From Podarcis bocagei (lineage: Eukaryota): 64,000 bases of DNA. The stretch lies in NCBI GenBank assembly GCA_964188305.1, contig OZ076892.1; one strand, 5' to 3'. Shown here piece after piece: positions 1 through 64,000 of the stretch. The notes beneath the pieces are model-generated. The model did no database searches. It was not told the DNA's origin and saw only the letters and a list, made by a program, of their open reading frames with translations. The translations under genes and the position numbers were made by a program. Each line of letters starts with the position of its first letter. Position 1 is the first letter of the stretch.

Positions 1-202
1 GAGGTTTTCGCACCTTCCTCCAGTAGGCCGGCCGAAGCGAGCAGCGATGGGATGTGGGAGGGAGCTCGCTCGCCGCCCCGCGTGTGCTCGCCGCTGCCGC
101 CCCGCCTCTCGCCGCCCGACTCGCCCGCCTCCCTCCCACGGAACACAAGGCAACGTTCCGCGGCACACTAGTGTGCCGCGGAACACCGATTGGGAAACAC
201 TG
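1..202. mobile_element. End of a GC-rich non-autonomous hAT-type DNA transposon (cut by window edge)
   Basis: Ends in TTGGGAAACACTG (reverse complement CAGTGTTTCCCAA, a hAT-like TIR) followed by CTCTAGAA, a Charlie-like target site. Confidence 0.6.
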
Positions 203-708
203 CTCTAGAAGGTTGCAGGGGAAATCCAGAACAGGTTTAGGAGCATGCAGGGTGACATGCGAGAGTGAGGATGATGGAACTTAAGTCTTGGAGCTATGCT
301 GAATTCTCATTAAGTCCAGAGTCCACAAATGACCTACAGCACCGCTGCCAGCACTAAAACACACCGCGCTTACCTGACCTTTATATAGCTGAGTCCATGC
401 CTTTAGCAAGGACTTCTGCATGCTGGTGGGATGCTTGTGTGAGACAGGGACCAAGTCCTAGCATGTACCACTGAAGGTGGTTAGGTGAACATGGAGGCAG
501 TCATCATACCTTGTGTCAGAAATGTTTTGGCTATTACTTTGTTTACAGAAAACACACACATGAAGCAAAATACCCTTTTGAAAGCACATAATTGCTTCTG
601 GGCTGCAAAACTGCATCTGGGTTCATATATTGCTAATTTGCTCCAAGCAGTTGATTTATTAATAGAGCATTCTAGAAATTTGCATATAACTGTGAATGCT
701 TTTTATAT

Positions 709-710
<2 letters not shown>

Positions 711-790
<80 letters not shown>
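711..790. repeat. (TG)n(GA)n compound microsatellite
   Basis: Read directly; a similar tract occurs at ~13252-13311. Confidence 0.95.
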
Positions 791-796
<6 letters not shown>

Positions 797-1430
797 GAGA
801 GTCACCTGGGGTATTTTATAGCAAGGCGGGACTGAAATCTTCTTAATAAATAATAAAAGTATACAACTTCATTCTCCACTTCAGCCTTCCCCCATCTGGT
901 GCCCTCCAGAAATTTGGAACCCTGATTCCATTCAAACCCAGCCAGGACAAATTTTGCTGGGAAATGTGCACTATATTTTCAAAGCACACTTGCACCACTT
1001 TAAACAGGTGTGGTTTCTTGCAAAGAATTCTGGGAACTGTAATTTATTAAGGGTGCTGAGAGTTGTTAGGAGACCTTTAGTCCCCTCACAGAATTATGAT
1101 TCCCAGAATGGCTTAATGATCAATTCCCCTTTCCAGGAAATTCTAGTAATTGTAGCTCTAGGAGGCCCATTGAACACTGTGAGACTGCCAAGTAAACAGG
1201 CATAGGATTGTACTGTTTTTATTTGTGGATGTAACAGAAAGAAAGGAGAGAAAAACAAATAATAATAAAAGAAGAGTAATCAACAACAACAACAACAAAA
1301 CCATTGCCAGCTGGCATTAACAAGAAGAACCACCAATCCTGATCTAAATGCAGAAATTAATATAGGCAGTCCAAATATCCAAAGAGGTACCTAAATGAAA
1401 TTGATAATTATAGGCCATGCATTTAGTTAA

Positions 1431-1745
1431 TAATAGTAGTAATAATAAATAATTATTATTTATATCCTGCCCCTCTGCCTGGGTTTCTCCAGCCAATCTG
1501 GGCGGCTTACAGCACATATAAAAACATAGTAAAACATCGAACATTAAAAACTTCCCAATGCAGGGCTGCCTTCAGATATCTTCTAAAAGTTGTGTAGTAC
1601 TTTATCTCCTTCACATCTGATGTGAGGGCGTTCCACAGGGAGGGTGCCACTGCTGAGAAGGCCCTCTGTCTGGTTCCCTGTAACTTCACTTCTTGCAGTG
1701 AGGGAACTGCTAGAAGACCCTCGGAGGAGGACCTCAGTGAGGGCA
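1431..1745 (-). mobile_element. L2-clade LINE 3' fragment
   Basis: Minus-strand LRSSSEGLLAVP...RAFSAVAPSLWNAL...FRRYLK is the L2 ORF2 C-terminus, followed by a short 3'UTR and an (ATT)n tail. Older L2 pieces at ~2870-3100, 27720-27810 and 55960-56195 (+). Confidence 0.75.
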
Positions 1746-1989
1746 GTGAGATCTTCAAACCACTGGTAGCAGATAGTGGGTGTTTGTCCTTCTGCCCTTG
1801 AAGAATAATGATGGCCGACAAAATGAAAACAAAGTTGTGATAAACCCAGTAAGCCCTGAAACAGAGAAGGTTCTCATGTGTTCCTGACAGCCATACTGCT
1901 GATGGTGAAAGGATGCACAGATTTAAGTGGAGCACAGGAAGCTGTCTCCTACAGGCATGCAGAAATCCCAGCATGGCAGCTGATTTTTG

Positions 1990-2182
1990 CGGGACACAGG
2001 AAGCTGCCAAGGAGACAACTCATTGGTTCATCCAGCTCAGTATTGACAACTACACTAATCGGCAGCAGCTCTCCAGGGCTTCAGGGAGAGGAGTTCTTCC
2101 CAGCCCTACCTGGAGATTCCAGGGATTGAACCTGGGATATTTGTATGCAAAGAGTGTGCTCTGACATTGAGTTATGGCCCTT
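1990..2182 (-). mobile_element. tRNA-derived SINE (Squam3-like)
   Basis: Reverse complement of the 8455-8643 element. Further copies at ~14443-14620, 19668-19838, 25787-25872, 30290-30500, 43846-44040 (-) and 48865-48990 (+). Confidence 0.7.
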
Positions 2183-5100
2183 TCCTTGGGGGAGAAAGTG
2201 GTTCTTTAAGCATCTTGGCCTTCAGCCTTCTATGGCTTTAAAGGAAATAAGAAGCACTCATTGTGGAAATAGGTGGCAGTAAATCCATCCCAAGTCCCTG
2301 TCTTAAAAAGAAACTCGTAAAAAAAAATAGTAGGTCTTCTTGGGATGTGAGATTTATAACCATGGGAAATGAAAAGAAAATGAGGATAGCAGATTGTTTT
2401 GGGTTGGTACAGAGTGTGTGTTTGTAGTTAGTGATCTTGAGACCGAAATAGAAAATTGTACCTGATTGATTTAAAAAGCGGATTCTGAGAAACGGAGAGG
2501 AAGGGCCTATTAATTAAAAAATGCATTCAATTCTGCCTAATGGACACAGTTTTGCAAAAACAACTCCCCCTAATCATGTGCATGTTCTTTTCACTAATAC
2601 ATGGATTTTACTGCACATTTTACCCCAGTATATGCATCTTTATTTGTGTGACTTGGCTGGAGAACAACACTGCAAAATTCAGAGAAGTGAGAGTCTGTTT
2701 TGGTTCATGTATTGTTTCAGAAAGTGAGGATTTTTCTAGAGTTGCTTTTAAATGCAAGCTCCGTCAGATTTCTCCTCCACCCCTACATTGGACCGGCCGT
2801 GATCGCTGCTCTGAAACGTTAATCACTATTCTGTTCAACAGCCCTCTTTTGATTAATGTCCCTTGCAGGCCAAATATGGTGCCAACACATCTCTACCTGC
2901 ATTGTCTTCCTATTACCTTCTGGACATAGTTCAAGGCACTGGCTTTGAACTATAAAACTGCAAAATGCCTTGGCCTAATGTTCATTAGAGACCTCCATCT
3001 TGGCTGTGCTTTACAGTGACCTTTAAGATCAGCCAAGAATGCTCTCTTCTTGACAACACAATTTGTACACTGGGAGATGAAGACCAGAGCTATAGCTGTG
3101 CGGCAAAGCTGATATTCCACAGCCATTTCAGAATTTATAGCTTACACTTTATATTTTAATTCCTGGAATTAAAAGGAAAATCATTCTGGCAGTATTCTTT
3201 CCCATCACTAAGTAAAGTTAACTTGCTCCCACCCAGGGATGCCAACTTGAATAAAATATTGAGGGGTGGGGGTGGGGAGGTAAGCCCCACCCCGCATAAT
3301 CGATCACGTGATGCTGTGCACACGAGGGGGCTGAAGACCCCTCGCCCCCCAGGAGTTGGTTCCTATGCTCCCACCTTCCAAACATCAAACAAAAGAGTTG
3401 CATCTAATGTTAGTCCTACTTAAACACATGACTAACATTAAATCTCAATGGGTCAGAAGATTCAGCTAACCTGGTGCACTAGGGAAAGCCAGGGCAACAG
3501 GCACAACAGGACTTCCACTCTCTCCTTCCCCCCATGTGCCACCCACCCACACCCCCAATCTGCTCTGGGGAGTCAGGAGAATCTCCAGAATAGTGCTGGG
3601 AGGGAGAAGAATTGGAGGAATTGGGTGGATTTCAACTCCCATTAGCCCCCGCAAGCACATCCATTAACTTGAATGGGTCTACTCTGAATAGGATTAGCAT
3701 TGAACACAGCCCAGTGTGCACAAGGTCTAGTTCAGCCCTGACTTTGTAAGGAGTTAAAAGCAAACACGTTCTAGGAATGAGCCAACAGCAGGAGTTACCC
3801 GCCTTGTCAACCTGGTCTGATGAATGCTGCTGACCACACAGGCAGATAAAGCAGGTCATCATCTCAAACGCTCCTTATTAATTTCAAGCAGAATAAGAGC
3901 TGGCAGGGGGTTGGGGGGCAAAGGGCGCCTAAGACTTGCAATAAATACTGGGACGCCAAGCAGTGAAAAATCCAAACTGTGACTCCATTGTTTGCTCATG
4001 TCATCAGCATCCGTAGAAGCAGGTCATGACTTTGTCCTCTTTGCAGCTGGGGAGCTGAGGCTGCTGGAAGCGGCTTGTCCAAACAGGCCACTCTGGCATT
4101 TGAACCTTAAGGCCAATTATCTAGCCTAGTGATGGGGAGCCTTGGGCACTAGGGGTGTGGGAAAATGTGACTCTCCAGACCACTGCAACTGTCCTCAGGA
4201 CTCTCTGCAGGCAATGGTCCCTTCCAGGCCACACTTCTCACTAGCCCTGTTCCTGCCCAACTAGTGGCAGACTTTGGGCTTTCAGTGGCACCCCCTGCAA
4301 TGCCAAAATTCAGCACCCCCCCTCCTCTCCCCTCCTATTGTTCATCATTGTTGCAGCGCCCTCTCAGCTTGGCACCCAGACTGGGCGAACCAGTCAAGCT
4401 CTCTTCAATCCTCCTCTGATCCAACTTTGAGTGTCGTGGCACTATGACAATGCCTCTTGCCTGCTTGGATGAATGGATAGAGACGTGTTAGCATAGAAAC
4501 CTCTGTTTCCTACATGGCTGGAATATAGATTATTGTACAAAGCTAAGTGACACATCTGTGCCCCCCGCCACCCATCCATTGCCCCACAAGATTGGCACAA
4601 GTGGCTTGCTTTGATCACCATCCAATTCCTTTTGGTAGCGAAGCTGGCAAGGAAAATGAGTGTCATCTTTGGAAGCAGGAAAGGGGAGGGCACTAATGGA
4701 GTGTGAAAAGAGGGGATGCCTTATGGCACTATCCAATGCAGAAGCAGCAGCTAGCCTGATGCCAAGCTGAGCTGCTGGGAAATCTCCCCAGAGCTTTTCA
4801 ATTATAAATAAACTGGAGGGAGCTTTGAGCAGAGGTGAGGGGAAAACACAAGCAAATGGATATAGTGCAAACATCTTGATCCCTAACAGCCTCTCCCTGT
4901 CCTGCAAATGAACCAATGTTTCCTTCTCAAGAGAATGATTTTGTTGTGAAACCCTCTTGCGCAAGATCTGTCAATCTTGCGCTTTGACACATTGTGAGCT
5001 GGTGTGGTGCTCAATGAGGCAGCAATTTGACATCCTCTTCGGTGATCTTCACTCATGTGTTCGACCAAGCAAACTGATTACTTCATCACAGCGGCAGTGG

Positions 5101-5732
5101 AAGGAACAAAGGGACAGGAGGGGAGGGGAGGTGGGTGAAAAAGGTGAAAAGGAACTTTCTGTGGTCCATGCATAAGAAGAGCTTTTTTGGGTCAGGCCCA
5201 AGGGAAGGGAAGGTGTGGCTCTCCAGATGTTGCTGGAATACAAGCTCCCATTATGGTTGACCATTGCCCATGCTAGGTGGGGGTGGGGAGATCCAATGAA
5301 AAATGCTAAGGAAGGGCACTGGGCAGACCAAAATTTATCCCCACTCCCCGGTGTTCTCACTGGTTGGTTGGGCCTTTTGGAATGCCTGACCAAAGACTGC
5401 CGGCATTGGCCAAATACCGTAGCTGGCAGCTGGGCGATCCAACCTGCCATTCGTAGGGGCACCTGGCATGGCCCAAGGCCTGGCCACAACACTGCCCACT
5501 ATAGAAAGTGAGTGGACTTATCGCTGACCATTGCCCATGCTAGGTGGGGCTGGGGGAGAGCTTGAGTCCAGCAGGTACCCCACCTAGCTTACCATCCTGC
5601 CTCTCAGAGTGGCCAACCAGATGCTTCCAGGAATCCTGCAAACAGAGCTTGAAGTAAACAGCCTTTTCTCACTGTTGTTCCCAGTGACTGGACATATGAA
5701 CAAAAGAATCTGCCTTACTAAGGATCAGACCG

Positions 5733-6612
5733 TACTGGAAATTTAGGTGCAACTTGGCTGCTCAGAGGAATTTGCATGGATTAAGACACATAGAGTAAGT
5801 GAGCTTTCTAGACTATCCCTGTACCTTTAGCTCCATGCTGACTTCTGCTTATCTTTTTCATGTTCAGATTGATATTTCTTAGGCTGCATCCCATTGACAC
5901 CTTCCTGTTCCTCTTCACATACTTTTATCTGGACCTTGAGGTGAGAGGCCTTTCTTCTGGATTTCTCTTCTGAGGACACAGCAGCAAACATAGCTGTTGG
6001 GAATCTGAATACATGCAGCTACACACACAGAGTCAATTAGGGTTTGGCCGACAACCAAGGCAATGTGAAGGAGTAAGTCTGCCTGGTGATGCAAAGGCAT
6101 GGAGACAGCTCCATGATTGGTCAAGCTCTCTCACGGGAATAATGATTAATGGCCTACTAACTGGAATGTGTTAGTACCAGTTTGAGTGTAGGAGTTGTGA
6201 TTCGTGTAGGAGAGAGCTAGCTGAGATCCGTGTTCTGTTTTGTTCTTGTAAATAGTCCACTGTATATAATAAACACCTAACTACAAGTTCCTGGTTCCTG
6301 CTTCGTCCATCCTGTCTGCAGCCAAGTTGCCAATTGCTTTCGTGGACTCTGTGTTTACTCTGCTAGGTCTGGCTAAGGTCCTGCAACAAATCAGAAAGTT
6401 GTGAAACACCAATAGGTTTTCTCTATTTTTCAATTAGTTACCTAGGACTATAAAACTCTTTCCTGTCAAGAAAGTACTTCGTTTCATAAACGTAATCTTG
6501 CTTGTTTTATACCAAGTCACAGTCTGAAAACCTTTCAGCTAAAGGGGTGTTCCAAGCAAGGATTCATTTAACTAAAGTTAGCTTCTGCTGCTGCATATAA
6601 AGGCTGTTGACA
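5733..6612 (+). mobile_element. Solo LTR (family A) inside a Squam3-like SINE, interrupted by a second LTR
   Basis: 5733-5994 plus 6417-6612 match the reverse complement of 10194-10644. Flanked by GACCG/GACCA; SINE halves at ~5695-5732 and 6613-6770. Confidence 0.7.
5995..6411 (+). mobile_element. Putative solo LTR (family B) nested in LTR A
   Basis: TGTTGG...CA ends, internal AATAAA (~6268), imperfect TSD ATAGC/ATAGG. The right boundary is uncertain (alternative end CAACA at ~6388). Confidence 0.5.
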
Positions 6613-6849
6613 GACCATTGCCCTATCTAGCTCAGTACTGACTGCACTGTCTGCATTGGCTCCTCATGGCTTCAGACAATATTCATTTCCAGCCTTATCT
6701 GGAGATGCTGAGGATCAAATCTCGGACCCTCTGCATGCAAAGCAGATAGTCGCTATGCTATGGCCCTTCAGGGGTATTCAGCAATATGCTTCCTCTGCAC
6801 GTGGAGGCTCAGCTTGGCTGTCTTGACTAAAACCGCTTGACATACCAGT

Positions 6850-7490
6850 CCTACCTCTTAAAAGCCATTTGTGCTAGGGCCCATCATCACACCTCTTCTC
6901 ACTGATTTCCATAAATCATCTGTGCATTGTGTGAAGCTGTACGCTATTCTTTCTGTCATGACTCTACTGCCAATCAATTTCCCTGCAAGGAGCTCAAGTG
7001 ATTGATGAGGCAGGGAGAAAAAGGTCTCCTTATGCATGTACTCCACAGTGGCATGCATCATTTTCTAAACCCTTCAACATATTTATTTCCCCACTAAGCT
7101 AATGTTCTAAACTGGGGGTAGCCAAAGTGCTGCACTCAGGATGTGGCTAGACTACAACTCCCATCACCCTTGACCGTGCTGGCTGAGGCTGGTGGGAGTT
7201 GGAGTCCAACGACATCTGGAGGGCAGCACAATGGCTAACCCTGTTCTAAACCTTTTGACATCTCTCCCCACCCCTACCCCAAAACTAACGTTCCAGATCT
7301 TTAGGCTTCCCTTTGGGGAAAGTCCAAGAATCCAACGTCTGTCAGATGATCCCTATTAATATATTTGTTCACAATGCTGAAGAGGTCCACGAGTTTGGCG
7401 AGACAAGATTTCCCTCTGCAGAAGCCATGCTGATTCCTTCTCAGCAATTCTTCTATATGCTTGATAATCATTCTCTTAATTTCAGGCATT
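6850..7490 (-). mobile_element. Degraded CR1 LINE fragments
   Basis: Minus-strand IIKHIEELLRRNQHGFCRGKSCL (CR1 RT, QHGF motif) and KLIGSRVMTE...SFTQ...LWKS (CR1 C-terminus), split by a MITE. Confidence 0.65.
7113..7243. mobile_element. Palindromic hAT MITE
   Basis: 8-bp TSD TTCTAAAC (7105-7112, 7244-7251); ACTACAACTCCCATCA...GGGAGTTGGAGT fold-back. Confidence 0.75.
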
Positions 7491-7698
7491 CAGTTATGAG
7501 TGTGTTTGTGTATGTATATAGGGCCAAATAGCTCTGCCCATGCACAAAGGGAAGGCACCAGCAAGCACTGGGAGATTTGTGAAGTAAAAAAAGAAAAGCC
7601 AGAGGAGGAGAGAGAAAAACCTTAGAGGGGGAACCTGCAAAACAACAGCCCAAAGCATATTCTCATTGACCATGGGATGCCAACTGCTGTGGTGTGTG

Positions 7699-7744
<46 letters not shown>

Positions 7745-8454
7745 TACTATTTATACCCCGCCCATCTGGCTGGGCTTCCCCAGCAGAACTATAATGGAAG
7801 AGTGCATGGATAACTGATGGGAAAACAGTGAATAGGAATCCTCCACGGTACAACATTTTGTTGCAGTAGCCACCTATTCTATCTCTAATCCTACTTTCCA
7901 CCAGTTTCTCAGGAAGGAACAGCTATTAAGCTAACTGAGTCACGTCCACACCATTCGTTTAAAGCTCATCTAACATGCATTTAAAAGCACATGGCTTTCA
8001 CCAAATAATCATGAGAACCATAGTTTGTTAAGGGTCCTGGGCACTGTAGCTCTGTGAGGGGTAAACAACAGTTCCCATGATTCTGTGCAAGAAACCAAGC
8101 TCTTTATAAAAGTATAGTGTGGATATCACCTTGGCCTGTCATTTCCCAGATCCTTGCATTTAAAAAAAAAATCAAATTATGTAGACTCCCTTCTAATCCT
8201 CTATTCAGAGGCTGGTTTTAGTGACAACATGCATACTTGTGTGCGAAGATCAGCAATTTCAGATCTGAGTTCTTTCCTACAGAATTCTCAGCTGGTTCAG
8301 TGAACTGTCCAGTTTTAATTTGTTGATAAGCCCTGGCACTAGCTGTATCTATTTTACTCAGTTTTCAGATGCCCAGAAAAAGTTGGCTTAGTGCAGCAAC
8401 TGTCCTTCACCAAGAAGGCAGATGCAAAGAAATGAGCCAGTTTATCTCCAGTCT

Positions 8455-8643
8455 GGGCTGTAGCTCAGTGGCAGAGCATCTGCCTTGCATGCAGAAAATC
8501 CCAAATTTGGATCCCGACATCTCTGGGTAGGGCTGAGAGAGACTTCTGCCTGAAACCCTGTAGAACTGCTGCCAGTCAGTGTAGGCAATACTGAACTAGA
8601 TGGACCAATGGTCTGGCTTCCTATAAAGCAGGCTGCTATGTTC
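8455..8643 (+). mobile_element. tRNA-derived SINE (Squam3-like), near full length
   Basis: GGGCTGTAGCTCAGTGGCAGAGC A-box head, degenerate B-box, body ...CTGCCAGTCAGTGTAGGCAATACTGAACTAGATGGACCAATGG... and a GCTATGTTC end. Confidence 0.8.
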
Positions 8644-8663
8644 AATCTTCACCATGACTTCTA

Positions 8664-9011
8664 GTAAAGGTAAAGGGACCCCTGACCATTAGGTCCAGTC
8701 GTGACCGACTCTAGGCTTGCGGTGCTCATCTCGCTTTATTGGCCGAAGGAGCCGGCGTACAGCTTCCGGGTCATGTGGCCAGCATGACTAAGCCGCTTCT
8801 GGTGAACCAGAGCAGCGCACGGAAATGCCATTTACCTTCCCGCCGGAGCGGTACCTATTTATCTACTTGCACTTTGACGTGCTTTCGAACTGCTAGGTTG
8901 GCAGGAGCAGGGACCGAGGAATGGGAGCTCACCCCATCGCGGGGATTCAAACTGCCGACCTTCTGATCGGCAAGTCCTAGGCTCTGTGGTTTAACCCACA
9001 GCACCACCCGC
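8664..9011 (-). mobile_element. Sauria SINE (Squam1/POM-type)
   Basis: (ACCTTT)n tail, GGTACCTATTTATCTACTTGCAC core and a tRNA-like head GCGGGTGGTGCTGTGGGTTAAACC on the minus strand. Confidence 0.85.
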
Positions 9012-9119
9012 ACTTTTAATTCCTTTGCTGCTACTTCCTTTGTCTGCTTCTGATGTATGTAAATAAATTGTCATGTTTAATATTTTTAGCCATGTGCTCT
9101 TCAGATTCTTCTTTGCTTG

Positions 9120-9176
<57 letters not shown>

Positions 9177-9628
9177 GCCAGAGTTTGTCCTGCTTCCTGT
9201 TTTCCTCATTTTCCATTTGTTTCCATCCCTATAGCTGGACTTCTGTAGATACATGAAAGAAAGGCACTTTTCACTTGCAAATTATAACTGAGTCATAGAG
9301 TAGATGTTAAAATGAGACTGTCTGTTTACCTGAAAGTTCACTCCACTGAAATAAAAATAACCTACTTCAGAGAAAATATTTTCTAGAAGGGAGATCTGAA
9401 ACACACACACACAACGAAAGGTCTTGTGTCACCTTAAAGACAAACACGTTTATTGTGGCAGAAACTGTCTACTTCAGGAGTGGGGAATCTTCCTCACCCC
9501 AAGGATTGCTTTCCCTCATGGGCAACCTTCTAGGGAGAGCACTTGAAAGAGGTGGGAAGGGCCTCGGGCAAAACTGGGTATAGTATTGGCTGCGACTTTT
9601 ACCTTTGCACAATAATCTATATTCCAGC

Positions 9629-10143
9629 TGTCATTGACTTGTTGGACTCAGAGAAACAGTGGCAGGAACCAGTTGTGGAACCACCAAGAGAAGGCAGCTC
9701 AGAGCCCAAGGACAACAATAAGCGGTCAGAGAGGGAAGAGGGAGAAGATTGGGGAGGTAAGCTGGGAGAGTCTGTGGCAGAAGCCGAAGCCGAAGCAAGA
9801 GAGTGGAAGGATGGCGGCCAAGAGGAAAAGGTGAGTTGGGCTGGTGGAGAGTTAAGGGTGTCTGCTCCTCCTGCTGTGACAAGCTCCTCTCTCCCTTGTC
9901 TCCCAGAACCAGAAGAGGCATGAAAGGGCAGAGGAGAGGTTGGCTTCATGCAGGCACTGTCTCCAATTGCTTGGAAAAAAACCTGAAATTTAAACTGTTG
10001 TGGAGAGGCAGGGACTTTCAGTCTCAGCAATGGATGGGCATTTGTTTTTATACACTACAAGTGTTAATGAGCAACTAGTGTCAGGGTGTTTGGGTTATTG
10101 CCAATGCTGGCTCGTAAATTGGCCACTATGATGATAATCAACA
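9629..10143 (+). mobile_element. Putative solo LTR (family C)
   Basis: TGTCA...CAACA termini, near-TSD CCAGC/CCACC, purine-rich U3-like body. Confidence 0.5.
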
Positions 10144-10193
10144 CCACCTGTCCTTTTTTTGTGTTCCGTTCCCTCCAATCCACTCCAACCCTT

Positions 10194-10644
10194 TGTTAGC
10201 ATAGAGAGTTTATATGCAGCAGCAGAAGTTAATTTTTGTTAAACGAATCCATGCTTGGAGCACCCCTTTAGCTGAAAGGTATTCAGACTGAGACTTGGTA
10301 TAAAATAATTATGTTTATGAAAGGAAGTACATTCTTGATAGGAAAGAGTTTCATAGTGCTAGTTAACTATCTGGTTGAAGAAACAAAGATGCCATGTTTG
10401 CCACTTTGTCCTCAGAAGAGAGATCCAATGTGACCTCTTGCCTTGAAGTTCAGAGAAAGAAAGTGAGGAGGGCCAGGAAGTTGTAAACAGGCTGCAACTT
10501 AAGATGTAAACCATCTAAACATCAAAGAGGAAGAGAGAAGTCAGCATAGTGATAAAGGTAGAGGGGTAGTCTGGAAGTCCCTTCATCTATCCATCTTAAC
10601 CCATGCAAAATGCTCTCAGGAAGCTGTGTTGCACCCTTCCAACA
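10194..10644 (-). mobile_element. Solo LTR (family A), uninterrupted
   Basis: TGTTAG...CCAACA termini with a perfect 5-bp TSD CCCTT (10189-10193 and 10645-10649). Confidence 0.8.
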
Positions 10645-10690
10645 CCCTTTGTGCATATACACCTGCCAATTCAGAATTACGCTTTGTGGA

Positions 10691-10750
10691 TCTGATGAAG
10701 TGGACTACGGTCCCCAAAACCTTGTGCCACAATAAACACCTTCATCTTTA
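10691..10750 (+). mobile_element. Penelope-like element terminal repeat fragment
   Basis: CTGATGAAGTGGAC..GTCC..AAA..GCCACAATAAA..CTTTA, with a possible continuation CTTTAAGGTGTCACAAGACTC at ~11076-11097 and an inverted fragment at ~9420-9478. Confidence 0.55.
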
Positions 10751-11389
10751 GAGCATAGTATGCATGTGTGCTGGAGGAGGGTGGTGGGTCTTTTTAAGCC
10801 CAAGAGGAACATCAACTTGTGGGCAACCTTCCACTTGCCACATGCCGGGTTGGGAAGGAAGAAGGCAAAATTAAGTGGGGCAATGGATGTGAGTCTTATT
10901 CAGTAGGCTACACTCCAGCCATGCAAAAATCAGATGTTTTATCATACACACACAGACACCTCTCAATCCTCCATGTAGCCAAGCAAGAACTACAACCATA
11001 GCAGAAGGAAACTTTTGAACCAGGCAAAAGCACTCAAGAAGGGTATAGAGAAATGCCTGAGGTTCACCGCCCTTGCTTTAAGGTGTCACAAGACTCTCTG
11101 ATACATTTTTTTTGGGGTGGGGGGAGCAAATGCTTCAGATAAGAGCACCAATGCGAAATTAACCATTAATTATTTTTCAGAAACTGAGCATGTGATAATA
11201 AGACCTCTTGGCAAGGGCACTTTATCCTAACTCCCACCCCCATATCTATTCCCCCCCCCTGGTATTGTCAGTGATGGGGTCTGAGACCAGTGTTTTTGCA
11301 GAAGTGTGTGTGTTTGTGAAATGCCCAGTTTGGCTGAGGAAGAAAATCAGGTGAAGATGTGAACGAGGTGAGCTGAAGCATCCTTGGTA

Positions 11390-11615
11390 CAGTGGTACCT
11401 CGGGTTACATATGCTTCAGGTTACAAACTCTGCTAATCCAGAAATAGCATCTCGGGTTAAGAACTTTGCTTCAGGAGGAGAACAGAAATCATGCTCCGGG
11501 GGCGCGGCAGCAGCTGGAGGCCCCATTATCTAAAGTGGTGCTTCAGGTTAAGAACAGTTTCAGGTTAAGAATGGACCTCCGGAACGAATTAAGTACTTTA
11601 CCAGAGGTACCACTG
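11390..11615. mobile_element. Tc1/pogo (Tigger-like) MITE
   Basis: TIRs CAGTGGTACCTC/GAGGTACCACTG with TA TSD. Confidence 0.85.
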
Positions 11616-11796
11616 TATTGTCTTTGGGGAGCTGGTGCAGGCTTAGCAGCTGTGCGATCCGCTAATGGCAGTGTATATGCCTCCACTGACCCCTGCTTAC
11701 ATGCTTGTCAGTAAAGCAGATATCACAGAGGCAGCATAAATCATTATTTCTCTCCCAGCCAAATGAAACGAATGGTGGAGGCTGGTCCATTTGGGC

Positions 11797-11932
11797 CAGG
11801 CATAGGCAAACTCGGCCCTCCAGATGTTTTGGGACTACAACTCCCATCATCCCTGACCACTGGTCCTGTTAGCTAGGGATGGTGGAAGTTGTAGTCCTGA
11901 AACATCTGGAGGGCCGAGTTTGCCTATGCCTG
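11797..11932. mobile_element. Palindromic hAT MITE, young copy
   Basis: TIR CAGGCATAGGCAAACTCGGCCCTCCAGATGTTT and a perfect 8-bp TSD ATTTGGGC. Relatives at ~5195-5590, 12440-12577, 23454-23579, 24407-24540, 33930-34020, 47120-47435 and 48230-48350. Confidence 0.85.
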
Positions 11933-13251
11933 ATTTGGGCAAATGGGGCGCTGCCCCACCAAGCCCAGTTTACTGCCAGCCTGCCCTTATCTGCCTGTCT
12001 CCTTGCTTGGATCCAGTCCTGGGGGTGGCACTGTTTGCCAAATTCCTCCTCCTTAGTTCTCAGCTGCCTTTGTAGAACTCATCAGAAACCTAGAATTAGT
12101 TGGCTGTGAGTGTCAGTGGCTTGGGCTCCACCTACTGTCAGTCTTATTGCCATTGGCTGCAGCAGCAACCACTGAAAACAAACAAAATTCTTTAGTGCTA
12201 CCACCGCATCATTTTGTTGCAAATCCCCTTTGTGATAGATTGCAGGTGCAATCTTGCATGCATGCAAACAGCAGCAACAGTGTGAAAAACAAAACAGTGA
12301 ACAGGAAAACCCCAAATGTATAGTATTTTTTATTTCTCTTGGGCTTTGTGATTGTAAGCCTGTTTCCTCAGAAGTACGTCACATCAAACTCAAGTGGCTT
12401 CCCCCCTATGTGCCTTAAGCATTGCTGCTTTAATTATGGCAGGGTTGAGGGACATGTGGCCCTCCAGTTGTGGTGAGAGTCCAGCTCCCATTAGTTGTAG
12501 CCAGCTTGGCCCATGACCAGGGATGGTGGGAGTTCCAGTACAGCAAAAGCTAGAGGGCCTCAGTTTCCTTATCCCTAAATTATGGGATGGCAAGATGCTT
12601 GAGAGGCAAGTGTACAGATGTGATTGCTGCTGACAGACAAACAGACAGGCAGGCAGGCAGGCAGACAAACAAACAAACAAACAAACAAACAGGGAAAGTA
12701 GAAGAGAGGATTTTGGTAATAAGGGATTTTTTAAAGTAATAATTTTTTTTAAGTGAATTACTAAATTCCGAATGTAAAAGAAGTCTGCCTGAAAATGCTC
12801 TGGCTGTGTACACATTATCAGCTTAAAACGTTGCTAGGTTCTTCTTTTTTCTCAATTCAGTTTGATGCTGACTTGAGGGGAAATGCACCAAAATGCAGTA
12901 TTTCATAAGAAACAGCAGGATAGATCTGGATTGTGGTTAACATGCACACTGCTTACCAAACCAGTGGTGGGAGTGCATTGGATGCAGAATAAATGGACAT
13001 GTGTACACAGCCTCTGTCAAGAGGTAAACATTGACGAAAGTTTGATTCCATTCCCTCATCTTCCTCATTCAGACCATTTCTTTTTTTCCTGAATGTGGGT
13101 GTTAATGAAGGGGAGCTGGGTGTTCATCCCTGACGCATCTTGGGAGCCCCCTGTGGCATGGTGGAGCATAGACCTGACATGGTACTTAAGCAAACAGATG
13201 TAGCTTGGCAAGAAATAGAAAGGTGGGGAGAAATAGAAAGGTGGGGAGGTT

Positions 13252-13314
<63 letters not shown>

Positions 13315-14329
13315 AACAAGAATTATAACAGAATTTAATTAAAAAATTAAAAACAAGCAGTTGGGTGTCATTGTGGAAGACTTTAAGATGCGATCAGTTG
13401 CATGGCATAAATCTGCTTTGAAGTTCTGGGTTCCAATTTTCATCCCTTTGTAGAATAAACTGCTTCTGAGGCAGCTGAGGCCTAAACTGCTTCTTTTCTA
13501 TTAGCAAGTGTGGGAGGAGGGTTGGGAATCAAGCACACTTCTTCCCATCTGCTTCCTGGTTTTATCTTGTTTAATGTTGAAGAGGTGGTCTCTAATCTAA
13601 TACACACAGATATTTCATATTCTCCATATATGAGGATATGAATTCAGTTACATAACTTGCTGGGAATTATAAAACAGAACTCTTCCTGTGCAAGATCTAA
13701 GGGCTGTCCTTGATTAAAATATTACCCAGTTATCAATAGGACTGATTTGGAGAAGGGGGGGAGACAGGCAATGTTTTGAGAGACTAGGGTGTCCAACTAA
13801 CAATGCATCAAAAAGATCTGGGTTCAAATTCCCACCCTGTTGCAAAGCTTACAAAGTGTTATTGGACCTGTCCCTGTCTCTCAGCCTAACTCTAGGGTTG
13901 TTATGAGGATACAGTTGGGGGCGGGGAGAGAACTATGTATGCTGCCCTGAGCTATTTGGAGGAAGTGTAGGGTTTTAAAAATTATTCTTATTATTGAAAT
14001 CATATACAGTAGATGTAAGGATTTTGGTTTTGGTTTTTTTAAAAAAACATGTAGAAGTGGAGTTGAGAATAAAAAGAGGGTACTCAGGAAGGAAGGCAAC
14101 AAACCCATATTTTATGCAAAGAGAAAGCACTAATGCAATTAAGTAGTGGAAATATGTTTACAGATAAAATGACTGCCATTTTTTTTAATGGAAAGCACGC
14201 AAGCCTCCTCTTTCTTTGTAACTATTGGAAGATAAGGTCTATCTGGTGCTTTTAAAACCTCTATAGATGGACTCTGTTCAGGCACAAAGCTATTGAACTG
14301 GCCAGTGTTTAAAGTTGTTGTTTGGAGCA

Positions 14330-14383
<54 letters not shown>

Positions 14384-15384
14384 TGGACTGATAGACACCC
14401 CATGCCAAAATGACTGTTTAAAAAATGCTAAATTATCCTGTGTAGGAAGCCTACTTATCTCGAGTCAGACCACTGAGCCAGCTGACTCAGTGATGGCTGC
14501 ACTCGCTCGCAACTGCTCTCCAGGGTTGCAGACAAGAGTCTTTCTTCTCCAGCCCTACTGGAAGACACCAGGGACTGAGCCTTCTGCCCACATTGCATGT
14601 GCTCTATACAACTGAGCTGTAATAAGGGGGAAAGAATTCTAAAACTTGTGGGCTGCCGTGGACAATGCCTCTCTGGGTGCTTTTGCTATTCCGACGTTGT
14701 GTGCTTAATGCTAACCAATTCCACTGCTTCTGGTGGAACATAGTGGCTGTTTCTTCCGTCTATAATTAGCCTTAAAAAGAAAGAAAATAAAGTGGCTGTT
14801 TTGCTTGGATGTTCCACGATAAATTCACTGGAAACCTTCTCCAACCCTCCCCCCCCCCATTCAAATGCAGTTAAACATCTCTAATAGATGTCTCCATTGT
14901 CAACATCTATTAGAGATCTCTAATGATATCAGTAGCTCCCTAAGAAACACGCGTTAGGCAGGGGCACCGCATTTCCAAGGCAGCTGAGAGCAATGTGTAA
15001 AACTGCTCTCCCCACCAATCCTTAAAGGGTTTTGATGGGCAGCCCCCTCCCTTTAATCTGCAGCCCCGTACGTCGTTCCCGACGTCCAAGAGAGATGTCA
15101 GATATCCCCTCCTTTTAAAAAAAAAAAAGAAGAAGGGGGAAAGAGAGAGAAAGAAATCACAACCATTAGGAGAGCTTGCAGATTCACGGTTTCTCGTGCT
15201 CAGATGCTCAGCAGCAGACCAGGAAGGGAGGGAGGGCAGTGCTGTGTCTGTAACAGTATTTGCAGAAAGACTAGAGGAGATGTCAGACCTTTCTGGCTAG
15301 CATAGTTGCTACTGAGAGAGCCCGTCGTTACCTTGGTAGGCAACTCCCCACCTCACCCCCTGGTTAAGTTTTGGTTTTATTTCG

Positions 15385-15441
15385 ATGCGCTTCGCTTATT
15401 TCAGCACCACCAGGACGGGACAGCTCCCAGGAAGCCTGTAG
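15385..15441 (+). other. Upstream ORF (18 aa, MRFAYFSTTRTGQLPGSL*), same frame as the main ATG
   Basis: ATG at 15385, TAG at 15439-15441, ending 51 nt before the OPRD1 ATG. Only functional if the TSS lies upstream. Confidence 0.45.
15400..15427 (+). promoter_or_regulatory. Split (non-canonical) RE1/NRSE-like site
   Basis: TTCAGCACC-(9 nt)-GGACAGCTCC: both REST half-sites with an expanded spacer. Confidence 0.6.
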
Positions 15442-15492
15442 TATTCCCCGTCTGCCCGACCTCGGGGTGGGATCCAGAAGCTCCCGGCAGAG

Positions 15493-15719
15493 ATGGAGCC
15501 GTCCACCTTTCCCGGTGCTGAACCCTACCCCGATTTCCCCTACAACAGCACCTTTCAAGACTTCGGGTCGACTTCTCTCACGACGTCCAACGCCACGAGT
15601 CAGTCCCCGATCAAGAACACGACTTCAATCATCATCGCCATCGCCATCACTGCCCTGTATTCAGTCGTCTGCGTGGTGGGGCTTTTGGGGAACATCCTGG
15701 TCATGTACGGCATTGTCAG
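15493..15719 (+). CDS. OPRD1: Delta opioid receptor coding exon 1 (N-terminus + TM1), 227 nt
   Basis: ATG at 15493 encodes MEPSTFPGAE...IAITALYSVVCVVGLLGNILVMYGIVR, matching opioid receptor TM1. N-glycosylation sequons at N18, N33 and N42. Donor CAG|GTAAGG at 15719/15720, phase 2. Confidence 0.96.
15495..15522 (-). promoter_or_regulatory. Second split RE1-like site, inverted, over codons 1-10
   Basis: Minus strand reads TTCAGCACC-(9 nt)-GGACGGCTCC, with one mismatch in the GGACAG core. Confidence 0.4.
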
Positions 15720-17457
15720 GTAAGGGCAGGATAGCCGGGATCTAAGGGGCTTATCCCTAGATGCTTCCACGGGAAAGTCCTATGCACGTCTCAGCCTTGG
15801 GTGGGCGCCCCAAGGAATATAGAGGCAGCGAGGATAGCAAGAGGCTATGCTGTGTATTGTGTAGGATGATCAGTAGAACTGTATGTGGCACTAACTTGGA
15901 GAGAAAAGTGTGTGCATGTGTGCGGGTCTGGGGAAGAAAGACATCACGTGCATGTTCACTGAACGGTGTGTAATACAATCATAAAGATAAGTGGGCGGAG
16001 AGAGAATGTATGGGATAATGCAGATTGTGTCTGGGAGAGAATGTAGCATGTTGCATCAAGTACACCACACCTTCACCTAAGAAATCCAGATATTTTCGGA
16101 TTGGCTGAGGACCCTACCTTGCCTCTGCGTTAAGCAATATATTACTACTATATGGAAGGGGGCAGAGCAGCAGGATGTTAGAACGTGGGGATTTCTTTCA
16201 GCTTCAGGAGACAGTTTTGTCTTGCAGCTCGATCCTAGGCAGGTCAGCTTAGAAGCTGAATTCAGTGGGGCTTGCATACTAAGCATAGGATCGCAGGCTT
16301 AATGTGTGCATTTGTGAATGCAAAACAACAAGAGGTCCATATGTTATTATGGGGGCTGGGGCAGGCAATTCCAGTTCATTGCATGGGACTTTGATTTTAT
16401 GTATGGGCTCTATGATTCTGTCCATTCTGTGGATGTTATATGTGGGTGCATTTGAGTGGAGGGGGGCATTTCATAACAGGAAATGCATTGCCTTTGTAAT
16501 GGAGTAGCTTCTAATCTGAGAGACCAGCTGCACAATGAATACTAGTTATATTGATCTGAGTGTTTATGAACTGGGCATGGGGGAACATGATTTAGTTCTT
16601 TCACATTGACCACATGTTCCTGCATGCAAGAGTGCCAACTCTGATTTCATTGCAGTGCGAGTATACTGTACATACACAATGTGTGTATCGTGCATGTATA
16701 AGCACCTACTTATCTTGAACATGGCATGTTCCTTTAACTCTTGGATTGGTTCATAATAAATGAAATTGGAAGTGTTTTTTCTATGCGTTTTTATGGTTAA
16801 ATCGCTTTGGGATGCTTTAAGGGAAGCGATTCATAAATGAAATGAATAAGCAATGCAGTCTTTTTATTGTAGGGAGACATTTACAGCAGCAGGTGCCTCT
16901 TGTTGAAGTGGCAGGGGTAACCATACTCAGCAGGACTATCCATGAAATCACAATCTTATGTAATAAATTCTGCCACTGGATCAACAGAATGAATTCTGCT
17001 CCTTCCTTAAATGCTTACTCTGTGCCATCAAAATGCTTCCTGTCCTGTCTAATAAATATAGGAAACTGTCTTGTACACAAAAGCAAATCATTGCTCCATC
17101 CAGCCCAGTATTTTAATTTTGATTGGAGGTAATTAGGGGAGCACAAGCAATGGTTTTACTCTCCTGCTTAGGGTTATGGTGAGAGCTTCGCTCTCAAAAT
17201 TGTGTTTTGCATTAACTGTTTTCTAGCATCGCTTGTGCTCATATATAGCCTCCATGAAAGCAAGTTCCTCAGGTGTTAAGGGGTTTGGGCAAACAAGAGA
17301 GTGACTCATAGTGGCTTTTTATTTCAAGGTACTTGTTTTGCAACACATGTATACATCTGCACAGACCCGCATCCCATGAAAATCATGGTTCGTTGGGAGG
17401 CTGTTACCATTCGCACGTTTGGAGGGGAGGATTGCAGAGAAGAACACTCATTCTAGT

Positions 17458-18020
17458 GTTCATAGAGTCATGGAATTGTAGAGTTGGAGGGGACACTGAG
17501 GGTTATCTAGTTCAACTCTCTGCAACACTGGAATCTCAGCTAGATAATACATGACAGATGGCCATCCAACCTCTGCTTAAAAAACCTACAAGCAAGGAGA
17601 GTCCACCACCTTCCAAGGGAGTCTATTCCACTGCTGAACAACCCTTACCATCAGAAAGTTCTTCCTGATGCTTGGTCAGAATCTCTTTTCTTGTAACTTG
17701 AATCTATTGGTCCTACCCTTTGGAGCAAGAGAAAACAAGCTTGTTCCCTTTTCTATGTAACAGCCTTACAGATATTTAAAGATGGCTATCATAGCTCCTC
17801 TCAGTCCCCTCTTTTGCAGGCTAAACATATCCTACTCCTTCAGCCACTCCTCTTAAGGTTTAGTTTGATCATCCTGGTCACCTTCCTCTGCACATGTTCC
17901 AGCTTGTTAATGTCCTTCTTAAACTGTGGCACCCAGAACTACACACGGCATTGCAGGTGTGGTCTAACCAAGACAGACTAAAGCAGTACTATTACTTCCT
18001 TTGATCTGCATGCTATACCT
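17458..18020 (-). mobile_element. CR1 LINE 3' fragment
   Basis: CATAGAGTCATGGAATTGTAGAGTTGGA terminal motif and a typical CR1 3' ORF2 region. Related pieces at 34593-34995 (-), 18520-19030 (+) and ~54680-54870 (+). Confidence 0.8.
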
Positions 18021-18705
18021 TTGCTGTTTTTCTATGGTTTTTTCTGAGTCATGCTTTGTGTAGAATATCCAAGATTGTAGGCAGACGTGATCTGTACTCA
18101 TGCATACAACAATCTAAAAGAGAGAGAACAGTCATCCTTAGATTCACATCCTCCCTCTGTATTTGGCAAAAGTGGAAGCTCTGGCAAGGCTACAAGATTC
18201 CTGGAGTCAGAAGATTCTAACTTTGCATAACAAGGTCATCGAATTCTGTGGTTAGAAAATGCAAATTCTACTTAGGAAATTAAATTTTTTTGGGGGGGTG
18301 CTGCATATCTGTCCCCTGATTTTCTTCCCCCAAACTCCCAAAATTGCCTGGCAATGTGTGACCAGTGGTGGTTATTGAGGTGAGATAGCAGTGTCAGTGG
18401 CACAAGTACAGCAACTTGGAGCCCTTACAAGAGGGGTGGGGAGCTGAAGGGCCAATGTTCCCCCACTCCTATTTAGGTTTACTGGCTTTCCCATTCCAAG
18501 AATGTTGCTTTGGGATGGGACAGAGGTGCAGCTTAAGAACCAGTGGGTGGAAATTGCAGGGATACATATTCTAGCTAGACATTAGGAGACACTTCCTAAT
18601 GCTAAGAGTTGTTTTGCAGTGAAACAGAAGCGGCGAGTTCTTCTTGACTGGTGGGATTGAAACAGTAGCTGGGCAGTCACCTGTCAGGGATGCTGTGGTT
18701 GCAGT

Positions 18706-18952
18706 CAGGGGAGGCTGGCTCATCAGGGCAAATGGGGCACTGCTCCACCAACCTCAGCCAACCCCCACTTCTTGCCTTCAACAGTCCAAGGGCAACTGTG
18801 GCTCAGTGTTGCCCTTGTAGAATTCAGCAGAGAGGAGGATGTGGAGCAGCACTACAGTTGTTTGGCCCTACCTGTCCTTGGCTCTGACTCCATCAGCTGT
18901 TGGTCTCCCTGCCTTCAGCACTACCAGTCCCAATGGGCACAAGCCACCACTG
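18706..18952. mobile_element. hAT MITE inserted in a CR1 3' end
   Basis: CAGGGGAGGC/GCCACCACTG ends, 8-bp TSD GTTGCAGT/GTTGCAGA. Confidence 0.65.
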
Positions 18953-20705
18953 GTTGCAGACTGTACTGCAGATCCTGTGTGGAGCAGGGGTTGGACTAGG
19001 TGAACCTCATGGGATTTTCTGAACATCTAAATGTCAAGCTGGTCTGCATGGATTTTCTTTAATTCCCATATGACTCTTTGCTCTCCGTGTGAAGGAAGAT
19101 GTTTCTTTACTGGTTCTGCAAAAAGAAAAAAAGAAAAAAGAGAGAGAACAATTCTCACTTTCTTAAGCAGGCAATATGATGCTCATCTACACTCCATGTT
19201 TCCTAAAGTAACTAGCACATAAACAGATGCAAACAGCAATGTGTACAGATGTATAAAAATTCTCATGTAGTAATACTTGAAAAACGATGGTGCAAAAGAA
19301 TAGAATCACATAACTCTTGGCTCTTTATTGTTGTAAGTATAATATACTTCTTTGGCATATAATTATTCAGACTTTTTTAATTAAAAAAAAATGAAACAAA
19401 TTCTGGCAATTGAGGTATAAGTGGGTGCTTGATGTGAGAGGCAGTCTATAAATATATATTTTGAAGTGTGACTACCAGAGCTATACACACAGCATTCCAG
19501 AACTCTTTGCATTCTCTACCTTTATTTGAAGACAGAGAAATTCCAGTGAATTTCTCCAGAGGGTGTGGAAATTATCCAACTGTTCCTTGGGGATGGGGCT
19601 CACCATTAGAAGTAGCAGCAGCATCAAAGTTTTAATTGTTTTCTGCTGCAAGTACCAGCAACAGCTTTAGGAATAGAGGAAGCTGCCTACACCACCTGCC
19701 CATCTAACTCAGTATTGCCAACACTGAGTGGCAGCCAATCTCAGGGGTTTCAGGCCTTGAAAATTCCCAGCTATGCTGGAGATGCTGAGGATTGAACCTT
19801 CTGCATGTAAAGCAGATGCCCGACCACTCAGCTGTGGGCTTGGCAGCACTGCCACCATTTTGCATCCTGCACTATGGTCCAGACCTAGTATTGTTCCAGG
19901 GTAGTGCTGGGTGGAACACTTGGTGGAATGGAAGCAACTAACCTCCCTCTTCCCCCACCCCCAATGAATGGCAGAGAGTATTCGGGTTGGGGGTGGATTT
20001 CTGCAAATTGCCTTTCTTTTCCTAGATGAAAGAGCAAATCGTGGAAAATTTCTCAGGTGTAGGGTAGGGAAGGGCAAAGTACCCTGTGACAATTTGGTTC
20101 TACTCTCATTGAAACCCCTGCTGGAAAAGCTGCACAAGTCGGAAAGCTATGGTTAAGCTGTATATGATGATCAGAACTGGCAAATGTAATCCTGAGCATG
20201 TTGAGAATTGTAACAAATCCCCTCCTGCAGAGTCAGCTTTCTCAACAGCAGCAGAATGACAGAGATCCCAGTTGCTGCGGAGGAGCACAAATGATTTCTT
20301 TTAACAACCACCAGGGAGACAACCAGAAAGGATTATATATACTCTTCAGACATAATATTTTTAATTGAGTTTGAGTTTTGGAGTGCTGCGCACATTTAGA
20401 GTTGCCTAGTAACTACGAGAACTAATTGGGAGCTAGGGATAGTGTCTGGTGGCTTTATCCCATAGGTTCCCTGTTCTTCAACCAGCAATGGGTCATGACT
20501 TACAATTGGATCCAGTACCTGGAGTCAGCAATGTGAGGCATCTGCTGAGGCCCACATCCCAGTAGAAGACCAATAGTCAATCCCAAGAGTTCCCTGGCAC
20601 TCCACCTCCTTGATGTCACTGCCTGTTTGTCTGCTCTTTCCAAACATGTGAGCAGTTACCAGAACATAAGAAGCTGCATTATGCTGAATCAAATCATTGG
20701 TCCAT

Positions 20706-22866
20706 TGGACTTCCGGGTCAGCGCCATCGGTGAATGGCGGAGTTCCTCCATTCGGAGGAACGGGCTCCATGGAAACTGGGTCTTCCCGCCGCGGCGAAGG
20801 TGGGGACCCGCTAGAAATCCCAGGCGAAGGAAGCCTGGGAACATGGGGTTCAGCAGGGCACCAGGAGCACCCCCTACTCGCAGGGAATCCCATTTAGGGG
20901 CTCCGGAGCAAAGTGGGGTGAGAAGCGCGGTGCTGCGAACTGACTGCTACTTTCACAGAGTGAAGCCGCACAGCCATTGCCGGAGAGCGCTGCCTTTTTT
21001 CTGTGGACAGTTGGATTTAAAACAAGTACCCGTGAGTAGAAACGGAAAATTGGATCAAGAAATTTCTTAATTTGGTAACGAAGCAGGAAGGTTCAAAACA
21101 GGAAGTCTGCCTTCCGCTTTTTGTATATAGACTAAAGCAAAAACTTTGTAAGCTAAAGCCTGGAAAGCTGTCAAAAAAAGTCTAAATTTCCTTCATTTAG
21201 AATTACTGAAACCCCCCTTGGAAGCAGGAGAAAAGGGGGGGAACTTTGTTCAACCCTAGCAGGAGAGGGAGTGAAGAAGGATAAGTTTCCACCGTCTCTA
21301 ACCTGGGAACGGGGTGTCAGAGACAGAAATTGTTGGAGAGGTTCATTGACTGTCAATGGAATATTTTGACAGATAGCTAAAGAAGAGAAACAAGCTGATT
21401 CCAATGTTGCCTTTTGCATTTTAAAGAAACAAAATATCTGAAAAATATCTGAAAAACGAAAGTAATTTTCCTTTGTTGGACTTGCCTAAAAAAAATGGAT
21501 ACAAATAGAAATTGCCTCCTCTAGAGGGAGCTTGTCAAATTGTTGCTGCAGTACATTTGAGGGCTCAACAGATGTGAGATTAAGACCGTGGGAACAGGCT
21601 TTTCTGACCTTAACTAAAGATGAGTTGGAAAGAAGAATGGGTGCTTGCTTTATGCAATACAAGTGCCCTGCTGGAACAGATGCATGAGAAGATGGACTTG
21701 ATGAATGAGAAAATGGATCTGACTGTTGCAGTTAATAACTGTGGGTAAATGGGGAATATTGATACAGAAATTATCCAGGGACCAACTCATGAATCTGTAC
21801 TGACTGGGCAAGTGCAGAAGATAATGGAGAAGGATGCGGTTGCACCCCAAATAATACAAATGGAGAGTCCCGAGGCCCTACAGGAGTATGAGCCGTTGTC
21901 ATTGAAGATTGAAGTTGGAGTGGGCCAGGGGGCGTCTGGAATTGAGGAGGTTCCCAACGTTGGAGAGACCTTGGAATATGCTTTTAAATACTTTTTGGAC
22001 TACATTGAGGATTGTGGGGAGTGGGACTGTGGGGAATGGGCGGGTTTGATGAAGGGAGATGGAGACAATTTTGGCTTGGAATCCCCCAGAGGCCTACCCC
22101 TCAATGAGAAAGGAAAGAAACTCAGAAAGAGACCAACAAAAGACAAGGAAAAGGGCAAGTATAAACAAGAAGAAGAATTGCAGAAGGGACATGGAAGAGA
22201 CTTAAGGGCCTCGGACATAAGGCTTCCAGGTTGATGGACTAGATGGAATGGACAGTAAGGACTGACACGATCCGAGACCAGGAATGAATATTGGATGAAT
22301 ATTGGAAGAAAATTTATAAAGAAAATTTTCTATTTGGGAAATTGGCTAAAAATTAATGAATACTAGGGAAAATGTTGGAATGAAACTATATGACTTTAGC
22401 AGAAATGATATCAGGAGTAATGTATATTTGATAACTAAGATTCAAGCTTTAAGGTGTTTTAGGGTAAGATAAGGTTAAATTAATTAAGGTAATGTGAATA
22501 ATAGAATATGGGGAAAGATGGAGAGGATTGGTTGAGTTAATTATTAGATTAAATTAGGTTAGGATAAATTTTTTAACAAAAATTGAGAAAGATGGAAAGA
22601 ATTTGCTGAAATAACTAATTAAACTAGAATACAAAAAGGGAGGTGTGAGGAAGTCAATGAAACAAGCAAATGGAAGTTTTAGATATGTAATCTGGGATTT
22701 GTGTTGTTTTCTTTTTTCTTTTTATCTTTTTGCTTGTATTGTTGTATTGTTTTTTGTGTTTTTTCCTTTTTTTTCCTTGTCTATTACAGTGTTGCTTTTT
22801 AATGTTCTTTTTTCTTCTTACAATTCTGGAAACTACTAATAAATATTATTTAAAAAACAAAAAACG
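20706..22866 (+). mobile_element. Apparently full-length non-autonomous L1-dependent retroelement (HAL1-like) with a decayed single ORF
   Basis: 14-bp TSD AATCATTGGTCCAT (20692-20705, 22867-22880) splits a Squam3-like SINE. CpG-rich 5' end GGACTTCCGG..CGCCAT..ATGGCGG; ORF remnant ends at 22234; AATAAA 22838-22843 plus A-tail; no RT or endonuclease motifs. Confidence 0.8.
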
Positions 22867-25292
22867 AATCATTGGTCCATCAATATCTCTATTGTCTACA
22901 CTGAGTGGCTCTCCAGGCCTTCAGGCAGGGAACATTCCTAGCTCTACCTGGAGATGCTAGGGATTGAACCTGGGTCATTCTGCATGCAAAGTAGATGATC
23001 TACCACTGAACTATGACCCTTCTCCTATGTGGAATGAGAGGATAAGCTTCTGCTCTCTCTTTCTCTGGGCAGTGGTATAGATTGATCCTGGAAGGATAAG
23101 GCCACCTTAAACTTCTCAAAGAACAGGCGGAATAGAGATGGAAACATAAATTAAGAAGGTTTTGCCCAAGGGAATGCAGCCTTCAACAAGACAAAGCATT
23201 CCTCACCCCTGGCCTATAGCAATGAATCCCACAGGTAACTTGTACATTTCTTGGAATTTTTGATTCTGCAAACTTGTCAGACAATAGCACTGATTAACAG
23301 TGCCACTTCAAGCAAGTCAAAATCATTGGATTACAATATGTTGACATTTACTTCCCTTTGCAATCTCCACATCATTCACAGTTTTCACAGCTCTCTGCCC
23401 TGGCATGCCCAGCTTGCTTCTTTCCCAAGTGAAACATTGGCAGCTGCTTAATGCAGGCGTGGGGAAACTTTGGCCCAGAACTACAACTCCCATCAGCCCA
23501 AGTAAGCACGGACAATGGCCAGGGTTTATAGTAGTTGTAGTTCAGCAACATCTGGAGGGCCGAAGGTTCCCCACGTCTGGCTTAAGCCTTTCTTTGTAAG
23601 GAAGATGCTGATCGTTCCCTGTAAGCAAGATGTGATCCTTTTTGCTGGGCATTTTGTGTGTGTGCATCTTCTGCAGCTCTCGCAGAACATTTTAAAAATG
23701 CGGTAATTCCAACAGCACAGAGTGTTCTGCAAACACTCTTAGACTCTATAATGGAGCTGCAAGGCCTGCTGTTTTCTTTTAAGTTCTTTTCCCAACAGAG
23801 TGACATTTCCCTTTTTCACAGTTGCAGCGCATTAAGCTGAAAACTTTCACTGGCAGACTGGTCAACCAAAGCTTCTGTCATCTCCTGGGAATTACTCTGA
23901 TGGTCTCTTTGATAAATATAAACAGTAGCCTATGTTTTAAGAGAAAGAGAGAGAAGTGTTCCCACCACTTTATTCTTCAGTGAACAAACACACAGTATTA
24001 TTTGAAGGGGGTTTATTCCATGGAAACAGGGGGGGAAACAGCTGTCCAAGAGCCTTGATCAGTCAAGGTTCCCAGGTGTCCATTTACCAGTAGAGGCTGG
24101 CCTGTCAGGACAAATGGGGACACTGCCCCACCAACCTCTTTCTTCCCTTCGTCTGCCTCCACCTGCCTGCCTTCAGACTTCCATCCAGTTCGGGGAATAG
24201 CACTGACTGTCAGCTGTTTCTCTTCCAGAAGCCAGCTAGAATCATCATCTCTTTAAGATATCTGCATAGGTTGCTTTCTTCCCCCACCCTACAAATTCCA
24301 TCCCTGCACTGAAATTAATGGGACTTTCCAATCAACACGTTTTAGCAGGGGAAATCTGTGAGCCTCTGGAGCCCAGCACAGAACCCAGTTCTTTCTACCT
24401 TTAACACAGGGATAAGGAACTGGAGACCCTCCAGAAGTTGCTGGACTACAACTCCCATCATCCCTCGCTGCTGGCCGGGGCTGATGGGAGCTAGAATCCA
24501 ACAACATCTATTGAGCCTCACGTTCCCAAACTCTGACTTCTAGGATGGGGTGAAATGTTTTGTTTTGCTTTTTTAAGGACAGGAATTATATAACTGCCCT
24601 GTATCTCGCTTCCTGCTACTTTGCTGATGCCTCTGCTATTTCAGGGTCATTTTCTTCAGTTCTTCCCAAGTGCCAGTTCTATCCTTTGAAATGCCAATTT
24701 CACACATTTACAGTCTCAGTGGTTCTAAATTGTGCCAGCTGTTATCTTTTCCCACCCCTTAGGCTAGCTGACTAACGTTTAGCACAGAATGTCTGCGCTT
24801 CTGATTTCAAAGCACGTCATAGATAGGATTCTCCTTTTATACATATAGGGAAACTAGGACACAGAGTAGTCAAGCTAGCAGGATGAGTGTGCATGCAGTA
24901 GGTGGCAGATCTGGGTTCAAATCCTTGATAAGGCATGAAGCTCACTGGGTGGCCTGTGCAACTTACCAGCTCCCAGTGTTAACCTGGGGATAAAAGGAAA
25001 TAGGTCTGTAAGTGCTTCCTTGATCATGGGAGAGAAACATCTGCGATATCTCAGAACTACAAATGGGGGGAGAAATTTGATTTTTGCTTACATTTGAATG
25101 GCAAACTACCTCTTTCACACATTTTAAAGCAATATGTGAATGGAAACAAAATGATCATGGGAGAATTAGTGGAAGTGGCATATAAAATTCATTATATTAG
25201 GGGAAATCATTTGCAAAAAATAGTACACTGTTATGAGATGGGGAGGAGTGTCTGTCTGGATGATACCCAGTGATCTTCCCAAAACCTGTTAT

Positions 25293-25293
25293 T

Positions 25294-25327
<34 letters not shown>

Positions 25328-25351
25328 GCACACACACACACACACACACAC
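25293..25351. repeat. (TG)n(CG)n(CA)n self-complementary microsatellite
   Basis: Read directly. Confidence 0.95.
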
Positions 25352-26272
25352 ATGTAATATATGAGCAAGCTTGCCAAACCAGTTCCATTGTCTATGTAAT
25401 GGCTTTTCCTTCTAGTTAAGTACCATGATTATCATACAGCAAGCTCCCTGCCAGCATAGGTTCTACCCCTCCAGGCAAACCATTTCTGGTGATCATTGCA
25501 GAAAGGGATAGGGACATAGGAAGTGGCCATATACTGGGTCAGACCCACCTGGAGTGGGACACTTGTAACCTTGTGCCCAATTCCATGGAGCCCCAAACAG
25601 AGGGCAATGGAAGTAAGAAGAGAAACCCTGTGTAAGTGGAAGAAGGCAAAGGGGAGAGAGAGAGAGAGCTCATTGGTACTAAACATTTAAAGCAGTATCA
25701 TCCCGCTTTAAACAACCATGGCTTTCCCCAAAGAATTCTGGAAACTGTAGTTTGTTAAGGGTGCTGTTAAAAGGAAACTCTTTTCTACCGCTTCCTGGAA
25801 ATGCCAAGGATTGAACCAGGGATTTCTTGCATGCAAAACAAGAGTGTGCTGTGCTCACTGGGCCATGGCTCTCCTCCAAGGCATGGCCAAGCTCTTTGCC
25901 ATGATCTTGCTTCCCACCCACCATCCATGTCAAGCTCACTGGTTGATAGTTACCTGGGTCTTCTCACACACACACCTTTTTTTGGAAGATGGGGACATTT
26001 GCTCCCCTCCAGTCTGCAAGGACCTCGCCTGTTCTCCAAGAATTCTCAAAGATCATAGACAAAGGCTGTGAGATTATATCCGCAGGAGTAGACTTCTGAG
26101 TAGACTTTCAATGTGTTGCTTTGCATGAGGCCCAACACCTCTTTTCTCCGGTAGCCAGATGCAAAAGAAGACAAGGCTCCACACTTTAGTTGTATAGAAG
26201 AGTGTTCCTGAATCTCCCCTCCTTCCTAAGTCAGTGATTTTAGGCCTGTTTACATGGAAAAGAGCCCCACTG

Positions 26273-27613
26273 TCTCAGTCTCAGTCAGTTTTATTGCACA
26301 TAGCCAAAGGCTGCCGCAACGTACACAGAATTATTTGACAATTAAAAGAAAATATACTGAATTGATAAAAAAGACTTAAAACATTTATATTATTAAAACA
26401 TTACGTACTCTAAACAGAGATATAAAAGTACCCCAATGTACAAATAAAAACATTAAACAATAAAATTCATAAGCTAAAATCATCACATGGTCACTAATGT
26501 TAAAAACAATATTAATTAATACAGTGAGCAATTTATACTCAGAGTTTGGTGACAAAGATAGAGCATAGCCTGAGGTAGATAGATAGGATCAAATAAATTC
26601 ATTTCCTTTACAGTTATTGGCTACCTTGGCTATATAATTTGCTCTAATTTTCCTAGCAGCAGTTGCAAAAAGTGCTACCCGCCAGGTCACATACTTATCT
26701 GTGTCTGAAAGGAGATATAAAATCATGTCAAGGGGGTTCTGGCCAGGGGACCCTGTCATTATAGGTACCAAAAATCTTTTTCTTGCATCATTATATAACG
26801 GACAGTGCAAGATATAATGCATAAGGTCCTCTACTTCAGAACATCCCCTAATGCAAACACGTTCGTTTTTTGGTATGCCTCTATGTCTCCCATCTCTATA
26901 AACAGAGCTTATTGTATTTAGTCGTAGCTCTGTAAAAGCTTTTCGAAGCTGTGCAAAAGTCAATTCATTAAAATAAGATATGTGTTCATTGACCTCTCTA
27001 AGTTTAAAATACAATGGGGCGCATGTAGATGTGCACATAGAGTTTAGATTGTTTTTAGTTGCCACTGCTCTTATGGTTTGTTTAAAAATATTTTTCTGTG
27101 AATATAAGGGGAGTTCTTTAATCTCAGTCACTGAGAGGTCATATTTGCCCATCAGTTGGGCAGCATGATGTACCCAGTTTTTAAGGGGTAATCCATTTGA
27201 GAGCTCAATCAGGCATTTTTTTGGTAGCCTAGTGTTGTCCATCTGTTGAACTCTAAACCAGTAACAGAGAATTCTTTTATCTATTTGGCTCTCTATGCTC
27301 AACATGCAAGTTTCCAACCTGACCATGGCAGATTCCACGTCTTTGGGTAAACCTAAAAGAACTCTTAAAAAATAATTCTGCGGGGGTTCCAGACCAGAGA
27401 CCTTTGAGGTACCCCAAACCTCTGCACCATATAAAATCTGGGCCATTGTTTTTGCTTTATACACAGATAGAGCTGGGTTGACCAGTTTTCCACCTTTACA
27501 GGCAGCGAATTTCAGAATGGCTTTTGCTGATTTAAAGGCTTGCAATTTAATATTGGATAGCTGTGTATTCCAAGATGCCGTTTCTGAATAAATCAATCCC
27601 AGATATTTAAATG
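26273..27613 (-). mobile_element. 5'-truncated RTE-X-like LINE with an uninterrupted ORF C-terminus (stop at 26589)
   Basis: 13-bp TSD AAGAGCCCCACTG (26260-26272, 27614-27626). FKYLG (end of RT), ILYGAEVWG, C-terminal C..C.EVED..HYILHCP zinc finger; AATAAA plus (CTGAGA)n tail. Confidence 0.8.
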
Positions 27614-29096
27614 AAGAGCCCCACTGGACTCAGCGAGCCATTGCCAGAGTCTATGTCAAATTTCCTTCCAAGAAGTCTGCATACCAGGGCAGAAAGAGTT
27701 TGGTCACAATTATCTATGCCCTGAGGAACTTGACTACTGCAATGGGATCTTCATGGGGCTGCCTTTGAAAATGGCTCAGGTACCGCAGTCAGTTCAGAAC
27801 ACATCTTCTGGTTGTTCCCCGACTCAGCTGCAAACCATTAGAAAGGGTTTGTGAGAAGTCAAGAAAGACCCCCAAAGAAAACCGCTCCCCTCCCACTACC
27901 ACCCATTCTGTCCAGAGCACCCATATTCACTGATAAATGAAGAATGAAGTGCACATCTATGAAGTGAACTGAGGTTAATGACCAAAACAGTTACCTCTTA
28001 GAGGCTGTTCCGGAATCGTTGCTTTCCAGGAAGGCCAAAAAGATGACAAATGTGAGTCTAAGTCTAGGCAGGGTGGTACACTAAAGGGCAATCCACAAGT
28101 CCTCTCGTCCTGCTGTTTTCCTCCAGGGAAAATGGCTCTTTAGCACTCAATCAGAGCAAACGGCAATTTGGGGTTTCTCCAGTTTGACATTTGCTCCAAT
28201 TTAGCACTAAAGAGTGGGTTTTTCCCTGGGACAGGAGATGCGCAAGCAGGAAACTGCTCAGATCCTTGCTCCCTAGGCATGGACAAGTGGGAGTATGGAT
28301 GAGCCCTAAGCCCTGTGTTTAGGTATGCACAGCACAACCCACAGGATAGCGAAAGTTTAGCCAGCACAGCTGAATTTTACATTTTAGCCTGTCCCAATTC
28401 TCTTTATTCACCTTTCCAATCTTCCTTCTTTCCTCCTTTTCTTCTTTTACTATCACACTTAGAACATAGCAACCACATTGCAAGGTCGTTCTGGCTTGGC
28501 TTTGGCTGAGAACGAAATCAGCAGTGACTCACCAGAGGAAAATAAAACCCACCCTATAAAATGCTGCCTCTATTGAGGCTGTAAACAACCTTGCCTGCTT
28601 GGTGGTTGAGCACTTATTAACCTTCTCTCTGGTCTAGCTCCCAAAGGGGACTAACATCCAGGGCCAGAGTTTTATTAGGAAAAATTAATCTTGCAGGTAC
28701 TATGTATGGCACAGTGGCCAGGTGCAATGGGAGTCTGCCTTTATTTACCAAGGTTACAGGTTTGTGTTTTACTACTTCTCAAAAGATATGGCTCTTCTAA
28801 GCACATCAGGTTTATGTACTGTAACAAAGGGCAGTCAACCTGTGGCCCTCAGTCACTTTTTATGTGGCCCTCGTAACAACAGCCCTCTAGAAGTGACTGG
28901 GTCAGACCTCCCCCTCCCCAGTAGTTTGGTAATTGTGGAGGAAAAGGAGAGAGAGAGAGAGAGAGAGAGATGGGGTATGGGGGGAAAAAAGAAAAGCAGG
29001 TGGCCCAGCTAAAGATCAGCAAATCCGTCAGTTTTGGTTTCTCTCATTTTCTCATTTTTCCACTCATAAGTTCAGTTCTCCAGATTTTCACACCAG

Positions 29097-29097
29097 T

Positions 29098-29165
<68 letters not shown>
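29097..29165. repeat. (TTG)n microsatellite
   Basis: Read directly. Others: (AAT)n 7701-7740, (CT)n 9121-9172, (ATT)n 14330-14383, 40490-40544, 44917-44973, and (CTTT)n 35482-35530. Confidence 0.95.
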
Positions 29166-29823
29166 ATAATTAAAAGACTTCATGAGAATTCTTCAGCAGT
29201 TTTATGCAAACATCTCCCTTTTTTGTAAGCAATTTGGTCTAATATTCATATTTATGTGAAGTGTTTTCCTCTAAACTAATGTATTTTGGTGCACATTTTA
29301 CCTTAGAATATGCATTTTGTATACATTATTTGGCTGATATACTGCACCACAAAATTCAGGCAGCGTGGGTTGCAAATAATGGCTATGTTTGGGTTTGTGT
29401 GTTGTTTGGGAAAGTATCAATTAGGCAGGCCCACCTTCAAATGAGAATGGAATTGGACTTCTCCCACACACCACTTGCTTTGGCTCTCCACATGGCCAAT
29501 ATACCTCCTTCAGCAGATTTGCTCTGATGGAATGTTTGTAGCTTGTTTTCTTTATCTTCAAGATAAACATGGCATCAGAAGGAGGCCTTTTAAAGATGGG
29601 CTTGTGCGATCTTCTGGATGCATCACTAGGGATGGGAAAATCCATGATCAAATGTGGCTTCTTGAAATGGGCTTGGCAAAATGGCAATACCTTTTATCCT
29701 TCAGATCCATATCTGTAAAATGGGGTTACCAATAATTTGCCTCACTGAATAGAGTGCAGATGAAAACCACTTGGAATACTAAAGTTATACTGCAGAAAAA
29801 ACTGTTCTCAGTAACACCAAGAT

Positions 29824-30030
29824 GGGAGCCAGTGTAGTATAGTGGTTAAAGTGTCACAGTAGGAGCTGGGAGGTCGGAAGTCGAATGTCCACTTGGCCAT
29901 AATGCTCACTGGGTGACCTTGGACCAGTCTCTGACTCAGCCTAACCAACCTCACAGGATTTTTGTGAGGATAAAATCAGGGAGAACCATGTATGCCATCT
30001 TGAGCTTTTTGGAGCAAAAGTCGCCTACAA
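29824..30030 (+). mobile_element. MIR-like / Squam2-type tRNA SINE
   Basis: GCCAGTGTAGTATAGTGGTTAAAGTG head and CTCACTGGGTGACCTTGG...CCTCACAGG..TGTGAGGATAAAA core. Copies at ~13765-13980, 35710-35820 (+), 33010-33235 and 55620-55835 (-). Confidence 0.7.
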
Positions 30031-30984
30031 ATGGAATGTTAAATAGATTTAAAAGAGATGTAATTGAATTGTTATGGCTAGTTTAACTAAAGATGTTTTA
30101 ACTGTTTTCAGATGTTTTAGAAGGCTTTTTAAAAAAAGTGTATGTGTTTGCCATCCTGGGTTCCTTCTGCGGGAAGGTTGGGATATAAATTCAACTAAAA
30201 ATCTCCAGAGACCGTTAATTCAGGCTGACAGACTTCCAACCATGTGGTTCAGTGTGAAAATAATGGCTAGTCTCTTAGAAGGTTAATGAATTTGCCAAGC
30301 TGCCTTATTCAGCATCAGACCATGGGATTACCTATTGTTACTCTGAGTATTGTTACTCAGAGTATTGTTTACTCTGACTGGCAGCAACTCTTTGAGCTCT
30401 CAGCCAGAGGCCTTTCATTTCCCCTGCTACCCAATCCTTTTACGATGCCAGACAATGAAGGTGGTGTCTTCCTTCTGCATGCAACGGATGTGTTCTACTG
30501 CTTTTGGATGCCTATTCCATCACCTTTGTGGTTTGTAAACATGCCACAAAGTTGGAGAATGTGGGCAGAAGTCTTTACATCTGCCTAGATAGTAATGGAA
30601 GGAACTATAGAGACTGTGGCAATCACACTGGGAAACTACAGAGTGGAACTACTGTGTCTTTCACTGTGTTTCTCTATGAAGCTCTAAAATCTATACCATC
30701 AAAGATAATCAACCATGCTATTGTTCCTATAATCATTTCCCCCAGGTCACACTTGCGCCGTACTTTTCAAGTGCTTTAGGCTACCTTAACAGCCATGGCT
30801 TCCCCCAAAGAACTCTGGGAACTGTAGTTTGTTAAGGCTGTTGAGAGTTGTCAGGAGCTCCAACTCGCCTCAGAGGGTTACAAGTTCTAGATTCCCCTGG
30901 GAAGAAGGACCAGCTGTTAAAGAACTCTGGAAATCGTAGCTCTGTGCGGGGAATAGGGGTCTCCTAACCACTCTCAGCACCCTT

Positions 30985-31352
30985 AAAGGTAAAGGTAAAG
31001 GTACCCCTGCCCGTACGGGCCAGTCTTGACAGACTCTAGGGTTGTGTGCTCATCTCACTCTAGAGGCCGGGAGCCAGCGCTGTCCGCAGACACTTCCAGG
31101 TCACGTGGCCAGCGTGACGAAGCTGCTCTGGCGAACCGGCACCAGAGCAGCACACGGAACGCCGTTTACCTTCCCGCTATAAAGCGGTACCTATTTATCT
31201 ACTTGCACTTAAGGGTGCTTTCGAACTGCTAGGTGGGCAGGAGCTGGGACCGAACGACGGGAGCTCACCCCGCCACGGGGATTCAAACCGCCGACCATGC
31301 GATCGGCAAGTCCTAGGCACTGAGGTTTTACCCACAGCGCCACCCACGTCCC
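30985..31352 (-). mobile_element. Sauria SINE, CpG-rich copy inside a palindromic DNA element (~30745-31437)
   Basis: (AAAGGT)3 tail and the same core as 8664-9011. The host MITE family also occurs at ~970-1170, 7945-8130, 25680-25770 and 44690-44810. Confidence 0.85.
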
Positions 31353-34300
31353 TAACAAACTACAATTCCAAGGATTTAACAGGCCATGCCTGTTAAAGTG
31401 GTATAAGAGTCCTTTAAATGTATGGTGTGGATGTGGCCCTAGGATTTGCCAAGAGAGACCAATCAAATGTCACTGTTCTTGCCAAGGTTGTGGACTTCCA
31501 GCCGTGATTCACTCCATGAATATATAAACACGTATCAGAGTTTGAAGTGAGTTCCTATCCCAATATTGTTTATTATTTAAGTTTTATCCTCCAGTACATT
31601 TCAGTGCATTTCATGTGCATCTCATATATCTGTGGGAGGAGAGAAAGCAAAGAATATGGTATTGACAGCAGAATTCATCTGGAACCTCAGGTTTCATTTT
31701 TGAAACAGCTCATTTCTAGCCCTTATGATGAATGATGCTTTTTGAAACCACGGAAGCCAGAAGGCTTCAGTGTCGTGCGTGCCTCCTTGCCCTTCCTCAT
31801 TACCAGCAAAACCGGAATAAATTATGCAAAATAAACATAAATTATGCAAATGTGCATATTTCCCCACTGCACATTTGCAGACCATTTCTTTCTGCACGGC
31901 ACCACAATGCATTTACCAAACTCCAACAGGTATAAGACGGCTTCCTATTACCACAAGAACCTCAGGGTGAAAATCTGCCATTGTTAAAGCTTCTATAAGA
32001 CTCACGCAGCTGAGAGGTCACTGGCTTTTATTTACCAGCCCTACTATTTACTAGTTCTCCAAATGGAGAACTTACAGAAGCTGCCTTGAGGGACCCAGCA
32101 CATATCACTCTCAACACTGCTCTAGTCAGGGTGGCCCATCCCATTAAGCCACCTGAGGCAAAATGGGAAGGTGTTGACCTGAGCTCCTACCAAAACCTCA
32201 CTTCCCAGGGTTGTGCAGCTGCAGGGGGTGGTGGCTTTTAAGTTCCAGCAAGATCTGACGAGAGCCCCACGAGATCTTTGCAGGGCTCTTTTGAGATTTC
32301 ACCAGAACCTGGGAGCCACCACTGGTTCTCCTCACTTGCCTGGTGATGGGGGATCCCACAGTGATGCCCCTGGGATTTTTGCCACCTGAGGAAGCTGCCT
32401 CAGTCCCCAGGCTGGTCCAGGCTCTAGCCTAAAGTGACCTTTGGCATGCACAAAAATATGTGACAGGTCATACCGTTGGCTGCGAGTCCCAGGACGTACA
32501 GTACTATTTGATGGCTTGCTAGCTGTACCAGTTTAAGACACTTGCTACATTTGGAAGGACAGACCGAGTTCTTTCAGAGCCTATTTGACTGGGCAATGTA
32601 TTCATATATTTGTGTAAGCTGCTCAAAGGCTAGATAAATATAATTATTACTAGCCCCAGCTGGCGGCGTTCCTTGTGTTCTGTGTATATATAAATGGTCT
32701 TATTTGTCGAGCCACATCTGCCGTGGTCCTCAGAGTCCACTGAGGAAGACCAAGGCTGAAACGCAGTTGGGTTCTCTGATGCTTTGTGAGCTGTAGTTGT
32801 TCCCACTGCTGATGTTGTGTCAGCACAGACTGTTCATTTTTAAATTACTTTGCTGTGGAAATAAGTAGATATTCAGTGTTTGCATTTAAGTGCCCTTAGA
32901 TCCCATAAAATTATTTCACATATCAAATTTATTTATCTTGGTTTGTAACAGGATTTTTTCCCCACCAATTTGTTTTTTTTCCACCAACCCATTTTTAAAA
33001 GTTATTATTGATGCAATTATATGCCACCTTTTTCTCTAAGGAGCTCAAAATGGAGCACATCGTTTCCCCCCTGCTCCCATAATTTTATCCTCACAACTAC
33101 CCTGTGAGATAGTTTAGGGTGAGAGGCAGGTACTGGCCCAAGGCCCCCTCAGTGAGCTTCATGCCGAGTGGGTATTTGGACCCTGGCCTTCTAGTTCATA
33201 GTACAACACTCTAACCGTTACACCACACTGGCTCCACATTTTGCTACTGGTAGCAAAGGAAAAGAAGGTGCTCCATCACCACTCCTTGAGGAAAAACTGA
33301 CTGGGCAGGGGGCAACTGAATCTTACTTGTACCCTGGCAATGGGCACTTGAGGGAGCAGGCTAATTTCTTTGCCTCTAACAGGGGTGCTTGGAGTAGGCC
33401 CCTCAAAATCATAGGCCCATGCCAACTGGCCCACACACTTCTGTTCTGACTTGCACGTATCACACATAGCTCTGATCTTCAACTAGACATGGCTGGCTCT
33501 GTTAATTTTCGTTCTCTCACTCTCTAATTCCCCCTTCCCCTAGTCTTAAATTCATTTCTCCACAAATTTTGTTTTTCTAAATTCTCCTGGATAGGAATTA
33601 GCATTTTAGTGCACATTCCCCTCTCACACTCTTTTCTTTTTTTTCTTTTTGCAATTTTGCCTCACGTATGCATTTTCGCATAACAATTTTCCTGAATATA
33701 ATGTGGTTTTGGTGTGCCATTTTCACTACTATGTGGGCTTTTGAGCACACTTTCCTTTCGTCTATTCATTTTTGTACACCTTACTTGGCTGGGGAACCAC
33801 TCTGCAAAATTCAGAAATGTGCGAATTTCCAGTTTGCACATTGTTTCAGAAAATGCTAATTTAGTAGGTTTGCTTTTCAATGCAGATTTAATTGCAATTC
33901 TCCCCTGAACCTGTTTCCAATGGAGAAGGAGGACTGGGGGACTCCAACTCCCATCAGCCCCAGCCAGCATGACCAATGATCAGGAAGGGTGGGATTCGGT
34001 GTCCAACAATGCCCGGAAATCCATATGTTCACCACCCCACTGAAGCTCTTTCTAGCCTGGGTGGGGCTGTATCAAATAACCTTTGAGCCAAAAGGCTTTT
34101 TTAAAAAATGTAGCTCAGTTTTATCTTTGCAAATCTTCGAAGCATTGGCAAACTGGGCACCAGGCAATCGTACAAGAGGCGTTCGGCTCTGGTGGGACTC
34201 AATTTGTTGCTAGGATTCGGGCTTTGGCAATTATCTCTGATAGCACCATTAAGTGGCGGGCAAATCAGAGTGAAAATTCCTCCGCTGCCAAATGGTTTCC

Positions 34301-35481
34301 AGGGGTATTGGTGGAAGCTGGTGTCAATAGAATTGTAATTGCAAAAACTGAAACGGAAGTGTTAATGATGCTTCTGTTGGCACTTCACTGTCTGGAAGAG
34401 ATGGAAATGCTGCCCCAGATCTATTTAGGCCTGGTGCTCATTGAAGTGGCGTATCTATCTCAGAGCTATATTACTTCAGACTCCCGGGGAGGGGCTGCTA
34501 TTATGATGGAATGCTCCCCCATGAAGAATTAGGAGAAAGCACTGCATGCGTAAAGCTAGCATTTCAGGAAGAAGGCTGGAGGAGAAGCATTGAATCATAG
34601 AACTGTGGAGTTGGAATGGGTGCAAAGGGATCACAGATGAAGTATGCCTGGCATATGGTCATTCAATCTCTGCTTAAAAGCCTCTAAAGAAGGAGAGTCC
34701 ACCTTCTGAGGTAGCCCATTCCACTGCCGAACAGCTCTTACTGTCAGAAAGTTCTTCCTAATGTTTAGTCAGACTCTCCTTCCTTGTAATTTGAACCCAT
34801 TGATTCAGGTCCATCTTCCACAGCCCCACAGATATTTGAAGATGGCTGTCATATCACATCTTAGGCTTCTCTTCTCCAGGCTACACATACCCAGCTCCCT
34901 CAACCGTTCCTCATAAGGCTTGGTTTCCAGATCCTTTATCATGTTGGTCACCCTCCTCTACACACGTTCCAGTTTATCAATATCCCTTTTGAACCCTTCC
35001 ACCTGGCATCTTGTTTTCTGTATGTGAGGAATGCTTTGCATTGGGGAACATCCAGTCACAGGACTGACCACCTGAAAAGTGGTATGGTCCAGAGACAGAG
35101 AGAGAGCTAAGCATATAGGATTGTACCACTGGCATGAGGGGAGGGGGATGATACTGAACATTACCTGTAGAATTATGTTCACCCCTGTCCCTAATTCCCG
35201 CACAGATGCATAGTACATGTATGATAGGGATTATATTTGTGCTTAGTGAAATCCACAAAATAAGATTGTGTCATGTTATGGAGAGAGAAGCAGTGGCTGC
35301 AGTTGGATGTTTCTTTATGGCAGGCATGGAAAACTTTTTTCCAACAGGAGGGCCACATTCTTTCTGGGTAAGCTTCCAAGGGCCACATACCAGTGGGGGG
35401 CAGAACCAGACATAAAAGCAGACAGAGCAGCAAATATAAAGTTTTGCCTTTGTACACAGAACTAGTTTCTGCACACACCCC

Positions 35482-35530
<49 letters not shown>

Positions 35531-36637
35531 ATCTAGGCAAGCAAGAAGTATTGTCATGGTTCAATGACATGTTTCAGCCAGGCAAAGACACATGAGGAAG
35601 GTGCAAATCAGGGCCGGGGTGTGGAATAGTGGTTGTGGCCCAGGGAGATTTCTGATAGCCTGGATGGTGGCACTTGGGTGCCCAGGCCTGAGGTTCAACC
35701 CCCTCATTTGTGAGTGTGGTGTAGTGGTTAAAGTGTCAGACTATGACCCAGGAGACCCTGCCTCTCAGCCTGACCTATCTCACAGGGTTGCTGTTGGAGG
35801 TTAAACACCTCCTTGGAGAATAAACAAATGTATTTGTCTTTTTCTTCTCTCTTTGGAACTCTTAAGTTCTAGGGCAGCCTATAAACAATGCAAATAAATG
35901 AGTATCATCACTCTTCCACTACCAAATAGACGCCATGTTCTCCCACAGTGCCTATTCCAATGGTACCCACCATCCCCAAAGCAGCGCTGCCATGTACACA
36001 CACACACTGAGGAGGGGAGAGAGAAAAGGCATAAAACTATTTGGATGCAATTGAATTGGATGTATAATTCACTATTTATTATTCTGCCCATTATATGCTG
36101 AGCCAAGGGGGAAATTCTTTGCAAATATAATTTCCCAGTACTGGAATAAATAAATAAAACACCCCAAGATATATATAGGCAGAATTTTTAATATTTAACC
36201 AGGATTATATTATATATATAGGATGGTTTTATGTGCAGCAGCTGCTAGGAAACAACTCAGCACATGGTTGTTGTTGTTTTTAAAAAAATGAATTCTGTTA
36301 GCGATTTTACCTGAATTGATTTATAGGAGTAGCAAATATGGTGGGTACAGATTTTATGTATGTTTTTCTTATATTCTCGGTCATTGTTTCCTGTCAATCA
36401 TTAGTTTGTTGCGAATGTATGGCCATAGTGGTCTTGCAAAGGCCATTGGGTTAGATGCATTAAAATGTTACTATATCACACACAAACACACACACACACA
36501 GGATCTCTGGAACAACCCTAAACTGTTACACAGCATTATGCCTCTGAATATCTGTTCCTGGGAGAGTGCTGTTAGCCCTCACTTCCTGCTTCCCGGCTTC
36601 CCATAAGTATCTGGTGGTCCACTGTGAGAACACAATA

Positions 36638-36863
36638 CAGTGGTACCTCGGGTTAAGTACTTAATTCATTCCGGAGGTCCGTTCTTAACCTGAAACTGTT
36701 CTTAACCTGAAGCACCACTTTAGCTAATGGGGCCTCCTGCTGCCGCCGCGCCGCCAGAGCACGATTTCTGTTCTCATCCTGAAGCAAAGATCTTAACCCG
36801 AGGTAATATTTCTGGGTTAGCGGAGTCTGTAACCTGAAGCATATGTAACCCGAGGTACCACTG
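36638..36863. mobile_element. Tc1/pogo (Tigger-like) MITE, same family as 11390-11615, opposite orientation
   Basis: TIRs CAGTGGTACCTCGGGTTA with TA TSD; interrupts an older repeat related to ~47950-48100. Confidence 0.85.
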
Positions 36864-37129
36864 TACTGGGCTAGATGAGCTTTTGGCCAGACTCAGCAGG
36901 GTTCTTCTTGTGTTCAACCAGACAAAGTGTGGAGAACATGAAAGTTCACAGGTAGCCACAAGCAGCAAAGTTTCAATAGGGGTAGGGAATGGGGAGGAAC
37001 CAACAGCAACCAGAAAAATCCCCAGCCTCATCAAATTTATGAACTCCCCCCCCCCCAAAAAATGCTCAAAATGCACCTCTACTTCAGCAGCCCATGAAGA
37101 CTGCACGTTGTGCATATTCTGTCAACTTA

Positions 37130-37297
37130 CCGTATTTTTCCGTGTATAAGATTAGGTTCCCCCCCCCTTAAAAATAATGTCAAAAATTAGGGGGTGTCTT
37201 ATACACAAGGCCATCTCCCCCCATTTTCTTAAATCTGAGTTCCCCAAAATAGGGGCCATCTTATACATGGGGGTGACTTATAGACAGAAAAATACGG
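37130..37297. mobile_element. Tc1/mariner-type MITE
   Basis: TIR CCGTATTTTTC/GAAAAATACGG with TA TSD. Confidence 0.75.
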
Positions 37298-37319
37298 TAA
37301 GTTGCCATTCTTCTTTGCT

Positions 37320-38250
37320 TGGTACCTCGCTCGTTTTCCATTTTGGGGCTAACAAAACATGGGCCGCAGTAGTAGCATACATAAATAACCTTTTTTGACA
37401 CCTGGAAATTTCAGTCTGAAGTATCCCCAATAGAAAGGAATCTGGGGTTTTGGGGGGAAGTACTTGTAAACATTTTTTTTCAATTCATTATGGATCATTT
37501 CCCAATTCTCGTTTACCCTTTTACAAGTCCACCACATATGAAAGGACGTTCCCTCCACCTCTTTGCATCTCCAGCACTTATCTGATTCAGTCTTATACAT
37601 CTTAGAAAGCCTACTCGGAGTTAAATACCATCTGTGAATCATTTTCAGGTAGTTCTCCTTCAAAGAAAAACATGCTGTAAACCTCAAGTCACTTTTTCAG
37701 AGAGTTTTCCCCAGAGGTTAAAAACTATATTGTGTCCTATATCTATTGCCCAGTGTGTCATTGAAGTCTTAACAAGCTCATCTTTTGTTTCTCAGTCTAA
37801 TAACAGATTATACATTTTAGACAAAAGTTTCTCTTTGTTTTGTAGAAGTTCTTTTTCAAATTTGAGCTTTGGTCTGAAAAACCATTTTTTCTATCTAATT
37901 TAAACATTTCATGTAACTGATGGTATTGTAACCAATCCGTTAACATGGCTCCTGACATTTTCCATTGACTTCAGTTTAGGTCGTCTCCCCCCCCCCCCGT
38001 AAAGTGGAGCAATTCCCTGTAAGTCACCCACTGTCTATCCATATTAACTCTCTTAATTGTAATAGCCTTCATAGGAGATAGCCGTAAAGGTGTTTTCCTT
38101 TCCAGCAGATTTTTATATTTCTCCCAAACGCTATACAGATTCTTCCTAAGAATATGGTTCATAAAACTTTTATAAAATTTCACCTTCCCATAGGCATGCA
38201 TGCCAGCCGAATTTTAAGTCATGACCTTCTAAGTCCAGGATGTCTGGGCA
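37320..38250 (-). mobile_element. Older frameshifted fragment of a related L1 ORF2 3' region
   Basis: DILDLEGHDLKFGWHA, KYKNLLERKTP and RWYLTP...DKCWRCKEVEGTSFHMWWTC match the 40583-43147 protein across several frames. Confidence 0.85.
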
Positions 38251-40088
38251 AGGGGAGACAATCATGCCCTTCTTTGTTTTTCCCTCCAAAGGTGGGCACA
38301 CTGCTTCATTCCAAAGCAGGGCAGGGCCTATAGCTTCCTGCTGAAATTTTGTAAATATTTCATGCCACAATTGTTCCAAATCTTTTTTTATCTCTCCCTC
38401 TTCTGTTGTGCTGTAGCACACGGGCGCCCCACTAAACGGCAATAATACAATGACATTAGGGAAGCACTGCAGAGCAGCTAACCAACCAGAATGATGTGTG
38501 GATAGTCCAGTATAAATCCACCGCTAATGAACTATTATTGTGTCAATGACATGTTGAGGTATACATCCACAAAACAATCCATTGATCTGGAGGTACCGAA
38601 GGCACATTTTCTTCTGTGAGTGAAGGACACGGGGCAAGTAATTCGTCTGTGTATTGCATAATTACTGAGAATCTGTAGAGAGTGAATGAATGAAAGAGAA
38701 GCAGTCAGAGTAAATAAAATCCAATCCGATAGCCACCATGTCTGATCCATTTGCAAATAGCTAAGAACGCATGTCAACTTTCTCTCTCTCTTTCTCTCTC
38801 TTCACATTACTTCTAATGTGGTTGATATTTCCGTCTAGGAACCTTTGATCATATCGAGACCACTGCACAGACACTCAACTGTTCTTTCCATCTCTTTTTA
38901 TCCTTTTGGTCCTGCTTAGCTAGCTGAGAACTTTCATGTTTTCCAGAAGAGTCATTTCCGTCGCTTATAGTGCAATCAGAACATGATGAATGAGCTGGGC
39001 ATGGGAGGGAAGGGGCATCTCTGTCTTCCACGCAGCTGCTCAAGGTACAAGAGCCTTGTTAGGAAACGTCAACACTTGAGGAGAAGGAGAAGGGGGAAAT
39101 TCTCACTCCTTATCTTCCGCAGTGTTTATCATTAGCAACAGCAGCAATGATGCAATTCTGTTCCATTTTATTTTCATGTTAACAGCCATGCACAATACAA
39201 AGTTGCACAGCATGAAATGAAATAATAAGCATAGGAGCCAACTCCTAAGTACGGAGGTCCCTTTGGTGCCCCCAATAATTTTTTTTAGGGGGCTAGACCC
39301 CCCCCCCAAGTTAATGAGCATTACCATTCAAATGGTGCGCATGTGCTGCATCTTGTGATTGATTATGTGGGGCTGGGCTTACCTGCCCCCCACCCCATAT
39401 TTTATTCAAGTTGGCAACCCTGCATTCAAGAGTGTGGGGGGGGGAAGAAAGAGTATGGGCTGGATGGACCTACTTTGGACCACACCTTCTGGAGCCATAT
39501 CCCCCCCCCCCACTGCTTAAAAAATAAATAAATAAATCATTGCCTTCCTTCATCCTTGCACTGCCTCCTTAAATCTTAAACCCCTTCCAAATGTGCCTCT
39601 AAATTCATTGTGTCTTTAACTAGCTGCTTAATCACTACAAATCATGATACAAGAGGGACACGCCAGTTACAAGGGCAGAGCGGCTCCATCTGCTTGGCAG
39701 TTCTCGAAGTCTTCCATCATAGAAACTGCCTTTTCGTCTCCTGCCCGCCTTGTCCTTCATATCGTCCTTGGCTGGTATAGAATTCTCAGCTGCCAGGAAA
39801 TAGACCTGACACCCAAAACAACAGTAAAACTCATGAAGGTTTCCAAGGCAGCTCTGGATAGCAGCCCATCTCGTCGCTTCTAGCAGGAAACCAAGCACAT
39901 ATGTTTCAAGGCATATACTGGTCCCCAGTCAAGTCACTTCCAGACAACCTGTTTATCCTGTTTGCAGAAAGTCTGTGGGGAGGTTTTGTGATGACGGTTG
40001 TTTATTGGAAATCCCATTTTGATTTGTTTGTAGGGAGGGAACACAATACCACATCAAACACTTGGTGTTTTCCAGCACGTCTTTTCCC

Positions 40089-40249
40089 CAGTGGCGTAGC
40101 GTGGGGGGTGCAGGGGGGCCGGCCGCACCGGGCGCAACATCTGGGGGTTAGGGGGCGCAAATCCACGGGTTAGGGGCGCAAATCCACGGGTTAGGGGGCG
40201 CAAATTACTTGCCTTGCCCCGGGTGCTGACAACCCACGCTACGCCACTG
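40089..40249. mobile_element. Young hAT MITE with internal tandem repeats
   Basis: 17-bp perfect TIR CAGTGGCGTAGCGTGGG, 8-bp TSD CTTTTCCC, ~3 copies of GGGTTAGGGGGCGCAAAT(CCAC). Confidence 0.88.
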
Positions 40250-40488
40250 CTTTTCCCCCATCACTTTCCTTACTGCAAAAGTCTGCTGTTTTGTTTTTAA
40301 ACAGAAGCAGGTCTGTTGCACAAGAGGGCAAGAAATGCAAATCCAGAAGGTACCCTCAATGAATCCAAACATAAAAGTATGTGACTCCATCTGTCAGGGA
40401 TTCTTTAGCTGTGATTCCCCCAAATATCCATGCATCCATTCGTTACCTTTTCCGGTGCACGGACAAAGGTTTTGCAAGGTCTAGCTCA

Positions 40489-40545
<57 letters not shown>

Positions 40546-40582
40546 GCTTGAGCCCATAGCCTTAGAATAAGAATGCCACTGA

Positions 40583-43147
40583 GGAGAATGTATTCAGAAA
40601 CCAGAAGAAATTAGAAAGTGTTTCCAGAGATATTTCAAAAAATTGTTTACCCAAGGACACCAAGCAGAGACCGAGATAAACCAATTCTTAGAAAGTTATG
40701 GCCTGCAAAAACTAACACAAGATAAACAAACAGCCCTGAATTATAAAATAACACAACAGGAAATTGAAAGCGCCATTCAGAACATGCAACTAGGCAAATC
40801 CCCAGGTCCAGATGGACTTACCTCCAAATATTACAAGATACTGAAGGAATATCTGGTTCAGCCACTAATGGAGGTATGCAATCAAATTATGGAAGGGAAG
40901 GGGGCACCAGAATCGTGGAAAGAGGCATTCATCACTTTGATACCAAAATCGGAATCTGAAAAGACTCAACTTAAGAACTACCGTCCCATCTCACTCCTAA
41001 ACGTGGATTACAAAATTTTTGCTGATATTTTAGCAAATAGATTGAAAAAAGTTTTAAACGAAGTAATACATAAAGACCAAGTAGGCTTTCTCCCTGGCAG
41101 GCATTTGTCTGACAACACCAGGAACATTGTGGACGTTTTGGAGTTATTACAGACAAATTTGAACACAAAAGCAGTTTTGATCTTTATAGATGCAGAGAAG
41201 GCCTTTGATAACATATCTTGGAAATTTATGAAGAAAAATTTGGAAGGGATGGGTGTGGGAAGGGCGTTCCAAAATGGTATTGAAGCAATCTATTCAGAAC
41301 AAAAAGCTAAACTGATAGTAAACAATGTGGTGACAGAGGAGTTTAAAATTGAAAAAGGGACACGACAGGGATGCCCCCTATCACCCTTGTTATTTATTTC
41401 TGTCCTGGAGGTGTTGCTGAACTTGATCAGGAAGGACCAGCAGGTGGAAGGAATACAGGTCGGAGAAAAACAATATAAATTGAAGGCCTTTGCAGACGAT
41501 TTGGTTTTGACAGTACAGGAGCCAGAAACTAGTACAAAAAGAGCTTTAGAGCTAATCTCTGAATTTGGTCGGGTAGCGGGATTCAAGTTGAACAAACAAA
41601 AAACTAAGGTTTTGGCAAAAAATATGACACCTTCAGAAATAGAGGGGTTTCAGAAGGAAACAGAATTAAACGTGGTAACAAAAGTGAAATACCTGGGGGT
41701 TAACTTGACCGGGAGAAACTTGAATTTGTTCAAAGACAACTATGAAAAATGTTGGTCTGAAATTAAAAGGGACTTAGAAATTTGGTCAAGATTGAAACTT
41801 TCCTTGTTGGGAAGGATCGCAGCAGTGAAAATGAATGTATTGCCAAGAATGTTATTTTTGTTTCAAACCCTCCAGATCGTGGACAGAGTGGAGTGTTTTG
41901 GAAAGTGGCAGAAGGACATCACGAAGTTTTTCTGGCAGGGCAAAAAGCCCCGAATAAAATTTAAGATACTAACAGATGCGAAGGAGAGAGGGGGATTTGC
42001 CCTGCCGGACTTAAGATTGTATTATGAAGCTGCATCCTTCTGCTGGATGAAGGATTGGTTTCTGTTAGAAAACACTGATGTCCTAGATCTGGAAGGGCAT
42101 AGCAATGCTTTCGGGTGGCATGCATACTTGTGGTACGACAAGGTAAAGTCTCATAAACTGTTTAAAAACCATATTGTCAGGAAAGCTCTATTTATTGTCT
42201 GGACTAAATACAAGGACTTACTTGAAAATAAGACCCCGAGGTGGCTATCACCGACGGAGGCTAAAGCCATTAAACTACGTAACATGGGGAGTGGCTGGGC
42301 AAAATACTGTGAGTTAATAGAAAGAGATGGTGATACTTGGAGGTTGCAGAGCTTTGAAAAATTGAAGGGAAAGGTGCGAGACTGGTTCCATTATGCCCAA
42401 ATTCTAGAGGTGTTTAAAAAGGATAAAAAAATTGGTTTCCAGGTGGAAAAATCAAAACTAGAGACAGAACTACTTGAACCTAAGACGAAAGTGCTTTCAA
42501 GAATGTATAACTTGTTGCTTAAATGGAATACTCAAGATGAGACAGTTAAATCAGCTATGATAAAATGGGCTCAGGACATTGGGTACAACATTATGTTTGA
42601 AGACTGGGAAAGGTTATGGACCACCGGTATGAAATTCACGGCATGTAGTGCCTTAAAAGAAAACATTATGAAAATGGTATACAGGTGGTACATGACCCCA
42701 GTCAAACTTGCAAAGATATACCATCTGTCTGACAATAAATGTTGGAAATGTAAGGAGGCTGAAGGAACATTCTTTCACCTCTGGTGGACATGCCCGAGGG
42801 TGAAGGCTTTTTGGGAAATGATTTATAATGAGTTGAAAAAGGTGTTTAAGTACACCTTTCACAAGAAACCAGAGGCCTTCCTCCTGGGCATTGTGGGCCA
42901 GAGAGTGTCAAAGAAAGATAGAACTTTCTTTTTATATGCAACTACAGCAGCAAGAATCCTTATAGCTAAACATTGGAAGGCACAGGAGCTACCCACGCTG
43001 GAAGAGTGGCATTCGCAGCTGATGGACTACATGGAACTGGCCGAAATGACCGGCAGAATCCGAGATCTGGGAGAAGAGGCAGTGGAAGAGGATTGGAAAA
43101 AATTTAAGGACTATCTACAAAAACATTATAAGCTATATGAATGTTGA
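40583..43147 (+). pseudogene. L1 ORF2 remnant (RT + C-terminal CCHC knuckle; endonuclease missing), frame intact
   Basis: KSPGPDG, NYRPISLLNVDYKI, IDAEKAFD, GTRQGCPLSP, AFADD, KYLG, CWKC...HLWWTC; no stops from the 5' junction to 43147. Confidence 0.93.
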
Positions 43148-43486
43148 GAATTTGCTAAGTTTTTGGGAAAAACATGCTTCAGCATTGAGATCTATAAATG
43201 ATGGAAATTAAGTTATGATTTTGAAAAGTATAAATTACAGATGATATAACTAAATGAAAGCACAAAAACACATGAAATAAGGTATCAATTTGCTGTTTAT
43301 TTTTATTGTAAAGAAAGCAGGGGATGGAAGATCTGGGGAAGTCCAGTTGACTACGAAAATAGATCTGGAAAAATGAATTTTCTTTTATAATTTCTTCTTT
43401 TTTCTGTAAAATCGCTTTTGTTATGTTGTTGACGATGTTCTTTGACCTTGGAAAAAAAGCAATAAAAAATTTATTAAAAAAAAAAA
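40583..43486 (+). mobile_element. 5'-truncated L1-clade LINE, recent insertion
   Basis: 20-bp TSD TAGAATAAGAATGCCACTGA (40563-40582, 43487-43506); AATAAA 43461-43466 and an A-tail. Confidence 0.93.
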
Positions 43487-44914
43487 TAGAATAAGAATGC
43501 CACTGAACTGCAAACAGCTGCCAACTATCCTTTTCATCCAGGAAAATATTGTGGGAAATGTATTCAGTGCATGTACCAAGATATTAGCTCCAACTCACAA
43601 TCTGTTTTTTGATGCACACATCAGCACTGAACATTGCTCACTGTGGCCCTGAAGAGTTATTTGGCAAATAATCTTGCAGTTAGGTGCAGCAAGCTGGCTC
43701 AGCCTGATTGTAATCTCTGTGCTCCTGCTAATCTTGCCTCTGCTTACTCCACAAGTTTGTGATATCAGCAGGGTTTAGCTCAAGCTAGAGATCTGCCTGG
43801 TACGGAGTCCTGAGCCAAAAATATCCCACTGAATCAGATCACGTTAGGAACTTAGGCAGCTGCTGCATGCCGAGTCAGGTTCATCCCATCTCACTCTGTA
43901 TTGTCTGCGCTGACTGGCAGTGGCTCTCCAGGGTTTTACATAAGGAACATTCCCAGCCCTGCCTGGAGATGCCAGAGAGTGAACCTGGAACCTTCTGCAC
44001 ACAAAGCAGACCCTCTGCCACTACATGATGGCTCTTCCCGCATTCAGAGCATCATCACAGCTGGACTCATACCACGGCAATTTTAGGGAGGGTTGCCAGG
44101 TGAAAGAGCATCATTCAAAGGTACCCTGCCAATACCATATTCATGGAGGCCCTTGGGCAAGTGTCCTGCCCCACTCCTCCTTGCCACAGCCAGCCCTGCC
44201 CATCATTCGTTTGCCCTCTTCTTCTTGGGTCTAATGTGATTGGCCACCCAGAGGCAAAGGCTAAAGCAGAACAGAGACAGCTGCCTGCTCTCTGTGCTCC
44301 TGTCACTGCACATTCCACTACGGAGGAGAGATGTGCAGGCAGAAGTATCTGTAGGGAGGAACAGCAGAGCAAGAGAGCTCTAAGGTTAGCAGTGGGTCCC
44401 TTGCTGGGGCACAGGCCTTGGCAGGTGCCTGATAATGTCAACTCCTGAGCCCTATCACAAAAGCTTTCGACAAACATCACCTACGCACATTTTTCATTGC
44501 ATTCTTAAGAACTAGGAAATTGCCTTTAAAATCAGCAGCAGTAAAACTCCAGTTCTTAGCATGCCAGATTAAAATTCTGCTTCCCATATGAAATCCTGCG
44601 TGGTGTAGTGCTTGAATGCAAAAAATATATATGAGCACTTTTCATTTTGGAGATATGGGGAAAGCACATAACACCCCCACCAAAAAACAACAACACAGAA
44701 CCTGGGAAGTGTTATTAAGGGTGCTGAGAATTGTAGCACTATGTGGGGGAAACTACAGTTCCCAGGATTCTTGGAGGTGTGTGTGCACTAAATGCATGGT
44801 GTGTACACAGCCTCGGTCTATTTGGTCTGGGGTTGCGTATTTCTCAAATAGCTGCTAGCCACATGCATTCTGGTTATATGTATTGCACAATTGCATGGTC
44901 ACATTGGAAGCAGC

Positions 44915-44976
<62 letters not shown>

Positions 44977-46321
44977 CATTCTAAGAATTCCAGTTTGGTT
45001 TAGGGTGGTTGGCATAAAATATGGATAATTTTGTCAATTCCAGTTTCTTATTTTTTCCATTCTTTTAAGTTCAGCTCATCACACTTCCATGTCAGTTGTC
45101 AAATTTTGGGGTGGTTTTTTTTAAGTCCTCATGAAAATTAATCAGTGTGCTAGTGCAAATTTTCCTGAATGCATACATTTTTGCAAGCAATTCCCCCTAA
45201 ATTTGTGTATGCTATTTTCATGAATGCATTTAAAGTCAAACTTGGCACACCTTTTTTTGTTGCTGCAAAACTGCATCATTCAGAGAAAGGTGAATTCTGA
45301 AGGATAGCTCTGTTTCAGTTCACATATTGCTTCGGGAAATTTGGTAGGTTTGTATCAGAATGCAAACCAAGCTAGAATTCTTCCCCAGACCTAGGAAGCA
45401 ATATTCTAGTCCTCATTAATGACAGATTTGCAAGTGAGGAGGAAATGTTTGTTGACATTTCAGAAGCTGCAGAAACTAATGAGGAAGACATCAGTGTCTT
45501 GAACAAGTCTTTGCTCCTTTCCATAACTAGGAGTAGAACAAGTGATACAAGAAGCCAAATACAGTAGTTGCAAAACGACATGAGTGACATGATATAATGC
45601 ACCTTTTCTTGGTGGAGGGTTGATATTCCCTTAGCATAACAATTTAACATGAACATTTTCACATGGGTAATTAAAAATAGATTTGGACCACAAATCCTTT
45701 AAAAATAAGTTATGAAACTTGATGGTAGGATCTTTTATTTTTCCATCTCTGACAAGTCAGACAATCATTTCCAATCTAGTTGCAGGTGTTAATTGGGCAC
45801 ATCTGTCTGACAGCTTAAATGTCTCTAGCTAACGTCTACAGGTGGATTTTCACCTTTTGCAGAGATGCTTTCATCTCTGAGTCCCTATTAAGCAAAGAAG
45901 CACAGACAGGAACCAATAAGGAGTGTACAAATGGAATCTTTTAAGACAGGTGTTTGCAAAATCAGAGAAAGAAAGAAAGATTCTGAACATAACAGGAATA
46001 TTTAAGTACAGGCTGTCAGTTTATTTCAAGCTGAAAATATACCCTAAAAATTAAAAACCAAAGTTTTAAAAAATGAAAAGCAATGTTTTTAAAGAGTAGA
46101 AGGGTAAAACTTGAAACTTTCCATCATATATGAAATTTGGGAACTGTGAACGTGAACTCTCTCATTTGACAGGACCATTGATAGAAATGTCTCCCGGAGG
46201 AGTCTCTAAATTCCAGTTGATTACGGAAGGATTAACAGAACAGGAAAGAGTGTGGTGATGAGATTTGTCGAGGGATGGGGGCTTAAATAAAAAGCTCGAC
46301 ATTTCACTCAGTAGGGCTAAG

Positions 46322-46852
46322 CCAGAGGTCAGCAAACTAAAGCCCGGGGGCCAGATGTGGCCCACTGGGCTCATTAATCTGGCCCACGAACCTTGCGGAC
46401 TCTGCCGCCCACCCGCTCAGTCAATCCCCACGCTAAACCGGCATGGTGTGGAGGCCTCACGGTGTGGGGACTGACCTCCACGCCACTGCTGCGGCTTCGG
46501 ATTGGCTGCAAGAAGCTCCTGCAGCCAATCCGAAGCCACAGACGCCTCTGGGCGACACCTCTTCCTTCCCGCTGCGGTGGCCGTATATGGCCAAGAGCTG
46601 AGCAGGAGGAAGTGGTGGCGGGGAGGCTGCCTCTGCTGCCCAGGCCAGTGGCATGGACTCTGCGCCCCGCAGACCCCTGGCCGAGGCAGAGGACGATGAC
46701 AATGCTGCCAAAGTTGAGGCGGCATCAGTGGCTGCGGCGGGGGGGGGGGTCCTTTCGAGAGGGAGGTTGCTTTTGGGAGAGGTGAGTCTGGCCCCCCCAC
46801 AAGGTTTGAGGGACAGTGGACTGGTCCCCTCCTGAAAAAATGTTGACCCTTG
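46322..46852. mobile_element. GC/CpG-rich non-autonomous hAT-like element
   Basis: CAGAGGTCAGCAAAC...TGTTGACCCTTG imperfect TIRs and GGCCC-rich subtermini; TSD unclear. A similar element class occurs at ~53151-53470. Confidence 0.55.
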
Positions 46853-49338
46853 GATCAGCGCCCACTGGGCACTGCTGGGCACAGTGAGACTTCATAGAAT
46901 CTGCAAGCCTGCCGTCAGCTTTGGAATAGGAAATTAACCCAAGGCATAGGTTAGTTAAACAGAGAACCAAAGCTTAGGCTTTCCAAATATTGCTTCAGAT
47001 TGGGGGGGGGGTGAGCAAAGTGGTGAACAAAGGCCCCCTAGGAGCGATCCAGAATTCATAGAGGCCACATCCAAAGTGTTTAAGTGGACCCTGAAGTGAA
47101 GTGTGGGTGAGGGAGCTCACACAGCCCTAGCCAGCCCTGCAGTTCCCATCATCTCCAGAGAGCATGGCCAACGGTCAGGGATGATGGGAGTTGTAGTGCA
47201 ACTAGGTCTGGAGAGTTATAGGTTCCCCATCCTGCCATACCAAATTAACCAGAAGTAAATCATGTTCAATTCAATGGGGCTTGTTTTTAAGTAATTCTGT
47301 GTAGCTGGGATGGGGAATCTCTGGCCTTCAAGATGCTGTGGAGCTACATCACCCCTGAGCACTGACCATGTTGACAGAGGCTGATGGGAGCTGGAGTCCC
47401 ACAACGTATGGATGATCATGGGTTCCTCACCCCCAGTTTATGAGATCACACTGTTCGGCGCCTATCAAGCCTTCCTCTGACATCTGGTATCTTTACTGCC
47501 ATGCAAACAAAAGAACCACTAGACTTTCATCTCTGCATCCTGTAACTGCTGTTTCTTCAAATCGCAATTGCATGGTTCTGGTTTCTACACTACTTGTTTC
47601 ACTCTGAGCAGCGGGAGGGAGGGAGGACGATCAGGTCAAACCGGGAGGAGGTCTGCTGCCTTTATTGCTCTGAGCCTTTTCATTACAGGAGAGACTAATT
47701 GCGACTCAAGTTCAACTCTGTGGTTTGGAACTTAACCTTGATGCAGACTTTAAATGCTGCCTGTGTTGGAGGGAATGTCAGGGAGGGAGTTCTACCTATC
47801 GGTGGCACATGGTGGGTAATAGTCAGGAAATTAATTAGAAAGATTGGCATATTAGACAAAAGGAAAAGCAACCTTAGGTCCTTTGAAACCTGTATGCTTG
47901 TGAGCATAAGTTTAGACATCTCTGACAGGTCTGGAAAATTGATGCTGCTATGTAAGAACTTAAGAAAAGCCCTGCTGGATCAGGCCCATCTAGTCCAGCA
48001 TCCTGTTCTCACAGTGGCCAATGAGATGCTGGCAGGACCTGAACTCTCTCCACTTGTGATTACCAGCAACTGGGATTCAGAGGCAAACTGCATCTAGCAG
48101 TGGAGATAATGTTGAATTAAAATGCAGGTGATGGTCCAGCTGGGTTGTGTACATGGAAAGCAGGGAGATGGGACCACCTTGTCCTTCACCTCAAGCAGAA
48201 ACAATGTCTTGGGCATCTAGTATTTCTCATTCAGGGGTATCCAACATGGTACCCTCCCCAGGTGTTGTGGATGACAATTTCCATCATTCCTGATCTTGGC
48301 CATGCTGGCTTGAGTTTGATGGGACTTGTTGCCATCCTTCAACATCTGTTGCCCCCCCCCCCCCCCGTGCTAGTTCCATTCAGTGAAGAGACTGGAGAGA
48401 GAGGTAAATATGAACAAAGAAGATGACACTAATATAATTATGATCTCTTCTCTTGGTACAGTTCAGAGGTAGGTCGTGTCCCAAGTGTCAGGTGTTCTTT
48501 TCTTCCATGGCAATTGACTGATACTTTTCATAGTATTAGTTTGATAATATCTCACCGGAAAAGCCTTCAGCCTGGATTTCAGCCAGCAGGACTAATGTCT
48601 TCTACTGGCCTTGGGCGGAAGGCAGCGATAGATAAAAGTCAAGCTGTCACATAATCCCTAAAGGAAGAAGTCCAGCCATGATCAGTTGAGTCGTCCCCCC
48701 CCCCCCCCGCATTGCTTGTCAGCAAGATGTTTCTAAGACACCAGAGGAGAGTTTCCCAAAATGCCACTCAGTGACATTGATTTGCAGTGGAATGCATAAA
48801 TTGCCTCCATTGACAACTTTATTGTTAGATGACATGTCCTCCTGAGATGGCAAAGCGGGAAATGGTTATAGCTGTGATAGAGCACCTGCTTTGCATGCAG
48901 AAGGTCCTAGGTTCCCTCCCTGACATCTCCAGGAATATCTGCCAGTCAGTGTAGACAATACTGAGCTAGATGGGCCAATGGTCTGCCTGCCTGTCATATT
49001 TCATTACTGATGGCTGTCCTGCATATGCAAAACTCTATGGGTCTGCCCCATTGCTTCCCTTTTCACTTCTCACTAAATGTGTTGGAGTTTCTGTGTGCAG
49101 TGCTTGCTGCCTCTGGATCCTCTCCCTCACTCAGCATCCAACCATTCTGCCCCCAACTTCATCCTCTGACCTGTCTTCCGTGTCCCACCCCCAGTGCCCT
49201 GGCTCTGATCCTTCCTCTTCTGAGGCTTCCGGGGGGGGGGGTCCTCCAGCTAGAGCCTCCCACTAACCCTCATCATCCAGCCAGTCCCTGACAAACTGGT
49301 GGGCACCCCACAAGCAGCACTTCTAGCATTTCCAACCA

Positions 49339-49874
49339 CCGTATTTTTCGCTCCATAAGACACACTTTTTTCCTCTTAAAATCGAAGGGGGAATGTCTGT
49401 GCGTCTTATGGAGCGAATGTGTGGTCCCTGGAGCTGGGGGGGGACCTGGGCTTCCCTCGCCAGCCCCACAAGCTCGGGGAGCAGCAGAAAGGCTGCTCCC
49501 CGAGCTTGTGGGGCTGGCGGTGGGGGAAAGCCGTGCTTCCCCCACCGCCAGCCCCAGGGAGCAGCGGGAAGGCTGAGCTCAGCCTTTCCGCTGCTCCCCG
49601 ACCTGCTATTTGGGTCGAACAGCTCTGGGGTAGCCTGCAAAGCCTCTGCAGGGCAGTGGGGAGCCTTCATCCCGCTGCCCTGGGGAGGCTTCATGTGGCT
49701 ATCCCTGGTTTTTGTGGGAGGTGGGGGAAGGGACAGAGCGAGGCTCTCTCACTTCCCCCACCTCCCGCAAAAGCCCCCAAGAGCTGCATATATTTTTTTC
49801 TTGAATTCCCCCCCCCCTAAATAAAAGTAGGTGCGCCTTATGGTCAGGTGCACCTTATGGAGTGAAAAATACGG
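49339..49874. mobile_element. Tc1/mariner-type non-autonomous element with a GC-rich palindromic interior
   Basis: TIR CCGTATTTTTCGCTCCATAAG/CTTATGGAGTGAAAAATACGG; CA/TA flanks. Confidence 0.75.
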
Positions 49875-50742
49875 TATTAGGTGGCTGGAAGAGCACGCTC
49901 TGTCCTAGCAGAGTGGTCCTGGCATCACTCTGCAGGCAGCTGGAGGCCAGCAGAGCCGGGCAGAAAGAAACCAGCACCCAATCCAACCTCTTGCTCCCCC
50001 ACATCTTGCTCCACATCCCATCACAAAGGGGGTTTGGACCTCTCCCTTATTTGTGCTGTCTTGGTTGTATTTGTTAGTTCTGTGAGCCGCCCTGGCAACA
50101 TTTACAAGTAGGGTGGCACAGTCATGTTAAGATTAGATTTAAACGCAAACACTAAAAGACCAGAAGCTGAGCATTTGGAAGGAACAAGTCCCTTCTGGTT
50201 TTGTTACTAGATTCAGCAATAACACACACACACACCCCAAACCCGTCTGCTTGCCTGCCCCCCTATTTCTTTCTTGCAGGCAAAACAATCAGAATGTTGT
50301 GGGCTTTATTATGCAATGCTTGTAACATCGTTGGAGAGAACTGTAAAACTTCAAGCGATTATTGTTAATCAGGAAATTTCCAGGCGATCAGTTCCCCATG
50401 GTTACCAAAGAGTTTTCTGAAAGCAAACCTGGCAGACAATAAAACAATTGATCATAATTATTTAGTCATGGGGAATTAGATTAAAAAGAAGAGACAAGGA
50501 GAGCAAAAATCCGTATGAAGGAGGAATGTGTGGCTGGTGCTGCAGCTGCAAAGATAGAGGGAAATTGATTTCTTTTTTGCCAAAGGAAAGTGGGGGCGGA
50601 GGGAAGGGGAGATAACTCTTGAAGCAATTTTGATGCTTCTTCTTTATGAATTCTCACACAATAGCCTTTACTCTCCCCTAAACATAAAATCCTATAAAAG
50701 GATCAGTCTTTCTTGTACAGATAGTGCTATTGGAGTGCTATT

Positions 50743-51119
50743 GGATGCGGGTGGCGCTGTGGTCTAAACAACCGGGCCTCTTGGGCTTGCCAATCAAAAG
50801 GTTGATGGTTCAAATCCCTGTGATGGGGTGAGCTCCCATTGCTCTTTCCCAGCTCTTGCCAACCTAGCTGCTCGAAAGCATGCCAGTGCAAGTAGATAAA
50901 TAGGTACCAATGTGGTGGGAAGGTAAATGGGGTTTCAGTGTGCTCTAGTTTCCGTCACAGTGTTCTGTTGCACCAGAAGCGGTTTAGTAATGTGGGCCAC
51001 ATGACCCGGAAAAATGACTGTGGACAAACGCTGGCTCTCTTTGGCCTGAAAGCAAAATGAGCATGCAACCCCGTAGTCACCTGTGGCTGGACTTAGCCAT
51101 TCAGGGGTCCTTTACCTTT
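50743..51119 (+). mobile_element. Sauria SINE
   Basis: GGATGCGGGTGGCGCTGTGG head, GCAAGTAGATAAATAGGTACC core, CCTTTACCTTT tail. Confidence 0.85.
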
Positions 51120-51280
51120 TTACTTTTCTTGGAGCTGAAGTAGCTTTTGTGTAGGGGAAGGATGGGGAACCTCAGGCTCAGGGGTCAGATGCAGCCCCCC
51201 AAGCCTCTCTACCTGGCTCTTGAGGCTCTCCTCAGGTCACACACCCTCCCCCGCCACACCCCTCACTGGCCCTGTTTCTC

Positions 51281-52322
51281 TTTTTTTTTATATAAAATTT
51301 TTATTAGGATTTTCTCATTTTTTAAGACAAACACACAAAAAACATAAACATCAACATTACACACAAATAACACATATAATTTCAAAATCTTATTTTCTTA
51401 ACCACTTTCCCGGACTTCCCCCACCTCCCCTTCTTGCATCCCCATTCAAAATTTAGCCCAGCAAGTTCTTTGTACCCAGATTAACCTTATTAATATTTTA
51501 CTTAAATCATCTTAATTAACCAATTTCAAACTTCTATACCTCATTTTAATACCCACATCAACCCCTTTTTCTAAGATCGATCCACATTCCCTTTCACGGA
51601 ATTCCCAATTATTAAAATATTTACAAAAAATCTTAACAAATAAGAGCATATACTTGTAACCCTTTGGATTCTAAGGCTCTCTCCCCCCCCCCCCCGGTTT
51701 TGATCCCTAAAGAAAATTGTCCTTCTATCTAACAGTTCTCAGCCTGGATCTATCACATCCGAGGCCTTTAAATCTGTTTCAGTCCCTTTCAGCCGGTTTT
51801 GTTGACTGTCCTTTATGTTGAACATCCGATCTCGGAGCATCTTTGACCCAAAAGGGTCCAATTTTTTTCCAACCAGTCCTCCATATTCAAAGGAAGAGTC
51901 CAGATCTTGCTTCTTGTTCTTTCCAAGTCCAAATATCCCAAATGTCTCAAACGTTCCAATTTTCACCTTAGTCAAATTTGTAATCCATAAGTCTTCCGGA
52001 CTCCCCATGGGAAAAAATCCCCACTCTTCATTCTCAATTTCAAACCAAATTTTTGACATCCGAACTTTATCTTCCATATATCCTGACCTTAGAGGCCTCT
52101 GGTTGTCCTTTTTCACTTGCATCATTTCTGCTCCTTCTTCACATTCCTCCAAAACACCACATATATCTTGCTTCCCAGCTGCAGATTCTTCTTGAGTCAA
52201 GTCCACCACTTCAGCAGAGTTGTTTATTTTAAAATTCAAGGTTGTCAGATTCGTAGCCATAACAAAACTCTGCTCTTGCAGCTTTCCCAGAAGTTCAAAG
52301 ACCCTATCCAACTCTGCTTGTA
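51281..52322 (-). mobile_element. 5'-truncated non-autonomous L1-dependent retroelement related to 20706-22866
   Basis: 17-bp TSD CACTGGCCCTGTTTCTC (51264-51280, 52323-52339); poly(A) and AATAAA on the minus strand; frame open from the junction to the stop at 51739. Confidence 0.8.
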
Positions 52323-53850
52323 CACTGGCCCTGTTTCTCACCCTCCTTGAATGTTTTTGCCTGGCTGGAATATGCCTTTGAACTCTGCGAGTGCCTCTCG
52401 CTTGCCTGGGTGGAGAGGGGTGTGTGAATGTGTGCAGAAACCACACACACACACACCGTACCTTGCTACTGCTTTGGCCTCTGTTCTTGCACACCACTGG
52501 CATGTGGGCCTCACCAACAGTCACCTCTTCAACAGCAGCAGCATGCATAGAGGCCCTTGTTTGTGTAGTTGTGCAAAAACTGAGGGCTCTCCAAGGACAG
52601 AAAAGGTGCTTTCCGTTAGGGGCAATTGTAGCGATGCATAGAAAGGGGCTGTATGCAGATGGCCCTTTCTTCCATTCCCCTGACATTTCCTTCCCTGTTC
52701 ACTTCTGCATTTTATGTTATCTTTTACATAATGGAAAAGCCGCTTCTGGAAGCCTGGTGAAATCTATTGGAAGTTTAGCACTCGTTTCTGTGATCATTGT
52801 TTCCAGAGGGGGAAATATCAGTTTGCAACCCTGTTAACTCGGAAAAAAATATTTTGCAATTCCACGTGATGAAATCTGGGGCCAGTCTCGCAACAGACAG
52901 CTCTTTCCGACCGTTTGAAATGCAGCGTGGCATGGCAGTATAGCTATCCAAAGGCTACAGTTCTATAATGCGACAGGTAGTGCAGCATAAAAGGAATGTG
53001 GTGTTTCTTGTGTTTGTTTTCTAACATCTGGATTCAGCCAAGGGACACCCCCCCCCCAAACGCAACAGGTGCTCACTTGTAGGAATGAGAGAGAAAATCA
53101 GTTTGGCTGACATTTAAAGGCAAACCTACATAGTCCCCATGTGTCTAAACCAGGGGTTGGCAAGGCTTACCAGATCACTCCCACAGAGATCCTCTGTGGG
53201 CCGGACTGGCACAGCACGATGCCGAAATCATGTCTGCACATGTCCGTGGCGCCGGAAATTGCTTCTGCGCATGCCCAGACGCTGAAAATCATGCCTGCGC
53301 AGAAGCGATTTCGGGAGCCGCGGAAGAGAGTCAACACGCCATGCTGCACTGGTTTAGCACAGCGCGCGGGGACTTGCCGAGTGGGCAGCTTGGCTCGGGG
53401 GCAGCTCACGGGCCAGTTAAGCGACTCTCATGGGCTGCTTCTGGCCCATGGGCCTTATTTCCCCCATCCCGAATTTCCACTTCTCAGAATTTTCCAAAAA
53501 ATATCTCCTTCTAATGCGCATGTGCAAGAATGCATATATTAGGGGAAAGTTCGTGTATAAATACAAGCATTCATGAACATGCATTATATCAGGAGAAACT
53601 GCCTGCAAAAAAAAAAGCCGACACATTTCAATGAGGATTTTTTAATTTCGAAAATCGCAAACCAATGTGGAAGTGTGGAGAGCTGAATTTTATACTGGCA
53701 AAATGAGAAACTGAGATAAACCTAAACTGGCAGATTAATCTATCCTTCCTTGCATGCAGAGGAATTTTGGACTATTGGTGTCAGGACAATGAATGTGGCT
53801 ATTTGATGAGGGCGGGGGAAGTCCTCTTGTCACATGCCCATTGGAAGCAA

Positions 53851-54189
53851 GTTGTTGTTGTTGTTGTTGTTGCTGTTGTTTAGTCGTTTAGTCGTGTCCG
53901 ACTCTTTGTGACCCCATGGACCAGAGCACGCCAGGCACTCCTGTCTTCCACTGCCTCCCGCAGTTTGGTCAAACTCATGCTGGTAGCTTCGAGAACACTA
54001 TCCAACCATCTGGTCCTCTGTCGTCCCCTTCTCCTTGTGCCCTCCATCTTTCCCAACATCAGGGTCTTTTCCAGGGAGTCTTCTCTTCTCATGAGGTGGC
54101 CAAAGTATTGGAGCCTCAGCTTCACGATCTGTCCTTCCAGTGAGCACTCAGGGCTGATTTCCTTAAGAATGGAGAGGTTTGATCTTCTT
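53851..54189 (-). mobile_element. Bov-B (RTE) LINE 3' end
   Basis: KLRLQYFGHLMRREDSLEKTLMLGKMEGTRRRGRQRTRWLD...WRALVHGVTKSRTRLND with a (CAA)n tail. Confidence 0.92.
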
Positions 54190-56772
54190 TGTAGGAGTTA
54201 TCTATGCCAATACTGATAAGTCTTAAGATGAATGCCTTTGGCAAAATGCAGCAAACCTATCTGATGACTGCATGAGTGGGCTTGAATGGTGGAACAGTAC
54301 TTATTTATTTTTCTGTTCTAAAGTGTATCCCTGATGGTTGGTGGGCATGTGTTTCAAGATAGCCTAGTCATTTTGTCACAATGTACAGAGAGATCAATAT
54401 TGTTATCACTCCCCTCTTTGTGTAAATAACTGAGATACATGCTGGAACATTCTCATTTACATATCATAAATGCTGCCTTTCCAAAAGCAACTGAATCCTG
54501 GGTTTTCTGCTTTGCTTTCTAACCGCTCTGGTGACGATGCTTTTGAAAACCGATATCCAGGATTTAATGGGCCCTTAACAATATTCATGGGAAGAAGGAA
54601 CAGGGCCAAAAAAAAATTAGACAAATGAAAGAAAAAGAATAACTGATGCAGGATATAAATCTTTTTTTAAAAATCCTCCAAGGTTTAATGATAATGACAG
54701 TTTTCACAATGAAACTGTGAAACAGACTGCGTGGAAAGTGATGTTTCTCATTGGACATTTCTCAAGCAGAAGCTTGAGGGCCACCTTTCAAGATTGCTGC
54801 AGCAGTCAGCTTCCAAAAATAAACAGTGGGTTGGTTTAGTTGACCTCTAAGTACTCTTGCAAGTCTATGCTTTACTTTCGAGTAGTCCAGCTGATTTGCT
54901 GGAAATGCAAAACTATCGCTTCTAACCCTCTTAAAAATGCCACCCAGATTTCAGCACATACTTTCCGGCATTTAAGTCTTAGTGGTTCAGGCAGCTCTTA
55001 AGTGTGCATATTGGTCTAGAATAAAAGAAAGCACTGGTTCCAATGTGACAGCAGAAACTACTGGGCATGTGTGACGGCAGTCACACATTTCTTTGAGATG
55101 TTCAACTTTTCCCCTGCAATGATGGAGGGAAAACTAGTCACTCGTTTGAGCCCTTTGCTTCCTTGAATAATTTAAGCATTCAAATCCATATTTAATGGAT
55201 AAGTTCTTGTTCATCAAGACAGTAAAATGAAGGAAATGGATCCTGGTGGTAAAAAAGAGAGAAGAAAATCAAAGTTCTGGTCAGATATATTCCCTCTAGG
55301 AGAGATTAATGTGGGAAGGAAGGATATGAAAGAATAAAGGCGAAAGATGAGGGAAGGAGGCAGAACAATAAGGAGTCTGCTGAGGAGAAACTATAGTCAT
55401 TTCTTCGCTCTCCTTCTCCATGTTTCAATAAAAAATATATTGCATTTTCATTCCATCCTTTTTCCAAAGGGCTCAGTGGCCTCCCCCCCCCCACTGGATC
55501 TTTCCTGACAGCCCTGTGAACAAGTTTGGGCTAATAAACAGCAACAGTCTCCAGGTCTTCCAGGTGGTTTCATGGAGTAGGGTCTTCCAGCGCCAACATT
55601 TATTTATTGCATTTATTTTATTGCCTTTATATCCACCTTTTTTGTACAAGGAGCTCAAAGTGGTGCACACAGTTCTCCCTCTCCTCATTTTATCCCCACA
55701 ACAACCCTGTGAAGTAGGTCAGGCTGAGAGGTGACTGGCCCAAGGTCACCCAGGGAGCTTCGTAACCAAGTGGGGATTTGAACCCTGGTCTCCCGGGTCC
55801 TAGGCCAACACTCTAACCCCTGCACCACACTGGCTCCTTATTCTAAAGGCTACTTCAGCTTTTCCCAGCCTCGGGTCCCCAGATCACCCTCCTGTCCTGT
55901 TTTTTCCAGCAACTGGTATTCAGAAGCAAACTGCCTCCGCCAGTGTGGGTACAACATAGCCTGACCATGGTGGTCCATGTATTGGTAACCTCAAGGCTGG
56001 TTTACTGCAATGCACTCTGTGTGGGGCTGCCCTTGGGTCTGGTTTGGAAGCTACAGCTGGTGCAGAATGCAGTGACCAGACTGCTGGTGGAAGTTTCTGG
56101 CTGAGAACGTGTAGCAGTGTTGTTAAAACAGCTGCATCAGCTACCCACCTGCTACCCAGCCAAGTTCATAGTCCTTGTATTGACTTACAAAGTCCTACTG
56201 AAAGAGTTTAGGAGGGGAGGATGCATATGGAATTAATTCTTTCCCAAGTTCAGTATGAACTGACCTGGCTGAAACCTCCTGAACTAATGAGCAGGCATGA
56301 ACCACAGAGCTATCCTTGCCATTTTGCACTTCTCCAAACTTTGTGATGCAGTTCTCTGCTTTAAAAGGTAATGAGACGTATATTAAAAATGTGTACTGAT
56401 TTAGCAATGCAGCACTTGTGAAAAAAAATATGGATTTTCATGCATTTTTTTATTAGAAAAGCAGATTAATGCTATTGGACCAGATGTATAAATGAATGCA
56501 TTTGAAACTGACAGGGACCAGAGGAAGAATGATAAATCCATCCCCAGAGGTGGGGGCCTGAATTTCACATACTATTTTGAACTAACTGTATCATTAATTG
56601 CAGGCCTCTTTCTTTTTTCACATCAGCTAAACAAGGGTACAACAACACAGCCGAGAAATCTGATAGCTTGGGGGCCTTTGTTCATCCAGACCAGGAAACA
56701 TCCATGCTTCCTGGGCAGAGAGCAAGCATAATCTACAGTTGACACGCCTTTCCCTTTGTCTCCTCCCTGCAG

Positions 56773-57122
56773 ATACACCAAGATGAAAACAGCCACCAAT
56801 ATCTACATCTTCAACTTGGCCTTGGCAGATGCCTTGGCCACTAGCACACTGCCCTTCCAGAGTGCTAAGTACCTGATGGAGACCTGGCCTTTTGGGGAGC
56901 TGCTCTGCAAGGTTGTCCTCTCCATTGACTACTACAACATGTTTACGAGCATCTTCACCCTCACCATGATGAGCGTGGACCGGTACATAGCGGTCTGCCA
57001 TCCAGTCAAGGCCCTGGATTTCCGGACCCCAGCAAAAGCGAAGTTAATCAATGTTTGCATCTGGGTTCTTTCGTCTGTCATTGGGGTGCCCATCATGATC
57101 ATGGCTGTCACCCGATCTCAAG
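56773..57122 (+). CDS. OPRD1: Delta opioid receptor coding exon 2 (ICL1-TM4), 350 nt
   Basis: Acceptor ctccctgcAG at 56771-56772. Encodes (R)[46 protein letters not shown]...SIDYYNMF...[22 protein letters not shown]; [17 protein letters not shown] is delta-type. Ends at CAAG|GCAAGT (GC donor), phase 1. Confidence 0.96.
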
Positions 57123-58881
57123 GCAAGTGTCTTGTTGCCACATTCCAGTCAATCCTCCTTTGTGTGGGCTTTGGAAGGCAGAGACACCACTTTCCTGCTC
57201 TCTAAACCACAGCCAGAGATGCCCATAAGGCTGTACATAGATGTGTGTGATTTTATCAGTGAGTCTGCTGTAAAAGTTCCCTCACCACATTTTAGACACA
57301 CGTAGAACCTTCTGACTTGAACTAAGCTTAGGGAACATTGGATCTTTCCGTTTTCAGTGGAAGGCATATTAGCACAGCACTGTTTCAAGCATGAGGCCAC
57401 CTCCCCACACCACAATACTAATTGGCTAGTCCCTGTGTCAGTCATGAACCTCCTCCGACTTTTCAGAGCACTTTTGAAACTGTTCTGCCACAAATAGCAG
57501 CTTCTTTCCTGCAATAGATAGAAAATGTCTCCCTCCCCAAAATAGTTCCTATGGGACCTTGGCAGAGGACAAAATAGTGTTTGGTTTTTCAAAAGTTAAA
57601 GAACCCTTCCCTGCACACCATATCCCCAACCTTGTTGTCTATTTAAAACCATATATCACCCATTTAAAGTAAATTCAACCATCTAGTCATCAGGAGGTGG
57701 ATCTGAAGAACCACCAAGAACAACAAAGAAAAAAAAAAGGTAGTTCTAAACCACAGGACACTAAATACCACCACCTTGTCTAAACTCTAGGAAAAGGAGC
57801 TATCTAAAAGCATGGTTCCAGAGACTCCCATTTCTGGAATGGGAAATGCAAGTCTCATGGGCTTATACTGTTCCGCCTCAAAGACAAAGCACGTGTTGAA
57901 AGTCCCAAATTCTTCTCCATCTCAGATTTTGATTCTGAGCCAGAGAAGATTCCCCTACTGGATGTGGAGGGCACAATGAGTCACATGGCTGAGATGGCGA
58001 ATTGGGAGTGGCAGCTAGCTGGCCAGTTGATTGGTTAGCTCGCTAGCCCTGCCACCACTTCTCCCTACCAACATCTGCCCCACCCTGCTGCTTTCCTCCA
58101 ACCTTCATGGTAGCTGCCAACAAAGGCATGAGTGCTCAGTGCCTCGCTCTGAGAAATGGGTGAGGCACTGTGGGTGAAGTTGCTTGGAGTTACTGTTTAA
58201 CATTTACCTTAAGTCTTTAAAGCCTCTTTGCTAGCAGTGAGCAAGCAACCAGGCCAGCAGGCAAGTTAGGTTGGAGGAAGCAGCAGGAAGATAGGTGGCG
58301 GAGGCAGTTTCAGGATCTGCAATGTCTTGCACTGACCCTGCCTTTTGTGTGCTGGAGCAGTGAGAGGTAAATGTCCCTTCCTTCCTTGGCTGGCCACAGC
58401 CAGAACACCAGAAGAGGGCTGAAAGTCTTTGAAAGATCATGACAGGGAGGCAGGCTTGGGTGGTGAGGGAGAGAGCCTGTAGGCTCACGGAGAAGAGCTT
58501 CCACTTGCATTATTGTTGTTGTTGCTGCTGCTGCTGTTGTTGCTATTAATATCAGTAGTAGTATTACTTGTATTATCAATATTACTATTAGTATTAAAAA
58601 ATGAAATCTGCTTTATTCGCTTTGTGAGTTCCAGTTAGTTGATTGAGTCATAAAGAAGACACTCTTAGGAATACTCCATTATGTTGGCATGAGTTAGGAG
58701 TTACAATATCAGCAAGTCCTGATAGTCCTACATTTGCTTCAATGAACAGACGGCAGTGAAAATCAGCATCTGTGCTGATGGAGCCTTGGGAAATAATGTC
58801 CAAGCTGGACCCCTCTCTATCTCTGTATCTCCATCTGCTGAATGAAAGTCACCTCACTCTCTTCCTCTCCTTTTGCTGCAG
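57123..58881 (+). other. OPRD1: OPRD1 intron 2 (GC-AG)
   Basis: Starts GCAAGT and ends CTGCAG. This donor gives TRSQGGIVMC, colinear with mammalian TRPRDGAVVC. Confidence 0.85.
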
Positions 58882-59414
58882 GTGGCATCGTGATGTGTCT
58901 CCTGCAGTTTCCTGAACCTCAGATCTACTGGGACACAGTCACCAAGATCTGCGTCTTCATCTTTGCCTTCTTGGTTCCCATCTTGGTCATCACCATCTGC
59001 TACGGGCTCATGATTCTCCGCCTGAAGAGTGTCCGCCTCCTCTCAGGCTCCAAGGAGAAGGACCGCAACCTGCGCCGTATCACACGCATGGTGCTGGTGG
59101 TGGTGGCTGCCTTCATCATCTGCTGGACACCCATCCAGATCTTTGTCATTGTTTGGACCCTGGTGGGCATCGACAAGAAGAACCCCTATGTGATGGCCAG
59201 CCTCCACTTTTGCATTGCCCTGGGTTACACCAACAGCAGCCTCAATCCTGTCCTCTATGCTTTCTTGGATGAGAACTTCAAGAGGTGCTTCCGAGAATTC
59301 TGCCTCCCCTTCCGGTCACACAGGGAGCAGAGCAGCTTCAGCCGGGCCAGGAACACCACGCGAGAGCGTGTCTCGACTTGCGCTCCTTCTGAAGTCCTCA
59401 ATAAGTCGGCATGA
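58882..59414 (+). CDS. OPRD1: Delta opioid receptor coding exon 3 (ECL2-TM7, C-tail), 533 nt including TGA
   Basis: Acceptor ttttgctgcAG at 58880-58881. Encodes [11 protein letters not shown]...[17 protein letters not shown]...CWTP...IVWTLV...[27 protein letters not shown]...SSFSRAR..RERV. W284 and the C-tail are delta-type. Exon sum 227+350+533=1110 nt is in frame. Confidence 0.97.
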
Positions 59415-62315
59415 CTAGACATGGACAGCCACAAAAGAGGCTCCCGTGGACGCAGAGTGGATGAACTGCAGTCAGAAGTGACCCAGGTCACAACTACAGA
59501 ATTTTAGCTGAACTGTAGGAATGGCCAGAAGGGGGAAAAAGGAGCAGTGCACAAACATTGTGGACTTTTGCAAGTAGTTGCAAATGTTAAGTCCCCCCTA
59601 CAACCATGAACAGAGTACCCACAAGAGAGGCATCAACTGCCAAGTGATATTTGGGTGTGAATTTCTTTGGTTCTGAAGTGAATTCTTAAGACTGGCATTG
59701 ATTGAATGTCTTTTACAGGGTTGATGTTTTCTTAATCATCCTGTGTTGGCTTTAAGTAATTTTGAAAAGTTCACTGCACATATCTTTGTTATGTTGTAGA
59801 TGGTTGGGCCATTGATTAACACATCAGTGTTCATTCTGTTCCTCCATTCATTATTTGCTAGTATTTTGTAGGGATTTACGGTGGCTCTGTATACTTCCTG
59901 GATTACCAGACTGCACTGTTGAAGAGACATCTCAAGTCAGATCACTGACTCTCTAAACTTGCAAGTTGCTCTGTGGACTCTGTGTCCCCACTCAAAAATA
60001 CACACTGCATTTCTTTTTTAATCAAAGCAAAACGAAACTGGCTAGGGAAATGCCCTGTAGAGGCAATTATTTTCCCAGAACACTCCATTCACAGTGATTT
60101 GGAGCGGAAATGTTGACTAAATATTAAAACAGTTTGTTCTTCACATGGATCATGTCCCGTTCCACCCTGCTGCATCACCCCTTCTTCTATACAAGTCAGT
60201 GGTGATATCTCCCTCCCTGAGGCAGAAGGGGTTGTATCCCCAAAAATCCAGCAGGGGAGCAAAAGTCCAACAACACATGGGGTAGTAAGGTTCTAGCTGG
60301 AGTACATTGGCAGTTCCCCCATCCTAGTATTTCCTGAAGGTTCTTGCTCTTTTCCCCACCCCTATTACCCCCTATGCATACTACTGTATCCACTCCAAAA
60401 CGCTAATGCTTCCCTTGCAGGGGAACCAGTTCAACTATCATTCTGAAATTTGGTGTGCTTCATCCCATCATAAAGGCAGACTATGCCTGCAAATTGCATC
60501 ACATGTTGGCAGAAAACAAAATACATTTTCTTTCTTTTCTAAATCAAACTTTAAAAGTGTCGTTTACACACACACTAAACCCTAGTTGTATCTCCTAACA
60601 TTTGGCTGGCTTAATCCACTCTGGAGGAACTAACGTGCCTGCAAATTTCATCCACTCATATGAAAAAAAATATATAGATAGTCTTTTCTTTTAGATTCCT
60701 CGTTTTAGTGAAGATGGGGGAGCTTCATTCTCAACAAATATAATTTTGTCTCAAATTATGAGTCAAACTGGAAAACTACAGAGTGGCTCCAAAACTGCTG
60801 CTTCCCAAAGCTACAGATAAAAACTGAATCTTGTGGCCAGTGCACACCCTGAGGGTTTTGACTCCACTTTAACAGATAATGGAAGTATTGAAGTGATGAA
60901 GTACAACACATTGCATAAGATAATGTTTTTGTTTCCTTTTGTTTTTTAGTGAACATGCCACTGGCTACCAAATTTAAATTCAGTTATTCATTCAGAGGAA
61001 CAGATATTTGATTTTGATTTGCAGATTTGAAACAGTCAATTTATTCCAGCTCTTGCCAGGCGAGGAGAAGGGAATGCCATAGTACTGGGAAAGGACTCTA
61101 GACCTCCGCTGGTAAGAGCTTAATCACAAAGTAATCAGTACTGCTCAGCAACAGAAATGGGAATGTTGTGGTTTTTCATGCACTGCTCATCTGTGTTATT
61201 ACAGTTTTATCTCTCTGTGATAAGCAAAAATTGGTAAACCCATTAACTTGCTTCTCTAATATGAGCTGCCCTTCTAGCTCTGGGAAGAGGACCATGCACC
61301 CAATTGAACTCTGGACAGGGAGACAGAAATGAAAAGTTGGTGGCACCTCGTGCATGGGTTGCCTTTGGATCCTCCTCATAATCAACAGCAAGTTGCACCA
61401 CTGCAGGGAGAGTCACTCTTTACCCTCGTTGCTCCACTGTGCCAAAGCAACACAAATCCAAGGAAGCCTGCAAGTTCAAATCAGGATTCTCCAATAGCAC
61501 AAAAGCCTTCCTTCAATTGTGAAGGCTCCCTTCTCTTTTGTATTTTCCTCGCCGTTCTGACATTAGAACCCTGGGGAGCCAGCTAAAGCCTTGCTACATC
61601 CGCTCAGGAACTCCAGCAGCGAAGAAAGGCACACATTGAACTGCCCCTTATTGTACATATCAATTTCCCAGGAATGCCCCAGCGTTACTTGGGCGGCAGT
61701 TCCTGCGTGAACAAGCTTTGGGACATCAGCAACTGAGGCCTGTGTGTCATTTTGGTGTGTCTGGTGTTCAACCGCTTTCTGCATTGTTGTTTACTACTGC
61801 CTTACCCCCATGCGAGTCAGATGGCCCCTCAGCTTCTCCGGTGTGATATCTGACCTACCTAGGTCACAGTATCTGGAGTGGGGGGGGGGAGATTGGTGGC
61901 AAAACACAAATCTACACAAGGAACATTTGTATTTCAAAAACAAAACTGACTCAATAAAAGGGGTCAATGAACTGCAAAGTATTTGATATTCATTTTGATT
62001 TATTTCAATCTGCCGTACCTCAAGGATTTAGTGCAGCACCCCAGAATCCTGTTTTGCAATGCTCATCACTTTGCATCCCATTAGGTAGGCACAGTAACAG
62101 CAGGTGCAGCAAGTTAGTGAACCTTTTTCAGACTAAGTCCTACTTTCACCTTGTGGAAACCTGTTGGGAGCAGCACTCCAGTAGTGGGCAGGACTGAACC
62201 CAAATGTGGACTGAGGCACAGACACAGAGCTATTTCCCATGGAAACGGTGTCATGCCATTTCACTCAAGTGTCACCTCCCATTTTTGCCATAGATTTTCT
62301 TTTCAAAGTTTGTAA

Positions 62316-62352
62316 AATAAAGAAATAAAAATTATCTCCAGCAAACTTTATT
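62316..62352. terminator. Cluster of convergent polyadenylation signals
   Basis: AATAAA on + at 62316-62321 and 62324-62329; AATAAA on - at 62347-62352 (another on - at 62609-62614). Confidence 0.4.
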
Positions 62353-62940
62353 TGAAAACGTTTATAAATGAGTAAATTTTAAAACAAACAAACCTCTCAG
62401 GGGTCCTGCCTGCACAAAAGGCAAAAAAAGGACTCAGCAGTCGCAGCAGAAGGATGTAAATAACACCAATGCACAGCTGAACTGCAAACCCTGTCTTGCA
62501 GTTATTCACAAACCTCAAAATTCAAAATGCAATTGCACTATAAAAAAAACGAAACAAAAAAACCCTGCATGTATGCAACTACAAAATGGATTAATGGCTT
62601 TCTGTAAATTTATTAGGAACAAAATTTTCTCTCCGCACTGAGAAGCTTCCCCCTGTGCTTTGAACTCCTCAAAGCAGATCTTCTCACAGAGGAAGGAGAC
62701 AATTGCATACTTTGCAGAACATCCAAGCCCCTTTTCCCTTTCTGCTGCTCCCTTCTAAACAGTAGGTGTGCCTGAGGGGAGGGCCTGAGGACATGCAGGT
62801 GGCATCCAGCCTCATCTTCAGAGGCTCTCCACCCCTTGGGTATAGTCACAGTTGCCTGACTCTACTTGCCATGTCCAGTAGTGAGGGCAGATACAGGCAC
62901 AACAGGGATAATCAAAAAGCTTACAAATCCAGGCAGCCTG

Positions 62941-62961
62941 ATCAGCACCTCGGAGAGCTCC
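62941..62961 (+). promoter_or_regulatory. Canonical RE1/NRSE (REST binding site)
   Basis: ATCAGCACCTCGGAGAGCTCC fits the 21-bp consensus NTCAGCACCNNGGA(C/G)AGCNCC. Confidence 0.75.
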
Positions 62962-64000
62962 CAGTGAGTCTTGGCTGGCTGAGGATGCTTCTTTCATTAA
63001 ACAATATGAGGAGAGAGGGACACCGCAAGGAGCTGGAAAAGTCTGAGGGCTTAAGATGGCACACAAGGTTTGTTCAGTTTTAAAGCACATTGGACTCCTT
63101 AAAGCAGGCATGTCCAAAGTCCGTTTCAGCCCACCAGCCCCTGTGGCAGTTTATTTCCTGGAGTAAAATCCTAAAAAAAGGTCACCCAACCAAATGCTTG
63201 CATCTTCAATGTCTGGGATTACTTGCCCACAATCTCTCACTAATGCTCAGATTGGCTGCTGGCCCCTTGACCTTTCCCTAGAGACTTGCCTGATGCAGTC
63301 ACCAAAGTGTAGGAGTCACCACCAAGTCACACTGGGAGAGAAAGTTGCTATAGCAAACATTATTCTCTCTCTAGACAATGCTGTGCCACCTAAAATTCAC
63401 CTTGTGGGAACACCAGCTCTGTACTCAAATAGTCCAATTGTTCATCCAGAAGCAAGTAATGTCTGGGCCAGATGCATTGCAGTCTGCAACAGCGCTGCAT
63501 AAATAAAAGTCACAAGTCTAACGGATCCTGAATCTTCCCAGGAGCAGGAGGATAGTATAGATTTGGAACAGTGGTTTGCAGAGGGGCATAGTTCAAAAGG
63601 CAGAAGCTGGGATATACTGGATGGGGAACAGCTAGGAGAAGGAACACTGGGAGAGAGGGGGTTAACAGGTTCACAGTCTCTGGACAGCATTCACACACAC
63701 ACACACACACACACACCTTCTCCAAAACAAGGAGAGCTCAGAAAATGGCAAAACAGAAAGCACAAAGGGTACAAACTCAGATTACAAGACGTAAAGGTGA
63801 CGTAGATTAATAGGGACGACAGGGGATGGGTTCCTTAATTGGGAGCACCGCCATTTCTAGGAGATGTGTTCTTTGTTTTCTTGCTGTGATTATTAAAGTT
63901 TCTAACCAGTAAGAAGACTCATTTTCCTTTGTTCTGCCTATCTACTGCCATGAGGGAGGAAGACAATTCCCTGAAGCCTGACACTAGCCCAGCATCCTGT

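Follow-up and report, generated by a model that had tools for sequence, protein, structure and literature searches.

The classical opioid receptors (mu, MOR; delta, DOR; and kappa, KOR) have a histidine at position 6.52 (Ballesteros-Weinstein numbering), whereas the nociceptin receptor (NOP, encoded by OPRL1) has a glutamine there, together with Ala5.39 and Thr7.39. Meng et al., in 1996, reportedly shifted NOP towards opioid binding by mutations including the Gln-to-His change at 6.52, and the MOR mutants H297Q and H297N of Spivak et al. (1997) are said to still bind ligands, with an abnormal response to antagonists. In the opioid literature, His6.52 is treated as a conserved residue that anchors the ligand "message" (PMC7881245, PMC8707250): with K5.39 and Y3.33, it bridges the phenol of morphinans or of the peptide Tyr1 via ordered waters, and its mutation or protonation lowers the affinity for DAMGO and naloxone (PMC7881245, PMC8707250, PMC8840597). 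The MOR H6.52F mutant is signalling-dead in yeast (bioRxiv 10.64898/2026.05.26.727816), and in NOP the Q280A mutation was reported to abolish nociceptin binding (PMC8840597). His6.52 is also a candidate proton sensor.

For squamates (lizards and snakes), the DOR functional data found in the literature searched are those of Bean et al. (2022), and none beyond them: these authors assayed the Python bivittatus DOR in cholesterol-producing yeast (PMC9130329, Supplementary Data 6). A veterinary review of the same year gives reptile delta receptor data only for turtles, and none for squamates (PMC9420515). The EC50 values of Bean et al. (nM; PMC9130329) are as follows:

Morphine: python, no activity; human, 2668; mouse, 3824; zebrafish, 1342; tetra, 2254
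DAMGO: python, no activity; human, 4976; mouse, 9417; zebrafish, partial; tetra, partial
Met-enkephalin: python, 4694; human, 8.9; mouse, 31; zebrafish, 97; tetra, 302
Deltorphin A: python, 2364; human, 8.7; mouse, 17; zebrafish, 2799; tetra, 1987
SNC80: python, 3312; human, 2.6; mouse, 7.1; zebrafish, >50000; tetra, >50000
Dynorphin A: python, 2711; human, 1076; mouse, 969; zebrafish, 1151; tetra, 1000

Compared with human DOR, python DOR was about 500-fold weaker for Met-enkephalin and about 2.5-fold weaker for dynorphin A, and its maximal fraction of signalling cells was normal (22-35%) (PMC9130329). Bean et al. wrote that python DOR "weakly responded", with no residue-level explanation and no link to position 6.52 (PMC9130329).

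We analysed a stretch of lizard DNA of 64,000 nucleotides (hereafter the window), which has no N runs and in which an earlier note had recognised a delta opioid receptor gene (OPRD1) with glutamine instead of histidine at 6.52. Using a six-frame motif scan of the window, we located the rest of OPRD1 on the + strand. Once spliced, the three coding exons form an open frame of 369 codons, in which the CAG of the CWTPIQIF motif is codon 278, as had been counted. The features are as follows:

15493..15719, + strand: OPRD1 coding exon 1, from Met1 (ATG at 15493) to the first two bases of codon 76, encoding the N-terminus and TM1; GT donor at 15720
56773..57122, + strand: OPRD1 coding exon 2, encoding TM2-TM4 with the DRY motif; D128 at 56927-56929; AG acceptor at 56771-56772
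57123..57128, + strand: non-canonical GC donor of intron 2 (exon end AAG, then GCAAGT), the sole frame-keeping junction into exon 3
58882..59414, + strand: OPRD1 coding exon 3, encoding TM5-TM7 and the C-tail; TGA stop at 59412-59414; AG acceptor at 58880-58881
58944..58946, + strand: Lys214 (5.39), the classical state (Ala in NOP)
59121..59144, + strand: TM6 motif CWTPIQIF, residues 273-280 (TGC TGG ACA CCC ATC CAG ATC TTT)
59136..59138, + strand: CAG, Gln278 (6.52), where classical opioid receptors have His
59214..59216, + strand: Ile304 (7.39), the classical state (Thr in NOP)

Intron 1 is 41 kb long. The GC donor of intron 2 also occurs in a gecko and a sea turtle, and is GT in two agamid lizards and in the frog Ascaphus; the GC-AG intron thus looks like an old feature, conserved in sauropsids and converted by agamids. 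Intron 2 also contains, on the upstream side of exon 3, a low-complexity run rich in TGT, TGC and ATT (58500-58620), and a short repeat lies at 58811-58839.

The identity of the gene rests on the following lines of evidence. First, exons 2 and 3 both match the rhodopsin-family seven-transmembrane domain (Pfam PF00001, 7tm_1), with E-values of 4e-38 and 2e-26, respectively. Second, searched with phmmer against all PDB chains, exon 3 scored best with DOR (285 bits), followed by MOR (245 bits), KOR (232 bits) and NOP (205 bits), while exon 2 gave 234, 206 and 201 bits with DOR, MOR and KOR, respectively, and about 109 of its 115 residues are identical to those of human DOR chains. Third, the spliced protein is identical at 368 of 369 positions to the annotated DOR of Podarcis muralis (XP_028594499) and at 367 of 369 to that of Lacerta agilis, which indicates that the window comes from a lacertid wall lizard and carries its OPRD1 orthologue. 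Fourth, in the gene tree, the protein is placed inside the clade of squamate DORs. The assignment to the delta receptor made in the earlier note thus stands, and the gene is an intact and, judging from its sequence, apparently functional OPRD1 of a Podarcis wall lizard. The protein lacks the His6.52 of classical opioid receptors, having Gln278 in its place; since this histidine is a trait common to the classical receptors and not the basis of orthology, the gene is still filed as OPRD1. As regards transcripts, an RNA-seq run of a sister species, of which about 12% was read, gave 0 reads on exon 3, and small runs guessed to be RNA contained 26-47% of the words.

Around Gln278, the ligand pocket is that of a delta receptor. 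The lizard protein has D128, Y129, K214, W274, I277, V281, W284, L300, I304 and Y308, and thereby retains the delta-type residues W6.58 (W284) and L7.35 (L300). The placing of K214 in WDTVTK and of I304 in CIALGY, and the conservation of D128 and W284, were all as previously described. The pocket set of human DOR, which we take to comprise Y56, Q105, K108, Y109, L125, D128, Y129, M132, K214, V217, F218, W274, I277, V281, W284, L300, I304 and Y308, is present by number in the lizard protein, and none of these residues is substituted in the alignments of exons 2 and 3 with human DOR (Y56 belongs to exon 1). The human PDB chains align CWAPIHIF opposite the lizard glutamine, in agreement with the presence of His at 6.52 in human DOR. 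The earlier description of a single NOP-like residue within an otherwise classical delta pocket is therefore correct.

The CAG codon was found again in independent sequence reads. We used Logan contigs from three independent DNA runs (one that comes from a different study and bears the window's species label, and two with sister-species labels), each of which spans positions 58650-59650 in one piece at 10-13x. The three runs show 14 differences from the window, none of them at 59136-59138, so that a CAC or CAT codon misread in the assembly is refuted. One of the differences, a G>A change at 59382 in the two sister-species runs, replaces Ala360 by the Thr found in P. muralis and L. agilis; Ala360 in the window is the sole protein difference from P. 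muralis (A360T).

The distribution of Gln278 was established on orthologues retrieved by searches with exon 3, then with a snake DOR, together with cluster listings; this DOR sampling is without tuatara, crocodilians, chameleons and dibamids. CWTPIQIF, with Gln278, was present in all non-agamid squamates retrieved, i.e. in 33 named species besides that of the window. These are seven geckos (Sphaerodactylus, two Gekko, Heteronotia, Paroedura, Eublepharis and Euleptes), three comprising skinks and a cordylid relative (Tiliqua, Lerista and Hemicordylus), six lacertoids (two Podarcis, Lacerta, Zootoca, Salvator and Rhineura), Varanus, four pleurodont iguanians (two Anolis, Sceloporus and Phrynosoma) and the 12 snakes retrieved, 12 out of 12, from the pythonid Liasis to Crotalus. 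Both sampled agamids, Pogona vitticeps (in three gene copies) and Phrynocephalus forsythii, have His278. Gln278 is a genuine and fixed substitution, which is neither an error nor specific to one species, and the earlier question as to whether it is lineage-wide can be answered: it is squamate-wide and ancient, and was reversed in agamids.

Outside squamates, histidine predominates. It occupies position 6.52 in about 16 turtles, in all sampled birds, in mammals, in the frogs Bombina, Pseudophryne, Phyllobates and Ranitomeya and a caecilian, and in coelacanth, gar, bichir, sturgeon and about 90 teleost or other fish proteins. In the DOR search, 97 of 107 rows had His, and nine of the other ten were squamate Gln; the nearest non-squamate in a representative search, which is coarse (50% identity), also had His. 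The view that Gln is the common state outside mammals, which the earlier note had left as a possibility, is rejected by the His of turtles, birds, most amphibians, coelacanth and most fish. Sporadic glutamines do occur, in the frog Ascaphus truei (CAG, the four other frogs having His), in the oprd1b of the filefish Nelusetta ayraudi and 14 related Logan ORFs (CWSPIQI), in a group that clusters with Fundulus oprd1a, and in one further fish pair; Gln6.52 arose independently in Ascaphus and in some teleost delta paralogues. A change common to all opioid receptors of squamates is also rejected for MOR in snakes: the MORs of Python, Liasis, Naja, Crotalus and Erythrolamprus retain His (CWTPIHI), as do all 116 of 116 hits of the MOR search. 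The His-to-Gln change thus looks delta-specific, as compared with MOR and at least in snakes.

The history of the codon was traced with a maximum-likelihood tree of 40 full-length DORs (371 columns, column 278 included) and with genomic loci fetched for ten species. In the tree, squamates form one clade (SH-aLRT 95), in which geckos branch first and agamids are nested, and the 6.52 state requires three changes in the 40 rows (a gain on the squamate stem, the agamid reversal and a gain in Ascaphus). The codons at 6.52 are as follows:

Turtle Lepidochelys: CAC
Geckos Sphaerodactylus and Eublepharis, and skink Tiliqua: CAA
Window lacertid, Varanus, Anolis sagrei and python Liasis: CAG
Agamids Pogona and Phrynocephalus: CAT
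Frog Ascaphus: CAG

These codons agree with the accepted squamate tree, each step being a single third-position change. Glutamine would have a single origin, a transversion at the third position (CAY to CAA) that took place on the squamate stem; a silent CAA-to-CAG change would have followed in the common lineage of lacertoids, anguimorphs, iguanians and snakes (lacertoids and toxicoferans), and in agamids a CAG-to-CAT change would have led back to histidine. The gain of Gln is bracketed only between the split from turtles and archosaurs and the squamate crown. That the glutamine came from OPRL1 by gene conversion is unlikely, knowing that only the third codon base differs and that the flanking codons are those of Ile, not of the Val found in NOP.

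The region that carries Gln278 is highly constrained. Over the 125 codons of TM5-TM7, the window differs from python by 40 synonymous and 0 non-synonymous changes, and from geckos by 42 synonymous and 4 non-synonymous changes. These counts point to strong purifying selection on TM5-TM7 with its glutamine, which argues for OPRD1 function; a pseudogene or a relaxed constraint is ruled out by the 40:0 ratio against python. We also looked for squamate-diagnostic columns, defined as those with a residue present in at least 90% of the Gln-bearing squamates and in at most 10% of the outgroups. Four were found (32, 43, 278 and 368), of which 278 is the sole one in the seven-transmembrane core; the three others belong to the N- and C-terminal tails, and agamids undo only 278.

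Since Gln278 is genuine and the other pocket residues are classical, the lizard has a delta receptor in which an imidazole has been swapped for a carboxamide. From this finding, we propose that glutamine was gained on the squamate stem and reversed in agamids, within a delta pocket that is classical otherwise, and that it altered the pharmacology of the receptor; we regard this as the best explanation, and as a probable one rather than a secure one. This carboxamide, which is non-titratable, takes the place of the group that serves as the anchor of water-mediated hydrogen bonding to the Tyr1 or morphinan phenol. Such a receptor would still signal with opioid peptides, with a lower enkephalin potency; its response to morphinans would be much weaker, and a pH sensitivity due to His6.52, if any, would be lost. 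It would not be a receptor of the nociceptin type.

The python data of Bean et al. are plausibly explained by such an altered pharmacology (PMC9130329). The P. bivittatus DOR that was assayed, XP_025029975, is a squamate orthologue about 93% identical to the window protein, as judged from other snake DORs, and its N-terminus is identical to that of Liasis at 44 of 45 positions; its residue 278 is probably the Gln found in Liasis and in 11 other snakes. The python deficit is ligand-selective: morphinans no longer elicit a response, potency falls steeply for the shortest Tyr1 peptide, and the longer, many-contact peptide is hardly affected. Because the morphine response is gone yet maximal signalling is normal, this pattern does not correspond to a general expression defect. 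It is what the loss of the His-water-phenol anchor predicts, without being a proof of it, and Gln278 may account for the poor response of python DOR to morphine and enkephalin. Against this explanation, the human and python DORs have many other sequence differences, and potency in yeast depends on expression and trafficking. The EC50 of python DOR for deltorphin A is similar to those of the two His-bearing fish DORs, so that not all of the python weakness tracks position 6.52. A stronger proposal, in which Gln278 alone leaves squamate DOR with little response to morphinans, a marked drop in enkephalin sensitivity and no titratable proton sensor in its pocket, is one that we consider unlikely.

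The whole-animal data do not discriminate. Bearded dragons (His) respond to morphine, and corn snakes (Gln) do not; efficacy has also been reported for green iguanas, and tegus (Gln) were among the animals tested (PMC9420515). Morphine acts mainly via MOR, and these data do not track the residue at 6.52.

A second explanation, which we find possible although on balance doubtful, is that Gln278 is real and functionally near-neutral, delta receptors drifting between CAY and CAR, and that the weakness of python DOR comes from other residues or poor expression. His and Gln are indeed one third-position transversion apart; independent glutamines occur in Ascaphus, in the Nelusetta oprd1b and its 14 related ORFs and in the two other fish groups; agamids went back to His; and Met-enkephalin, deltorphin A, SNC80 and dynorphin A all still activate python DOR. 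Furthermore, Gln both donates and accepts hydrogen bonds, and the water network may be kept; the recurrence of Gln in Ascaphus and teleost paralogues, together with the agamid reversal, fits a well-tolerated, possibly mild substitution. However, His is otherwise invariant over hundreds of MOR, KOR and DOR sequences, and python DOR shows a complete loss of morphine activity with normal maximal signalling. Glutamine was also kept through the whole history of the squamate crown while its codon turned over silently, unlike a site that toggles freely.

A third explanation is that the pocket shifted towards that of the nociceptin receptor and that squamate DOR gained the recognition of nociceptin (N/OFQ) or another Phe1 peptide. 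Gln6.52 is the NOP state, and the loss of nociceptin binding reported for NOP Q280A (PMC8840597) speaks for this explanation, but only one NOP-diagnostic position is changed, K214, I304 and the IQI triplet being classical, and exon 3 scores 80 bits lower with NOP than with DOR; N/OFQ assays on squamate DORs are absent from the open-access literature searched, and we judge this explanation very improbable. Finally, the idea that CAG stems from faulty sequencing or assembly, or is an allele private to the animal sequenced, has next to no credibility given the concordance of the three independent DNA runs and the presence of Gln in 33 other named squamates, whose independent assemblies exclude an assembly error.

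In the open-access papers and preprints that we searched, there was no report of Gln6.52 in squamate DOR, nor of an H278Q-type mutant. The sequences themselves can be found in public databases under delta-type opioid receptor annotations; what appears to be new is the recognition of the pattern. Its meaning is fourfold. First, a glutamine kept since the base of crown squamates under strong purifying selection would imply that His6.52 is not obligatory for a working delta receptor. Second, the agamid reversal offers natural wild-type/mutant pairs, namely lacertid or python versus agamid. Third, Gln278 provides a specific and testable reason for the weak responses of python DOR to morphine and enkephalin. 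Fourth, caution is advisable in extrapolating the pharmacology of mammalian delta ligands to squamates in veterinary analgesia. If the stronger proposal on Gln278 is true, about 11,000 lizard and snake species use a delta receptor without the "invariant" His6.52, for which agamids would serve as a natural control; it would provide a molecular entry point to the erratic opioid analgesia reported in snakes and lizards, and a natural test of the role of His6.52 in a classical opioid receptor.

As compared with known receptors, the lizard gene has the same three coding exons as human OPRD1 (PDB 4N6H, 6PT2 and 8F7S), and its product is of similar length (369 versus 372 amino acids), with the numbering in register. 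Exon 3 is highly similar in the two species, whereas the N-terminus is divergent. From human to lizard, His278 is replaced by Gln, and there are D288G, R291K, R292K, L295Y, V297M and A299S substitutions near ECL3/TM7. The lizard DOR resembles NOP by its Gln6.52 in a CWTP.Q.F TM6 motif and differs from it by IQI instead of VQV (NOP-like representatives have CWTPVQV), and by K214 and I304 instead of Ala5.39 and Thr7.39. Gln6.52 alone thus links it to NOP, whose PDB chains rank under all DOR, MOR and KOR chains.

Other known relatives are the agamid DORs of Pogona vitticeps and Phrynocephalus forsythii, squamate orthologues of about 90% identity, which have the squamate-specific tail residues S32, T43 and S368 like other squamates. 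They differ from the window protein by His278 (CAT) and R261H (6.35), and from the window gene by the GT donor of intron 2 instead of GC; a TM5 Ile and NPILY are further features common to both. In Pogona, three DOR proteins that are almost identical come from distinct contigs, and one of them carries V281F at pocket position 6.55. As oprd1 of Pogona is ZW sex-linked, on the sex microchromosome (PMC3880147), these three proteins may be Z and W copies, or they may come from separate assemblies.
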